Source of the DNA: Pedobacter sp.
Lineage (GTDB): Bacteria > Desulfobacterota > Desulfuromonadia > Desulfuromonadales > Syntrophotaleaceae
Direction of reading: 5' to 3'
DNA length: 64,000 bases
Assembly (NCBI GenBank): GCA_050253415.1
Contig: JBFWJC010000001.1
Coordinates: 1,288,679 to 1,352,678 of the forward strand
The notes beneath the pieces are model-generated. The model made no database searches. It worked only from the letters and a program-made list of their open reading frames with translations, and was not told where the DNA came from. Positions 1-64,000 of the stretch are shown here, in pieces (position 1 is the first letter of the stretch; the number at the start of each line of letters is the position of its first letter). The translations under genes and the position numbers were made by a program.

Positions 1-1189
1 CGGCGATGAGGGCCTCGGGTTGCATGCGGGGAACGAAATTGATGTCGATGGCGGTGTTGTTACCGGAAGAGCTCTTCAGCAGTCGGCCTTCCTGTTCCAG
101 ACGCTGGTAAAGCTTTGTGCCGCGCAGCGCAGTGAGCACTCCGACCATGGCGGTGACGATGCCGCTCTCCTGAATGAAGCGGATCTGCTTGTCGAAGATG
201 GTGGCCGGATCGCTGTCAAAACCGACGATGAAGCCGCCATGTACCTGCAGTCCGGCCCGCTGGATGCGTTTGACGGAGGCGAGCAGGTCGCGGTTCTTAT
301 TCTGCACCTTGCCGCTCTCGGTAAGTCCCTCCGAATGTGGCGTTTCGATGCCGATAAAGACCTCCTCGAAACCGGCGCGGACCATCAGATCCATCAACTG
401 CGGGTCATCGGCGAGGTCGATGGACGCTTCAGTATAAAAATAGAAAGGATACTCTTTACCCTCCATCCAGTCGATGATGGCCGGCAGAACCTCGCTCTTC
501 AGCTTTGGCTTGTCGCCGATGAAGTTGTCGTCGACGAAAAAAACGGCTCCTCGCCAGCCCCGGGCATGAAGACTCTCCAGTTCGGCAATGAGCTGGGTCT
601 GGGGTTTGCTGCGCGGTCGGCGGCCAAACAGCGCGGTAATGTCGCAGAACTCACAATCAAAGGGGCAGCCCCGTCCATACTGGATATTCATGGCGGCGTA
701 ATCGTTCATCTCCACAAGGTCCCAGAGGGGCGTGGGTGTTTCCTTGAGCTGCGCCCAGCCTTCGGCGGCATAGAGACGCCGGGGTGCGCCGCGCCGCAGG
801 TCCTCCAGAAACATTGGCAGGGTGATTTCCCCTTCTCCCAGCACCAGATGGTCGACCTCGGGGAAATCGTCATGGCATGAGGTGAACAGGGGACCGCCGG
901 CGACTGTCTTCACCCCCAGGCGCCGGCAACGCTCGATCACCTCCAGCACCGACGGTCGCTGGATGGTCATGGCACTGATGAAGACGTAATCGGCCCAGCG
1001 CAGATCCTCATCGGCAAGGGGACGCACGTTCATGTCGACCAGCTTCTTTTCCCATGGACCGGGCAGCATCGCCGCCACGGTCAAAAGCCCCAGTGGCGGG
1101 AAGCTCGCCTTCCTGTTGATGAATTTCATGGCGTTCCGGAAGCTCCAGAAGGTGTCTGGATAGTGGGGATAGACGAGGAGAATCTTCAT
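1..1189 (-). CDS. B12-binding domain radical SAM protein (DUF4070-type), runs off window at 3' end
   Basis: Not in the ORF track because it has no stop in the window. Manual translation from the ATG at 1189 gives MKILLVYPHYPDTFWSF..FPPLGLLTVAAMLP, the CxxxCxxC motif GRGCPFDCEFC and FFVDDNF. Confidence 0.9.
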   Translation of the reverse strand, partial: MKILLVYPHYPDTFWSFRNAMKFINRKASFPPLGLLTVAAMLPGPWEKKLVDMNVRPLADEDLRWADYVFISAMTIQRPSVLEVIERCRRLGVKTVAGGPLFTSCHDDFPEVDHLVLGEGEITLPMFLEDLRRGAPRRLYAAEGWAQLKETPTPLWDLVEMNDYAAMNIQYGRGCPFDCEFCDITALFGRRPRSKPQTQLIAELESLHARGWRGAVFFVDDNFIGDKPKLKSEVLPAIIDWMEGKEYPFYFYTEASIDLADDPQLMDLMVRAGFEEVFIGIETPHSEGLTESGKVQNKNRDLLASVKRIQRAGLQVHGGFIVGFDSDPATIFDKQIRFIQESGIVTAMVGVLTALRGTKLYQRLEQEGRLLKSSSGNNTAIDINFVPRMQPEALIA

Positions 1190-1464
1190 GTGAACGCTCC
1201 CGTAACATACTTATATTCAGGGGATTGTGCTGTTTAATTATAGAGCAATTTTTGTGGCTTAGTGATTGTCCATGGAAAATTTTTTAAAAGGTCGGGGCTC
1301 GGGAGCCAACCCGGATGTCACCGGACTCCACTGCACAGGTAATGTTCCAATCCCGGGGACACCATACTTAATTCCTCGGGCCCTTCGGGCCTGGCTTGTT
1401 TGGTTTCAATGTGCGCCCGAGTTCCGATTCCAAGTTAAAAAAGTCTATCTGCCGCGTCTGCTGG

Positions 1465-1656
1465 TCATTGCGAAAAAATCAGCAAGCTGTAAGGGCCGAT
1501 GGAAACCGCTCCATGCCATGGAAGGCCGTCGCAGGCACCCGACTCGGCGACGATGTCCGTACTCGGATGGTTCTGGAAATCGTCATTGTAGCCCTGCCAG
1601 TCGCTGTTAAAGCGAAGCTTCCAGGTTCCAGCGGCCGGGAAGCCGATGACGTAGCC
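1465..1656 (-). pseudogene. C-terminal fragment of a GH13 alpha-amylase/glucan-branching-type enzyme
   Basis: Manual translation gives GYVIGFPAAGTWKLRFNSDWQGYNDDFQNHPSTDIVAESGACDGLPWHGAVSIGPYSLLIFSQ*, which resembles the C-terminal beta domain. There is no start, and it abuts the CheB fragment. Confidence 0.65.
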
Positions 1657-2082
1657 TTGATGGCCCGCAGGCCCATAGTGCCGTCCGAGCCCCTGCCGGA
1701 GAGGATGACGCCGATGCTGCGCGCCTGCCGGTACTCGGACAGGGAGCGGAGGAAAAAATCGATGGGAAGGCGCAAGCCGCGGGGCGTCGTCGGCTCGAAC
1801 AGGTGCAGCACGCTGTGCAGAATGGACATTTCCCTGTTAGGGGGGGATGACGTAGACGCAGTCCTGCTTGACCTTCATCCGGTCCCTGACCTGAACAACC
1901 TCCATCCCGGTGGTAAGCTGCAGGAGTTCGGGCATGAATCCCTTGTGCGTCGGGTCGAGATGGTGGACGATGACAAAGGCCATGCCGCTGCCCTCTGGCA
2001 CGTGCCGCAGGAACTGTTCCAGAGCCTCCAGTCCACCGGCGGCGCCGATGCCGACAATGAGAAAAGGGAACCTCTCTTGCAC
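1657..2082 (-). pseudogene. CheB methylesterase domain (N-terminus of a CheB/CheR-type fusion), frameshifted and truncated
   Basis: Motifs IVGIGA-AGGLEAL, VIVHHLDP, YVIPP then (frameshift near the G run at ~1840) LPIDFFLRSL and ILSGRGSDGTMGLRAIK. The Ser of GASAGG is missing. Confidence 0.85.
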
Positions 2083-2353
2083 CGCTGGGCTCTCTTCTGG
2101 AGAAGTCGTGGATCGTTCATTTCCGCTGGTCGCTATTGCTTTCTCATAATTTTAGGTATACCACAAATATTTCTTTGTTTTTCCAAAGGGTATTACGGCC
2201 GCGAGTTCGACGTCATGGCGTTTCGATTCGCCCCGCTGTACTTTTGGCGGTCAAGGGAATCAGCAGGCCCGGCGCGTTGACAAATTATCGGCGAAAGTTA
2301 TATTCAAAACAGTATAAGTCATGATCTCCAACAAGCAGAAACGAGACGGTATC

Positions 2354-2497
2354 ATGTCAAAAATGCATCGTTTTTTGAATTTGTCGGTCTTCAACGGACT
2401 GTTAACCATATTCCAGAGGTGCGCAGCCACGCAGAAACGGGAAAGCACCGGGCAGTATGTCGATTACTCCGTCATCACAACCAAGGCCGTTCAGTAA
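2354..2497 (+). pseudogene. Truncated BON-domain (OsmY-like) lipoprotein
   Basis: MSKMHRFLNLSVFNGLLTIFQRCAATQKRESTGQYVDYSVITTKAVQ*. ESTGQYVDDSVITTKVK is the typical BON start. The stop lies inside the palindrome at 2485-2524. Confidence 0.7.
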
Positions 2498-2524
2498 AAA
2501 TGCGCGCATTTTTACTGAACGGCC
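2485..2524. repeat. Perfect 40-bp palindrome flanked by CAA direct repeats
   Basis: ggccgttcagtaaaaatgcg|cgcatttttactgaacggcc, with caa at 2482-2484 and 2525-2527. Confidence 0.85.
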
Positions 2525-2624
2525 CAAAACGATAGGTTGATACCCGCACATTAGTACCCTGTCCGCAGTTTTTAGAACTGGCCGAAGAGGAAATTTCCTA
2601 TTACTTCACCATGGAGAGACCGAT

Positions 2625-4061
2625 TTGAGAGCACCGGGAGGGAAAAACCTGCTGATCGCCGGCGGCGTTGTCGCCCTGATTGTCATCGCTGCAATCGCCG
2701 CTCTTTTAATATTGGACGTCAACAAGTACAAGTCGAATATCGAATCTGCCACCTCCGACGCGACTGGCCTGGAGATAGGGATACATGGAGAGATGGGGCT
2801 CTCTTTTTTCCCCTTTGGTGTATCGGCCAAGGATATCCATGTCGCCGGCAAGGAGGGCGAAATTATTTCCCTGGAAAACCTCAAACTGGGTGTGGAGTTG
2901 CTGCCCCTGCTGAGGGGGCAACTCAAAGTCACCACTTGCGAGCTTATCAAACCTGCTGTTACCATCGTGAAAGATGCCGGCGGGAAATATAATTTTGCAC
3001 GCTCTGAAAAGAAAATGACTAAAGAGAAGCCGGGAGCAGTCTTCAGCTTGAATGAGCTCAAGCTGTCCCGCGGGGTACTTGTTTATCTGGACAAGAAGAC
3101 AGGCGAAAAAACCGAGTTGAAAGGAATTCATCTGGCGATCAAGGATCTTTCGGTAGCGGATATCTCAGGGGGGATACTAAAGAACATCTCATTCACGGGA
3201 AGCCTGGACTGCAACGTTGTGCAGAGAAAGGACCTCAAGATTGACAACCTCAAGAGTCCGATAAAGGTGGAGAATGGGCTAATCTACCTTACACCCCTTG
3301 CCATGGACATCTTCGGCTCGAAGGGTGAAGGGGATGTTACGGTCGACCTGTCGAGCATCGATCCCGTGTATAAAGTCGATTTGAAGGTTTCGAAGCTGGA
3401 CTTCGCAAAACTTGAGGAGTCCTTCGGCGCAAAAAAGGTCATCGGCGGCAAGGGCGATCTTTATGCCTCCCTGACGATGAAAGGGAAAGGCAAACATCAT
3501 CTGATGAGCAGCATGGACGGTACGTTTTCTCTCCGGGGTGACAATCTCGTCATTTATACGATGGATCTCGACCAGGTTCTCTCATCGTATGAAACGAGCC
3601 AGAAGTTCAACCTCGTCGACCTCGGCGCTTTCTTCATCGCCGGCCCACTCGGCACCGCAGCTCTCAAGGGGTACCATTATGGAGACGTTTACTACCAGAC
3701 TCAGGGAGGACAGGGCGCCATCACCCAGTTCATTTCCCACTGGCAGATCAAGGACGGTGTGGCGGACGCCACGGACTGTGCCCTTGCGACGCGCCATAAT
3801 CGCGTTGCCCTGAAAGGCAAACTCGATCTCGTCAACGAGCGATATGAAAATGTCATAGTGGCGCTTCTGGGTGACAAGGGATGCGAAAAATTCAAACAAG
3901 GCATCAGCGGTCCCTTCAGCAGTCCCCAGATCGGCGCGGTGAGCGCGGTCGAGTCCTTTGCCGGCCCAATCTTCGATCTGTACAGGAAGGCAAAACGCTT
4001 TGTTCTGGGTGGCGAATGCGAGGTCTTTTATGATGGCGCTGTGCAGCAACCCCCAGAATGA
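2625..4061 (+). CDS. AsmA family protein
   Basis: N-terminal TM anchor, DVNKYKSNIESATSDATGLEIGIHG, LLPLLRGQLKV and a beta-rich AsmA-like C-terminus. TTG start with GGAG SD. Confidence 0.8.
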   Translation: MRAPGGKNLLIAGGVVALIVIAAIAALLILDVNKYKSNIESATSDATGLEIGIHGEMGLSFFPFGVSAKDIHVAGKEGEIISLENLKLGVELLPLLRGQLKVTTCELIKPAVTIVKDAGGKYNFARSEKKMTKEKPGAVFSLNELKLSRGVLVYLDKKTGEKTELKGIHLAIKDLSVADISGGILKNISFTGSLDCNVVQRKDLKIDNLKSPIKVENGLIYLTPLAMDIFGSKGEGDVTVDLSSIDPVYKVDLKVSKLDFAKLEESFGAKKVIGGKGDLYASLTMKGKGKHHLMSSMDGTFSLRGDNLVIYTMDLDQVLSSYETSQKFNLVDLGAFFIAGPLGTAALKGYHYGDVYYQTQGGQGAITQFISHWQIKDGVADATDCALATRHNRVALKGKLDLVNERYENVIVALLGDKGCEKFKQGISGPFSSPQIGAVSAVESFAGPIFDLYRKAKRFVLGGECEVFYDGAVQQPPE

Positions 4062-4527
4062 TTCCCTTCTCGTGATCGGCTATGTTTTTGTTGCTCTTTC
4101 CGGAATTGCCTAAGCACAATACCTTCGGTAATGATGAAATTGGTCCTGCATTAAAGGGAATAGTGGAGGTGGACGAGACTTATGTCGGAGGCAATCCTCG
4201 AAAACGTAAAGGAAGGTCAACAAGCACGGTAAGAGGATTAAAAAACAAGCCGTGCTAATGATGGCACAATGCAAAGGCCAGATGCGCATTGCTCCTATAG
4301 AGACAGATGGCTTTGATGTGCTTGCTCCCCTGTTGCGCCAACTTAGCCGTACCCTCAATTACGGCATCAGACCTCTTATCTAAAAAACCTTCCCCTGGCC
4401 TACGGGCATCGAGAACACCCTGTAAGCAGCGACCATCAAACTTACATGAAGCTCTCCATCTCACACCTGAGAAAAGTTCGTGAAAAATCGTCAATCTATT
4501 TTAGGACGCGACAATAGTTTGAAAGTC

Positions 4528-4740
4528 TCAGGATGATTTTCGGCGACGACAGCGTCGAACCCAGCCGATAGCGGCCAGCAGAAGGGCCAAAACCCCGACT
4601 CCTGCATGGAGGGGGGAGGGATCCTGCGGTAGGTTGACAGCTAAAGCAAAACCGTCCTGATTTGCTGCCGCGGATATCGGGTCGAGGGCGGTTAGCAGGC
4701 AGAGTCCGATAATCGGAAAAATAAAACGGAAACGCAACAT
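4528..4740 (-). CDS. Small exported/membrane protein (signal peptide, C-terminal TM, basic tail)
   Basis: MLRFRFIFPIIGLCLLTALDPISAAA...PQDPSPLHAGVGVLALLLAAIGWVRRCRRRKSS, with GGAG upstream of the ATG at 4740. Confidence 0.5.
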   Translation of the reverse strand: MLRFRFIFPIIGLCLLTALDPISAAANQDGFALAVNLPQDPSPLHAGVGVLALLLAAIGWVRRCRRRKSS

Positions 4741-4905
4741 GAAGAGCTCCACGGTTGGATAGTGTCGCCACCGTTGGAATAGGCCTGGTAGTTATTTTGT
4801 CAACCTTCAGACACTCTATAAGCAAGTAGTGTTTACCGCAATGATTTAATTTTGAGAGTGGGGAAGTGGATCTTGTGCCATGGACAGAAGTCATGGTGTT
4901 TTAAA

Positions 4906-4946
4906 AATAACGGGGCGATCTTCCCAAAGAAGATCGCCCCGTTATT
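4906..4946 (-). terminator. Intrinsic terminator of the DMT/wHTH operon
   Basis: 18-bp perfect stem aataacggggcgatcttc/gaagatcgccccgttatt with a T run on the minus strand. Confidence 0.75.
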
Positions 4947-5101
4947 CATTGCGGAACTTTTAAAAATTGCGGCCTGGCAGGCGGGGTTCCATCATCGTGC
5001 CAAAGTTTCCAGGAGAGGAAAAGGAGGTTTTAGCGTATGTCGTTTGCATGGGGAGGACATGCTTTCAAACCTGCCAGGCCGCATTGCAAGGGCGTTAGGG
5101 G

Positions 5102-5383
5102 TTATTTCCAGGAATTGGGCAAATATTTCAGCCGACCCCGACCGAAGTCGGTGATGGTGAAGGTTTCCAGTAACTTGCCGTGCTCGTCAAGATTGACGTC
5201 GGTTTCCTCGATGAGGCCAGAAGCCCGCATGGAGGTCAGATGGTTTTCAAAGCTTTTTACCGAAAATTGACCCTCGTTGCCGTATTCGGCGCGCAGATCT
5301 TTCATCAGATCGTGTACGTTGGCCTCGGTTTTTGTAGCCATGAGGTGCAAAAGGCGAAACCGCAAAGGAAGTTTGATAGCCAT
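5102..5383 (-). CDS. Small winged-helix-like protein, coupled to the DMT permease
   Basis: 93 aa, MAIKLPLRFRLLHLM...LRAEYGNEGQFS...HLTSMRASGLIE...FTITDFGR. Starts 5 nt after the permease stop. Confidence 0.75.
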   Translation of the reverse strand: MAIKLPLRFRLLHLMATKTEANVHDLMKDLRAEYGNEGQFSVKSFENHLTSMRASGLIEETDVNLDEHGKLLETFTITDFGRGRLKYLPNSWK

Positions 5384-5387
5384 ATTC

Positions 5388-6428
5388 TTATGCTCCCTGA
5401 CGCAGGTTAAGAAGTTCTTTAGGATTACATACAACCAGGATACCACCGACGGTAATGATCAGCCCGCCGACCACCAGGTTGGTCGTCAGTTGCAGGTCGG
5501 TCATAAAGTAGCCGAACACGATGCCCCAGATGACGTAGGTGATATTAAGTGCCATGGCGCGGCCAACACCAGTCATGTTGAGGGATTTATACCAGGCCTT
5601 GTAGGAGATGCCGCCGATGACGCCGGCACAGGCAAGAATCCACAGGCTGTTGAAGGTACCGAGGGCCTGGCCAAGCAGGGCCCAGCCAGCTACAAAGGGC
5701 AGTACGCCGACGATCGAAACGATGCAGGATACCGATTGGCGAATGCTGATAGCGATGTCGGGATCAACCATGTCCATGCCGAAGGTGGAGAGAACGCCTT
5801 CGATGCCCCAGCCGAAGCAGGCCAGCAATGCGCAGCCGATGCCGAGGTAGAAATGAGGCATGGTGCCGCCTTCCGGGGGAGTCCAGCCAACGATCAGTGC
5901 GCCGATAACCGACAGAATGATGCCGCCCCAGACCAGCGGGGTGATTTTTTCTTTGAGAAATACGGCAGCCAGGATGGTGCCGACTACCGGGAACATGGCA
6001 GTGATGGACAGAGCGTAGGAGGCGCCGGCAAACTCGATGCCCAGTAGATAGCCACCCATGGCGATAGGACCACCGAAAACAGCGGCGAGGCATACCAGAA
6101 CACCCGGCCATGTTTTCAATGTGCGGAAAATTTCGCTGCCCCGACCCGAGAGGATATTGGAAAGAGTCAGGAAAATACCGGCAAAGCCGTCGTGCATGGC
6201 GGCACCGACCAGGGGGCCGGTAAAAATTGTTGCGCCGCCAGTAAAGGGAGCCATCGCAAACGCGATACCCATGACAATGCCGGCAAAACCCCAGGAGAGC
6301 CCGCCGAACGCCCCCCACAGAAGGCCCGCTTTGGCGTGGCTCATTTTACGTCTGTTACTCAGATCTCTTGCGATAGCCTTCGACGAGGAAGCGCTACCAA
6401 CCGCTTGTGCTGCGACTCCATTAGCCAT
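5388..6428 (-). CDS. DMT/EamA family transporter (LicB choline-permease-like)
   Basis: About 10 TM helices in two EamA repeats (GGPIAMGGY, FPVVGTILAAVFLKEKI, AMALNITYVIWG). GGAGA SD. Confidence 0.8.
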   Translation of the reverse strand: MANGVAAQAVGSASSSKAIARDLSNRRKMSHAKAGLLWGAFGGLSWGFAGIVMGIAFAMAPFTGGATIFTGPLVGAAMHDGFAGIFLTLSNILSGRGSEIFRTLKTWPGVLVCLAAVFGGPIAMGGYLLGIEFAGASYALSITAMFPVVGTILAAVFLKEKITPLVWGGIILSVIGALIVGWTPPEGGTMPHFYLGIGCALLACFGWGIEGVLSTFGMDMVDPDIAISIRQSVSCIVSIVGVLPFVAGWALLGQALGTFNSLWILACAGVIGGISYKAWYKSLNMTGVGRAMALNITYVIWGIVFGYFMTDLQLTTNLVVGGLIITVGGILVVCNPKELLNLRQGA

Positions 6429-7108
6429 AACGATTCTCCAGCTGAAAATAAATTCAAAGTGTTCGAAGGTACGGACCCCTTGTATGTCTGGAAATCAGCC
6501 GTACCCTCTGACGGTGTGGCCCTGTGGACCGAAAACATGCCTCCGGGAATTTCTGGTTTAAGCTCTGATGGTTGTTTTGCTGTCTGAAAAACTGACTTTA
6601 AACAAACTCAAACATTAGATTTTGCACGTCAAATGTTTGGTGCGCATGGACACCAAAGCTTTTATTGGGGTGTTTTGTCGTGAGAAAAAGTCAGTGGCTT
6701 GTATGTGACTATTAAATAACGCAAAACAACCATTGCTTGCTCTGAAGGATCTGCCTCAAGCAGCATTTCCCTGGCTTGGTTTGAATTTTCGAATGTCTCT
6801 TTCTCTCTGATCGACGCGTCAAGTGACGATAAGGTATGTTCGTTTGTGTTGTCAAGTGAATATTTATGTATGGATATGATAGATGTTTGAGGGTTTTTTA
6901 GCCGAATCAAGAAGGTTAGCCTTGAGCTGGAAACCATTTTCGAAGTAGTATATTTTTTCAAGTATTTGAAAATACAATTAAAATACGTATTTTTTTTAAT
7001 TTGCCTGTGAGGATGTTTTACGGTTGTGGGCTTGTGTGTATGGTGACCTTGTGTGTTTGCTGGTGATTGAATATGTTGGTTTTGCTTGGATGCTTGTCGG
7101 TTTCAGGA

Positions 7109-7257
7109 GTGGCTTTTCCTGAACAAACTGTCCATATGGATCGGATTCGGGAGAATGGATGGATTTTTTTTGTGGGGGAGGTTTTTGACTTGCAGTGAAT
7201 AAAAAAACCGCGATATTCCATCGAAATATCACGGTTTGGTCTGACGCTTGGTACCGA
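7109..7257. repeat. Diverged direct repeat, copy A (tRNA-Leu 3' end + terminator + arm; att-like)
   Basis: Aligns to 14050-14195 (gtggcttttcctgaacaaactgtccatat ... aaaaaaccgcgatatt ... gcttggtaccga). Confidence 0.85.
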
Positions 7258-7579
7258 GGACTGTGGCCTCACTGTGACTCTGCACCTGTAAAAGATATGG
7301 TTGTCGGTTTTCCCGTCCTAGCGGCAGGACTCTCAAAGTGGGTATCGCAATGGCAGGCGCCCAGGATTGGAAGGACTTGTCGGTGAATATGGCATTGGGT
7401 ATGCCCGGAGGGGGTACGGTGAATTCCATTTTCGGGAATTCTTTGTTTGCCTCTTTGAGTATTTCTGCGGCCTTCGCGCAGTAAGAGAAGGGTGGTCCCT
7501 CGGAGGCCTGATGGCCCTTTTTTCGGCAGGTTTTGATACATGAGACGTTATGGGTTGGAGCCAGAATATGGTGAAATGG

Positions 7580-8148
7580 CCGCCAGACCTTTTGGTTCTA
7601 AAAAGGGGCGATAGCAAAGAGTTTAAGCTATGTTGCATGGGGTATGAGCTGGGAAGGAACCGCAGCGACCTGGCTGTGGATAATCGATTTGATTACACCG
7701 GAGGAGCCACCAAATGAAAAGCGGCTATGGAGATGATCGAAAACCTTCCATGGGGTGGCGGCATAACCGTCGGCGGGAGAATAGGAGCATGATGTGCCGG
7801 GCTTTGTAATGGGCTTCGCACCCTTCGGGTAACGCCGCCTGCTGCGCTAAAGGCCAAGGGAATGGCCATCGACATGTAAATGACTCGGCACGGGGGCTAC
7901 TGGGGCAGCCAGAAAATTCGCACGCGCGTCAAACAGATTTTCGGTGGGATCAAGATTGCCGTGGTCTGAGGAAAACGCGGTACCGGGGGCTGGAGAAAGT
8001 CGACCATCGGAGCCGAATATTTATTCGCTTTTGGATTCAAAGCCGGCTAGAAGGGACAGGCATTAACGAAACAGGTTGTCATCGATTGAATAATGAAGAT
8101 TTGAAGAGGAAGTAGTTTCTCGGTGCTGGTCTTTCAGTGTCCTGCTAG
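7580..8148 (+). mobile_element. Heavily decayed IS5-family transposase remnant (3' half) with probable right end
   Basis: Pieces across frames: PDLLVLKRGDSKEFKLCCMGYELGRNRSDLAVD, AAMEMIENLP..ITVGG, AID..TRHGGY..SQKIRTRVKQIFG..GLRKTRYRGLEKVD. Terminal tttcagtgtcctgctag at ~8131-8148. Confidence 0.7.
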
Positions 8149-8631
8149 GGGGTGTGTGGCTGTTTTTCATTGCCGCATGCACGAGTTGCATTACTGGAAG
8201 GTTTGATTCTCGGGGTGTAGAGTTCGCTGGCTTGGCCTCCGATGTTGTCGACTGTATCTCGAAGTCTGCGGTGGATGGTCGGTTGCGCTATCGGTGGGGC
8301 GACCAACTGACGCCGGCGGGAAAGCGACCGAAACTTTTGCCAGGTATGGTGCTTATTGGGAATTGACTGAAATCCATGTCCAGAAAAAAATTCGTATTAT
8401 TTAATAAAAATGTATATTTTGTTATGGATATTTTTCTGGAAATACGAATACCATTCGCGAGTATTTCAGTTTTTTTCTGTCTGGCAAGATCGTTCGATTT
8501 AACCTATTTCCTGTTGTCGGATATGCTGCCGAGAGGACTTAGTGTGAGCCGAAAGACAAGGGCACAATCCTGAATAATGAAAAAATTATCCCTATGATCT
8601 TGATAAATTCCTTTGAGGTAAAGGGAATGAA

Positions 8632-9285
8632 ATGATGCAGTTCAAAATTCTCATCATTGAAGACGAACCTCTCATCGCACTGCAAATCAAAAATTTTCTA
8701 TCCAGAAAAGGGTTTGATGTTGTCGGCTGCTGTGAGAGTTTCTATGAAGCTTATGACCTTTTTACGGTGCATCGGCCGGAGATCATTATCAGTGATATCG
8801 GGCTGGGGGATGATGAATCGGGCATAGACATCATCGATAAATTAAGAAAATCCGGTAACTTTGAAGTCCTGTTTCTGACTTCATTCACTGACCAGAACAC
8901 GCTCAAGAAAGCTTTTGCGACTAAACCCTTCTATTACATCACTAAACCCTTCAAGGAAATCGACCTCTATACTGCCGTAATGCTTTGCATCTCAAAGTTG
9001 CAGGAGAGCCACGTCCATAACGACTGGCATTACGACCCCACGAGCAGAACTCTGAAATGCCGTAATGACGTTGTCTTTTTGACCAGGCAGGAACAAGAGC
9101 TTTTTCATCTCTGCTACAGGAACCTTGGTCGGTTTGTCCCGCTGGAAGTTGTCGAGAACGTGCTTTGGAGCGACAAATATGTCAGTGATTCGACCCGGCG
9201 CGGGTTGATTCATAGATTGAAGAAAAAATTAAGCAAGGAAATTTTTGAATACAGTAGCGCTTATGGATGCCGGTTGACTTTATGA
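8632..9285 (+). CDS. Response regulator (REC + winged-helix output)
   Basis: ILIIEDE, IISDIGL (phospho-Asp), FLTS, YITKPF, and a C-terminal LT..EQELF..LIHRLKKKL. Confidence 0.9.
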   Translation: MMQFKILIIEDEPLIALQIKNFLSRKGFDVVGCCESFYEAYDLFTVHRPEIIISDIGLGDDESGIDIIDKLRKSGNFEVLFLTSFTDQNTLKKAFATKPFYYITKPFKEIDLYTAVMLCISKLQESHVHNDWHYDPTSRTLKCRNDVVFLTRQEQELFHLCYRNLGRFVPLEVVENVLWSDKYVSDSTRRGLIHRLKKKLSKEIFEYSSAYGCRLTL

Positions 9286-10778
9286 GAACGTTTATCCTCC
9301 TGATGCTGCTGTTGTCCGGCTGTACAAACCCTCAGCTTCTCACCCCTGAAGAGCGTGCCTACCTGGATAACAAGCCAACCATCGTCTTTCACAACGAGAA
9401 GGACTGGAAGCCGTATGATTATTACGAGGATGGGACTCCCAAAGGTTTCTGTGTCGATGTTGTGCGACTGATTGCCGCAAAGGTCGGTTTCAAGGCCAGA
9501 TTTATCTCGGGTCAAAGCTGGGATTCGTACATGCACATGCTTGAACACCGCCAAATAGACTCCCTGCATAATACCGCGATTACACCCGATCGCGAGAGAT
9601 ACATGATCTTCACCCGGGGTTACGTGAGGTTCCGGGACGCTCTTTATGTTCGCAAAGGCCGAAACGACATCAGGACGCTCGAAGATCTCCACGGTAAAAC
9701 CCTGGCGGTTGTCCGGGGCTACTATCAGGAAGTTCTGCTGAAGTCTTATTACCCGGAGATCAATCTCCTTCTGGTGAATAACACCACGGAATGTATCAGG
9801 GCCGTTTCCGAGAAAAGGGCCGATGCCGCCATCGATGAAGTCGGTGTAAGCGACAGTTTTATCAATGATTATGGGGTCAAGGACGTCATCCTGCAAAGCT
9901 TTGTCCAGGATGAGCGTTTCAATCTCGAACTTCATTTTGCCGTACATAAAGACGACAGGATTTTGAGAAATATCCTGCAAAAAGGACTCGATGCCATCTC
10001 TGACGAAGAAATGGCCGCGCTCAAGAAAAAATGGCTGATTCTCGGGCCGAAGAACGGAGTTGACTATAAACTGCTGGGTTTGATCGCGGTGGGAATTTTG
10101 ATGCTGCTGGGCTTCCTCTCCTACAGGACCAGGCTGCTGAAAAAACATAATCTGGAACTGCAGGAGGCCCAGATCGCGCTGCGGGGGGAGGTCCGGCAGA
10201 AAGAGCTTTTGTTACGGGAATTGAACCACCGGGTAAAGAACAACCTGCAGATCATCCAGAGTATCGTCTCCCTTCAGACATCGAGAAAGGACACCTCTCA
10301 TATTCTCGAAGAAATAGAAGACAATATCCGGGCGATATCTCTGGCTTATGACAAGCTCGTCTATCAGGATTCGCAGGATTCCATTGAACTCCGGAGTTAC
10401 CTTCAGACCTTGTCTGAGCATTTGACACGACTGGGTGACCTGCCGATTCTTATCGAAATGGAAATCCCCGACCTCCGGGTCGGCATCCAGAGAGCGGTGA
10501 CCATAGGCCTTGTGGTTACGGAATGTTTCAACAACTCCGTCAAATACGCTTTCGGCAACTTTGTCGGTGATCCCCGCTTCTTTATCCGCATGACTGCCAA
10601 GACATCGGATGAACTCCTCATGACCATTGCGGACAACGGATCGGGATTCTCCTCATCCGTTGTCAATGGCATCGGCCGGGAACTCATTATCTCCCTTTGC
10701 AAGAACGAATTTCGTTCTGTTCCACATTTCTATAATGAGCAGGGTGCGGTCATCGAAATTTCGATTCCCCGGACCTGA
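9282..10778 (+). CDS. Sensor histidine kinase with periplasmic solute-binding (PBPb) domain and HisKA_2/HATPase
   Basis: ATGA overlap with the RR stop. Lipobox LSGC, DWKPYDY PBP fold, a TM helix, ELNHRVKNNLQII, ECFNNSVKYAF and IADNGSG. Confidence 0.9.
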   Translation: MRTFILLMLLLSGCTNPQLLTPEERAYLDNKPTIVFHNEKDWKPYDYYEDGTPKGFCVDVVRLIAAKVGFKARFISGQSWDSYMHMLEHRQIDSLHNTAITPDRERYMIFTRGYVRFRDALYVRKGRNDIRTLEDLHGKTLAVVRGYYQEVLLKSYYPEINLLLVNNTTECIRAVSEKRADAAIDEVGVSDSFINDYGVKDVILQSFVQDERFNLELHFAVHKDDRILRNILQKGLDAISDEEMAALKKKWLILGPKNGVDYKLLGLIAVGILMLLGFLSYRTRLLKKHNLELQEAQIALRGEVRQKELLLRELNHRVKNNLQIIQSIVSLQTSRKDTSHILEEIEDNIRAISLAYDKLVYQDSQDSIELRSYLQTLSEHLTRLGDLPILIEMEIPDLRVGIQRAVTIGLVVTECFNNSVKYAFGNFVGDPRFFIRMTAKTSDELLMTIADNGSGFSSSVVNGIGRELIISLCKNEFRSVPHFYNEQGAVIEISIPRT

Positions 10779-11063
10779 GCCTGCCCCCCCCCCTTCTTTT
10801 CAATAATCCTATCTCTCGTTAATTCTTTTTGATATTTCAAACGTTTTACAAACGCCTTGCATATATCATCGCGAGTGGCATGAGGGAGTAATCTCATGTG
10901 CGTCTGTTCATGGATGGCGGGCTCATCGTCGCTGGAGCTATGTCCCTGTGGATTGAATTTTGCGGGTTATATCTATTCCACCCCTATAATTTTGGACATT
11001 ACATACCAAACACAAGAGCAGGCTGCGCACAGGCTTTCGGTGCTAGCCAAGGAGGGATACCTC

Positions 11064-14033
11064 ATGAAAACCAAAAGAAAGACAACGACGGTTCTGCTTG
11101 CCTTGCTGTTCGGGGCGGGCCTGCTCCTGGCGAGTACGGGCGTGTGGGCGCTGGAGTTCCCGAGCGGCGGTGTGCTGGGCCCCGGCACCGACGCCACCGA
11201 CGGCACGGTGGACGGCAGCAGCGTGAAGAACACCGCGATTGGGGCCAGAAGCTGGGCCACCGCGGAGGCCAGCACGGCCATCGGGTATGACAGCACGGCC
11301 ATCGGCGTAGAGAGCACGGCCACCGGCGCATACAGCAGCGCCAACTCAAACTGGAGCACGGCCACCGGTGCAAGCACCACCGCCACCGGGTATCACACCA
11401 CCGCCACCGGGTATCACAGCACGGCCACCGACGAACACAGCACCGCCACCGGTTCATTCAGCTACGCCACCGGGTATCACAGCACGGCCACCGGTAAATC
11501 CAGCACCGCCAGCGGACAATCCAGCACCGCCACCGGCGCATACAGCAGCGCTACCGGCGCAAGCAGCACGGCCACCGGCACAAACAGCAGCGCCACCGGC
11601 ACAAACAGCACGGCCACCGGCGAAAACAGCAGGGCCACCGGCGAATACAGCACAGCCACCGGCCAATACAGCCAGGCGACGGCAACCGCCAGCGTGGCCG
11701 ACGGGCATGGCAGTGAGGCTAGTGGTGTCGGCAGCACCGCCCTCGGGACCAGCAGTATCGCCAGCCAGGCCAACGCCACGGCCACCGGCAGCCTCAGCCA
11801 GGCCACCGGCGAAAACAGCACGGCCACTGGCAGCAGCAGCCAGGCGACGGCAACCGACAGCGTGGCCAACGGGGCCGGCAGTCAGGCCACCGGTGTCGGC
11901 AGCACCGCCCTTGGGACCAGCAGCGTCGCCAACCAGTCCAACGCCACGGCGACCGGTGCCCTGAGCCAGGCCACCGGCGAAAACAGCACTGCCACCGGCT
12001 ACGGCAGCCAGGCCATCGGTGCGAACAGCATCGCCAACGGCTACAACAGTGTTGCCGGCGGCAGCGACAGCGTGGCCATTGGCAGCGGCGCCTCGGCTGG
12101 CTACGCCGGATCTATCAGTCTCGGCAGCGGGGCGACGATTACCGCCGCGTCCGAGCCGATCAATACGCCTGGTGAGATCCCAATCGTTATCCCAGGCTAT
12201 TCCTATGAAGGCGCCATTGCCGTCGGCAACGGCGCCCAAGCCAACGGCAACGACGCAACGGCACTGGGCGACGCCGCCAACGCCAGCGGAGCGCTGGCGC
12301 TCTCCGCCGGTGCTTCGTCCTCGGCAAGTGGCTCCCGCGCAACGGCACTCGGTTACCAGGCCGCCGCCGGCGGTATCAATGCCATCGCCATCGGCAACAA
12401 CTCCTCTGCCAGCTATCTTGACGCCATCGCTATCGGCAGCAACGCCATGATCAGTGCGCCGACGGAACCGGTCAATGCGACGGGCGATATCCCACTTGTC
12501 CTCATCGGCTATCCCTACGAAGGATCGATTGTCCTTGGCAACAACGCCCGGGCCAACGGCAACGCATCGACATCTGTCGGCAACAATGCCAATGCGGCCG
12601 GTGCACTGTCGGTTTCCGTCGGCGCTTCGTCCTCGTCCGCCGGTTCCCGGGCGACGGCCGTCGGCTACCAGACTTCAGCCTCCGGCGTCAATACCGTCGC
12701 CGTCGGCAACAACGCCCAGGCCTCGGCCGATAATGCCATGGCCATGGGGAACGGCGCTTCGGCTGATTACACCGGGGCCATCGCCATCGGCAGCGGGGCG
12801 ACCATCACCGCCCCGACCAGCGGCGGCTCCACCACCGGCGCCATCGCCATCGGCAACAACGCGCGCGCCAATGCCGATCCGTCGGTTGCCCTCGGCAACG
12901 AAGCCGACGCCACCGGTACGGATTCGGTGGCGGTGGGAGATTCCTCCGTCGCCACCGGTGACACTTCGACGGCGATCGGCTACCAGGCCTCCGCTACCGG
13001 CACAAATTCGGTGGCCGTCGGCGCCGGCAGCAGCGACGGCGGAGCGAGCAACGTCTTCGCGGTCGGCTCGGCCAGCCAGACGCGTACAATCATCAACGTC
13101 ACCGCCGGAGAGGTCAGTGCCACCTCGACCGATGCCGTCAATGGCAGCCAGCTTTACGCTACGCAGCAGGATATCGCTGCGCTGCAGACTACCGCCTTCA
13201 GCCAGGCAACGACAATCGTTGATCTGGCGTCTCAGCAGATGACGAATACGACGAACATTGCAACCAACACGACGAACATAGCAACCAATACGACGAACAT
13301 AGCAACCAATACGGCCGGTATTCAGGCGAATTCAATACAGATTCAGGCACTTATCAATGGCGAAGCGGGAGTGTGTACGATTATTAATGGCGCAATGCAG
13401 TGTGCTGCGGGTGCTTCAGCAACCGGCGACGGCGCAATGGCTCTCGGTAATGGTGCGACTGCCGATGGCGACGGCACCATGGCCTATGGGGCAGGTGCCA
13501 GCGCCCAATATGAAGGTTCTATTGCTATCGGTACCGGGGCGCAGGCCAATGCCGACCCCACAACCGCAGTTGGTTACTACGCCATCGCCAACGGCAACAA
13601 CAGCGTGGCACTCGGTGCCAATAGCACTGCGAACGGCGAAAATTCGGTGGCACTGGGGCAAGGCTCGGTTGCCGATTATGATAATACCGTGAGTATCGGC
13701 AATGCCTCGACCGGCCTTGTACGCCGGATAACCAACGTGGCACCGGGTGTTGATGGAACTGACGCCGTTAATATGAATCAACTTCATGGCGAGGTTGACA
13801 AGCTGCGGAAGAGTATCGCTCAAACAGGCGCCATTGCTGCGGCGACAAGCCAGATTGTTTTGCCCCCGGGCTGCCTTAACGGGTTAGGGATTGGCATCGG
13901 CAGCCAGAGTGGCGAGAGTGCCGTAGCTGTGGGGTTCGTCGGGATGCCTCTAAAAAATATGGCGGTCCGGCTTACGGCAGGCACGTCTGGAAGCACGTCC
14001 AGTGTCGGTGGTGGCTTGTCCTTCGGCTGGTAA
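11064..14033 (+). CDS. YadA/Hia-type trimeric autotransporter adhesin (~989 aa)
   Basis: GGAGG SD and signal peptide. 14-aa head repeats (STATGxxSxATGxx, AIAIG), necks (INVTAGEVSATSTDAVNGSQL, ITNVAPGVDGTDAVNMNQL), TNTTNIA stalk repeats, and a C-terminal anchor ending in GLSFGW. Confidence 0.93.
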   Translation: MKTKRKTTTVLLALLFGAGLLLASTGVWALEFPSGGVLGPGTDATDGTVDGSSVKNTAIGARSWATAEASTAIGYDSTAIGVESTATGAYSSANSNWSTATGASTTATGYHTTATGYHSTATDEHSTATGSFSYATGYHSTATGKSSTASGQSSTATGAYSSATGASSTATGTNSSATGTNSTATGENSRATGEYSTATGQYSQATATASVADGHGSEASGVGSTALGTSSIASQANATATGSLSQATGENSTATGSSSQATATDSVANGAGSQATGVGSTALGTSSVANQSNATATGALSQATGENSTATGYGSQAIGANSIANGYNSVAGGSDSVAIGSGASAGYAGSISLGSGATITAASEPINTPGEIPIVIPGYSYEGAIAVGNGAQANGNDATALGDAANASGALALSAGASSSASGSRATALGYQAAAGGINAIAIGNNSSASYLDAIAIGSNAMISAPTEPVNATGDIPLVLIGYPYEGSIVLGNNARANGNASTSVGNNANAAGALSVSVGASSSSAGSRATAVGYQTSASGVNTVAVGNNAQASADNAMAMGNGASADYTGAIAIGSGATITAPTSGGSTTGAIAIGNNARANADPSVALGNEADATGTDSVAVGDSSVATGDTSTAIGYQASATGTNSVAVGAGSSDGGASNVFAVGSASQTRTIINVTAGEVSATSTDAVNGSQLYATQQDIAALQTTAFSQATTIVDLASQQMTNTTNIATNTTNIATNTTNIATNTAGIQANSIQIQALINGEAGVCTIINGAMQCAAGASATGDGAMALGNGATADGDGTMAYGAGASAQYEGSIAIGTGAQANADPTTAVGYYAIANGNNSVALGANSTANGENSVALGQGSVADYDNTVSIGNASTGLVRRITNVAPGVDGTDAVNMNQLHGEVDKLRKSIAQTGAIAAATSQIVLPPGCLNGLGIGIGSQSGESAVAVGFVGMPLKNMAVRLTAGTSGSTSSVGGGLSFGW

Positions 14034-14049
14034 CAATTGACTTCCGAGT

Positions 14050-14195
14050 GTGGCCTTTCCTAAACAAGCTGTCCATATTGAGCAGGTTTTGGAAAATGGA
14101 GGGATTTCAGGGAGGATAGGTCCTTGAGCCGAAGTAAATAAAAAACCGCGATATTTCAATGAAATATCGCGGTTTAGTTTGTTGCTTGGTACCGA
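14050..14195. repeat. Diverged direct repeat, copy B (overlaps the tRNA-Leu 3' end and its terminator)
   Basis: Aligns to 7109-7257 and contains the hairpin aaaccgcgatatttc-aat-gaaatatcgcggttt. Confidence 0.85.
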
Positions 14196-14272
14196 AGGCC
14201 GGAATCGAACCGGCACGGCTAGAAGCCATCGGTTTTTGAGACCGACGTGTCTACCAATTCCACCACTTCGGC
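14187..14272 (-). tRNA. tRNA-Leu(CAA)
   Basis: GCCGAAGTGGTGGAATTGGTAGACACG-TCGGT CT CAA AA ACCGA, long variable arm, GGTTCGATTCC, ends in CCA. Confidence 0.95.
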
Positions 14273-14331
14273 AAAGTGGAGTGAATTATAGTTATATCGA
14301 CGCCCTTGGTCAAGATGTTTTCGCAGGGGAT

Positions 14332-15174
14332 TTATTTTATCTGATGGTTGGTGCTTTCACGTATCTTTTGCAACAGTTTAATCGCCTGTTTTCCGCGTTT
14401 TATTTCGGTGGCTTCGATCCTTGCGATTGGCATTATGTCGATGAGAGCGTTGGAGAGAAAGGCTTCATCGGCAAGGATGAGGTCCTTTTTGGAAATGGGG
14501 CGTTCTTCGGTGGCAAGACCGAGAGTCTTTGCAATCTGCAGAATATGCCGACGCATAATGCCGGCCAGGACAACTTCGCCGGCCTCGGGAGTGATCAGGA
14601 TATTGTCTTTGACGATGAACAGGTTGCTGGTTGCGCCTTCAAGAACATGGCCCTCGTCATTGCAGAACAGGGCTTCCCTGGCGCCTTTAGCCTGGGCAAA
14701 GCGGGCGGCATACAGGCAGTCGGCGTAATTGCCGCGTTTCATCTGTGGCAGGTGCGACAGCGGGTTGACGCGCCGGTTGGGAGCGAACACGCAGTTGGCT
14801 CCTGACCGGATCTGGTTTTCATCCGGCTCGACGTAGGCTGAGGCCGTTATCAGCGTGCGGGCGTTTTCCTTCGGTGGGGGCTGCAGGCCTTTGCAGCGGC
14901 CACGGCTCAGGGTAAGGCGCATTCGGGCGACGGGCCATGGCAGTTGCTTGGCGGTTTGCTGCTGGGCTGTTCGGATGGCATCGCGGTCGCAGGGAAAATC
15001 GAGCAGTGCGGCGGACATCTGGATTCTGTCGAGGTGGGCCTCGGCCAGTAATATTGTATTATGGCGAACCTTGATGGTTTCGAACAGGGTGTCGCCAAAC
15101 AGTATGGCACCATCATCGACCGGTAGTCCGGTCTGGTCATCGGCTATAAAAGTACCGTCCAGGTTGACGATCAC
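14332..15174 (-). CDS. pabC: Aminotransferase class IV / 4-amino-4-deoxychorismate lyase
   Basis: GDTLFETIK, HLDRI, KRGNY, EGATSNLF, LAGIMR. Overlaps the pabB-like gene. Confidence 0.75.
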   Translation of the reverse strand: MIVNLDGTFIADDQTGLPVDDGAILFGDTLFETIKVRHNTILLAEAHLDRIQMSAALLDFPCDRDAIRTAQQQTAKQLPWPVARMRLTLSRGRCKGLQPPPKENARTLITASAYVEPDENQIRSGANCVFAPNRRVNPLSHLPQMKRGNYADCLYAARFAQAKGAREALFCNDEGHVLEGATSNLFIVKDNILITPEAGEVVLAGIMRRHILQIAKTLGLATEERPISKKDLILADEAFLSNALIDIMPIARIEATEIKRGKQAIKLLQKIRESTNHQIK

Positions 15175-16538
15175 GGCTTGGTTTCAAGGGCTTGGCGCAG
15201 CGCTTGCCCCTTGTGCAGGCATTCCTGCCACTCGCGGGTCGGGTCGGAGTCGGCAACAATTCCGGCACCGACCTGGTAGGTCAGTTCGTCGCCGAATTTC
15301 TGAAAGGTGCGGATCAGGATGTTAAAATCCATGTTGCCGGTCACGCTGACGTAGCCGGCGCTGCCGGTGTAGGTGCCACGTCCCACCGGCTCCAGTTCCT
15401 CGATGATTTCCATGCAGCGTTTTTTGGGAACGCCGGTGATGGTGCCCCCGGGAAACACGGCCCGCAGCAAGGCAAAGGGGCCAACGTCGTCGCGCAATCG
15501 TCCCCGCACGTTGCTAACGATATGGGTCACATGGGAGTAGTGTTCAAGAACCATCAGCTCATTGACTTCCACGCTGGAGGGCTGGCAGACCTTGCCCAGG
15601 TCATTGCGTTCCAGGTCGAGTAGCATGATATGTTCGGCGCGTTCCTTTGGGTTGTCCAGCAGCTCCCGGCTCAGGCGTTCATCCTCGGGGGTACTTGCGC
15701 CTCTTGGGCGGGTTCCGGCAATGGGGCGAGTCTCGGCCACGCCGTTTTGTAACTGTACCAGTCGTTCAGGGGAGGCGGAGATGATCTCGACATCGGGTGT
15801 ACGCAACAGGGCAGCAAAGGGGCTGGGGTTGATACGACGCAAATGTTGATAGAGATCTTCGGCGGAGAGTTTGCATTGCGTGTCGAAGCGCACAGACAGG
15901 TTGGCCTGGTAGATATCGCCGCTGGAGATGTAATCTTTGGTACGGATGACCCGCTCTTCAAATGCCTTCTGTTGCATGAGCGGTTGTGGGCTTACGACCT
16001 CTTCGGTGTCTGGTTCCGAAAGGGGGGTAGTCAGTACCTGGCGAATCGACTTTTCCCACTGGGTAAGATTGTCCCTGGGGTTGAGGGATGCGACGGTGAG
16101 TATGCGACGCTGATGGTCGTAGATAGCTGTAAGATCGATCCAGTCCAGCCATAACGCAGGGATGCTGCGGTCACGCCGGGCAATGTGGGGCAGGTCTTCG
16201 ATGCAGGCAGCAAGGTCGTAAGCAAGATAGCCAAAAAAACCACCGGCAAACGGTAGCTGAAAAGTATTTGATGAGAGGCGGCGATTGGCCAGGATGCCAT
16301 CGAGAACATCGAACGGGTCTCCCGGCAAATAGGTCTCATCTGTGCCCTCAACGCACATCAATCCCCTTGCGTCGAGACGATAGGACTCCTGACGGCGCAG
16401 CGGTACGATACTGTATCGTCCTATCTGGGAGGTTGGTTGAGGGCTTTCCAGAAAGCCGGGACCCATGGGATAGAGCCGCTGATAAACGACCAGGGGGTCG
16501 AAATGTTCCAGGGGGAAACTGTGCAGGAAACAGATCAT
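15171..16538 (-). CDS. pabB: Aminodeoxychorismate synthase component I (chorismate-binding, TrpE/PabB family)
   Basis: GDIYQANL, SPERL, TRPIAGTRPRG, KERAEHIMLLDLERNDL, FPGGTITGVPK, GAGIVADS. Confidence 0.8.
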   Translation of the reverse strand: MICFLHSFPLEHFDPLVVYQRLYPMGPGFLESPQPTSQIGRYSIVPLRRQESYRLDARGLMCVEGTDETYLPGDPFDVLDGILANRRLSSNTFQLPFAGGFFGYLAYDLAACIEDLPHIARRDRSIPALWLDWIDLTAIYDHQRRILTVASLNPRDNLTQWEKSIRQVLTTPLSEPDTEEVVSPQPLMQQKAFEERVIRTKDYISSGDIYQANLSVRFDTQCKLSAEDLYQHLRRINPSPFAALLRTPDVEIISASPERLVQLQNGVAETRPIAGTRPRGASTPEDERLSRELLDNPKERAEHIMLLDLERNDLGKVCQPSSVEVNELMVLEHYSHVTHIVSNVRGRLRDDVGPFALLRAVFPGGTITGVPKKRCMEIIEELEPVGRGTYTGSAGYVSVTGNMDFNILIRTFQKFGDELTYQVGAGIVADSDPTREWQECLHKGQALRQALETKP

Positions 16539-16725
16539 GGGCCGATTTCGGGTTTCGGGGTTACGAGATGCCAGCTTGTTTCCAGCCGAAAATTCCGGAT
16601 GGAGATCGTGCAGTCTTTATAGAGAGAAAGTACTGTTTCCAGATGGGAAGCAGATCGAAAGGCTGCGGCGTCAAGGTAACTTTTGTTGGCCTGCCAAGCA
16701 AGAGAAAATCGTGTGATCGACGAAT

Positions 16726-17391
16726 TCAGTCGATGAGTTTTCTTTGCTTGGCAGCCATAACTGCTTCCAGTCGGCTTTTCACATCCAGCTTTTTGAAGAT
16801 GTTTTTGATGTGGGTTTTAACAGTTTCGGTGCTGATGAACAGCGCGTTGCTGATTTCCTTGTTGCCTTGCCCTCTGGCAAGGCAGTCGAGGATCTGTTTT
16901 TCACGCCGGGTAAGGAAGTCGTCGGTCTCATCTTCGTCTTCCTGATCTGGAGCCGTGGCTGTCTGATCCCACTCGATAGCCAGGTCCATGAGGTATGGGG
17001 ACATGGGGTGTTCATTGTTGGCAAAAGCGCGAATCAGGTCGGCCAGTTCGCTGATATCGATGCTTTTGAGAACATAACCGTTCGCTCCGGCCTGCATCGC
17101 TTCCTCGATATAGTGTTTGTCGCTGTAGGAGGAAAGGATCAGCAACGTCATGTCGGGGTATTGTTTGCGCAGCATGCGCACCGCGGCTATGCCGGAAAGG
17201 CCGGGCATGTCGACATCGATAAGGGCTACGTCAGGTGGGTTCAGGGTGATCTTTTCCACGGCCTTGAATCCGTCGTTGGCTTCGCCGATAAAATCGATGT
17301 CCGGATACTGGCTGAGACTCATACGCAGTCCGGTGCGCAAAAGAGGGTGGTCATCAGCCAGGAATACTTTGAATGGTGGGGATTTAGACAT
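16726..17391 (-). CDS. NarL/LuxR-family response regulator
   Basis: LADDHPLLR, LIDVDMPG, and the HTH LTRREKQIL..GNKEI..LFISTETVKTHIKNIFKKL. Confidence 0.93.
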   Translation of the reverse strand: MSKSPPFKVFLADDHPLLRTGLRMSLSQYPDIDFIGEANDGFKAVEKITLNPPDVALIDVDMPGLSGIAAVRMLRKQYPDMTLLILSSYSDKHYIEEAMQAGANGYVLKSIDISELADLIRAFANNEHPMSPYLMDLAIEWDQTATAPDQEDEDETDDFLTRREKQILDCLARGQGNKEISNALFISTETVKTHIKNIFKKLDVKSRLEAVMAAKQRKLID

Positions 17392-17445
17392 GTTGACCTC
17401 CTGGCTGTTTGCAGTAAAACAAAATCTGGTTCGGTATTATTCTAT

Positions 17446-19098
17446 TCAGGCCGACGGTTGTGCTTCGGTGACGGGCAAAGCCAGCACGATGCGCAGGCCG
17501 CCACCGGTTGTTTCAGCCCAAATCTGTCCTTGATGCCCCTCGGCTACCAGCTTACAGAAGTTTAGGCCGAGCCCCAAGCCCTTTTTGCCCGTGGGGTTTT
17601 TGTGGTTCGTCGTATAAAACTTATCGAACAGGGATCCCAGGTCCTCGATGGGAATATGATCGCCGCGGTTGTGGAACGAAACAAAAATGTAAGACTGCTC
17701 TGGATTCAATCGTGGTGTATATCCATGACGGTCAGCCCCTTCCGGGGGCTGTTTGCGGGTTTCGATGGTGACCAGATCCTCTTCATTGCTGAATTTGATA
17801 GCATTGTCCAGTAAGTTGGTGAAGGTGCGCATCAGGCGGATGCGGTCGCCGTAATAGGGTAATTCGGTGTCAAAATCCGATTGATAATCGATGTGGATCT
17901 GCCGATCCTGACAGAAATAGTAAGCCTGATTGACAACTTCCTGCAGCGCCTGGTGGATATCAAACCCATTGCGTCGCAACACCAGCATGCCGTAATTATC
18001 CCGAAACACATCCAGAAAATCCGAGACCATGCCCATCAGGTCATGGTTGGTATCGGCCGCCATTTTGAGAATTTCGCTTTGCTCCTGATTTAATGTTCCT
18101 ACCTGGCCGTCGAGCACCAGCTTGAGAGCGGATTTAATCGCCAGGATAGGGTTGATCATGTCATGCGTGAGCATGCCGAAAAGATCGCTCTTCATCTTTT
18201 CGATATTTTTTTCTTCGGTCATGTCGCGCATCACCGCAACAAATCCCCGTAATTCGCCCTTTTCATTTTCCAGGCGGGAAAAAGACGCATCGACCGAGGC
18301 CAGCTTTTTTTCAGTCAGCATCAAGCCTAGGCTGAGTCGTTCAGGGGTGTTTGTTGTTTCACGTAACCTGTCCAGTTCTCGGAGAACCGGGGTGCGGTCG
18401 AGAAACAAGGACTCGATGGGCTGGCCGGTAAGCTCGGTGTCGGGGCGCTCCAGGGCTTTGAGTAGAGCACGGTTCGGGTTTTCGATGTGGCCGTTGGTGT
18501 CGGTCGCGATAATGTAATCGGAGACGCTGTTGATCAGTTGAAAAATGCGTTTGCGTGAGACGCTTTTCAAGCGTTTGTTGTTGTTCGCCAGGCTGCCGAT
18601 GGTGCTGGCGATGATTTCCAGCAGGGTGGCGAAGTCGTGGAGACGTTCATAGCTGATCTTGGGGATCCGGTATAACGCCTCCATGTAGCCTGCCATATCC
18701 CTTATGCCGATGGCACGGGCATGATGTACCGCAAGGTCGCGGTCAATGACGTAATTCTCCGTTCGAACCTGGCCGCAAATAACCACCGCGACCAGTTGTC
18801 CCTCGACAAGGATGGGCGAAGCGCAATCCACCAGCCCCGAATTGAGGCAGGAATAGATGGCGGGGCCATCTTTGCGCATGGCTTCCCGGGCTCCATACCG
18901 GGCGCTGGCCATGCACTTGTGCATGCCTTCTTGCGTACCGCGGCAAAAGTGAAGACAGAAATCGGAGAAATTGTACGGGCCGGCCAGAATGTTACCCTTG
19001 GGATCATAGATACAGCCACCCATGCGGGTTGCCTTGGTGTAGGCCACCATGATTTTATCAAGGGTGCTTTTATCAATCAGACTTAAAAGGTCGGCCAT
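17446..19098 (-). CDS. Cytoplasmic sensor kinase: PocR domain + PAS + HisKA/HATPase
   Basis: PocR signature (FSDFC..C..YSCLNSGLVDCASPILVEGQLVAVVICGQV), a PAS domain, THDMINP, NLLDNAIKF and GLGLGL. No TM helix. Confidence 0.88.
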   Translation of the reverse strand: MADLLSLIDKSTLDKIMVAYTKATRMGGCIYDPKGNILAGPYNFSDFCLHFCRGTQEGMHKCMASARYGAREAMRKDGPAIYSCLNSGLVDCASPILVEGQLVAVVICGQVRTENYVIDRDLAVHHARAIGIRDMAGYMEALYRIPKISYERLHDFATLLEIIASTIGSLANNNKRLKSVSRKRIFQLINSVSDYIIATDTNGHIENPNRALLKALERPDTELTGQPIESLFLDRTPVLRELDRLRETTNTPERLSLGLMLTEKKLASVDASFSRLENEKGELRGFVAVMRDMTEEKNIEKMKSDLFGMLTHDMINPILAIKSALKLVLDGQVGTLNQEQSEILKMAADTNHDLMGMVSDFLDVFRDNYGMLVLRRNGFDIHQALQEVVNQAYYFCQDRQIHIDYQSDFDTELPYYGDRIRLMRTFTNLLDNAIKFSNEEDLVTIETRKQPPEGADRHGYTPRLNPEQSYIFVSFHNRGDHIPIEDLGSLFDKFYTTNHKNPTGKKGLGLGLNFCKLVAEGHQGQIWAETTGGGLRIVLALPVTEAQPSA

Positions 19099-19406
19099 GA
19101 CATCCTGACTGCCGAATTTTCATGGGAGGCAGATTGTTTAACGCTGATATTTAGTATGTTTAAATAACGGTATTGGATAAAGTCGTATCTTGTTTGAATT
19201 AAGTTATGCTGTTGTCTTTCGATCTTGAAAACATGTTGTATTGTCCCATACTTTGCGGCTTGGATCAAAGCGCAAATTATGGCTGTTTGTGGATCGTTGA
19301 GGGCCTCGCATATTTTCGAGAGTGGGATTCTCCGCAATTTAGCGAAAGAAGCGGCAATGATACATGGTGCGTATAGTTTTTGTGCCCCTAAAAGCTTGTT
19401 AAACTG

Positions 19407-19478
19407 AAAAATCACCCATTTTAGGGATAAAAAACCCCCGGCTTAGCGATGGTGTAACCGAGCCCGTTGGAATATTAT
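19407..19478 (+). promoter_or_regulatory. Tandem 22-bp LuxR/NarL-like operator repeats followed by a -10-like TATTAT
   Basis: aaaaatcacccattttagggat and aaaaaacccccggcttagcgat are 16/22 identical. TATTAT at 19473-19478 has no good -35. Confidence 0.5.
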
Positions 19479-19484
19479 CTCCAA

Positions 19485-19893
19485 ACAGAACGAAGCCTCT
19501 GTGCTCCGATACGTATACAGCATTTTAGATAAATGTGCTGCTCAAAATATTCAAATAATATTGAAACTCGATGCTGTCCGTTGATACCGGGCTTACAATT
19601 CTTCCTCCCCAAGAAAATGTTATCGGCGACTTGATCGCCCCTTTTTTCAACAACACCGTAGGATGGTTTTCTCCGGTGAGAATATAAAAAGTATTCTAAA
19701 TTATTTTCCCTGGCGGTCTGACAAGCAGCGACGGAGTTCTTCCTCCCTTGTGAGCTTTACCGACATTCAAACAAGAGTAATGTGTAACGGTTTGTTGTCT
19801 CCCTCCTCCTAAGCACAATCACGACTGTTTCTGTTGTTGGACCGCAATTTTTATTCAAAAACGCCCCGCAGGGAATTCCCTGCGGGGCGTTTT
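19485..19893 (+). ncRNA. Putative structured sRNA with three anti-SD (CCUCCC) loop hairpins
   Basis: No ORF of 60 aa or more. Multiple stems whose G-U pairs favour the + strand. Ends at a strong terminator. The 5' end is estimated. Confidence 0.55.
19857..19893. terminator. Bidirectional intrinsic terminator
   Basis: aaaacgccccgcagggaattccctgcggggcgtttt is a perfect palindrome with A/T tails. Confidence 0.85.
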
Positions 19894-19941
19894 GTTTTTG
19901 TCATAGAGCAGAAACATCCTTAACATGGAGGTGATGTCTGA

Positions 19942-20247
19942 TTACAGCTGCTGATCTTCCTGGGGCCTTTTGCTGCGATGACCAGGTTTGGCCAGAATTT
20001 CCAGGTAAAAAGAATCGAGTTGTTGTGAATCCGCCTTATCAATAGCTTTATTGATGGCGGAAACATGGATAATTTCACTGCTCGCTTCATCAGCTCCGAA
20101 CCGGCAGTCAAAATCCCAAAAATCGACGCCCGGGGGCAGGCTTTTATTGCGTTCTCTTTTCAGATATTTTTTTACTTCATACTTAATGGCTTCAACACGC
20201 CTTGGACGTTTGATCTTGGGATGGTCGAACGTAAAGTTTTTTTTCAT
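19942..20247 (-). CDS. Conserved small protein (DUF6172-like)
   Basis: MKKNF..EAIKYEVKKYLKRERNKSLPPGVDFWDFDCRFG..FYLEILAKPG. Confidence 0.75.
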   Translation of the reverse strand: MKKNFTFDHPKIKRPRRVEAIKYEVKKYLKRERNKSLPPGVDFWDFDCRFGADEASSEIIHVSAINKAIDKADSQQLDSFYLEILAKPGHRSKRPQEDQQL

Positions 20248-20410
20248 AGGGATTCCAAGAAGTTCGTTAGTGTGAATAAGTAAATGATAAGTGCCGACGT
20301 GATATCAGCATGCAGCGTTATTGCCTGGTCGGAGTAATTTTAGTGTAAACCCTTTCCTGTCATTAGCCTACCTGTATTTGGTCTCGCCCTGTCTTTAAAC
20401 AAGCGGACGG

Positions 20411-20676
20411 TTACTTCATTAGACCCTTTTTGCCGCCGCGTCGCTTGATCCCGGTAGAAGAGGTCTGGTGTTTTCGATCTCGTCTTTGCAACGAATGCAA
20501 AGGCGAATACCGGGGATAGCCTTGCGGTGAGCCTCCGGAATAATAGCCTCATATTCTGCACAATGCTTTAAGCTTTAACCTTCAGGCAAAGGACTTCTGG
20601 CCTGATCTATTGCGTCTTTAACCGTGGCGTCTATCTGATCCTGTACGGCCCCATCACGAGACCAACCGATAGCCGT
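20411..20676 (-). pseudogene. YbiI-like DksA/TraR C4 zinc-finger protein, inactivated
   Basis: (ACG)AIGWSRDGAVQDQIDATVKDAIDQARSPLPEG*SLKHCAEYEAIIPEAHRKAIPGIRLCIRC. Start lost, internal TAA, Cys->Tyr, and a frameshift before GIKRRG. Confidence 0.8.
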
Positions 20677-21144
20677 GATTTTGATCCTGTATCAAGTTGT
20701 TTTTCATGATGTTTGGTTGGAATTGAATTCGCGATAATTTGTTAAAAGCTGAATCTTTAGAACTTGTCACGACGGCAGCTGTTGGCAAGTTGCCATTTGA
20801 TTGGTCGTGCCCCGACCAAATCGGCTTAGAAAAGGTAGCCTCTATTTTACAATAACATTCCCCTGTTTTATCCTTTGTGTTACAATAATGAAATTCTAAT
20901 TTTATGAACCGGGGTGGATTGTCCTCACCATATTGGTTCTCTTGATTTCATGTCTTGCAACGGCAGGTTGGATATGAGATCTGCAGTATTTGCCTGTGTG
21001 GCAACATCCTTAACCAAGCGATGGCTTGAGCGTCTCTCCACACACGGTATGTATTCGAATTATAATGGAAGAAGATGGCTGGCTCGATGTGTTCATCGGT
21101 CATTCATGCGTGTATTGGCTGTAGCTTAAATGGAAGGGGAACGT

Positions 21145-21465
21145 ATGTCGTATTGCAGATCCTTCATGGTGGTTTTTACCTTTTGTTTCATGGTCCTCAG
21201 TCCCGGCGCTGCCTCGGCGATGCGTTGTGGGAGCCAAATAGTCAGTAAAGGTGACACCAAGGCAGAGGTGCTGGCAAAGTGCGGTCAGCCATTGTTGCGG
21301 GAATATATTGGCAAAGACGCAGAATTTAAAGATGGCTACGATACTTATAGTGAGCGTATTGTGGAGGAATGGACTTACAATTTCGGCCCGAGGAAATTCA
21401 TGCAGATCCTTCGTTTCCGAGGTAGTACGCTTATCCAAATTATAAATGGTGACAAGGGGTTTTAG
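21145..21465 (+). CDS. Exported DUF2845-family protein
   Basis: Signal peptide, then MRCGSQIVSKGDTKAEVLAKCGQP and VEEWTYNFGPRKFMQILRF. Confidence 0.8.
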   Translation: MSYCRSFMVVFTFCFMVLSPGAASAMRCGSQIVSKGDTKAEVLAKCGQPLLREYIGKDAEFKDGYDTYSERIVEEWTYNFGPRKFMQILRFRGSTLIQIINGDKGF

Positions 21466-21785
21466 TATGATCATAAGTCGTCACCTCTCGGGAGGGTGAG
21501 GCGATTCCGGAGTTTTCACCTTGTTCTGCTCAAGACTCAGCATTTCATTGGTGGCCATTGCGCTACATCCGGCCCTTTAGGAATGGAAATTTCAAAGTTG
21601 ACTATGCTGGCTCTTTTGCCATAATTCCCTTGGCCCTTAAAAAATGTGCCGCTGAAAATACAAAGCCCCCGGAAGCAATAGTGCTCCGGGGGCTTTGTAT
21701 TTATTGTGTGATGAAAAAATATGCGCAGTTGTGTTTAGTGCGAAATAAAAACGGGTTACGAAATAATCCGTAACCCGTTGATTTT

Positions 21786-21861
<76 letters not shown>

Positions 21862-21960
21862 GTGTGTTGTGGAGCCGTTTATAACAAAAGCCTTCGAGTG
21901 GTGTCAACAGGTTTTTTCGTATGAGACCTTTTTTGATGAGGTGGTATGGAGAACCTTGTT

Positions 21961-23247
21961 TTAATAGCACAGGCTTATAAGCGACAGGATAGCAGCGCCT
22001 GCCAGAAAGGGGTCGCATTGACGCCATTTGCCAAGCGCTATCTTGATCAATACGTAAGACAGAAATCCGAAGGCCAACCCGGTGGAAATGGAGTAGGACA
22101 ACGGCATGAAGACGATGGTGAAAAATGCCGGTGCGCCTTCCTCGAAATCGTAAAAATCGATTTTCCCCATGCCGCGCGTCATGAACACGCCGACCATGAT
22201 CAGCGCGGGAGCTGTGGCGCAAGGGGGGACGGTACCTACCAGGGGGGCGAAAAAGGCGGACAGGATAAACAGTATCCCTGTGACGGCTCCGGTCAGTCCG
22301 GTGCGGCCGCCGTCGGAGACGCCGCTGGCCGATTCCAGGAAGGCGGTGGTGGTACTGGTGCCGAGCAGTGCCCCGCCTACCGTGGCCAGGGCGTCGGCGG
22401 TCAACATGCGCGGCAGGCCCGGGATCTTGCCATCCTCTTTGACCATACCGGCTTCCTGGCACACTGCCAGCAAGGTGCCGAGGCTGTCGAACAGATCCAT
22501 GAACATGAAGGTGAAGATGGCGGCCCAGAAAGACAGGTTCAAGGCACCGAGGATGTCGAGCTTGAAGGCGATGGGGGCCGGGGAGGGCGGCAGGGAGACC
22601 AGGGCTTGCGGCAGGTTGGTTTCGCCGCTGCAGATGGCCAGCACCGTTACGGTTAGGATGGAGAATAAAAGGGCACCTCGCACTTTGCGGATCTCCAGCA
22701 GGATGGCAAGCAGCAGGCCAATGAGGCCGAGCAGCGCAGGTCGGGTAATGGGGCCGAGGCTGACGAGGGTGGCGGGGTTGTCGATGATCAGCCCGAGGTT
22801 CTGCAGACCGATGAAGGCGATGAACAGACCGATGCCGACGGCGGTGGCCTGTTGCAAGGATACGGGGATGGCTTTCAGCACCCGTTCGCGGAACCCGAGC
22901 CAGGTCAGAACCAGAAAGAAGATGCCGGACAAAAACACAATGCCGAGGGCGGTCTGCCAGGGCAGCTTCTGGTTGATGACCAATGTGTAGGTGAAAAAGG
23001 CGTTGAGCCCCATGCCCGGCGCCAGCATGATCGGAACATTGGCCCACAGTGCCATGAGCAGGGTGGCCAGACCGGCCACCAGGCAGGTGACGGTGGTCAG
23101 GGCTCCTTTATCCATGCCCGTTGCAGCCAGCATGTCGGGGTGAACGAAGATAATGTAGGCGGCGGCCAGAAAAGTGGTGATCCCGGCGATGATTTCATTG
23201 CGCAGGCAGGTGCCATGCTCTTTGAGGTGGAAAAAACGTTCCAGCAT
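21961..23247 (-). CDS. NCS2/AzgA-family purine permease
   Basis: EIIAGITTF, APGMGLNAFF, DLFDSLGT, ESASGVSDGGRTGLT, YSISTG. Confidence 0.9.
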   Translation of the reverse strand: MLERFFHLKEHGTCLRNEIIAGITTFLAAAYIIFVHPDMLAATGMDKGALTTVTCLVAGLATLLMALWANVPIMLAPGMGLNAFFTYTLVINQKLPWQTALGIVFLSGIFFLVLTWLGFRERVLKAIPVSLQQATAVGIGLFIAFIGLQNLGLIIDNPATLVSLGPITRPALLGLIGLLLAILLEIRKVRGALLFSILTVTVLAICSGETNLPQALVSLPPSPAPIAFKLDILGALNLSFWAAIFTFMFMDLFDSLGTLLAVCQEAGMVKEDGKIPGLPRMLTADALATVGGALLGTSTTTAFLESASGVSDGGRTGLTGAVTGILFILSAFFAPLVGTVPPCATAPALIMVGVFMTRGMGKIDFYDFEEGAPAFFTIVFMPLSYSISTGLAFGFLSYVLIKIALGKWRQCDPFLAGAAILSLISLCY

Positions 23248-23320
23248 GCGGGGCTCCTTGAGGAATGCTTAATATTTGTGAAAAATATTTTTTATCACAT
23301 TCCCCAAGGAGGTTGCACTC

Positions 23321-23390
23321 AGTTTGTGTTTGGAGAGTCGTTTCAAGTCCGTTTTAGTTTGTGTTTGGAGAGTCGTTTCAAGTCCGTTTT
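23321..23390. repeat. Perfect 35-bp tandem duplication
   Basis: agtttgtgtttggagagtcgtttcaagtccgtttt x2. Confidence 0.9.
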
Positions 23391-23745
23391 ATTGTGCAGG
23401 ACTTTGCGGCCGGAACATGGTTAACAGCATCTTCATGTCTGTGCTGGCGCGCACCGCGTGGGGGACGTCGGCCGGCATTACAACGAGACTGCCGGCATCC
23501 GCGATTACAGTTTGTCCGCCGATGGTGATTTCGGCCTGACCCGTCAGGACCTGAACAAAGGCATCGAAGGGGGCGCTGTGCTCGGACAGGGCCTGCTCGG
23601 CGGCAAAGGCGAACAGGGTCAGGGTTCCGACCGGAGTCTGGGTCAGGGTGCGACTGACGATGGCGCCGGGTTGTACGATAACCAGTTCAGCCATGGGATG
23701 GGCGATAGCGGGAGTAAGGGTGCCACTGGCAGGGTGTTTTTCCAT
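23389..23745 (-). CDS. Cupin domain protein
   Basis: IVSRTL..TLFAF..LSEHSAPFDAFVQVLTGQAEITIGG..MPADVPHAV. Confidence 0.85.
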   Translation of the reverse strand: MEKHPASGTLTPAIAHPMAELVIVQPGAIVSRTLTQTPVGTLTLFAFAAEQALSEHSAPFDAFVQVLTGQAEITIGGQTVIADAGSLVVMPADVPHAVRASTDMKMLLTMFRPQSPAQ

Positions 23746-23926
23746 GTCGAATCTCCTGTAGCATGAGGTGATTGAGTCGTTTGGCTCAGGTCAATCCTTG
23801 CATACTGCTTGGGCATGGAGCCTTGATGTCCGTCAAGTATAGATGGTTTTATAAGAAAAACGGGGTTCATCTCTGGTGAGAAGAACCCCGTTTTTATACT
23901 GAATAGATATGTCGCGATTTCAGACG

Positions 23927-24400
23927 CTAGTCCTGCCTGGTCAGGCGTTCGATGTCGAGCAAAATTTTTACCGAATCCTGCATCTTGCCGATGCCGCTCA
24001 CGTAGCGCCCGGACTGCGAATGGCTGGTAGCCGGTGGTGGCTCGACCTGGCTTTCATTGATGTCGGCTACTTCATTGACGTGATCGACCACCAGGCCCAT
24101 GGCGGACCCATCAATATCCACCACCACAATGCAGGTCCGTTCGTCATAGTCACGTGCCGGTAGGCCGAAACGGGCGCGGACATCCATGACCGGGATGACC
24201 TTGCCACGCAGATTGATGACACCTTTAATGTACGGTGGCAGATTAGGTACTTTGGTGATTTTCTGAATGCCGATAATTTCAATGACGTACCTGATCTCGA
24301 TGCCGTAATCTTCTTCGGCCAGAGAAAAGGTAAGAAACTTGTCTTTTAATGTATCTTCGTTCTGGGTGCCAAACCCGGTTTCATCGAGGAGTTGGGCCAT
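23927..24400 (-). CDS. cheW: Chemotaxis coupling protein CheW
   Basis: FLTFSLAEEDYGI, ITKVPNLPPYIKGVINLRGKVIPV, GLVVDHV. Confidence 0.93.
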   Translation of the reverse strand: MAQLLDETGFGTQNEDTLKDKFLTFSLAEEDYGIEIRYVIEIIGIQKITKVPNLPPYIKGVINLRGKVIPVMDVRARFGLPARDYDERTCIVVVDIDGSAMGLVVDHVNEVADINESQVEPPPATSHSQSGRYVSGIGKMQDSVKILLDIERLTRQD

Positions 24401-24661
24401 TGATTAACCTCCGTTTCGGACTGAGTTGCAGGCCGAGGCGTTAGGTGCTTACTTGTTGCCTCCGGTAAATGCCCTGGCAAAGCCACCTTGATTTAAGTGA
24501 TCATTGAACATTATGCAGCTAATTATTATTTTCGGTGTAATTTGTCAAGGTTTACCTTGGTTCGGAATCCTCTTGGAGGAACCCGGGCTGGCTTATTTAA
24601 AGGGTAGTGGGTGAGGAACCGATCGGTAGAAACAATTGTGTTTTTTTTGTTTGCTTTATGC

Positions 24662-24692
24662 TTGACAAGGTTGAAGCCTTTGGTTTATATAA
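24662..24692 (+). promoter_or_regulatory. Sigma70-type promoter for tRNA-Met
   Basis: TTGACA, then ~17 nt, then TTATATAA. Confidence 0.6.
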
Positions 24693-24736
24693 GAGCCCAC
24701 TTGAGGGGGGAAACCCCTGGGGTACCGTTAAAACAA

Positions 24737-24813
24737 GGCGGTGTAGCTCAGTTGGTTAGAGCATGCGGCTCATATCCGCAGTGTCCGGAGTTCGAATCTC
24801 TGCACCGCCACCA
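24737..24813 (+). tRNA. tRNA-Met(CAT), probably elongator
   Basis: GGCGGTGTAGCTCAG..TGCGG CT CAT AT CCGCA..GTTCGAATC..CACCGCCACCA. G1-C72 is paired, so it is not the initiator. Confidence 0.9.
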
Positions 24814-24883
24814 TCATAGAAGACCCTCCTGGATGCCAGCGAGGGTCTTTTCCTTTTTGAGCTGCCGGAGGTCTTGAAGATCA

Positions 24884-26260
24884 ATGCAGGCTCTATTTAA
24901 TCATGTCCTTGTCAAGCAGGCCCGGGTCGAGCCGGGTGACCGGATTCTTGTGGCGTTATCGGGTGGCGCGGACTCGGTAGTGCTGCTCGATCTATTGCTG
25001 AAGGCTGCCGAGGTGCTGAAGATTGAGGTGCGCGCGGCGCATCTCGACCATGGCATGCGAGCGGAAAGTGCTGATGACGCACATTTCGTTCAGGATTTTT
25101 GTCTCCAACGCAAGGTTTCTCTGAACGTTGATCGCCGGGATATCCCGGGGCTGGCTTTGGCCCGCAAGCAGGGGTTGGAAGAGGCTGCCAGGGACGAGCG
25201 ACGGGCCTATCTGCAGGACACAGCCCGGCTGTTTGGCTGTAATCTCATTGCTCTGGGGCACCACCGCGATGATCAGGCCGAAACCTTTTTGCACCGTTTG
25301 TTGCGCGGCAGCGGTCTGTCCGGTCTTGCCGGTATGCGGTTGCGCACAGATCCCTTCATTCGGCCGTTATTGCCGTTTTCCCGCACGCAAATTCTCCAAT
25401 ACCTGGCCGATCATAGGCTTCCCCACGTCGAAGACCTGAGTAACGCCGATACCACCTTTACACGTAACCGCCTTCGGCACGATCTGCTGCCTCATTTGCG
25501 CAAGTTTAATCCCCGTATTGATGAGCATCTGGCGCGTCTCAGCCAACGTATTGCCCTTGAGGAAGAATACTGGGACCTGCAGGTTTCCATGCAGCTGGAT
25601 TCTCTCTGCCAGGAGCACGATGATGGTTTGTGGCTGCCTCGGGAAGAGTTGCGGAACTTGCATCCCGCACTTCGGGCGCGAGTGCTGCGTGCCGCTCTGG
25701 AGCGGTTGCGCGGTGACCTGCGTGGCATCGGGGCGCAACATCTTGGAGCTCTCGAAGATCTGTTGGCCGGTCCTCGGCCTGAGGCTGAAGTGCATCTGCC
25801 GGGAGCTTGGGTGGCGCGTCGATACCAGAAACTGTGGCTGCGTACCGAAGCGCCGCGTGTCGCCGGGAGCTTTGCTGTTGCGGTGCCTGGCCCGGGGGTG
25901 TACGATCTCCCAGGCGGTGGCCGGCTGCTGGTTTCCCTGGAAGATGGTTGTGCGGGGGAGGATGCCTGGAGTGTTGAGTTCGATGCCGCTTCAGTGGCAT
26001 TCCCCTTGATGGTACGATCCTTTGTTCCGGGTGACAGGTTTTATCCAAGCGGTGCGCCGGGTCATCGAAAACTTAAAGATTTTTTTATCGATATCAAGCT
26101 GGAAAGAGAATTGCGCCGCGCATGGCCTTTGGTGGTGGCCGATGAAATCCTGTGGCTTCCGGGGTTGCGCCGCTGTCACGGACGCCATCCGCAACAAGCT
26201 GGCGGCCAGGTGTTGAGACTGGTCGTTTCCGGCATGCATCGGGGCAATCAAAGCTTGTGA
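24884..26260 (+). CDS. tilS: tRNA(Ile)-lysidine synthetase
   Basis: ALSGGADS, HLDHGMR, EEAARDER, HHRDDQAET, IRPLL, RNRLR. Confidence 0.95.
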   Translation: MQALFNHVLVKQARVEPGDRILVALSGGADSVVLLDLLLKAAEVLKIEVRAAHLDHGMRAESADDAHFVQDFCLQRKVSLNVDRRDIPGLALARKQGLEEAARDERRAYLQDTARLFGCNLIALGHHRDDQAETFLHRLLRGSGLSGLAGMRLRTDPFIRPLLPFSRTQILQYLADHRLPHVEDLSNADTTFTRNRLRHDLLPHLRKFNPRIDEHLARLSQRIALEEEYWDLQVSMQLDSLCQEHDDGLWLPREELRNLHPALRARVLRAALERLRGDLRGIGAQHLGALEDLLAGPRPEAEVHLPGAWVARRYQKLWLRTEAPRVAGSFAVAVPGPGVYDLPGGGRLLVSLEDGCAGEDAWSVEFDAASVAFPLMVRSFVPGDRFYPSGAPGHRKLKDFFIDIKLERELRRAWPLVVADEILWLPGLRRCHGRHPQQAGGQVLRLVVSGMHRGNQSL

Positions 26261-26356
26261 ACCTAAAGGGATTATGATAAATTTCGAAAACATTTCAGCG
26301 GTTTTGGCCTTATTCTGGCAAGGCGGGGTTTCGGCCGCGCATAGTAAGGGGGAATA

Positions 26357-28207
26357 GTGAATCCGATCTACAAAAATCTGGCACTTTGGTTGGTTATCTT
26401 GTTGGTCATGCTGACGTTGTTTAATCTTATGACCAGCCATAAGGATGAGCCGAAAGCCATATCTTATACGGCCTTTTTGGATGCCGTGGACGAAGGATCC
26501 GTTCAGGAGGTCATGCTGGAAGGTCCCAATATCGAAGGCAAGGACCGTGACGGTACTGCTTTTAAAACCTTTGCGCCCAATGATCCGAGCCTGGTCGAGA
26601 CGCTGCGTGGCAAGGGGGTAACGATTCAGGCGAAACCCGAGGAAGACCGTAGCTTCTGGATGACGATGTTGTTCTACTGGGGGCCGATCATTCTGTTTGT
26701 CGGCGTTTGGATATTCTTTATCCGTCAGATGCAGTCGAGTGGCGGCAAGGCCATGAGCTTTGGCAAGAGTAAGGCAAGATTGTTGTCCGAATCCGGCAAT
26801 CAGGTGACTTTCAAGGATGTTGCCGGTATCGATGAAGCCAAGGATGAATTGCAGGAGATCGTCGCCTTTCTTAAAGATCCCAAAAAGTTTTCCCGCCTTG
26901 GCGGCCGCATACCCAAAGGTGTTCTGCTGATCGGGCCTCCGGGTACGGGTAAAACCTTGCTCGGGCGCGCCATTGCCGGAGAGGCCGGGGTGCCGTTTTT
27001 TTCCATTTCCGGATCCGATTTCGTCGAGATGTTTGTCGGTGTCGGCGCCAGCCGGGTTCGCGACCTGTTTCTGCAGGGAAAGAAAAATGCACCCTGCATC
27101 ATCTTTATCGATGAGATCGATGCTGTCGGTCGCCATCGTGGTGCCGGCCTGGGAGGCGGACACGATGAGCGTGAACAAACTCTGAATCAGTTGCTGGTGG
27201 AGATGGATGGTTTCGAGTCCAACGAGGGCGTTATCCTTATCGCCGCCACCAACCGTCCCGATGTGCTTGACCCGGCGCTGCTGAGACCCGGCCGGTTTGA
27301 CCGCCAAGTGGTGGTGCCGCGCCCGGATATTAAAGGGCGCGCCATGATTCTGGATGTGCATGCACGCAAGGTTCCGCTTGGTGACGATGTAAAACTTGAA
27401 GTTGTGGCCAAGGGAACCCCTGGTTTTTCAGGTGCCGATCTTGCCAACCTGATCAATGAAGCCGCGTTGCTTGCCGCTCGCAGGAACAAGGATCAGGTGG
27501 ACATGCATGATCTGGAGGAGGCTAAAGACAAGGTTCTGATGGGAGCCGAACGGCGTTCGCTGGTGATTACCGAGAAAGAAAAGCGGGTTACCGCTTATCA
27601 TGAGGCGGGCCATGCAGTCGTGCCCTTGTTCTTGCCGGAAGCTGATCCGGTGCACAAGGTGTCGATTATTCCCCGTGGGCGGGCTCTCGGCGTGACCATG
27701 TTTCTGCCGGAAGAAGAAAAATACAACCAGTCTCGGAGCGGTCTGGAAACGGCTATCTGTGGTTTGCTTGCCGGGCGCGTGGCCGAAGAGTTGGTGTTTG
27801 GTGAAATTACCAGCGGTGCCAGCAACGACATTGAGCGGGCCACCCACATCGCACGCAAAATGGTATGCGAATGGGGTATGAGCGACAAGATCGGGCCGTT
27901 GGCTTTTGGTGAAAAGGAAGCCGAAGTCTTCCTTGGTCGCGATCTGGGCCATGCCCGTAATTACAGTGAAACGACCGCCGTGGAGATCGATAGCGAGATC
28001 CGGCGTATCGTTCAGGAGAGTTATGAGAAGGCTCGGCATATCCTTGAATCGCATCGCGATGGGCTGGTACGTGTCGCTGAAGCCTTGTTGGAGCTTGAAA
28101 CTATCGATGGGGAAGAAGTTCGCCGCATGATTATCGGTGGCGGTGAGCAACCTGCCGGTACAGTAAATGCCCAAAGTTCGGATGATGCCACTACGGTTGA
28201 GGTCTGA
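26357..28207 (+). CDS. ftsH: ATP-dependent zinc metalloprotease FtsH
   Basis: Two TM helices, [19 protein letters not shown]. Confidence 0.98.
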
Positions 28208-28244
28208 TGATTCGGCAACACGCGATTTTCTTCAAGGTCTATCC

Positions 28245-29180
28245 ATGAGCAGTCAAACCGATTCTGCTATTTCGTCAGAGTTGAGTACCGACTGGTCGTG
28301 CAGATGCTGGGGCAACCCCGAGTCGGCAAGTCTGCCGTTGACCTTGCAGGGGCGCAGTTGTTGTCTCGATTTGCGGCGGCCTGCAATCATGGGAATTCTC
28401 AACGTCACGCCCGATTCTTTCTTTTCCGGAAGTCGTGCCGGGTCTGTTGAGGATGCCCTGGGCCGCGCACGGCGCATGCTGGACGAAGGCGCCGATGTTA
28501 TTGATATTGGTGGTGAAAGTACTCGTCCGGGGGCAACCCTGGTGGGAGAGCAGGAAGAACTCGATCGGGTTGTGCCGGTGATCGAAGCTCTTGCGGCTGA
28601 ACTACCCTGTCCTTTATCCATCGATACCAACAAGAGCGCGGTGGCGCGCGCGGCGGTAGCCGCCGGTGCCGAGTTTGTTAACGATATCAGCGGTTTTACC
28701 TTTGACTCGGCTATGGCCGATACGGTTGCTGCTTGCGGAGCAGGGGCTTTTCTGATGCATACCCGCGGCAAGCCTGTAAGGATGCAGGATAATACCGCTT
28801 ACAATGACCTTCTGGCGGAGGTCATGGGCTATCTTCAAACAGCCGTGAAGCAGGCTGAATCAGCCGGTATTCCGCGCTGCAAATTAGCCATCGACCCCGG
28901 GATCGGTTTTGGTAAGGACCTTTTAGGAAACCTGGAAATCCTTTGTCGGTTGCGGGAGTTGCATGCTTTGGGGTTGCCCGTGCTGCTTGGTACATCGCGA
29001 AAAGGTTTCGTCGGTCAGATCGTCGGTCAATCCGACCCGGCCGAGCGTCTCAACGGCACCCTGGCTACTGTGGCTCTCGGAGTGGCGTGCGGGGCACAGA
29101 TTTTTCGGGTACACGACGTGCGCCCGGCTCGAGAAGCGGCACTCATGGCATGGGCTGTGGTGCATCGCCAGCGCCCTTAA
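28245..29180 (+). CDS. folP: Dihydropteroate synthase
   Basis: MGILNVTPDSF, DIGGESTRPG, DPGIGFGK, GTSRK, RVHDV. Start uncertain. Confidence 0.93.
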   Translation: MSSQTDSAISSELSTDWSCRCWGNPESASLPLTLQGRSCCLDLRRPAIMGILNVTPDSFFSGSRAGSVEDALGRARRMLDEGADVIDIGGESTRPGATLVGEQEELDRVVPVIEALAAELPCPLSIDTNKSAVARAAVAAGAEFVNDISGFTFDSAMADTVAACGAGAFLMHTRGKPVRMQDNTAYNDLLAEVMGYLQTAVKQAESAGIPRCKLAIDPGIGFGKDLLGNLEILCRLRELHALGLPVLLGTSRKGFVGQIVGQSDPAERLNGTLATVALGVACGAQIFRVHDVRPAREAALMAWAVVHRQRP

Positions 29181-29209
29181 ATCCCGGATAACGAGCGGAT
29201 AACGATAAC

Positions 29210-29995
29210 ATGAGCGGATTTTTTGATTTCATTCAGAATTTCAGGTGGTTGCTTGATCCGCTCGATGTCGTTATTGTTGCTTTTATTATTTATCGCATCA
29301 TCCTCCTGATCAAGGGCACCCGAGCGGTTCAGATGCTGTTCGGACTGGCCGTGATCCTGATGGTTTACGTTGCATCCCAGGTCGCTGGACTCTACACGCT
29401 TCATTGGATCCTGGATAATTTTCTGTCATCCATTATCCTCGTAATCGTCGTGTTGTTTCAGAATGACATCCGCCGTGCCCTGATTCACGTAGGTGCCAAT
29501 CCGTTTTTTACCGATCTGTCGTATCGGGAAGAGAACGAGGTCATTTCCGAGCTGGTCAAGGCTTGTGTGAATATGGCCAACCGTCGGATCGGTGCTTTGC
29601 TGGTGGTCGAACGGGAGACCGGGATCAAGGACTTTCTTGAAGTCGGGACCGAAATCGACTCCAAAGTCACCAGCGATCTGATTACCTCGATTTTTTTGCC
29701 ATATTCACCTTTGCACGATGGTGCCCTGGTGGTACAGCAGGGGAGGTTGACGCGGGCCGGTTGCTTTTTACCCCTCTCCCAGAATCCGGATATCAGTAAA
29801 GCTCTTGGTACCCGTCACCGGGCCGCCATCGGCTTGACCGAACTGGTTGATGCTTTGGCCATTGTGGTTTCGGAGGAGACCGGTAAAATTTCCATCATAG
29901 TCGGTGGGCGTATCACCCGCGATCTCGATTCCACATCGTTAAGTCGGGTGCTGAAAAATCTTTTGGAACCGCGCACTCCCCGGAAGAATAAGTAA
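29210..29995 (+). CDS. cdaA: Diadenylate cyclase CdaA/DacA
   Basis: Three N-terminal TM helices, SPLHDGA, GTRHRAA, VSEETG. Confidence 0.93.
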   Translation: MSGFFDFIQNFRWLLDPLDVVIVAFIIYRIILLIKGTRAVQMLFGLAVILMVYVASQVAGLYTLHWILDNFLSSIILVIVVLFQNDIRRALIHVGANPFFTDLSYREENEVISELVKACVNMANRRIGALLVVERETGIKDFLEVGTEIDSKVTSDLITSIFLPYSPLHDGALVVQQGRLTRAGCFLPLSQNPDISKALGTRHRAAIGLTELVDALAIVVSEETGKISIIVGGRITRDLDSTSLSRVLKNLLEPRTPRKNK

Positions 29996-29997
29996 CC

Positions 29998-30654
29998 ATG
30001 TTTAAAATGTTGACGGAAAACTGGGCGCTGAAACTTTTGTCCCTGGTTTTCGCTCTGATCCTGTGGTTTTTTGTCATGGGCGAGCGCAAGCTGGAGCGGT
30101 CCTACGCCGTGCCGCTGGAGATGAAAAATGTCCCCAAGGCAATGATTGTCGCCAACGATGTCCCAAGCGAGGTAGCAGTGCGTATCAGCGGGCCGCGCAC
30201 TTTGCTGATGAATCTGCATGCCGAGGATTTACGCATTGTTATCGATCTGCAGGATCTCCCCCCCGGGTTAACTTCCTTTAAGCGTCTCGAAGAGCGGCTC
30301 AATATTCCGGCTCCCCTCAAGGTAACGCGACTGTCTCCATCCTATGTCGATGTCAAAATGGAGCGTGTTGCGGTTAAACGGGTGCCTGTCAAAGCGATTC
30401 TCAAAGGACGCCCGGCCGAAGGGTTCTGGGTCGAAAAGGTGAGCACTGTTCCTGAATCTGTTGTTGTTGAGGGGGCTGAGGGGGAATTATCCACCCTGCA
30501 GCAGGTTCAGACTTCACCTTTGAATATTGATGGGGCCAACCGCGATCTGAACGAGCTGATATCGCTTAATTATCGCGGCAAATTCACTTGGTTGAAAAAA
30601 CCTGAAAATGTTGAAATCAAGGTTACCATCGGGCATCGTCCCGAAGGTGTTTAG
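29998..30654 (+). CDS. cdaR: YbbR-like CdaR regulator
   Basis: ENWALKLLSLVFALILWFFV plus YbbR repeats. Sits between cdaA and glmM. Confidence 0.85.
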   Translation: MFKMLTENWALKLLSLVFALILWFFVMGERKLERSYAVPLEMKNVPKAMIVANDVPSEVAVRISGPRTLLMNLHAEDLRIVIDLQDLPPGLTSFKRLEERLNIPAPLKVTRLSPSYVDVKMERVAVKRVPVKAILKGRPAEGFWVEKVSTVPESVVVEGAEGELSTLQQVQTSPLNIDGANRDLNELISLNYRGKFTWLKKPENVEIKVTIGHRPEGV

Positions 30655-30684
30655 CCGAATTCTTGCAGGAGACAGACTTTTAGC

Positions 30685-32058
30685 ATGAAAAAACGATTGT
30701 TCGGTACGGACGGTGTTCGCGGAGTTGCCAATATCTACCCCATGACTACTGAAATAGCCATGCAGCTTGGAAGGGCTGCGGCTTATATATTCAAGAAAGA
30801 TAATCCTCGGCGCCATCGGATTGTTATCGGCAAGGATACGCGTCTGTCAGGCTATATGATTGAAAATGCCCTGGTGGCAGGTATCTGTTCGATGGGGGTG
30901 GATGTGTTGCTGGTCGGGCCCCTGCCGACTCCCGGTATCGCATTTATCACGTCCTCCATGCGTGCCGATGCCGGTGTGGTCATTTCGGCTTCACACAATC
31001 CCTATCAGGATAACGGCATTAAGTTCTTCTCCGCAGACGGCTTTAAATTGCCGGATGAAACCGAGCTTGAAATCGAAAAATTGATTTTCGGCAACGAAAT
31101 CGATTCATTACGACCTGTGGCCGACGAGGTTGGTAAGGCCTTTCGCATTGATGATGCATGCGGCCGTTATATCGTGTTCTTGAAGAATTCGTTCCCCCAG
31201 CAACTCGACCTCAACGGTTTGAGAATCGTTCTTGATTGTGCCAACGGTGCAGCGTACAAAGTGGCTCCGGCGGTGCTTGAGGAACTTGGTGCCGAAGTTA
31301 TTCCGCTGGGGGTCAAACCAAACGGCTCGAACATCAATGCCGGTTGCGGTTCCCTGTATCCGGAAGTCATAGCCCGGGCGGTTAAAGAGCATGGCGCCCA
31401 TCTGGGGATGGCTTTGGATGGCGATGCGGATCGGGTGATCTTTGTTGATGAACAGGGCCGGGAAGTCGATGGCGATCAGATCATGGCGATATGCAGTCTC
31501 GACATGATGAAGCAGGGCAAACTGGCTCATAATACCCTGGTGGCTACCGTGATGAGTAATCTCGGTTTGGACATCGCCTTACGCGATGCCGGTGGCCGGG
31601 TTGTAAAAACGGCTGTCGGAGATCGCTACGTGGTGGAAGAAATGCGCCGTGGCGGTTACAATCTTGGTGGCGAACAGTCCGGACACATGATTTTTCTTGA
31701 CCACAATACCACCGGCGACGGCATGGTTTCGGCACTTCAATTACTTGCTATCATGCAACGTACCGGCAAGCCGCTGTCGGAACTGGCCAGTGTTATGACC
31801 ACTTTGCCGCAAGTGCTGCTCAATGTTCGTGTAGCCAGTCGCCAGGATATTAATATTGTTCCGGAAATTGCCCGTACCGTAACGGACGCCGAACAGAAAC
31901 TGGCGGATACCGGCCGGGTTCTTATTCGTTATTCCGGGACAGAGCCGCTGTTGCGTATTATGCTCGAGGGGCAGGACGAAAAGCAGATCACCGAATTGGC
32001 ACAGGGGATCGCCGATGTCATCGAACGGCATCTGGGCGTCAGAACAAAGGAGCACTAA
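30685..32058 (+). CDS. glmM: Phosphoglucosamine mutase
   Basis: [28 protein letters not shown]. Confidence 0.97.
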
Positions 32059-32060
32059 TC

Positions 32061-32780
32061 GTGGCATTGCTCGGAGTAAATGTTGACCATGTGGCGACCA
32101 TCCGTCAGGCCCGCGGGACTAACGAGCCTGATCCGATAACTGCCGCCGCGTTAGCAGAATTGGCAGGCGCCGACGGTATCACCATCCACCTGCGTGAAGA
32201 TCGACGGCATATTCAGGATCGGGATGTGGAGTTGATGCGTCAAACCATCAAGTCCCGACTCAATCTGGAAATGGCTGCCACGGATGAAATGGTCGGCATC
32301 GCCCTAAAGATATGTCCCGATGCCGTGACTCTGGTGCCGGAAAAGCGCAAGGAGTTGACAACCGAAGGGGGCTTGAACGTTGCCCTGTTGCGTCAGACCC
32401 TTAATAAGCATATAGACCTGCTCAAGCAGGGGGGCATAAGCGTGAGCCTGTTTATCGATCCGGATCTTGAACAGGTCAAGGCTTCCCACCGTATTGGCGC
32501 CGATGCCATTGAAATACATACCGGCAGCTATTGCGACGCAACCTGTGCCGTAACCCGGGAGAAAGAACTTGGCAAAATAGCTGCCGCTGTCAAGGCAGGT
32601 AACAAGCTCGGGCTGTCGGTGCATGCCGGTCATGGCCTGACCTACTATAATGTTCAACCGGTTGTGGCATTGGGGGGAATCCGGGAATTTAACATCGGTC
32701 ACAGCATTATCTCGCGTGCCGTTCTGGTCGGTATGGAACGGGCTGTGCGGGAGATGAAGGAACTGGTTGCCGGAGCCTGA
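32061..32780 (+). CDS. pdxJ: Pyridoxine 5'-phosphate synthase
   Basis: [38 protein letters not shown]. Confidence 0.97.
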
Positions 32781-32781
32781 C

Positions 32782-33168
32782 ATGCCAAGTATAAGTGGTC
32801 TGGGCAACGACCTGGTGCGTATCCAGCGCTTTCGAGCTTTTATGCAGAAGGGCAAGACTGCCGTGCTTGAACGGTTGTTTACCCGGGATGAGCGCAGTTA
32901 CTGTCTGAGTAAAAAAGATCCGGCGCCACATTTGGCGGTACGGTTTGCCGCCAAGGAGGCATTCCTTAAAGCTCTTGGAACCGGATTGCGACACGGTATC
33001 CGCTGGCAGGACATGGAAGTCGTCCGAGACGAAGCGGGTAAACCTGATTTGGTTCTGAGTGGTGAGGCGGCCCGTTTGTTCTGCGATGGTGGTCATGAAA
33101 GACTGCTTCTGACGTGCAGCCATGATGGCGATTACGCTTTGGCGACAGTTGTTTTTGAAGGCAACTGA
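32782..33168 (+). CDS. acpS: Holo-ACP synthase
   Basis: GLGNDLV, RFAAKEAFLKALGTG, SHDGDYA. Confidence 0.93.
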   Translation: MPSISGLGNDLVRIQRFRAFMQKGKTAVLERLFTRDERSYCLSKKDPAPHLAVRFAAKEAFLKALGTGLRHGIRWQDMEVVRDEAGKPDLVLSGEAARLFCDGGHERLLLTCSHDGDYALATVVFEGN

Positions 33169-33197
33169 TCGGTTTTGTTTTAAGCCTGGAAAGGGGT

Positions 33198-33653
33198 ATG
33201 ATCATGCTGAAAGCCCGTGATATCATGACCAGCGAAGTGCATACGGTTTCCATGGAAACCAGTGTTGAGGAGCTGGCCCGCCTGTTTGTTTCCACCGGGG
33301 TCAGCGCCATGCCTGTGGTCGACGCCGAGGGGGTGCTGCAGGGGATCGTCACCGAAACCGACCTTGTAGCCCAAGATCGTCCGTTGCATATTCCAACAGT
33401 CGTTTCGTTGTTCGACTGGGTTGTTTACCTGGAGAGTGAGGACAAGTTTGCGGAACAGGTGAAAAAAATGACCGCACGCCAGGTAAGGGAGATCTGCACC
33501 ACCGAGGTGGAGAGTTGTTCGCCCGATACGCCGGTATCCCAGATTGTTGCCTTGATGTTGGAAAAAGGTATCCACATGGTACCGGTGGTCGAAAACGGCA
33601 AGCTGTCCGGCGTTGTGGCGCGTCTCGATATTATTCGCAGTATGGAGCTTTGA
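33198..33653 (+). CDS. CBS-domain pair protein
   Basis: ARDIMT, MPVVD..GIVTETDL, VPVVENGKLSGVVARLDII. Confidence 0.88.
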   Translation: MIMLKARDIMTSEVHTVSMETSVEELARLFVSTGVSAMPVVDAEGVLQGIVTETDLVAQDRPLHIPTVVSLFDWVVYLESEDKFAEQVKKMTARQVREICTTEVESCSPDTPVSQIVALMLEKGIHMVPVVENGKLSGVVARLDIIRSMEL

Positions 33654-33656
33654 TCT

Positions 33657-34139
33657 GTGCAGGAATGGGTCATTGATACCGCTTCGGCGGAAGAAACAAA
33701 AAGCCTTGGGCGTTGCCTCGGACAGGTTATACAGGAACCTGCGGTGCTCCTTCTGGTCGGCGACCTGGGGGCGGGTAAAACCTGCCTGACCCAGGGCATC
33801 GCACGCGGATTGGGGATCCCGGAGAGTGAACCGATCGTAAGCCCTACGTACACCTTGATGAATTTGTACGAGGGGCGCCTGCCTCTTTATCATTTCGATC
33901 TTTATCGGCTTGCCGATCCCGGTGAGTTGGAAGAACTTGGCATGGAGGAGTATCTGCCTGGCGAAGGTGTGGCCGTGGTGGAATGGGCCGACCGATTCGA
34001 AGATTTGTGTCAAGCCTATCTTGCCATCCGGATTTGCCACCGGGGGCCTGATCTGCGGACCCTTCATTTCCGTGCCGTCGGTTCGACCGGGAAGCTTCTG
34101 TTGGAGTCTTTACAGTCTGCCTGGAATCAGCGAGATTGA
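33657..34139 (+). CDS. tsaE: tRNA threonylcarbamoyladenosine ATPase TsaE
   Basis: GDLGAGKT, SPTYTL, HFDLYRL, VEW. Confidence 0.95.
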   Translation: MQEWVIDTASAEETKSLGRCLGQVIQEPAVLLLVGDLGAGKTCLTQGIARGLGIPESEPIVSPTYTLMNLYEGRLPLYHFDLYRLADPGELEELGMEEYLPGEGVAVVEWADRFEDLCQAYLAIRICHRGPDLRTLHFRAVGSTGKLLLESLQSAWNQRD

Positions 34140-34143
34140 ATCC

Positions 34144-35544
34144 ATGAATGCCTATGACCTGGTAGTGGTCGGGGCCGGACCTGGCGGCTACGTGGCCGCG
34201 CTGCGGGCAGCTCGCCTCGGTGCTCGGGTCTGCCTGGTGGAGCGGGAGCGGCTGGGCGGTACCTGCCTGCACCGCGGCTGTATTCCGACCAAGGCATTGC
34301 ATGCCACGGCGAGGCAGTTGTCGGCATTGCGCTCGGCGGCAGAGCATGGGATCAATATAAGTGGACTGGATTTTGATCCGATCCGCGCCCTGGCCCGAAA
34401 AGACGCGGTGGTAAAGCGTTTGGAACAGGGCATCGCAACTCTGGTGAAACAGGCCGGTATCGATCTGTTTCATGGCGATGCCTCGCTGGTTGGGGGAGGA
34501 CGACTGCGGGTGGAGCGCCCCGGCATGTCGGGGCTGATTCGCGCCCGTGCCATCGTTCTTGCTACCGGCTCCAGGCCTGTCAGGCCCAAATTCCTTGAGC
34601 AGGCCGATAAAAATGTTTTGACCAGCGATGAAATTCTTGTTATGCAGAACCTTCCGTCTTCCTTGCTGGTTCTGGGTGGGGGATACATCGGGTGCGAACT
34701 GGCGGGAATTCTTGCGCGCTTCGGTGTCAAGGTTACGTTGGTGGAGCAACGCCCGCAGTTGCTGGAGAACCAGGATGCCGATGGAGTACGTCTGGTCACG
34801 CAGGGTTTGCAGCGTCTTGGCGTGGAGATTCTCACCGGCACTACGCTGCAACAAGTCAAAAATGACACCGGCGTTCACGCTACCTTCGCGGATGGTCGCA
34901 GTCTGCGATTTGACAAAGTACTGGCGTCGGTAGGGAGGGTTCCCAACACCGAAGGTTTGATGCTGTCAGAGGCCGGCGTGGCTCTGGAGGGCGGCGCCGT
35001 GCAGGTCGATGATAATATGCAGACCTCCTTACCTGGCGTTTATGCCATCGGTGACCTGACGGGGTCCGTGATGCTGGCTCACGTCGCCATGCATCATGCC
35101 GAACGCGCTGTAGCTCATATCCTTGGCGTGTCCGGGCCCATGCGGGGAATCGACCAGCAGGTCCCGAGTGTGGTTTTTACGCAGCCGGAACTGGCCCAGG
35201 TTGGAGAGTCGGAGGCAGCGTGCCGCTCCAGGGGACAGGCTGTCAAAATTGGCAGATTTTCCTTTCAAGCCAGTGGCAAGGCTCTGTGTGACGGGGCAGG
35301 CGAAGGGATGGTAAAACTGATCGCCGATGCGCAAGACGGGAAGTTGCTCGGGGCTATGATTGTTGGCGAGGATGCTGCGACTCTGATCGCAGAGGTCGCA
35401 ACGGCCATCGGATCAGGCATTACGGCTCGACAGCTTGCGACCATTGTGCATGCTCATCCTACCCTGTCGGAGATTGTCCAGGAAGCAGCACGCGACCTGG
35501 ACAATGAGGCTATTCACAAACCGTTCAAAATGGATGCAGGTTGA
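34144..35544 (+). CDS. lpdA: Dihydrolipoamide dehydrogenase
   Basis: GAGPGGYVAA, GGTCLHRGCIPTK, GGGYIGCE, HAHPTLSE. Confidence 0.9.
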   Translation: MNAYDLVVVGAGPGGYVAALRAARLGARVCLVERERLGGTCLHRGCIPTKALHATARQLSALRSAAEHGINISGLDFDPIRALARKDAVVKRLEQGIATLVKQAGIDLFHGDASLVGGGRLRVERPGMSGLIRARAIVLATGSRPVRPKFLEQADKNVLTSDEILVMQNLPSSLLVLGGGYIGCELAGILARFGVKVTLVEQRPQLLENQDADGVRLVTQGLQRLGVEILTGTTLQQVKNDTGVHATFADGRSLRFDKVLASVGRVPNTEGLMLSEAGVALEGGAVQVDDNMQTSLPGVYAIGDLTGSVMLAHVAMHHAERAVAHILGVSGPMRGIDQQVPSVVFTQPELAQVGESEAACRSRGQAVKIGRFSFQASGKALCDGAGEGMVKLIADAQDGKLLGAMIVGEDAATLIAEVATAIGSGITARQLATIVHAHPTLSEIVQEAARDLDNEAIHKPFKMDAG

Positions 35545-35656
35545 TTGCCTGAGGTCGCCGGGCACCGTCGTCCCGTACTTTGGATAAACCTGCGTATTCA
35601 TAATCCAGGCTGAAGAAGATGCCTGGTTTTCTATAATGAAAAGGAGGAAGGGGACT

Positions 35657-36889
35657 ATGGCCCTGGTTGTACAGAAATACGGGGGAACATCGGTCGGTAC
35701 CACCGACAGGATTCGTAATGTTGCCCGTCGTGTCGCCAAAACCTACGATGATGGCAACGATGTGATCGTGGTTTTGTCAGCCATGTCCGGCGAAACCAAC
35801 AAGCTGGTTTCTCTGGCTAATGAGATGTGTGATTTTCCCAGTGAGCGGGAATATGATGTGCTGGTGTCAACCGGCGAGCAGGTCACCATTTCCCTGCTGT
35901 CCATGTGCCTGCAGTCCATGGGGTACAAGGCAAAAAGTTACCTTGGACATCAAATCCCGATTATCACCGACAATGTTTTCAGCAAGGCCCGTATCGAAGA
36001 GATCGGCGATAAAAATATCCGCGAGGATTTGAAAAACGGTACCATTATCGTCGTGGCCGGTTTTCAGGGGATCGATCGCGACGGTAACCTGACCACCCTC
36101 GGTCGAGGCGGTTCGGATACCTCCGCCGTAGCGGTTGCAGCCGCTTTAAAGGCTGATGTGTGCGAGATCTATACCGATGTCGACGGGGTATATACCACAG
36201 ATCCGCGTATCGTGACCGAGGCGTCCAAGATTGACAAAATTTCCTACGACGAGATGCTGGAGATGGCCTCCCTTGGAGCCAAGGTTCTGCAGATCCGTTC
36301 GGTGGAATTTGCAAAAAAATTTGGCGTATTGGTACACGTACGTTCCAGTTTTAACGATAATCCAGGTACCCTGGTTACCAAGGAGGACGAGGATATGGAG
36401 ACCGTTCTGGTTTCAGGCATTACATACAACAAGGATGAAGCCAAAATTTCAGTGATGGGGGTTCCGGATAAGCCGGGCATTGCTTCGAAGCTGTTCATGC
36501 CTTTGTCCGCGGCTAATATTACTGTCGATATGATCATTCAGAACGTATCCAATGACGGTCTTACCGATCTGACCTTTACCGTACCTCATGGCGATTTTAA
36601 AAAGGCTCTCAAAGTCGTGGAGGAGATTTCTCGGGATATTGGTGCCGCGGGTGTGCGCAGCGATGAAAATATTGCCAAAGTGTCTATCGTCGGAGTTGGT
36701 ATGCGTTCCCACTCCGGTATCGCCAGCAAGATGTTTCAGGTCTTGTCCCAGGAAGGGATCAATATCCAGATGATCTCCACCAGTGAGATCAAGGTATCCT
36801 GCGTTATTGACGCCAAATACACGGAATTGGCGGTACGCGTTCTGCACCAGGCTTTTGGCTTGGATAAAAAAGACAGCAAGGCCGAATAA
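35657..36889 (+). CDS. lysC: Aspartate kinase
   Basis: [25 protein letters not shown] and two ACT domains. Confidence 0.95.
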
Positions 36890-36930
36890 GGGGTGTCCCA
36901 CCGGATGCTCGGCCGCAGCCAAGGGGTAAT

Positions 36931-38508
36931 ATGATGACTGCGATTCGATTGTACGACACCACGCTGAGAGATGGCACTCAGGCTGAAGAAATCTCCTTTT
37001 TGGTCGAGGATAAAATCCGCATTGCCGAAAGACTCGATGACTTGGGGATTCATTATATCGAGGGCGGGTGGCCGGGATCCAATCCTAAAGACATCAGCTT
37101 TTTTCGGAAAATCCGCAAGGCGTCCTTGCGTCAAACCAAAATCGCTGCGTTCGGATCGACCCGTCGGGCCAAAACGACACCTGATAAAGATACCAATCTG
37201 CGCACTCTTATCCAGTCGGAGCCGGATGTCATTACCATCTTCGGCAAGACCTGGGATTTTCACGTGCGGGAAGCTCTGCGTATCAGTCTGGAGCAGAACC
37301 TCGAGCTGATCAATGACTCCCTGGTGTATTTGAAACAGCATGTCGAGGAAGTCTTTTACGATGCCGAACATTTTTTCGACGGCTACAAGGCTAATCCCGA
37401 ATATGCGATCAAAACGCTGCAGGCGGCCGAACAGGCCGGTGTCGACTGTATCGTACTTTGTGATACCAACGGCGGGACTCTACCGTTCGAACTGCCTGCG
37501 ATTATCGCCGACGTGCGCAAGCATATTTCCACTCCCCTGGGAATCCATTCACATAACGACAGTGAATGCGCTGTTGCCAATTCGTTGGTGGCGGTTGATT
37601 GCGGCATCGTGCATATACAAGGCACGATCAACGGTTTCGGAGAGAGGTGTGGTAATGCCAACCTGTGTTCCATTATCCCCTCTCTGATGCTGAAAATGGG
37701 CAAGGAATGCCTGCGTGAGGACCAGTTGGCGTCGCTGCGCGATGTTTCCCGATTTGTTTATGAATTGGCCAACCTGGTGCCGAACAAGCATCAGCCGTTT
37801 GTCGGGAACTCTGCATTTGCCCACAAGGGCGGCGTTCATGTTTCCGCCATTCAGCGGCATCCGGAAACCTATGAACATATCCGGCCGGAGCGGGTCGGTA
37901 ATGTCAGTCGGGTTCTGGTGTCCGATCTTTCCGGGCGCTCCAATATTCTGGCCAAGGCTCAGCAATTCAATATCAACCTTGATAGCAAGGATCCTCTGAC
38001 CGTTGAAATTCTCGAGCGTCTTAAGACACTTGAAAATCAGGGGTATCAATTTGAAGGCGCCGAAGCGTCGTTTGATCTGCTCATGCGTCGGGCCCTGGGG
38101 ACACTGCGGCCGTTCTTCTCGGTTGTGGGTTTTCGGGTCATCGACAGTAAACGCGAGGGCGAGGAGAAGCCTTTTTCAGAGGCTACCGTACAGGTTAAGG
38201 TCGGCGGCCATATCGAGCACACGGCTGCCGAAGGCAACGGACCCGTCAATGCACTGGACCATGCCTTGCGTAAGGCGCTTGAAAACTTTTACCCTCAGAT
38301 CAAAGAGATGCAATTGCTTGATTACAAGGTCAGAGTGCTTCCCGCTGGAAGGGGCACGGCCTCGATAACCCGGGTTCTTATCGAGTCGGGGGATAAGGCT
38401 ATGCGCTGGGGGACCGTCGGGGTGAGTGATAATATAATCGACGCTTCTTACTATGCACTGGTCGATGCTTTTCAATACAAACTTTTAAAAGACAGCGAAG
38501 CCTGTTAG
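36931..38508 (+). CDS. cimA: Citramalate synthase
   Basis: [42 protein letters not shown]. Confidence 0.88.
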
Positions 38509-38510
38509 TG

Positions 38511-39065
38511 ATGAAACGGCCACGCGGAACCGTTCTGCTGGTCACCGTTTTGCTCAGTATACTTATGTTTCGTATAAGCCGGGTGGCTCCTCCTGTCAGG
38601 GATGAGTTCCCGGCTTTTTATGTAAATAATCCCGAGCATGTTACGATTTATTTAGGTTCTGGATTCAAAAATAAAGGCTATCATCAAATTATTGACGGTA
38701 TGTTGATCGAAGACGTCATCCATATGGCGGGGTTTCAAGTGCCGCCAAACCTTGGGAAATCCTTGGCGGAAAAGGGGCCCTTACGTTCTGGGGAGGGCCT
38801 GGAGATATCTTCCCGCGATTTGGAAGTTATTGAAGTGGAACGCTTTTTTGTGCCTGCGGCGCAACGGATTACTCTGGGGATTCCGCTTCATCCTGATACC
38901 ATGAAAGCCAATGATTGGCAAGCGCTGCCGGGTATCGGGCCCCGTCTTGCGGAGCGAATTGTTGTTGATCGCCAAAAAAATGGCGAATTTGGTAGTTTGA
39001 AGGCCCTTACACGTGTCAAAGGCATAGGGAACGGTACTATAAAACGATTGAAGGAATTTTTTTGA
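38511..39065 (+). CDS. comEA: ComEA-like helix-hairpin-helix DNA-binding protein
   Basis: N-terminal TM helix, LPGIGPRLAERIV..RVKGIG. Confidence 0.75.
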   Translation: MKRPRGTVLLVTVLLSILMFRISRVAPPVRDEFPAFYVNNPEHVTIYLGSGFKNKGYHQIIDGMLIEDVIHMAGFQVPPNLGKSLAEKGPLRSGEGLEISSRDLEVIEVERFFVPAAQRITLGIPLHPDTMKANDWQALPGIGPRLAERIVVDRQKNGEFGSLKALTRVKGIGNGTIKRLKEFF

Positions 39066-39159
39066 AAAAAAATCAATGTTTTTAAGTTATTGTAATCATT
39101 ATTGAAAGTAAAAAACTTTTGGTGACAATGGAAGCTCTTTAAAGCTTTTCTCCTTGGTC

Positions 39160-39175
39160 TGGCACGAGACGTGAA
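39160..39175 (+). promoter_or_regulatory. Sigma54-like promoter (variant -12)
   Basis: TGGCACGAGACGTGAA has a perfect -24 but GA instead of GC at -12. AT-rich upstream region. Confidence 0.45.
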
Positions 39176-39234
39176 ACTACGTTTTATGCAACGCGCTAGA
39201 TGGTGGAACTGATTTTTCAACCAAGGGGGAAACT

Positions 39235-39390
39235 ATGAGATGTCCTAAATGCAAAGGTCGGATGTACGCCGAGAAATTCTATGATTTCGTGAGAGTATTT
39301 GATGCTTGGAAGTGCTCTGCCTGTGGTGAAATGGTCGATCACACCATTCTTGCGAATCGGGCGCGCAGTCGTAATTTGTTTTTGGGGTAA
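39235..39390 (+). CDS. 51-aa zinc-ribbon (dual CxxC) microprotein
   Basis: Below the ORF-track cutoff. MRCPKCKGRMYAEKFYDFVRVFDAWKCSACGEMVDHTILANRARSRNLFLG, with AAGGGGG SD and a terminator at ~39449-39480. Confidence 0.8.
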   Translation: MRCPKCKGRMYAEKFYDFVRVFDAWKCSACGEMVDHTILANRARSRNLFLG

Positions 39391-39526
39391 GCCCTTGTAG
39401 ATATAAGTCTGAACAGCGTTATATCAGGCGCCAAATATAATTCGTTAGAAGGTCGGGGCATCGGTTCCGGCCTTTTTGTTTTTTAATTGATAATGTACTG
39501 ACGAATGCTTGGAAAGGACTCGGATC

Positions 39527-40609
39527 GTGCAGATACACGAATTGGCAGAATATGTCGGTTTTTGGAAGCCGATTATGCTTTTGATTTTACTGCCGCTGGT
39601 TGTTTACGGGGTAGCCACGGTCTTATTGATAATCGTAAAAAAAATAGCAGAGAAAACCTATCCGGGTAGTGCGACGCTGATAACAGACTATGCCATCCGG
39701 CCGATTCGGTTGTTGGTTGTCATGGCCGTATTGGGCATGGTTTTGCCCGTTACAGGCTGGGCTCCCGACATTCTTGGCTTAATACGGCATGTCCTGGCTT
39801 TGGTGATGATAGGCGTATGTGCCTGGTTGTTGATCAATGCAACGTTGGCCGGGCGGAGCCTGTTGCTCATGCGCTATGACATGTCTGCACCGGATAATCT
39901 TCGCGCCCGGTCGGTCTTGACGCAGGTGAATGTTCTGCTCCGGGTTCTGTGGGTTATTATTTTTGTGTTGGCTCTAGCATGCATGCTCATGACATTTGAT
40001 CGCATACGACAACTTGGCGTCAGCATGCTTGCCTCGGCAGGTCTTATCGGTATTGTCGCGGGTTTCGCCGCGCAAAGAAGCCTTGCAACTCTGGTGGCGG
40101 GAATTCAGATCGCGCTTACGCAACCGATTCGCCTGGATGATGTGGTCGTCGTAGAAGGGGAATGGGGGCGGATTGAAGAGATAACTTTGACCTATGTCGT
40201 GATTCGCATCTGGGACGAGAGACGTCTGATCGTGCCGATTACCCAATTCCTGGAACGGTCTTTTCAAAACTGGACGCGCACATCAGCACAAATCCTCGGT
40301 ACGGTTTTTTTATGGACCGATTATACCGTTCCCCTGGCATCGTTGCGCCAGGAGTTGGAGAGAATCGTTGCAAAATCATCTCTTTGGGACCGCAGAGTGT
40401 GTCTGCTGCAAGTGACGGAGGCTGGCGAGCATGCCTTACAGTTGCGGGCCTTGGTAAGTGCTTCTGATTCGGGAAAATGCTGGGATTTACGCTGTGAAGT
40501 GCGGGAAAAACTCGTGGACTATATCCGTGAGATGTATCCGCAGGCGTTGCCGCGCTTGCGTGCAAGTCTGGCCTCCCCGCATGAGGAGGAGGCAACGGGT
40601 TTCAGATAA
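39527..40609 (+). CDS. MscS-family mechanosensitive channel
   Basis: LLASAG-like TM3, GFAAQRSLATLVAGIQIALTQPIRLDDVVVVEGEWGRIEEI, FQNWTR. Confidence 0.9.
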   Translation: MQIHELAEYVGFWKPIMLLILLPLVVYGVATVLLIIVKKIAEKTYPGSATLITDYAIRPIRLLVVMAVLGMVLPVTGWAPDILGLIRHVLALVMIGVCAWLLINATLAGRSLLLMRYDMSAPDNLRARSVLTQVNVLLRVLWVIIFVLALACMLMTFDRIRQLGVSMLASAGLIGIVAGFAAQRSLATLVAGIQIALTQPIRLDDVVVVEGEWGRIEEITLTYVVIRIWDERRLIVPITQFLERSFQNWTRTSAQILGTVFLWTDYTVPLASLRQELERIVAKSSLWDRRVCLLQVTEAGEHALQLRALVSASDSGKCWDLRCEVREKLVDYIREMYPQALPRLRASLASPHEEEATGFR

Positions 40610-40621
40610 AATCTTTGTTAT

Positions 40622-41509
40622 TTACTCATCAAGATACCGTTTAATCAGTCCCTGGTAGTTGTCTATGCGACGATCACGTAAAAACGGCCAGATACGTCGT
40701 ACCTGTTCGCTGCGTTGACAATCCAGTGTTACGACCATCACCTCTTCCCGGTCGGCAGAGGCTTGGGCAAGAATCTCCCCCTGGCTGCCTGCGACAAAGC
40801 TGTTCCCCCAAAACTGGGAACCAGCTGCTTGCGGGTCGGGGGAGGGTTCGAATCCTGTGCGGTTAACGGCGATAACGGGCAGTCCGTTAGCGACAGCGTG
40901 TGCGCGCTGGATAGTTATCCAGGCGCCGAGTTGGCGCTGCTGTTCGGCATTTTCATCCCGCGGATCCCATCCGATGGCCGTTGGATAGATAAGCATTTCG
41001 GCCCCGGCCATGGCCATGAGGCGGGCGGCTTCGGGATACCACTGATCCCAGCAGACCAGCACTCCGAGTTTTCCGACCGACGTAGAAATGGGGGTGAAGC
41101 CGAGATCCCCGGGAGTGAAATAAAACTTTTCATAATAACCGGGATCATCAGGGATGTGCATTTTCCGGTAACGGCCGGCGATGCTACCGTCTTTTTCGAT
41201 AACGACGGCTGTGTTGTGGTAAAGCCCGGCTGCCCTCCGTTCGAACAGCGATGTGACAATAACAATATTCAGTTCCTTTGCGATGGTGCCGAATAGCTGT
41301 GTCGATGGACCGGGGATCGGTTCGGCAAGGTCGAAGCAATCGGTGTCCTCAGTCTGGCAAAAGTACAGGCTGGCATGCAGTTCCTGCAAAACCACAAGTT
41401 GCGCACCCCGGGCCGCCGCCTCACGAATGCCCTGGATGCTCTTTTCAAGGTTGCACTGCCGGTCGCCATTGCAACTCTGCTGCACCAGTCCGATGGTTAG
41501 TTTCTTCAT
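40622..41509 (-). CDS. aguB: N-carbamoylputrescine amidase (carbon-nitrogen hydrolase)
   Basis: LQEL, YRKMHIPDDPGYYEKFYF, VCWDQWYPEAAR. Overlaps the agmatine deiminase. Confidence 0.85.
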   Translation of the reverse strand: MKKLTIGLVQQSCNGDRQCNLEKSIQGIREAAARGAQLVVLQELHASLYFCQTEDTDCFDLAEPIPGPSTQLFGTIAKELNIVIVTSLFERRAAGLYHNTAVVIEKDGSIAGRYRKMHIPDDPGYYEKFYFTPGDLGFTPISTSVGKLGVLVCWDQWYPEAARLMAMAGAEMLIYPTAIGWDPRDENAEQQRQLGAWITIQRAHAVANGLPVIAVNRTGFEPSPDPQAAGSQFWGNSFVAGSQGEILAQASADREEVMVVTLDCQRSEQVRRIWPFLRDRRIDNYQGLIKRYLDE

Positions 41510-42531
41510 GGTAAAATCCCTTTCGGCAATTGCATGGTAACGCAGTGCAGCGAACCGTGTTGCAGGATAAGTGGCAGGCAATGAACGCCAATGATGGCAC
41601 GATCCGGAAATGCCTGACCGATAGCGGACAAGGCATGGGCATCCTGCGGATCGTTGTAAGTCGGTACCAGCACGGCTTGATTGATTACCAGGTAATTGGC
41701 GTAGGTAGCGGGCAGTCGATACCCTTCTACATCGTAACGCGCCTGCGGCCAGGGCAGCGGGATCAGCCGGTAGGGCTGGCCATCGATGGTGCGAAAGGCT
41801 TGCAATTCCACAGCCATGGCCTGCAATGCAGGGTAATGCTCATCTTCCTCATCATCGCAACAGACATAAAGTATGGTGTTGTTCGGACATAACCGGGCCA
41901 GCGTATCGATGTGGGAATCGGTATCGTCGCCGGCCAGATATCCGTTTTCCAGCCACAGGATCTTCTGGCAGCCGAGTAGGCGAGATAGACTCTCCTCGAT
42001 TTGTTCGCGGGTCAGATGGGGGTTGCGATTGGCGTTGAGCAGGCACTCGCTGGTGGTGAGCAGGGTTCCACTGCCATCCGATTCGATGCTGCCGCCTTCC
42101 AGAGTCAACCCGCAAGTCATCATGGGGGTATCGCCAAAGGCGTTTGCCTGATGCAGACGTCGGGTCACTTGATTGTCAAGATCGGCTGGAAATTTCAGTC
42201 CCCAGCCATTGAAGGTGAAGTCGAGCAATTTAGGCCGTCCATCTTCAAGTACGGTGATGGGGCCGAAATCACGTGACCATGTATCGTTTGTCGGAATCTG
42301 GTAAAGGGAAACCTTGTCCAGGCCGATTTGTGCTGATGAAAGCTTGCGGCGGACATCTTCGATGTCGGGCGCAACCAAAATCACTTTTTCAAAACGGATG
42401 ATTTCACGAACCAGGTTGATGAAAACCGGTTCAACGACTTCTATGCAGGGTAACCAGTCACTTCCTTCGTGGGGCCAAGCCAGCAGGACGGCGTCCTGAG
42501 GTTCCCATTCGGCCGGCAGGCTCAGGGTCAT
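41506..42531 (-). CDS. aguA: Agmatine deiminase family protein
   Basis: PAEWEPQ, WSRDFGP, FNGWG, LEGGSIE, DTDSHID, GSLHCVTMQ. Confidence 0.9.
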   Translation of the reverse strand: MTLSLPAEWEPQDAVLLAWPHEGSDWLPCIEVVEPVFINLVREIIRFEKVILVAPDIEDVRRKLSSAQIGLDKVSLYQIPTNDTWSRDFGPITVLEDGRPKLLDFTFNGWGLKFPADLDNQVTRRLHQANAFGDTPMMTCGLTLEGGSIESDGSGTLLTTSECLLNANRNPHLTREQIEESLSRLLGCQKILWLENGYLAGDDTDSHIDTLARLCPNNTILYVCCDDEEDEHYPALQAMAVELQAFRTIDGQPYRLIPLPWPQARYDVEGYRLPATYANYLVINQAVLVPTYNDPQDAHALSAIGQAFPDRAIIGVHCLPLILQHGSLHCVTMQLPKGILP

Positions 42532-42599
42532 AAGTACCTCGTAAGTTGTAGGTTAAACGGGATGCCTATCGTAAAGAAAAAAGCGTTTTGAGGCAATAC

Positions 42600-44108
42600 T
42601 CAAGCGCGTAACCACAATGATAACAGATGTCGAATGATGCCAAACAGTGCCAGGCTTGCTGCCGCCGCCCAAAGCAGCTTTTCAACGCGAGGATCGAAGC
42701 CTGGCGGTTGCCACTGTCGGTGCCATAGCATTTCGCCGGAAAGTCGTCGCCGGATCTCCATGGCGGTTATTAAAAAGGATAACCATAACGACGCCAGTAA
42801 CCATCCCGCCAGCACATCGCTAACCCAGTGTGCGCCGATAAATACGCGACTGGTCCCGATCAGCAAGGCCATAAAACTGAAACTGGTGGTCAATGACAGA
42901 CGAGACTGCCAGTTGCGGATACTGCCGAGCATCAGGTAGACGGTCAGCCCTCCGAGTAATAGGGCGAAGAATGCATGCCCACTGGGGAAACCGGGTGAGT
43001 CCGTCGTCACCCAGGGATACAGCGGGAGCGGTCTGGGCCGTCCAAAGATTTGCTTCAGGGCAAATATCAGCAATTGTCCCCCACCGATACCAGCAAGGAT
43101 CATTGCCGCTGAAAAATTCCTTCCTTTGAGCAGCAACCAGAAAACAAGCAGTAACCCCCATAGATAACGTGCCGGTTGATCCACAAGGCCTGAGCAAAGC
43201 AGCATCAGTCTCCCGGCCAGGGGGTAATGCTGGTGCGTGATGAGGGTTGAAATGTGGTGATCTATCCTTTCAAAGAAAGGTAAATTTACCCACAAGGCAA
43301 AAAACAATCCGGCAAATATGGCGCAGCACAAAAGCCCCATGGTGAGATAAAAGCCTGAACCTTGTCGCAGGCTGATTCGGTTGGCGCCGAATTTCCAAAC
43401 ACGTGGATGTTGTGTTTGCCACTTTTGCAGTCGTGGTTGCTGCAATAGTGCCAGCCATCTGTCGCGGGTTTGCCTCCGTAGGCTTCCGAGTCGGCCAGCA
43501 AGGCGGGGGGCAATGCGACGCCAGAAAAAGGCATTAACAACGAGGAGCACCATTAGGGTCGTGACAAACAGGCTGAGTCTGCCGCTCAAGACTTGCACTT
43601 GCCGCCAGCTGGCGGCACCCAGGCTGCCAATTCCGGGGTAGACCAACCCCCATAGCAGGCAACTGATCAGGGTGTAACCTAAAAAGCGCAGCGGTTCAAG
43701 ACGCGCGCTGCCGGCGATAAATGGTGTCAATCCCCGTAAGGGACCGGCAAATCTTCCGAAGAACAGGCTCTTGCCACCGTGGTCGATAAAAAACATTTCG
43801 GCTTTCCGTATTACTCCTAAATATTTACGAAAAAAAGGTCTGCGTAAAAACCGGTAGCCCAGCCGTGCCCCCATAAGGTAGCTGATGACATCGCCTCCGA
43901 GCGCACCGAGGCTTGCCGCGGTCATGACGCCAACAATGGTGCCCTGGCCGTGTGCAGTCAGGAATCCGGCGCATACGATCAGCGTGCTGCCAGGAACTGC
44001 AAGGCCGATAATCGTTATCGATTCGGCCATGGCGATAAGGAATAACAGCGCATAATAGAGCAATCCAGCCGGAAGATTACTGGAAATATCTGTCAAAAAA
44101 GAATCCAT
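42600..44108 (-). CDS. Bifunctional DedA/PAP2 membrane protein
   Basis: ES..GLAVPG, GRFAGPLR (DedA), then KQIFGRPRP, FPSGH and SRVFIGAHWVSDVLAG (PAP2). Confidence 0.88.
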   Translation of the reverse strand: MDSFLTDISSNLPAGLLYYALLFLIAMAESITIIGLAVPGSTLIVCAGFLTAHGQGTIVGVMTAASLGALGGDVISYLMGARLGYRFLRRPFFRKYLGVIRKAEMFFIDHGGKSLFFGRFAGPLRGLTPFIAGSARLEPLRFLGYTLISCLLWGLVYPGIGSLGAASWRQVQVLSGRLSLFVTTLMVLLVVNAFFWRRIAPRLAGRLGSLRRQTRDRWLALLQQPRLQKWQTQHPRVWKFGANRISLRQGSGFYLTMGLLCCAIFAGLFFALWVNLPFFERIDHHISTLITHQHYPLAGRLMLLCSGLVDQPARYLWGLLLVFWLLLKGRNFSAAMILAGIGGGQLLIFALKQIFGRPRPLPLYPWVTTDSPGFPSGHAFFALLLGGLTVYLMLGSIRNWQSRLSLTTSFSFMALLIGTSRVFIGAHWVSDVLAGWLLASLWLSFLITAMEIRRRLSGEMLWHRQWQPPGFDPRVEKLLWAAAASLALFGIIRHLLSLWLRA

Positions 44109-44429
44109 GTTTTTCCAAATGAATGCGGTGAAATAAGTCCCATACGGCAATTAGTGGAATCACTTTTATGTAGCAAGAGGCATGAAGGGCCCTCTATCGA
44201 TTGGATACTTTTGCCTGGCTTGCTAACAGATGGTGAATTGTTAGTATTAAGACATATCCTGCATAGGATACCAAGCACATCCTTACCGATATGCTTGAAA
44301 GTTTACTATACAAAGATTCGATTTTTTATGTGATGGGCAACAGAAGAGATTGCAACGGCTGGCGGGAATAAAAAACAGGGTGACTTAGGACATTGTCAAT
44401 GCAGTTCAATGAAAAGGAAGGCTAACTTA

Positions 44430-46841
44430 ATGGAACAATTCAAGCTTTCACCTCAGGAACTTTTTTGGAAATGCGATCCGGCGCAGTTTGAATTTTCCAG
44501 CACCGAAGAGCTTGGATCTCTGGAGGAAACCATCGGGCAGGATCGGGCCTTGACTGCCATTGAGTTCGGGCTGGGCATCGATTCCAACGGGTTCAATCTT
44601 TTTATCCTGGGAGAATCGGGTACCGGTCGATCTTCGACTATCAGGCGCGTGTTGGATCAGCGCGCCAAAGACCAGCCGATTCCCGATGACTGGTGCTATG
44701 TTCACGATTTTAAAAATGCGGATCGGCCGAATCATGTACGTTTGCCTGCGGGGCTTGGCAAAACGTTCCGCGATGATATGGATACTCTTATCAGCCACCT
44801 GGCCGAGGCGATCCCCAAACTTTTTGAGAGCAAGGAATACGAGCAGGCCAAAAACAATATCACGCAAGAATCCCAGGAAAAAAATAAAAAACTCGTTCAG
44901 CAACTGGAGAGCAAAGTTAATGCAGAAGGTTTTCTGCTGCAGCGTACCGTCGGCGGTCTGGTTCTGGTTCCGACCCGGGATGGACAGCCCTTGTCCCAAC
45001 AGGAATATGGCGAACTTGATGAGAAAGTTCGGCAGGAACTGGAAGATAAAGGCAGCGAACTGCAGGAGATGCTCAACGACACGTTGCGCCAGATCGTCGA
45101 GCTGGAAAAGCAGTTACGTGTTTCGTTGAGTGAGATGGAACAAAATTTCCTGAATACCGCCTTGCAGCACATATTTGAGGAGCTGGAAGAAAAATACCGG
45201 GATCATCCCAAAGTGCTGGAGCAGTTCAATAATTGTCGGGAGGATTTACTCAATCGCGCCGATGAGTTTCGTCCCAGTCAGTCTCCGCAAGTGGCTCTTG
45301 GCGGTATGCGGGTGGGACGTCAGGAGCCGTCTTTTGAACACTATCGGGTTAATCTGTTTGTCGATAACAGTGCCATCGAAGGCGCTCCGGTGGTGTACGA
45401 ACCGAATCCCACCTACTTCAATCTTTTCGGGCGCATCGAACATATTATTCAGATGGGCAACGCCACCACCAATTTCACCATGATCAAGCCGGGTGCGCTG
45501 CATCGAGCAAATGGCGGCTATCTGATTGTCGATTGCCGCGAAGTGCTCATTAATCTGTTTTCCTATGAGGCAATTAAACGCTGTCTGCGCAAGGGGGAAA
45601 TCAAGATCGAGGATATGACCGAACAATATCGGCTGATAGCCACGGTATCCCTGAAACCGGAACCGATCCCCCTGAAATGCAAACTGGTCATGATCGGTCT
45701 GCCCATGTTTTATTATCTGCTCTATCAGCTCGATCCGGACTTCCGAAAATATTTCAAAGTTAAATCCGATTTCAATAGTTTGATGAAAAATACCTGGGAA
45801 AACGTGCAGCATTATGCCCAGTTCATAGGGACTCAATGCCGCAAGGAAAACTTGCTGCATTTTTCACCTGAAGGTGTGGCGCGGGTGGTTGAATATGCGG
45901 CACGGTTGGCGGAGGACAAAAACCGTTTGTCTTGTCGTTTCATGGATCTGACCGACCTTATCCGGGAAGCTTCGTATTATGCACAACGCCATGGCGTCAA
46001 TATCGTACAAGGCGATCATGTCGAATTGGCCGTGGAGTCCAAGGAGTACCGTTCCAACAAGGTCGAGCAACTTGTCCAGGAGGCCATCGAAGATGGTCGC
46101 ATCATGGTCGATACCGAAGGTGAAGTGGTCGGTCAGCTTAACGGTCTGGCGGTATATCTGCTGGGTGATTTTTCGTTTGGCAAGCCATCACGGATTACCG
46201 TGCGTACGTTCATGGGCAAGGGAGGAGTGGTCAACATCGAGAGGGAAGCCAAGTTGTCTGGTCCTATTTACGACAAAGGAGTCCTGATTCTGTCCGGATT
46301 TATCGGTGACCGCTATGCCCAGGACAAACCCCTCACCTTGGCCGCATCGATCTGCTTTGAACAGTCCTACTCCGGAGTAGAGGGGGACAGTGCCTCGTCG
46401 GCTGAATTGTACGGTCTGCTTTCATCGCTCGCCAATCTGCCTTTGGCTCAGGGGATCGCCGTTACCGGATCGGTCAATCAGCGAGGCCAGATTCAACCTA
46501 TCGGCGGGGCCAACGAAAAGATTGAAGGTTTTTTCACCGTCTGTAAAACCAAGGGGCTTACCGGAAAGCAAGGCGTGATGATTCCAGCTCAGAACGTGCA
46601 AAATCTCATGCTCAAACAGGAAATCGTCGATGCGGTGGTTACCGGTCAATTTCATATCTGGGCGGTCAATCATATCGATGAGGGGCTGGAAATATTGACC
46701 GGCATACCGGCCGGTCAACAACTTGAAGACGGGTCTTGGCCGGAGGGGACTGTGAATTTTATGGTCAATGATCGGTTGGAGAAAATGGTTGAAGGACTGC
46801 AAAAATTTGCTCGGGGCAAGGAATCCAACGACAAGGACTGA
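44430..46841 (+). CDS. Lon-like S16 protease (LonC/LonB-type AAA domain)
   Basis: IGQDRA, GESGTGR, PGALHRANGGYL, EGDSAS (catalytic Ser), IGGANEKIEG (Lys). Confidence 0.88.
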   Translation: MEQFKLSPQELFWKCDPAQFEFSSTEELGSLEETIGQDRALTAIEFGLGIDSNGFNLFILGESGTGRSSTIRRVLDQRAKDQPIPDDWCYVHDFKNADRPNHVRLPAGLGKTFRDDMDTLISHLAEAIPKLFESKEYEQAKNNITQESQEKNKKLVQQLESKVNAEGFLLQRTVGGLVLVPTRDGQPLSQQEYGELDEKVRQELEDKGSELQEMLNDTLRQIVELEKQLRVSLSEMEQNFLNTALQHIFEELEEKYRDHPKVLEQFNNCREDLLNRADEFRPSQSPQVALGGMRVGRQEPSFEHYRVNLFVDNSAIEGAPVVYEPNPTYFNLFGRIEHIIQMGNATTNFTMIKPGALHRANGGYLIVDCREVLINLFSYEAIKRCLRKGEIKIEDMTEQYRLIATVSLKPEPIPLKCKLVMIGLPMFYYLLYQLDPDFRKYFKVKSDFNSLMKNTWENVQHYAQFIGTQCRKENLLHFSPEGVARVVEYAARLAEDKNRLSCRFMDLTDLIREASYYAQRHGVNIVQGDHVELAVESKEYRSNKVEQLVQEAIEDGRIMVDTEGEVVGQLNGLAVYLLGDFSFGKPSRITVRTFMGKGGVVNIEREAKLSGPIYDKGVLILSGFIGDRYAQDKPLTLAASICFEQSYSGVEGDSASSAELYGLLSSLANLPLAQGIAVTGSVNQRGQIQPIGGANEKIEGFFTVCKTKGLTGKQGVMIPAQNVQNLMLKQEIVDAVVTGQFHIWAVNHIDEGLEILTGIPAGQQLEDGSWPEGTVNFMVNDRLEKMVEGLQKFARGKESNDKD

Positions 46842-47069
46842 GGACCGAGGACTTAGCGGGTTGAAATAGAAAATTAAACGTAAAATTCCGGCATGGGCTT
46901 TCAGGTCCATGCCTTTTTTTGTGGAATGTCTAAATGCTTGCAATGAAATGTTGGTAGCGCTGGGTAAAAAATAATCAGACACAGGATTTTTCTTTCAGTT
47001 TGCCCAAAAAATAAGCCATTTTTTCTAATGACATTTTGTAACTAGTTGAAAATACATAAAAACAAAATT

Positions 47070-47084
47070 TGGTACGACCTGTGC
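47070..47084 (+). promoter_or_regulatory. Sigma54 promoter of glnK-amtB
   Basis: TGGTACGACCTGTGC has correct GG(-24)/GC(-12) spacing and lies upstream of nitrogen genes. Confidence 0.7.
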
Positions 47085-47162
47085 GATAAAGAAAAACGTG
47101 CGCACGCAAATCCCTTGGGGGATGCAATTTTTTAAACAGGTATGGTGTTGTCCGACCTGTAA

Positions 47163-47576
<414 letters not shown>

Positions 47577-47612
47577 GCCGCTATTTGCAACACAACAAGG
47601 AGGAAGATAGAC

Positions 47613-48965
47613 ATGAAAAAGTGGGCAAGTATCATGGGCGCTGGTCTGCTGCTGGCTTTGCCGGTTCTCGCATGGGCCGAAGACGTACCTCTTACCGCAG
47701 AAACAGTTCAGAATAATCTTAACTTTGTCTGGACCCTGATTGCAGGATTTATGGTTTTCATCATGCAGGCCGGTTTTGCCATGGTGGAAGTCGGCTTTAC
47801 CCGCGCCAAGAACGCCTGCAACATCCTGATGAAAAACCTGATGGACTTTTCCGTCGGCGCCATTGCCTTCTGGGCGGTTGGTTTCGGCCTGATGTTCGGC
47901 ACCACCAACGGCTTTTTTGGCACCACCGACTTTTTCTTCGGTGGCGCTACCGGTGATGCGGAAGCCTGGAACTATGCTTTCTGGATGTTTCAGACCGTGT
48001 TTGCCGCGACCGCAGCCACCATCATTTCCGGTGCCGTAGCTGAACGTACCAAGTTCAGCGCTTACCTGGTCTACTCGGCCCTGGTTTCGGCCTTTGTATA
48101 TCCCATTTTTGGCGGCTGGGCCTGGGGTAGCTTGTACCATGGCAGCGGTTGGTTGGAAGGCCTTGGTTTCATCGATTTCGCCGGTTCGACCGTGGTTCAC
48201 TCCATGGGTGGCTGGCTGGCGCTGGCTGGCGCTATCGTCGTCGGACCCCGTCTGGGCAAATTCGGCAAGGATGGCAAGGTTAAGCCGATCCCCGGTCACA
48301 ATATGCCCCTCGCTGCCCTGGGTGTGTTCCTTTTGTGGTTCGGCTGGTACGGATTTAACCCCGGTTCTACTACCGTGGGTGATACCTCTATCGCCCTGAT
48401 CGCCGTAACCACCACTCTGGCCGCTGCTGCCGGTGCTATTACCGCCATGACTGCTACCTGGCTCAAATACGGCAAAAGCGATATCGGTATGACCATGAAC
48501 GGCGCGTTGGCCGGTCTGGTCGGTATTACTGCCGGGTGTGCCAATGTCACCCCTCTGTCGGCCGTTATTATCGGCGCCATTGCCGGTGTACTGGTACTCT
48601 TCTCGGTTCTGTTCTTTGACAAGATCCGTGTTGACGATCCTGTCGGCGCCATCTCGGTTCACGGTGTTTGCGGTGCATGGGGTACTCTTGCTGCCGGTCT
48701 GTTCGACAGCGCAGGCTTCTCCCTCAAAACCGTCGGTGTGCAGTTGACCGGTATCGGCGCCTGCTTTGTCTTCGCCTTCGGTGTCGGCCTGATCATGTTC
48801 AAACTGATCGACCTGATCATCGGCATGCGCGTTTCCAAAGAAGAGGAAATGGCCGGTCTCGATTACTGCGAACACGGTGCTACGGCATATCCTGACTTCC
48901 AGACGATTCGTCTCGGCACGGTGTTTTCTCCCGGCCAGGAAAATGTCAACGGCGCTGCTAAATAA
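47613..48965 (+). CDS. amtB: Ammonium transporter
   Basis: MQAGFAMVE, DFAGSTVVH, WFGWYGFNPGS, DDPVGAISVHG. Confidence 0.96.
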   Translation: MKKWASIMGAGLLLALPVLAWAEDVPLTAETVQNNLNFVWTLIAGFMVFIMQAGFAMVEVGFTRAKNACNILMKNLMDFSVGAIAFWAVGFGLMFGTTNGFFGTTDFFFGGATGDAEAWNYAFWMFQTVFAATAATIISGAVAERTKFSAYLVYSALVSAFVYPIFGGWAWGSLYHGSGWLEGLGFIDFAGSTVVHSMGGWLALAGAIVVGPRLGKFGKDGKVKPIPGHNMPLAALGVFLLWFGWYGFNPGSTTVGDTSIALIAVTTTLAAAAGAITAMTATWLKYGKSDIGMTMNGALAGLVGITAGCANVTPLSAVIIGAIAGVLVLFSVLFFDKIRVDDPVGAISVHGVCGAWGTLAAGLFDSAGFSLKTVGVQLTGIGACFVFAFGVGLIMFKLIDLIIGMRVSKEEEMAGLDYCEHGATAYPDFQTIRLGTVFSPGQENVNGAAK

Positions 48966-49039
48966 TGAATTTTGATGCCTTTCCCGGACGGCAATGGTTG
49001 CCGTCCGGGGGGGACTTTTCAAGGAGGAGGAGCATTATT

Positions 49040-49774
49040 ATGAAAAGATGGAGTGTTTCGTTGTTGGTGGCAGCAATTCTGGCAGTTGGCATGGTGGCTC
49101 AGGCAAGTGCCGCAATTGAAGTTGAAGGCGATGCTTATGTCGGCGTATTCGACAAGTACCTGTGGCGCGGATTCGATCTCAGCGGCAGCCTGCCGGTTGT
49201 TCAGGCCGGTGCCGATCTGTCGACTCATGGCTGGACTCTCGGCTACTGGAGCAACTGGCAGCTCAAGAGTGATGCCGGTGAAGGTTACGATTCCGGTGAG
49301 GTTACCGAAACCGATATTATCCTGAGCTACGCTCATGATTTCGGCGACCTGCTTTCCGTAACCGTTGGTGATATCTGGTACCAGCTCGAGGGTATTGAGG
49401 ACACCAACGAACTGTTCATCAATGCCACCGTAAATACTCTGCTTGCTCCGACCATCAGCATGTATTATGACTGGGATGCCGCTGAAGAAGACGGCCTGTA
49501 TTTTACTTTTGATGTCAGCCATTCTTTGGAAGTCATGGAAAATCTGAGCTTGAACCTTGGGGCCTTGGTTTCCTACAACCTGCATAGCGATTACTCGGTT
49601 GGTGATTTCAGCGGGTTCCACAACGTTGAAGCCAGCGTCAGCATGGATTATGCCCTGTCGGATCAGTTCACGATCAGCCCGTCCTTCGTGTTCTCGACCC
49701 CGATCTGTTCAGCAGCCAAGGATGCGATCGATACAGAAACTGTAGCCGGTGTAACCCTCACCTTCGCGTTCTAA
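49040..49774 (+). CDS. Putative outer-membrane beta-barrel (TorF/Gcw_chp-like porin)
   Basis: Signal peptide, DKYLWRGFDL..PVVQ, ETD, amphipathic strands and a C-terminal Phe. Strong SD. Confidence 0.7.
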   Translation: MKRWSVSLLVAAILAVGMVAQASAAIEVEGDAYVGVFDKYLWRGFDLSGSLPVVQAGADLSTHGWTLGYWSNWQLKSDAGEGYDSGEVTETDIILSYAHDFGDLLSVTVGDIWYQLEGIEDTNELFINATVNTLLAPTISMYYDWDAAEEDGLYFTFDVSHSLEVMENLSLNLGALVSYNLHSDYSVGDFSGFHNVEASVSMDYALSDQFTISPSFVFSTPICSAAKDAIDTETVAGVTLTFAF

Positions 49775-49808
49775 TCGATATCTTTATCAGTTCTAATATC
49801 GACAAGAG

Positions 49809-49850
49809 CGTCGCCCTTCAGTACAATGAAGGGCGACGTTTTTTTTTATT
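49809..49850 (+). terminator. Intrinsic terminator
   Basis: cgtcgcccttca-gtacaa-tgaagggcgacg followed by a T run. Confidence 0.8.
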
Positions 49851-49900
49851 TATTTTTTTGGCGGGCGGCAGGGCCGTGGAGCATACCAGAGGAGTCGTTT

Positions 49901-50680
49901 ATGATACACAGCCGGAGGCCTGGTGTTTTGGGTGAATTTTTTCGCGGATTAACCTACCTACCACGTGCCGGACGGTTTTTACGACAGAATCCGGGGTTAT
50001 TGAAGTACGTGGTTATCCCATTTCTTATCAATGTCTTCACTTTTTCGCTGGCGGTAATTTTGGGCGCAAAATTGTTCGGCCGGGTTGTTGACCTTTTACC
50101 GCAAGGGGATGCCTGGTATTACCTTTTGTTTTCCTGGCTTTTGTGGGTTTTTGCGGCGCTGCTGGTGATGGTGCTGGTGTTTTTTACTTTTACCGTGATC
50201 GGAAACCTGATCGCAGCGCCCTTTAACAGTTTGCTGTCGGAACGTGTCGAGGAATTGCAAACCGGGACGCTGGCGGACGTTCCTTTTACATTAAAGGGTG
50301 TCTTGCTGGACAGCGGGCGCAGCCTGCTGGTGGAAGCAAAGAAAATGGCGGTATTTATTCTTTGCATGGTACTTTTGCTGCTGCTCAATCTGTTGCCTTT
50401 GGTGGGAACATTATTATATGCGGCCAGTACCCTGTTATTAACCCTGTTTTTTCTTGCCTGGGAATATCTCAGTTTCGTGCATGAACGCAAGCAATTGAAC
50501 TTTTCAAAGCAATATAAGTATCTTAAAGAGCGGAAATTGCTTTTGCTCGGGTTTGCCACGGGGGTTTTGGCATTGCTGGCGATTCCTCTTATGCAGCTAT
50601 TTTGTATCCCCCTCGCCGTTATCGCCGCGACCCTGCTATGGTGTGAAGAGCAGCAGGCAAGGAATCGACGTTCCGCATGA
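49901..50680 (+). CDS. CysZ/EI24-family membrane protein
   Basis: VVIPFLIN, IGNLIAAPFNSLLSERVE, AWEYL. Confidence 0.8.
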   Translation: MIHSRRPGVLGEFFRGLTYLPRAGRFLRQNPGLLKYVVIPFLINVFTFSLAVILGAKLFGRVVDLLPQGDAWYYLLFSWLLWVFAALLVMVLVFFTFTVIGNLIAAPFNSLLSERVEELQTGTLADVPFTLKGVLLDSGRSLLVEAKKMAVFILCMVLLLLLNLLPLVGTLLYAASTLLLTLFFLAWEYLSFVHERKQLNFSKQYKYLKERKLLLLGFATGVLALLAIPLMQLFCIPLAVIAATLLWCEEQQARNRRSA

Positions 50681-50803
50681 CCTTTAATCATGACAGTCGA
50701 TGCTTGTGTTATAATTTTTGTATCCTCGAAGTACCGGTGTGTTTTTCTAGTTTCGTTGTTGCAGCCTGCAGCAATGAGAGGTAACCGCAAGCAGGGAGGA
50801 TTT

Positions 50804-51028
50804 ATGACCAAAAAGCAAAGCAGGGAACGGGGTGTTGAAACACGCGTTGATACTGAGATTGTGCAGCGCGTGGATCGCCTAGATGAAGATCTGGAGATCA
50901 TGGACCGACATGCCGCAGATGTTGCCGACGTGGAGGAACAGGAGGCGGATTCCCTGCGTCGGTGGGATCGCGAGCATAAAAATGAACGACTACACAGTGT
51001 GCCGCGTCATCTGAAACATGTCCGGTGA
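50804..51028 (+). CDS. Small charged hypothetical protein (74 aa)
   Basis: GGAGG SD before the ATG. Shared terminator at ~51046-51078. Confidence 0.6.
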   Translation: MTKKQSRERGVETRVDTEIVQRVDRLDEDLEIMDRHAADVADVEEQEADSLRRWDREHKNERLHSVPRHLKHVR

Positions 51029-51102
51029 TCGCTTTTGTTATGGCAAAAAGGGGAGTCCCATTGGAACTCCCCTTTTTTAATGGTTTCAAGCAAAGGGAAT
51101 GG

Positions 51103-51465
51103 TTATTCCTTGTTTTCCATTTCTTCTTCGTCGGGTGAGTCTTCCTGTTTAATAGCCTCGATCTCGGCTTCAAGGGTTGCCGCTGTGCTTTTCAATTTAT
51201 CCAGTTTGGTCAGCAGGTTGGTAACCACTTCCGTTTCCATGATGGCGATTATCCCATTTTCCCGCAGTTCGTCGATTTCTTTACCGAGATCACTATGAGC
51301 TGCACCTATTTTTCGGTGAATGGTCGCCAAATCAACTTTTTTTTGCACAATACGTTTGTATTTATTCGCCTGGAAGGTAGCTATATGGAGCGTTTTTCGG
51401 GTAGAGTCCCAGATTTTTTCGGTGGTGGTTTTTTTCTTTTCGTTGGCATCGTTCTGTTCGCTCAT
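51103..51465 (-). CDS. Coiled-coil hypothetical protein
   Basis: GGAGG SD and a helical heptad pattern. Converges on a bidirectional terminator. Confidence 0.7.
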   Translation of the reverse strand: MSEQNDANEKKKTTTEKIWDSTRKTLHIATFQANKYKRIVQKKVDLATIHRKIGAAHSDLGKEIDELRENGIIAIMETEVVTNLLTKLDKLKSTAATLEAEIEAIKQEDSPDEEEMENKE

Positions 51466-51659
51466 GGCTACCTCCAAGGTTTGGCTATTATTGATGGCTT
51501 ATGTATCTCATATGGTTTTGCGAAATTATCGATCATTGGTAATATATTAGAAATATTAGCATCTCTACTTGCAACGTCAAGGTGTTTATGGCGTCATGGT
51601 TTTGGGTGGCAGGCCAAACCTTCGGTATTGTAACTATTAAGATGACGGGAGAAACATTC

Positions 51660-52613
51660 ATGGAAGCGAGTGCCGGGCAAGCAGGAAAAACCAAGTTTCA
51701 GATCGATCTGCGCCGTTATCTTCGCGAGGATGGCGAAGACGAACAACTGATTCACCTGATCTGTGAAATTGCCGAGGCTTCAAAGTATATTGTTAATTCC
51801 ATCCGGACCGGAGATCTCGGGGTCGCCGGAACATCCAATTTGTATGGGGAAGAGCAACTGGCACTCGATGTGTTGTCGGATCGTATCTTGCGCAAGCGGT
51901 TGGCAAAATCCGGGGTTGTCAGTAACGTGGTATCCGAAGAGTCCAACGATATCCTGCTGGTGGCACCGCACCGCACCGGCAACTATTCGGTTGCCTATGA
52001 TCCGCTGGATGGGTCCTCGCTGGTCGACGTTAATCTGGCCGTCGGAACCATCGTATCGATATACAAAGGCAGTGATTTGATGCAGCCCGGCAATAAGCAG
52101 GCGGCAGCGCTTTATATTCTTTACGGACCACGCACGACCCTGGTTTATACCACCGGCAACGGGGTGCATGAATTCGGTATGAATCAGTTGATGGAATATA
52201 CCTTGTTGCGGCGTAATATTCGCATGGGGCCGAAAGCGAGCATCTATGCTCCTGGCGGTTTGCGCAGCCTGTATACGGCAGGTACCGACAAGTTCGTCCG
52301 GCAGTTGGAGGCCAGCGGGGTCAAGCTGCGCTACAGTGGCGGGTTGGTGCCTGATATCAATCAGATACTGATGAAGGGCACGGGGATATTCTTTTATCCC
52401 CATCTGCAGAATGCTCCGCAGGGCAAACTGCGGTTGCTGTTTGAACTTAACCCGATGGCTTTCTTAATGGAGCAAGCCGGTGGAGCGGCCTCCAATGGTC
52501 GGCAGCGAATTCTCGACCTGGAGCCTCGACAACTGGATGATCGGTGCCCGTTTTTCTGTGGGTGTCGCGAGGATGTGGAATTGGCGGAGGCGTATCTAAA
52601 AGACGAGGGATAA
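51660..52613 (+). CDS. fbp: Class 1 fructose-1,6-bisphosphatase
   Basis: GEEQLALDV, SEE, YDPLDGSS, LRYSGGLVPD, GKLRLLFE. Confidence 0.93.
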   Translation: MEASAGQAGKTKFQIDLRRYLREDGEDEQLIHLICEIAEASKYIVNSIRTGDLGVAGTSNLYGEEQLALDVLSDRILRKRLAKSGVVSNVVSEESNDILLVAPHRTGNYSVAYDPLDGSSLVDVNLAVGTIVSIYKGSDLMQPGNKQAAALYILYGPRTTLVYTTGNGVHEFGMNQLMEYTLLRRNIRMGPKASIYAPGGLRSLYTAGTDKFVRQLEASGVKLRYSGGLVPDINQILMKGTGIFFYPHLQNAPQGKLRLLFELNPMAFLMEQAGGAASNGRQRILDLEPRQLDDRCPFFCGCREDVELAEAYLKDEG

Positions 52614-52658
52614 ACGAAACGGGGACCGAAAGGTCCCCGTTTTTGTAATCTGCCTGGA

Positions 52659-53207
52659 TCAGTCGAGCAGGGCCTTAACCCGTTCATAGCCGGTGTTATA
52701 GGCCTTTTTGTTGAGTTCCACAAAGGCTTCCGGGACACGACTCAATACCGCTTTTTCACCAGACTCGCGTTTGACGATGCCGGTCAGGGCGACCATAGCG
52801 CCAAGAGCAACGACGTTGGCGACAATGGCACGACCGATGTCGTTTTTTGCCGTGTTGATGATCGGGAAACGGTAGATTTTGAAGTCGCCTGCGGGCGGCT
52901 TTTTAACAAAGTCGGTATCCAACAACAGCAGACCACCCGGTTTGATCGTATCGACATATTTATCGGCTGCTTCCTGGGTCAGGGCCAGGCAGGCGTCAAC
53001 CAGGGTTGCCTTGGGATAATCGATGGGCCCGTCTGAAATAATTACCTCCGATTTGGAAGCGCCGCCCCGGGCTTCAGGGCCGTAGCTCTGGGATTGCACG
53101 GCGTATTGGTCTTCGACGATGGATGCTGCTTCAGCCAGGATAATCCCGGCGGTGATGAGCCCCTGTCCGCCGGCTCCGGAAAACCTTATCTCATAGCGTT
53201 TTGACAT
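52659..53207 (-). CDS. korC: 2-oxoglutarate:ferredoxin oxidoreductase gamma subunit
   Basis: FSGAGGQG, SYGPEARGGAS. Confidence 0.88.
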   Translation of the reverse strand: MSKRYEIRFSGAGGQGLITAGIILAEAASIVEDQYAVQSQSYGPEARGGASKSEVIISDGPIDYPKATLVDACLALTQEAADKYVDTIKPGGLLLLDTDFVKKPPAGDFKIYRFPIINTAKNDIGRAIVANVVALGAMVALTGIVKRESGEKAVLSRVPEAFVELNKKAYNTGYERVKALLD

Positions 53208-53218
53208 GGATGCTCCTT

Positions 53219-54034
53219 TCAGAGATTCTGGGCGCGCTTTATGACCTCGGCATATTGCTCGCAATATTCCGGGCGCTCTTCACGGTGCAGAATGCCGGTG
53301 ACAATTTTGCCATCCAGTTCTTCCGAGGACATGGTGGCGGCCTTGGCTACGGGCACGGCCAGTTCCTTGAATCGCTTCATCATGTCGACCACCGAACGGA
53401 ACTTGTTGCGGCGTCCGTAGGTGGTCGGGCAATCGTCAAGGACCTCAATGATCGCCATGCCCTTATGCCGGATGCCTTCGGCGATGAGTTTGTCGATCTG
53501 TGTGGCGTGATACGCGGTGGTGCGGGCGACAAAAGTCGCGCCGGCGCCAATGGCCAGTTTGCTGATATCGAAGGTAGGATCGGGATTGCCGTAAGGCGTG
53601 GTCGAGGCCTTGTCACCGGTAGGGGTGCAGGGGCTGAACTGACCGCCGGTCATACCGTAGATAAAGTTGTTCAGGATGACATAGGTCATGTCGATATTAC
53701 GCCGGCAGGCATGGATAAAGTGGTTACCGCCGATGGCTACACCATCGCCGTCGCCACCAACCACCAACACGTTCATCTCCGGTTGGGCCATCTTAATGCC
53801 GGTGGCAAAGGCCGCTGCGCGACCATGGGCGGTGTGCAGGGTATTGAAATCGACATAGCCGGGCAGGCGGCTGGCACAGCCGATGCCGGAAACGATGGCG
53901 GTGCGGTTTTTTTCGAGTTCGCAGGCATCAATGGCGCGTAGCAGTCCCTTGAGGACAATGCCGTGGCCGCAGCCCGGACACCAGATATGCGGCAGCTTTC
54001 CGGGGCGCAGGTATTTGTCGTAGTCGAATGCCAT
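53219..54034 (-). CDS. korB: 2-oxoglutarate:ferredoxin oxidoreductase beta subunit
   Basis: WCPGCG, SGIGC, HGRA, GDGD..GGNH, NN.IYGMTGGQ. Confidence 0.9.
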   Translation of the reverse strand: MAFDYDKYLRPGKLPHIWCPGCGHGIVLKGLLRAIDACELEKNRTAIVSGIGCASRLPGYVDFNTLHTAHGRAAAFATGIKMAQPEMNVLVVGGDGDGVAIGGNHFIHACRRNIDMTYVILNNFIYGMTGGQFSPCTPTGDKASTTPYGNPDPTFDISKLAIGAGATFVARTTAYHATQIDKLIAEGIRHKGMAIIEVLDDCPTTYGRRNKFRSVVDMMKRFKELAVPVAKAATMSSEELDGKIVTGILHREERPEYCEQYAEVIKRAQNL

Positions 54035-54036
54035 GG

Positions 54037-55170
54037 CTAGTAGACCTCCTTGACTTTATCCATGATCTGGAAGGGGGAGATCGGCTCCCCGTCGACCCGG
54101 CCGATGCCGTGTAGATCACAAGCGCCTTTGGTGACGCGTTCCACCTCGAGGATCATCTGCCCGAGATTCATTTCAGGTACAATGATGGCTTTGACCTGCC
54201 CGGCCAGTTCGGCGATACGCCTTTCGGGGAACGGCCACAGGGTAATAGGGCGGAAAAGTCCGACCTTTTGGCCCTGTTTGCGCAATTCATTCACGGCGTG
54301 GCGGGCCGAGCGGCTGATGGTACCGATGGCCACGATCAGAATCTCGGCATCGTCAACCATGTATTCTTCGTTTTTTTCGATTTTGTCACGGTTGGCTTCG
54401 ACTTTGCGAATCTGACGGCGTTCCTCGGCATCGACCAGGCGGGCCTTGGTGGTGGGGAAGCCGTCCGCGGCCTTGTTCAGACCGGTGACATGGAATCGGT
54501 ATTCCGAACCAAAAGCTGCCAGAGGTGGCACGTCTCCGAAACTCGGGTCAAAGGGCAGGTACTGCTCGGGAGAGACGGGTGGTGCCTGTCGGTTGAGGAT
54601 TTCCAACTCGCCCGGTTCCGGCAATTCGATACGTTCGCGCATATGGCCGTTGATTTCATCCAGTAGTACCTGGACCGGCATGCGGTAGGTTTCGGCCAGA
54701 TTGAAAGCCCGCACCGTTTCGGAAAAGATCTCCTGACACGATGCCGGCGCCACGGCGATGGCAGCATGGTCGCCATGGGTGCCCCAACGGGCCTGCATGA
54801 TATCGGATTGGCTGGGGCCGGTCGGCATGCCGGTTGACGGGCCGCCGCGCATAACGTTGACGATGACGCAGGGGATTTCGGCAATGCACGCGTAGCCGAT
54901 GAGTTCCTGTTTGAGTGAAATGCCGGGGCCAGAGCTGGCCGTCAGGGCCTTGGCGCCGGTAAGGGCCGCACCAAGCACCGACGCCATAGCGGCGATTTCA
55001 TCTTCCATCTGTATGAATTTACCACCGGTCTTGGGCAGTTCCTTGGCCAGAACTTCGGCCACTTCTGTCGATGGGGTTATGGGATAACCGCCGAAGAAAC
55101 TGCACCCTGCGTACAGGGCACCGTAAGCGCAGGCTTCGTTCCCCTGCAATAAAGCAACTTTTTTAGCCAC
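54037..55170 (-). CDS. korA: 2-oxoglutarate:ferredoxin oxidoreductase alpha subunit
   Basis: GNEA, GYPITPSTE, QMEDEIA, SGPG, MRGGPSTGMPT. Confidence 0.9.
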   Translation of the reverse strand: MAKKVALLQGNEACAYGALYAGCSFFGGYPITPSTEVAEVLAKELPKTGGKFIQMEDEIAAMASVLGAALTGAKALTASSGPGISLKQELIGYACIAEIPCVIVNVMRGGPSTGMPTGPSQSDIMQARWGTHGDHAAIAVAPASCQEIFSETVRAFNLAETYRMPVQVLLDEINGHMRERIELPEPGELEILNRQAPPVSPEQYLPFDPSFGDVPPLAAFGSEYRFHVTGLNKAADGFPTTKARLVDAEERRQIRKVEANRDKIEKNEEYMVDDAEILIVAIGTISRSARHAVNELRKQGQKVGLFRPITLWPFPERRIAELAGQVKAIIVPEMNLGQMILEVERVTKGACDLHGIGRVDGEPISPFQIMDKVKEVY

Positions 55171-55197
55171 TTTGATAGACCTCCTGAAGAAAAGGAT

Positions 55198-55389
55198 TCA
55201 ATCCTTGTGGACTTTGATAGCAAAGTCGGGGCAGCGCAATTCGCATTGCATGCAACCGATACAAGCATCCGGCCGGATAACCTTCGCCAGAAAGCCATCC
55301 ATTTCCAATACATTGGTAGGACAAAATTCCACACAAATACTGCATCCCTTGCAGTATTGTTCGATGATTTCTAATCGTGGGGTGTTCAT
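55198..55389 (-). CDS. korD: 2x[4Fe-4S] ferredoxin (delta subunit)
   Basis: CKGCSICVEFCP and CIGCMQCELRCPD. Confidence 0.88.
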   Translation of the reverse strand: MNTPRLEIIEQYCKGCSICVEFCPTNVLEMDGFLAKVIRPDACIGCMQCELRCPDFAIKVHKD

Positions 55390-55672
55390 TCCCGAAATCT
55401 CCTTATAGGACTTTTTCGGTGCGGCGACGCATTGTCACACCGATCATTAACAAAACCACCGGTGATTCTAACATGTTTGCACCGATGAAATGCAAATATT
55501 TTTCCTTTTTTGGTAAGACCTGAAACCTGTCATTGCCCGATATAGTGCCTTCAACAACGATGAACGGAAGGTGACGGCCCGGTCTTGCTGTAAGGGGACA
55601 AGGAGACGATTTCCCCGGGTTCTTTGTCCAACCGGCTGACGTTGCCGGCAGAATGCAAAATTTATCGCTGGA

Positions 55673-56890
55673 CTATGCTGCCGCGGATTGAGGCCTTTTT
55701 TTCGGCATGATGGTCAGGTTGATCGCGATACCGATTACGGCCAGCAGGGCTGTGGCAAAAAAAGCGTACTGGTAACTGCCGAAGTGATCCTTGACCAGTC
55801 CAGAGGTAAGACCCCCGGCAATGGCCCCTGCACCATAAGCCGTGAATACAAAACCGTAGTTTCGACAGTAGTTCAAAACGCCGAACAGGTTGGAGGTCGA
55901 TACCGGCGCAATGGCCAGCCAGCCGCCAAGGGTGAGCCAAAGCAGGGAAAAGGCGGCAAAATAAATTGTGATATCACCGGCTTTTGCGCCCAACAGAGCC
56001 GCGGAGGCAATCAAAATCAGGATAAAAGACAGGGATATTGTGGGCCTCGATCCGAATTTGTCGGTCATGGAACCAAACAATGGGCGACCCAGGGCGTTGA
56101 AAAGGGCAAAGATCGAAACTGCGAAGGCTGCCCTTTCCGGTTGAAGGCGGATAATCTCCTGTGCCACCGGACTTGTTACGGAAATAGCCATCAACCCTGA
56201 AAAAGTCCCAATGGCATAACAGAACCAGAGGCCGTAAAATTCCCGGGCTTTGAGCATGGGATTAAAGCCCGGGGAATCCTGAGCCGTTGACCTTCCGGTC
56301 GAAACCTGATTTTTAGATGGTACCTCGGGGAATTTCAAAAAAGATGCAAGCAGACTAATGCATAAAAAGAACAGGACTCCGAAAATTCTGAAGGTAGCAA
56401 GTACTCCGTAGAGATCTATGAGATAAAGTGCCACGGGAGCCGTAATAAACGGTGAAACCCCGAACCCTGCCAGGGTGACTCCGACGGCCAATCCTTTTTT
56501 TTGCGGGAACCAACGGGCGGCCACCGCCAGAGGGACCCCGTAGATCAACCCGACACCGATACCGCCCAGCACACCGTAGGTTATCGACAGGGTGGTGATG
56601 GTCGTAGCGGATCCGGAAGCAAACCAGCCAGTAGCAAGGATCAATCCTCCCAGCATGGTCGTGCGCCTGGGTCCCGACTTTTCAATCAAGCTCCCGGCAA
56701 AAGGCATGGTCAGCGCATAGAAACACAGAAACAACATATAGGGCCAGCCGCTCTCGGTGGCCCCTATGCCGAATGCTTCTTCAAGGGGTTTTCTGAAAAC
56801 ACTCCACGCATAGATTGTTCCCATGCAGACAAAAATCGCCATTCCGGCGAGGATGTATCCAAAAGGGGCCAGTTTCTTTTCTATGGGCAT
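55673..56890 (-). CDS. MFS transporter, oxalate/formate antiporter (OFA)-like
   Basis: GTIYAWSVF, RWFPQKKGLAVG, FNALGR, NYGFVFTAYG. Confidence 0.85.
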   Translation of the reverse strand: MPIEKKLAPFGYILAGMAIFVCMGTIYAWSVFRKPLEEAFGIGATESGWPYMLFLCFYALTMPFAGSLIEKSGPRRTTMLGGLILATGWFASGSATTITTLSITYGVLGGIGVGLIYGVPLAVAARWFPQKKGLAVGVTLAGFGVSPFITAPVALYLIDLYGVLATFRIFGVLFFLCISLLASFLKFPEVPSKNQVSTGRSTAQDSPGFNPMLKAREFYGLWFCYAIGTFSGLMAISVTSPVAQEIIRLQPERAAFAVSIFALFNALGRPLFGSMTDKFGSRPTISLSFILILIASAALLGAKAGDITIYFAAFSLLWLTLGGWLAIAPVSTSNLFGVLNYCRNYGFVFTAYGAGAIAGGLTSGLVKDHFGSYQYAFFATALLAVIGIAINLTIMPKKRPQSAAA

Positions 56891-56920
56891 CGTGTTTCCT
56901 TCCATGTTCAGTAGACGTGT

Positions 56921-57415
56921 TCAACGTTGCTGCAGTTTCTGATCTTTCTCTTCCACTTCCCGAGCCATGTTTTCCCGGAACTCCACGAGTTTTCGTGTCA
57001 GCTCGATATCGTTCAAGGCCAGAATCTGTGCCGCCAGAAGGGCCGCATTTTTAGCGCCGGTTTTGCCTATGGCGGTAGTGGCGACCGGAATGCCGCCAGG
57101 CATCTGGACGATGGAGTAAAGTGCGTCCACGCCATTTAGCGGACCACCGCCCATCGGCACACCGATGACCGGGAGAATGGTGCCTGCCGCGACGACGCCC
57201 GGCAGATGAGCCGCCAGTCCGGCCGCCGCAATGACGACCTGGATGCCGCGCGCGGCAGCACCTTCTACCAGATCGCTGGTTTTGCGAGGGGAACGATGCG
57301 CCGAGGCTATGCGCATTTCATAAGGAATGTCGAATTGTTCGAGAATCTTGGCGGTCTCTTCGAGTACCGGGCAGTCTGAATCGCTGCCCATAACAATAAG
57401 TACTTTGGGGGTCAT
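56921..57415 (-). CDS. purE: N5-CAIR mutase
   Basis: MGSDSD, SAHRSP, AAHLPG, SIVQMPGGIPVAT. Confidence 0.95.
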   Translation of the reverse strand: MTPKVLIVMGSDSDCPVLEETAKILEQFDIPYEMRIASAHRSPRKTSDLVEGAAARGIQVVIAAAGLAAHLPGVVAAGTILPVIGVPMGGGPLNGVDALYSIVQMPGGIPVATTAIGKTGAKNAALLAAQILALNDIELTRKLVEFRENMAREVEEKDQKLQQR

Positions 57416-57526
57416 GAAATCTCCTGAAAGACAATCGGTCGCAAATAAACAAGGTCTCCGTCTGCCGGCCATGCCGCACCGAAGGGTTGCAGTGCGGCAT
57501 GGCCGATTTGAAAAGGACGTCCTAGC

Positions 57527-60500
57527 TTAATCGGCCAGCTTTTCATACAGGGCGCGTCGGCGCACAGTCCATGCGTTCGCACCCTCAATGAGTTGTCTGG
57601 CCGCCGCTGGGTTGACTTTTTGCAGAGCCCGGAAGCGGTTTTGGGTGGCGGCAAAGTCCTCGAAGGAAATGCTCGGTGCTTTGCTATCGAGCTGCAGCGG
57701 ATTCTTACCCTCGGTCGCGCGGTCAGGGTTGTAGCGGTAAAGAGGCCAATGTCCGCAGTCAACGGCTTTTTTCTGGCTTTGGATGCCCTTGGTCATGTCG
57801 ATGCCGTGTGCGATGCAGTGGGAATAGGCAATGATCAGTGACGGCCCGTTAAACGCTTCCGCTTCCATAAATGCCTTGATCGCCTGGGCAGGGTTTGCCA
57901 GGGAAACGGTTGCTACATAGGCGGTGCCGTACGACATGGCCATCAGACCCAGGTCTTTTTTGGGCATATTTTTACCGCCAGCAGCAAACTGTGCCACCGC
58001 GCCCATCGGGGTCGATTTGGAGGCTTGGCCGCCGGTGTTGGAATAAACTTCCGTGTCGAGGACCAGTAGATTGACGTTTTTATCCGTGGCGATGACATGG
58101 TCGAGACCACCGTAGCCGATATCGTAAGCCCATCCGTCGCCGCCGATGCACCAGACCGATTTTTTCACAAGGTAATCGGCAAGAGTGGCGAGGCGTTTGG
58201 AAACAGGATCATCGCACTTGGCAAGCAGGTTCTTAAGTTGCGCTATACGGCCACGTTGCTCTTCGATGCCTGCCTGGGATGACTGGTCGGCGTGCAGGAT
58301 GGCCTGCAAAAGATCTTTGTCGGCCGGGCACCCGGAACAGTTGCAGTCCATGAGCTGGACCAGCATCTCGCTGGCTGCTTCGGTAAACTTGTCCACGGCC
58401 AGGCGCATCCCGAAGCCGAATTCCGCCGTATCCTCGAACAAGGAGTTGGACCAGGCCGGGCCTCGTCCGTCATCGCGGGTCGCCCAGGGAGTGGTCGGCA
58501 GGTTGCCACCGTAAATCGAGGTGCAGCCGGTGGCGTTGGCGATCAGGGCACGGTCGCCGAACAACTGTGACATGAGCTTAAGATACGGGGTTTCCCCGCA
58601 TCCCGAACAGGCGCCGGAAAATTCGAACAGCGGTTTGAGTAACTGGCTGCCTTTGAGCGTGTCGCGTTTGACCTTACCCGGGTCGGTTTCGGGCAGGGCC
58701 AGAAAGAAGTCCCAATTGGTGGCTTCCTGATCACGCAGGGGAATCTTGAACTGCATTTTTAGAGCCTTGCGGGAAGGATCCTGGCGGTCTTTTGCGGGGC
58801 AGACCTCGACGCAGATACCGCAGCCGACGCAATCTTCGGGGGCTACCTGCAGGGTGAAGTTTTTCCCGTCAAATTCTCCCCCGCGTGCTTCTGCACAGCG
58901 GAAGGTCGGCGGTGCCTGCGCCAGATAGGCGGGATCGTAGATTTTCATGCGGAGGGTTGCGTGAGGGCAAACGAAAGAGCACAGTCCGCACTGAACGCAG
59001 AGGTGTTCGTCCCATACAGGGATCTCCAGTGCGATGTTGCGTTTTTCGTAACGGGAGGTGGCGGTGGGGAATGTACCGTCCACGGGCATGCTTGATACCG
59101 GCAGGCTGTCGCCCTGCCCGGCAATAATGGTGGCAACCACGTTTTGTACGAAAGCCGGGGCGCCGGGCGTTACCAGGGGCGGCTTGCTCAAGCTACTGTC
59201 TGCTTGAGCCGGGAGTGTGATTTCGGCGATATGGTCGAGGGATGCATCGGCAGCCCGGCAGTTCATGTCGACGACTTTTTCACCGGCTTTGCCGTAGGTT
59301 TTCCGGATGGCATCCTTGATGGCCGCGAGGGCGCTATCCATGGGAAGGATGCCTGTGATTTTGAAAAAGGCGGTCTGCATGATGACATTGATGCGGCCAC
59401 CCAGACCGATCTTCTCGGCGATGTCAACGGCGTTGATGACGAACAGGCGCAGCTTTTTGTCGATGATCTGCTGCTGCACCTCGCGGGGCATCTGGTCCCA
59501 GACCGTATCCTTGTCAAACGGAGAGTTCAGGAGGAAAGTTGCTCCCGGTTTCGCTCTGGACAGCATGTCGCACTTTTCCAAAAAGGTGAAATTATGGCAG
59601 GCAATGAAATCGGCATTGTTGATAAGATACGGCGACCGCAGCGGGCTTTTGCCGAATCGAAGGTGCGAGGTGGTTACCGTACCGGCCTTTTTGGAATCGT
59701 ACACAAAGTAAGCCTGGACGTTGTTGTCCGTAAGATCCCCTATAATCTTGATAGAGTTTTTGTTGGCTCCTACCGTGCCATCGGATGCAAGGCCATAGAA
59801 CATGGCCGAATAGATGCCGGATTCATCGTTGCTGTAGGCACTGTCGACGGGAAGACTGGTACCGCAAACGTCGTCTTCTATGCCGACGACAAAATGGTTT
59901 TTAGGTGTGTCCTGATCCAGATTGTCGAACACGGCCTTGACCATGGCGGGGGTGAATTCCTTGGAGCCGAGAGCATAGCGGCCCCCGACGATGATGGGCA
60001 GAGTGGCCCCGTGCATCGCCTCGCTAATGGCACCGCGAACGTCGAGGTACAGCGGTTCGCCGAGGGACCCGGGTTCTTTGGTACGGTCCAGTACCGCAAT
60101 TTTTCGCGCCGTGGCGGGCAGGGCTGCCAACAGGGCTTCGGCGGGGAAGGGGCGATACAGGCGAACCTTGAGCAAGCCGACTTTTTCACCCCGCGCGTTC
60201 ATGGCATCCACGGTTTCATGAACGGTGTCGCTGCCGGAGCCCATCAGGATAATGATTTTTTCGGCATCGGGAGAGCCAACATAGTCGACCAAACCGTATT
60301 GGCGGCCGGTAAGTTCGGCGAATTTATGCATCTCCTGCTGTACGATGTCCGGGGTGGCGAGGTAGAATCGATGCACCGTCTCCCTCCCCTGAAAATAGAC
60401 ATCAGGGTTCTGCGAGGTGCCACGCAGCACCGGATGATCCGGGGACAGGGAGCGGGCCCGGTGGTCGGCAATCAATTCCTCGTCGAGCATGGCGTGCATG

Positions 60501-61069
60501 TCATTGAAGCTGAGTTGCTCGATTTTCTGGATTTCGTGGGAGGTTCTGAACCCGTCAAAAAAGTGTAAAAACGGTACCCGTGAACGCAGGGTGGCCGCCT
60601 GGGCAATGAGGGCAAAATCCATGGCCTCCTGAACGTTGTTGGAAGCGAGCATGGCAAAGCCTGTGGAACGGCATGCCATGACGTCGGAGTGATCGCCGAA
60701 GATGGAAAGTGCCTGGGCGGCAATGGCCCGCGCCGAGACATGAAAAACCGTCGGAGTCAGTTCCCCTGCGATTTTGAACATGTTGGGGATCATCAGCAGT
60801 AGACCCTGACTGGCGGTAAAGGTCGTGGTCAGTGCTCCGGCCTGCAATGCGCCATGTACTGCACCTGCGGCACCAGCCTCCGATTGCATCTCCGTTACCA
60901 GCGGCACAGTGCCCCAGATGTTTTTTTCGCCCCTGGCACTTTTAATGTCAGAAAGTTCCCCCATGTTGGACGACGGAGTGATGGGGTAGATGGCGATGAC
61001 CTCGTTGGTGGCGTGTGCCACGTGTGCCGCGGCTGTATTGCCGTCGATGGTAACCATTTTTCGCGTCAT
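57527..61069 (-). CDS. nifJ: Pyruvate:ferredoxin (flavodoxin) oxidoreductase
   Basis: IYPITPSS, FFDGFRTSHE, two ferredoxin motifs, FEFSGACSGCGETPY, GGDGWAYDIG. Confidence 0.97.
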   Translation of the reverse strand: MTRKMVTIDGNTAAAHVAHATNEVIAIYPITPSSNMGELSDIKSARGEKNIWGTVPLVTEMQSEAGAAGAVHGALQAGALTTTFTASQGLLLMIPNMFKIAGELTPTVFHVSARAIAAQALSIFGDHSDVMACRSTGFAMLASNNVQEAMDFALIAQAATLRSRVPFLHFFDGFRTSHEIQKIEQLSFNDMHAMLDEELIADHRARSLSPDHPVLRGTSQNPDVYFQGRETVHRFYLATPDIVQQEMHKFAELTGRQYGLVDYVGSPDAEKIIILMGSGSDTVHETVDAMNARGEKVGLLKVRLYRPFPAEALLAALPATARKIAVLDRTKEPGSLGEPLYLDVRGAISEAMHGATLPIIVGGRYALGSKEFTPAMVKAVFDNLDQDTPKNHFVVGIEDDVCGTSLPVDSAYSNDESGIYSAMFYGLASDGTVGANKNSIKIIGDLTDNNVQAYFVYDSKKAGTVTTSHLRFGKSPLRSPYLINNADFIACHNFTFLEKCDMLSRAKPGATFLLNSPFDKDTVWDQMPREVQQQIIDKKLRLFVINAVDIAEKIGLGGRINVIMQTAFFKITGILPMDSALAAIKDAIRKTYGKAGEKVVDMNCRAADASLDHIAEITLPAQADSSLSKPPLVTPGAPAFVQNVVATIIAGQGDSLPVSSMPVDGTFPTATSRYEKRNIALEIPVWDEHLCVQCGLCSFVCPHATLRMKIYDPAYLAQAPPTFRCAEARGGEFDGKNFTLQVAPEDCVGCGICVEVCPAKDRQDPSRKALKMQFKIPLRDQEATNWDFFLALPETDPGKVKRDTLKGSQLLKPLFEFSGACSGCGETPYLKLMSQLFGDRALIANATGCTSIYGGNLPTTPWATRDDGRGPAWSNSLFEDTAEFGFGMRLAVDKFTEAASEMLVQLMDCNCSGCPADKDLLQAILHADQSSQAGIEEQRGRIAQLKNLLAKCDDPVSKRLATLADYLVKKSVWCIGGDGWAYDIGYGGLDHVIATDKNVNLLVLDTEVYSNTGGQASKSTPMGAVAQFAAGGKNMPKKDLGLMAMSYGTAYVATVSLANPAQAIKAFMEAEAFNGPSLIIAYSHCIAHGIDMTKGIQSQKKAVDCGHWPLYRYNPDRATEGKNPLQLDSKAPSISFEDFAATQNRFRALQKVNPAAARQLIEGANAWTVRRRALYEKLAD

Positions 61070-61571
61070 GCGTAATGTCTCCTTGGTTAATAAGCCCCCA
61101 TGGTGCGGGGAGCCGTTTTTTGCTTCGGTCGAGCTTTGGCCATTCAGGGAACCTTCAAAATTACCCTTATGAAAGTCTTGACAAGTGTGTTGTTTAAATA
61201 GTAACTATTATTTCACGTAAAAAACTTCGTATGTTTGAGCAAAGTACAGAATAAACCTATGTCGAGTCAAGACCTTTTTGCAGGTTTTCATGTTTGAAAA
61301 ACTGCAGCCTGTGAGGGGCTTGCCAGCAACGACCAAGGTTGCAGGTTGAGGAGCGGTTGCGCTAAAGAGTGGTCGTATTTTGCAGGAGCGTTTTCTTTGC
61401 GGAAAGGGCATAGCGGATTGTGGTATGATGCGGGCCAAATTGGGCGGAGATGCGCACTTGGAAGTTTGTGTCGTTGTATCGTCTGATTCCACCCAAACGA
61501 TGTGCACAGAGGCTTTTTTGCAGTCGCAGAAAACTATGAGGAGCGGAGGATATTTTGAGTGGAGGTATGTT

Positions 61572-61931
61572 TTGAAAACTTCAGATTCTGGGCCAAGTGA
61601 ACAGGATTTCGAATATGGCCACAGGCAGTGGACATTTCTGAATAACCATGCCCATGTCCTTATATGCCTGGCCCGCAACCCTGATATGGTATTGCGGGAA
61701 GTCGCTCGAAAGGTGGGTATTACCGAGCGGGCCACGCAAAAAATAATAAAGGACCTGGTGGAATGCCAGGTCCTTGAGCGTTATCGCGTTGGGCGTTGCA
61801 ACAGCTATCGTATCAATCTGGATCTGCCGTTGCGGCATCCTCTGGAAAAACAGCATACCGTCGGTGAATTGCTGGCCATGCTTCTGACGGAAAATGAAAT
61901 GGCCCGTGCCAGGGAACTGATGGCACGTTGA
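61572..61931 (+). CDS. Winged-helix (MarR/AsnC-like) transcriptional regulator
   Basis: WTFLNNHAHVLICLARNPD..LREVARKVGITER..LPLRHPLE. GGAGG SD before a TTG. Confidence 0.8.
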   Translation: MKTSDSGPSEQDFEYGHRQWTFLNNHAHVLICLARNPDMVLREVARKVGITERATQKIIKDLVECQVLERYRVGRCNSYRINLDLPLRHPLEKQHTVGELLAMLLTENEMARARELMAR

Positions 61932-61976
61932 GTACCAGCAACCGCCCTGGTTACTATGACTCGAGGCCATGCATTG

Positions 61977-62930
61977 TCATGGCAGGCTGTCGACCAGCTT
62001 TTTGACTTCATTCACAGAGTGGTTGAGCAACTCCTGCTCTTCGGCAGTCAGGGCGAATTCAACGATTTTTTCAATCCCCCCCGCGCCAAGAATGCAGGGC
62101 ACGCCGACATAATAGCCGCTGATTCCGAACTGACCGCTTAACATGGCGCAGACCGGTAACAGTCGCTTCTGGTCATGGATAACCGCTTCAACCATGGCAA
62201 TGGCACTGGTGGCGGGGGATATAAAGGCGCTGCCGGTTTTGAGCAACTCCACCACTTCGCCCCCGGCGTCCTGCGTGCGTTCTACCAGGTCGGCCATAAC
62301 CTGGCGGGCTTTTTCCGCATCGCCATATTTATGTTCAAGCAGTTCCAGGGCAGGGATGCCGTTAACGTTGGCAAAACGTACGATAGGTACCATGGTATCA
62401 CCGTGCCCACCGAGTACCGGGGCATTCACGTCCCGTACGGACACTCCCAATTCCCAAGCAATAAAGGCCGCAAACCTCGCAGAGTCAAGCACGCCCGCCA
62501 TGCCGATTACCCGCGGGGTGGGAAACCCGGTCAATCTCTGACATAAGGTCACCATGGCATCCAGAGGATTGGAGAGAACGATAACGATCGATTCCGGTGC
62601 ATGGGTTTTGATCCCCTCGGCAACCGTGGTCATGATGCGGGCATTGATTTCAATAAGATCTTCTCGGGTCATACCGGGTTTGCGGGGCACCCCGGCGGTG
62701 ATAACCACGATATCGGCACCAGCGATACAGCTGATGTCGTTCGAGCCGGTAAGTTGCACATCAAACCCTGAAATGGACGCCGCCTGAGCGATATCCAGGC
62801 ATTTTCCTTGAGCCAACCCTTCTTTTATGTCGAACATGACCACATCGCCGAGTTCGCGCATGGCTGCAAGGTGGGCAATGGAGTTGCCGATCTGACCGCC
62901 TCCGATAAGAGCAATTTTAGGTTTGAGCAT
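61977..62930 (-). CDS. mdh: Malate dehydrogenase (LDH-like)
   Basis: [34 protein letters not shown]. Confidence 0.95.
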
Positions 62931-62996
62931 ACTGCTTCCCTCCAGAAAAAGCCGGCGCGCCCGGAAGGATCGCGCGCCGGACCATGAAAAATTTAA

Positions 62997-64000
62997 TCAG
63001 GCTGTCATGTTGTTGATCAGGGCGCTACCGAATTCGGAACATTTAAGCAGGGTGGCACCCTCCATAAGACGCTCGAAATCATAGGTCACTTGCTTTTGGC
63101 CGATGGTTTTTTCCATGGCCTGGACAATCAGATTGGCGGCTTCTTTCCAACCCAGGTGTTCCAGCATCAAGACGCCGGACAGGATAACCGAGCCGGGGTT
63201 GACCTTGTCCAGGTTGGCGTACTTGGGTGCCGTACCGTGGGTCGCTTCGAAAATAGCGTGGCCGGTCTGGTAATTTATGTTGGCACCAGGGGCAATGCCG
63301 ATACCGCCTACTTGTGCCGCCAAGGCATCGGAGAGGTAATCTCCGTTCAGGTTCATGGTGGCAATGACATCAAATTCGCTGGCGCGGGTCAAAACCTGTT
63401 GCAAAGCAATGTCTGCAATAGCGTCTTTGACCATGACTTTGTTGCGCCACTGGCCTTGTCCGTGGCTCGGCAGCAAGGCATCGAGCGTGGCGGCGACCTC
63501 CTGACGAATTCCCAATTGCTGTTCCGGGGTCATCATGTCGTAGCCGGGGTCGATCATGCGGGCGATTTCTTCGTTGCCAAGTTGCGGATTGTCGTCTTTA
63601 TTGGCGAGAATCCAGCTCTCGCGGGCGGTGACAACGTCAGCCCGGAATTCCCTGGCGGCAAGCTCATAGCCCCATTGCTTAAAAGCCCCTTCAGTAAATT
63701 TCATGATGTTGCCTTTGTGCACCAGGGTTACCGAACGACGCTTGTGGTCGATGGCATACTGAATGGCGGCGCGAATCAGACGCTCGGTGCGAGGCCGGGA
63801 AATCGGCTTGATGCCGATACCGGTGGCTTCAGGAAAGGGTATTTTGTCGACGCCCATCTTCTGCTGCAAAAATTCGATAACCTGTTTGGCTTCGGCGCTG
63901 CCGGCTTTCCATTCGATTCCGGCATAGATGTCCTCGGTATTTTCGCGGAAAATAACGATATCGACATCCTCGGGTTTCTTGACCGGGGAGGGTACCCCCT
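62997..64000 (-). CDS. icd: Dimeric-type isocitrate dehydrogenase, 5' part outside the window
   Basis: [56 protein letters not shown]. Confidence 0.95.

Follow-up and report, generated by a model that had tools for sequence, protein, structure and literature searches.

The cuckoo RNAs of the Alphaproteobacteria (ar14, CcsR1-4; Rfam RF02344) are Hfq-dependent and repress translation via anti-Shine-Dalgarno (anti-SD) loops; cuckoo and ar14 RNAs lie downstream of a small DUF1127 gene. RsaE/RoxS from the Firmicutes is under two-component control. For both RsaE/RoxS and sX13 from Xanthomonas, the likeness we propose to the RNA described here lies in C-rich single-stranded seeds directed against G-rich ribosome-binding sites, whereas their sequence and fold are unrelated to it. 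To our knowledge, regulatory RNAs are almost unexplored in the Desulfuromonadales, the relatives of Pelobacter and Geobacter, and a literature search found no paper describing an sRNA in Pelobacter.

The RNA discussed here lies on the plus strand of a 64,000-nt stretch of Desulfuromonadales DNA (the window, to which positions refer unless another locus or contig is named). It has in common with cuckoo/ar14 and CcsR1-4 an unpaired motif, CCUCCUCC, with a terminator after it, and the presence of more than one copy per genome. It differs from them in lineage and in that the motif sits within a large clamped domain rather than in two simple hairpins. An Rfam 15 search of 19050-20000, a check proposed in the preliminary description of this region, returned no family at gathering score, and the whole window gave three tRNAs only. 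Sub-threshold matches (trpB motif, His leader, STnc310 and others) were rejected as driven by the terminator. The sole sub-threshold match not centred on the terminator was to ar14, which aligned to 19782-19897 with broken stem pairs at 25.2 bits (E 0.004-0.018), below the gathering score of 58.8. The ar14 model places its CCUCCUCCC loop on 19800-19808; the motif is present, but the stem flanking it pairs in 32/66 cells over 11 copies, and the neighbouring genes encode a PocR kinase and a DUF6172 protein rather than DUF1127. The sX13 model reached 15.5 bits on the RNA region against a gathering score of 50, and the RsaE model gave no match there at E up to 10. The family is new to Rfam, and its functional kind, that of C-rich anti-SD riboregulators, is a known one.

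Members of the family have been printed before. The supplement of the 2012 genome paper on Pelobacter carbinolicus (PMC3543383) prints Pcar_R5019-R5022 under 'Sequences of miscellaneous families (5)', where they are merely listed and aligned as multicopy repeats with their neighbouring genes named; in the accessible parts of this source they are given no structure, strand logic, function or kinase link, and their tags do not occur in the main text. Located with three motifs, the sequences as printed there belong to the same family as the core described below: each starts with TTTCCCTGGCGG, and CCGCAATTTTTA closes three of them, R5020 being printed short. Their printed coordinates agree to within 2 nt with four matches of our covariance model R1 in genome G005, at 4/4 starts and 3/4 ends, and R1, which was built on the window copy and these sequences, scores all of them at 139-167 bits. 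The earlier statement that no such family had been described in this lineage holds for Rfam at gathering score and has to be amended by these four anonymous copies. Relative to the accessible parts of PMC3543383, the new elements are the copy in the window, its 5' module, a cousin RNA and the genus-wide distribution.

Genomic Location and Strand

The RNA lies in the intergenic interval 19099-19941, flanked by a histidine kinase gene (17446-19098, minus strand) and a DUF6172 gene (19942-20247, minus strand). The DUF6172 gene is convergent to the RNA, and no plus-strand gene follows the RNA in the window. On the plus strand CCTCC occurs at 19604, 19742, 19802 and 19805, and GGAGG is absent. At least four CCTCC per 409 nt were found in 183 of 81,956 genome segments of that length with both strands counted (0.22%), and the RNA region belongs to this top 0.22%. 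The features of the locus are collected in Table 1.

Contigs from three RNA-library runs that hold 4-7% of the sampled words cover 19003-19291, at the kinase end, and 19991-20140, in the DUF6172 gene, only, with no coverage in 19308-19967. A scan for sigma-70-like promoters gave three sites against 2.9 expected, none of them on the plus strand between 19253 and 19897.

Several other elements were seen during this survey. On the minus strand of contig C2 of the window's genome (313795-313920) another cluster has four CCTCC in 126 nt, with no surrounding open frame longer than 95 aa and, by eye, no likeness to the RNA family. The window also encodes a YadA-type trimeric autotransporter adhesin of 1045 aa (10896-14033, plus strand), made up of head repeats, a stalk and an anchor. 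Immediately downstream of the response regulator, 14332-16538 on the minus strand encodes a class IV aminotransferase and a chorismate-binding enzyme of the aminodeoxychorismate/anthranilate synthase type; apart from the RNA, nothing nearby is an obvious target operon of the two-component system.

Table 1. Predicted features of the RNA locus, the adjoining operon and the cousin RNA, in window positions.
Feature	Position	Strand	Basis or remarks
Upstream motif AAAAATCACCCnTTTTAGGGATAAAAAACCCCCGGCTTAGCGAT	19407..19450	+	Imperfect dyad CCCAT-TT-TAGGG, 44 nt
5' module	19583..19650	+	Hairpin UUCUU-CCUCCCC-AAGAA, UGUUAUCGG, terminator-like hairpin, U run
Hairpin UUCUU-CCUCCCC-AAGAA	19595-19620	+	Within 5' module; C-rich motif
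Short terminator-like hairpin GGCGA-CUUGA-UCGCC, then U run	19625-19639	+	Within 5' module
Variable linker	19651..19702	+	Local hairpin CACCG...CGGUG at 19655-19679
Core RNA	19703..19854	+	11-copy alignment, RNAalifold, pair counts
Single-stranded AUUUUCCCUG	5' end of core	+	Alignment
Clamp helix P1	19713-19722 with 19836-19845	+	RNAalifold, covariation
Helix P2	19725-19733 with 19826-19834	+	RNAalifold, covariation
Invariant unpaired GAGUUCUUCCUCCCU	19734-19748	+	Alignment
Optional helix P3 (UGUGA/UCACG)	19749-19753 with 19819-19823	+	One compensatory change; competes with hairpin 2
Internal hairpin	19762-19799	+	Varying sequence; in all copies but one
Second C-rich stretch UCCCUCCUCCU	19800-19810	+	
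Invariant tail AAUUUUUAU	19846-19854	+	10/11 copies, one substitution in the other
Intrinsic terminator, 16-bp stem and U tail	19858..19903	+	Stem 19858-19893: 16 pairs, 11 G-C, T run
Divergent two-component operon	16726..19098	-	Pfam; candidate regulator, outside the RNA itself
PocR-PAS-HisKA-HATPase kinase	17446-19098	-	Pfam
REC-GerE/LuxR response regulator	16726-17391	-	Pfam; next after the kinase gene
Cousin RNA (type C)	4960-5093, terminator to about 4900	-	Behind small ORF 5102-5446 with weak sub-threshold PadR match

Structure of the Core RNA

As far as comparison of the copies indicates, the conserved unit is a core of ~150 nt plus an optional 5' module; the single RNA of ~400 nt in the preliminary description is a prediction, as are the RNA ends. 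Eleven copies were aligned across the core with a mean column identity of 73%, and invariant blocks are seen at the 5' end (UUUCCCUGGCGG), at UUCCUCCCU (11/11 copies) and at the 3' end (CCGCAAUUUUUAU). In the RNAalifold structure of the 11 copies, a long helix formed by 19713-19733 and 19826-19845 closes the core. When 23 pairs of the core are counted over the 11 copies, 93.3% of the 253 cells pair (236/253), and 8 of the 23 pairs have changed on both sides. None of 500 shuffles reaches the observed pairing values, and sliding the partners leaves 31-40% paired. The clamp helix carries seven pairs with compensatory changes and is present in the minimum free energy (MFE) structure of all 13 copies folded, and the tail AAUUUUUAU is unpaired in the MFE folds of 13/13 copies.

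The preliminary description had proposed a conserved, structured plus-strand RNA with C-rich anti-SD-like motifs and had named covariation of the stems as a check; the 23-pair covariation and the invariance of the first core motif bear this out. Judged by the alignment, the family is real, conserved, structured, non-coding and of the plus strand. On the minus strand the same cells pair in 201/253 cases (79.4%), the drop arising because 38 cells are G-U. The G-U cells favour plus-strand pairing, and the plus strand is therefore taken as the functional one. The earlier argument from G-U pairs is thereby confirmed in the strand that it favours.

The three-hairpin drawing in which the RNA was first presented does not survive as a whole, as its third hairpin and its long-range pairing fail across copies. 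Hairpin 3 forms 6/6 pairs in the window copy only and pairs in 32/66 cells over 11 copies. The long-range pairing of ttcaacaaca with tgttgttgga is not conserved either, and its strand pairs, with covariation, to 19713-19733 instead. Hairpin 2 (gagttc/gagctt) has an intermediate standing: it is compatible with 89.4% of cells, but it shows no compensatory change and competes with the UGUGA/UCACG helix. A further stem that had been suggested, gaata/tattc, is not kept in the two closest relatives.

In copies carrying it, the second C-rich motif has an unpaired probability of 0.82-0.97. The first CCUCC is largely paired with an upstream GGAG in the MFE structure of 5/13 copies, the window copy included, with an unpaired probability of 0.24-0.35. 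The folding z-score of the whole 416 nt is -4.09 on the plus strand and -3.65 on the minus strand; for the core alone it is -1.58 on the plus strand, where 14/200 shuffles fold as well, and 0.00 on the minus strand. Single-sequence thermodynamics is weak evidence for RNA structure. A likeness of the 5' end of the core to 5S rRNA was considered and rejected, as local alignment to the genome's own 5S rRNA scores 13, below the shuffle mean of 14.2.

The 5' Module, Linker, Terminator and Upstream Motif

The first hairpin of the preliminary description is present in the sequence as the C-rich hairpin of the 5' module, and its C-rich motif is kept in 7/7 module copies. The pattern TCCTCCCMAAR..TGTTATNGG has seven matches in 5/7 genomes of the genus and none in the control. 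All seven occurrences of the module lie 76-113 nt upstream of a core; module and core therefore travel together, within one RNA or as two RNAs in tandem. A 38-aa ORF at 19571-19687 was considered as an alternative for this part of the locus, and a 1-nt indel within the conserved block argues against it. In the linker that follows, the CACCG/CGGUG hairpin has become CGCCG/CGGCG in two close relatives, and distant copies differ in linker sequence.

The strong terminator recognized in the preliminary description is confirmed (Table 1), and from copy to copy its stem has undergone compensatory changes. Being palindromic and flanked on each side by an A/T run, it can also end the convergent DUF6172 gene. 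In the printed flanks, read by eye, a strong or moderate terminator lies 10-20 nt past the tail in 9/14 copies.

Upstream of the module, the motif at 19407-19450 could be aligned in 6/8 copies, exactly those adjoining the kinase gene. It is unique in the genome: a pattern search allowing up to three mismatches gave 19+19 matches against 21+19 for the reversed control, and this site alone had no mismatch. By eye it fits neither the sigma-70 nor the sigma-54 consensus. The motif may serve the RNA as an operator or a promoter.

Distribution and Subtypes

A BLASTN search of the intergenic region against 41 related genomes gave matches in six, the window's own genome (G000) included, all in the window's genus, and one of them had several copies. 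With model R1, 12 copies scoring more than 90 bits and two diverged ones (61 and 38 bits) were detected in 6/7 genomes of the genus, with 1-5 copies in each RNA-bearing genome and a score of 157.8 bits for the window copy. No R1 copy was found in genus member G003, whose genome is 99% complete, nor in the other 144 genomes among 151 sampled from the order, for which stricter filters were applied than within the genus. A scan of one genome per species gave five loci in three records titled Pelobacter sp. or Desulfuromonadales bacterium, all equal to known copies. In metagenomes four loci were obtained, two of them near-identical to copies of genome G002 and two AT-rich chance matches; neither scan added new diversity for covariation.

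Three architectures can be distinguished. Type A, to which the window copy belongs, has the core with the 5' module. The four copies of type B are without this module and have a different upstream region. Read by eye, they carry GGRAYC-N17-GTCWT ending ~3 nt before the core, from whose resemblance we infer a possible ECF-sigma promoter. The second full core copy of the window's genome is of type B (locus L029, C1:528444-528585, minus strand, 148 bits), with its own terminator and an upstream region unlike that of the window copy. Two type-B copies (G005d and G006B) are without a terminator and are followed by an ORF.

Type C is a cousin RNA located elsewhere in the window. Its clamp, GCGGCCUGGCAGG/CCUGCCAGGCCGC, is the same GCGG..CCGC clamp as that of the core, and it holds a UCCUCCC loop on a 5-bp stem (GCAUG-UCCUCCC-CAUGC), a second CCUCC, the tail CAAUUUUUAA and a strong terminator. 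The clamp helix and the invariant CCGCAAUUUUUA tail are thereby common to types A, B and C. A second model, R2, detects the cousin in 5/7 genomes of the genus and, beyond it, in a single genome from a neighbouring genus; its sole other match among the 151 genomes of the order is weak (26.8 bits). Among the genomes searched, the RNA family does not extend beyond a single small genus and a neighbouring one.

At the type-B loci L027 (1654-1705) and L035 (1656-1707), an ORF (MRK..., signal-peptide-like) comes after the core without a terminator in between. The region from SD to start of this ORF resembles an internal stretch of the core, with 10 nt (TATGCGAAAG) identical in L027. This likeness hints that the RNA may have arisen from, or may mimic, a translation-initiation region.

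Association with a Sensor Kinase

In 6/6 genomes, a kinase ortholog with 82-97% identity lies divergent beside a type-A copy. In G003, where the RNA is absent, the kinase was also not found (no match at E 1e-30). Kinase orthologs in other genera have 66-70% identity; in four such genomes the ortholog (68-70%) faces a protein-coding gene instead of the RNA, and at the one of these four that was checked (G011, locus L098) the divergent neighbour is a PDC/Cache sensor protein by Pfam. As the kinase occurs in other genera without the RNA, it is independent of the RNA, whose locus is a novelty at the level of the genus.

This conserved linkage to a kinase/regulator operon is a feature expected of an sRNA under two-component control. 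Judged by synteny and co-occurrence, the PocR-type kinase and the LuxR-type regulator of the divergent operon probably control transcription of the window copy. Loci L098, L099, L100 and L101 have in common a TGTCC..ATACTTTGC block near the kinase start, which is also seen in the window at about 19238-19255.

Proposed Mechanism and Alternatives

An Hfq-type trans-acting RNA that occludes ribosome-binding sites is our best reading of the locus, with a probability of about 0.5; within it, transcription and the RNA ends are predicted, as are the binding of Hfq, the targets and the two-component control. The plus strand from 19583 to 19903 would encode a lineage-restricted regulatory RNA, as one transcript or as two in tandem. 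Its clamped domain of ~150 nt would display the invariant pyrimidine-rich UUCCUCCCU, whose CCUCC we take to be the same core as that at the 3' end of 16S rRNA, and the window copy would add a second CCCUCCUCC stretch. These C-rich seeds may pair in trans with GGAGG-type ribosome-binding sites of several mRNAs and block initiation, and the 5' module would supply a third seed.

Hfq-binding modules consist of an AU-rich stretch, a terminator hairpin and a U tail. Past the clamp, the single-stranded AAUUUUUAU, the terminator hairpin and the U tail would form just this arrangement: the U/A-rich single strand lies immediately upstream of a rho-independent terminator (19858-19893 plus T run). An hfq gene is present in the genome (PF17209, 82.8 bits, 88-aa open frame). 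The conserved single-stranded C-rich letters, taken together with this 3' arrangement and the hfq gene, favour a trans-acting repressor of the Hfq type. Points that speak against this reading are the failure to find a sigma-70-like promoter in position, the pairing of the first CCUCC with an upstream GGAG in 5/13 folds, the leader-like placement of two type-B copies, the kinase orthologs of other genera that face a protein-coding gene, and the large number of ribosome-binding sites to which anti-SD seeds are complementary. The locus offers an sRNA candidate that is backed by covariation and has a clear seed, what is probably a chaperone module, a probable sensor kinase of its own and at least 12 paralogs for comparison; a repeat family catalogued anonymously in 2012 thus becomes a regulator that can be put to the test. 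Should the mechanism be true, it would represent a further independent origin of anti-SD riboregulators.

The same clamped domain might instead show its C-rich and AU-rich strands as a decoy or sponge which titrates a protein or G-rich RNAs and has no specific mRNAs as targets. The invariance of motif and tail across otherwise differing paralogs, the presence of up to five copies per genome, and the recurrence of clamp and tail in all three architectures would fit such a role. It is nevertheless unlikely, as the sequence has no repeated GGA motifs of the CsrA type, we know of no bacterial protein class that binds CCUCC loops, and known C-rich RNAs act by pairing. Multiplicity can also be read at the level of DNA, as a repeat, or what is left of a small mobile element, that is devoid of RNA function and in which a terminal inverted repeat gives the appearance of a helix; copy number ranges from 0 to 5 among species, and the elements appear among the miscellaneous repeat families in the supplement of PMC3543383. 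Against this, the 38 G-U cells are A-C mismatches on the other strand, compensatory changes preserve pairing, the terminators are strand-specific, one copy keeps its place beside the kinase in 6/6 genomes, and neither 72,556 plasmid records nor 50,697 phage records hold a match to the RNA. We consider a DNA-level repeat quite improbable.

A role in cis deserves most attention at the two type-B copies without a terminator, where an ORF with a GGAG SD starts ~70 nt downstream and where the element could be a leader. As a leader or attenuator, the element would sequester the downstream SD with its C-rich motif, or would gate read-through by means of a short internal terminator; the recurrence of the 10-nt core stretch at the start of the downstream ORF would suit the former, and the short hairpin and U run that end the 5' module the latter. 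For the family as a whole this is improbable, since the RNA in the window is followed by a convergent gene and by none on its own strand, a terminator of its own is seen in 9/14 copies when read by eye, and no Rfam riboswitch or leader was found at threshold. A decayed protein-coding gene on either strand is scarcely credible: ORFs of 33-49 aa do overlap the region on both strands, but their lengths and frames vary among copies, a 1-nt indel falls inside the most conserved block, and conservation tracks helices and loops rather than codons.

Candidate Targets

Under the preferred reading, a trans-acting repressor, targets should carry matches to the C-rich seeds at their ribosome-binding sites. 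A search for exact complementarity gave many SD-type matches, and these are weak leads drawn from sequence complementarity. The best lead is a perfect complementarity of 15 nt reaching from the SD to the start codon of the gene for a secreted 262-aa protein, of which 10/11 positions are kept in the G005 ortholog; by our own estimate under a uniform model, a match of 15 nt is expected ~0.1 times by chance. Candidate target sites in the window's genome lie at C1:685649, C3:83310 and C3:107308.

It could further be supposed that the three architectures are lineage-specific, multicopy mimics of the 16S 3' end which tune the translation of secreted and envelope proteins, respond to a PocR-type small-molecule sensor and to envelope stress, and are convergent with cuckoo/RsaE; we hold this extended view to be doubtful. 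Signal peptides or membrane segments are present in 5/6 of the matches that overlap a ribosome-binding site, an envelope excess that was recognized post hoc. Further leads are seen in GGAGGAAGAAC, which immediately precedes the start of a solute-binding protein and that of a Ni-superoxide dismutase.
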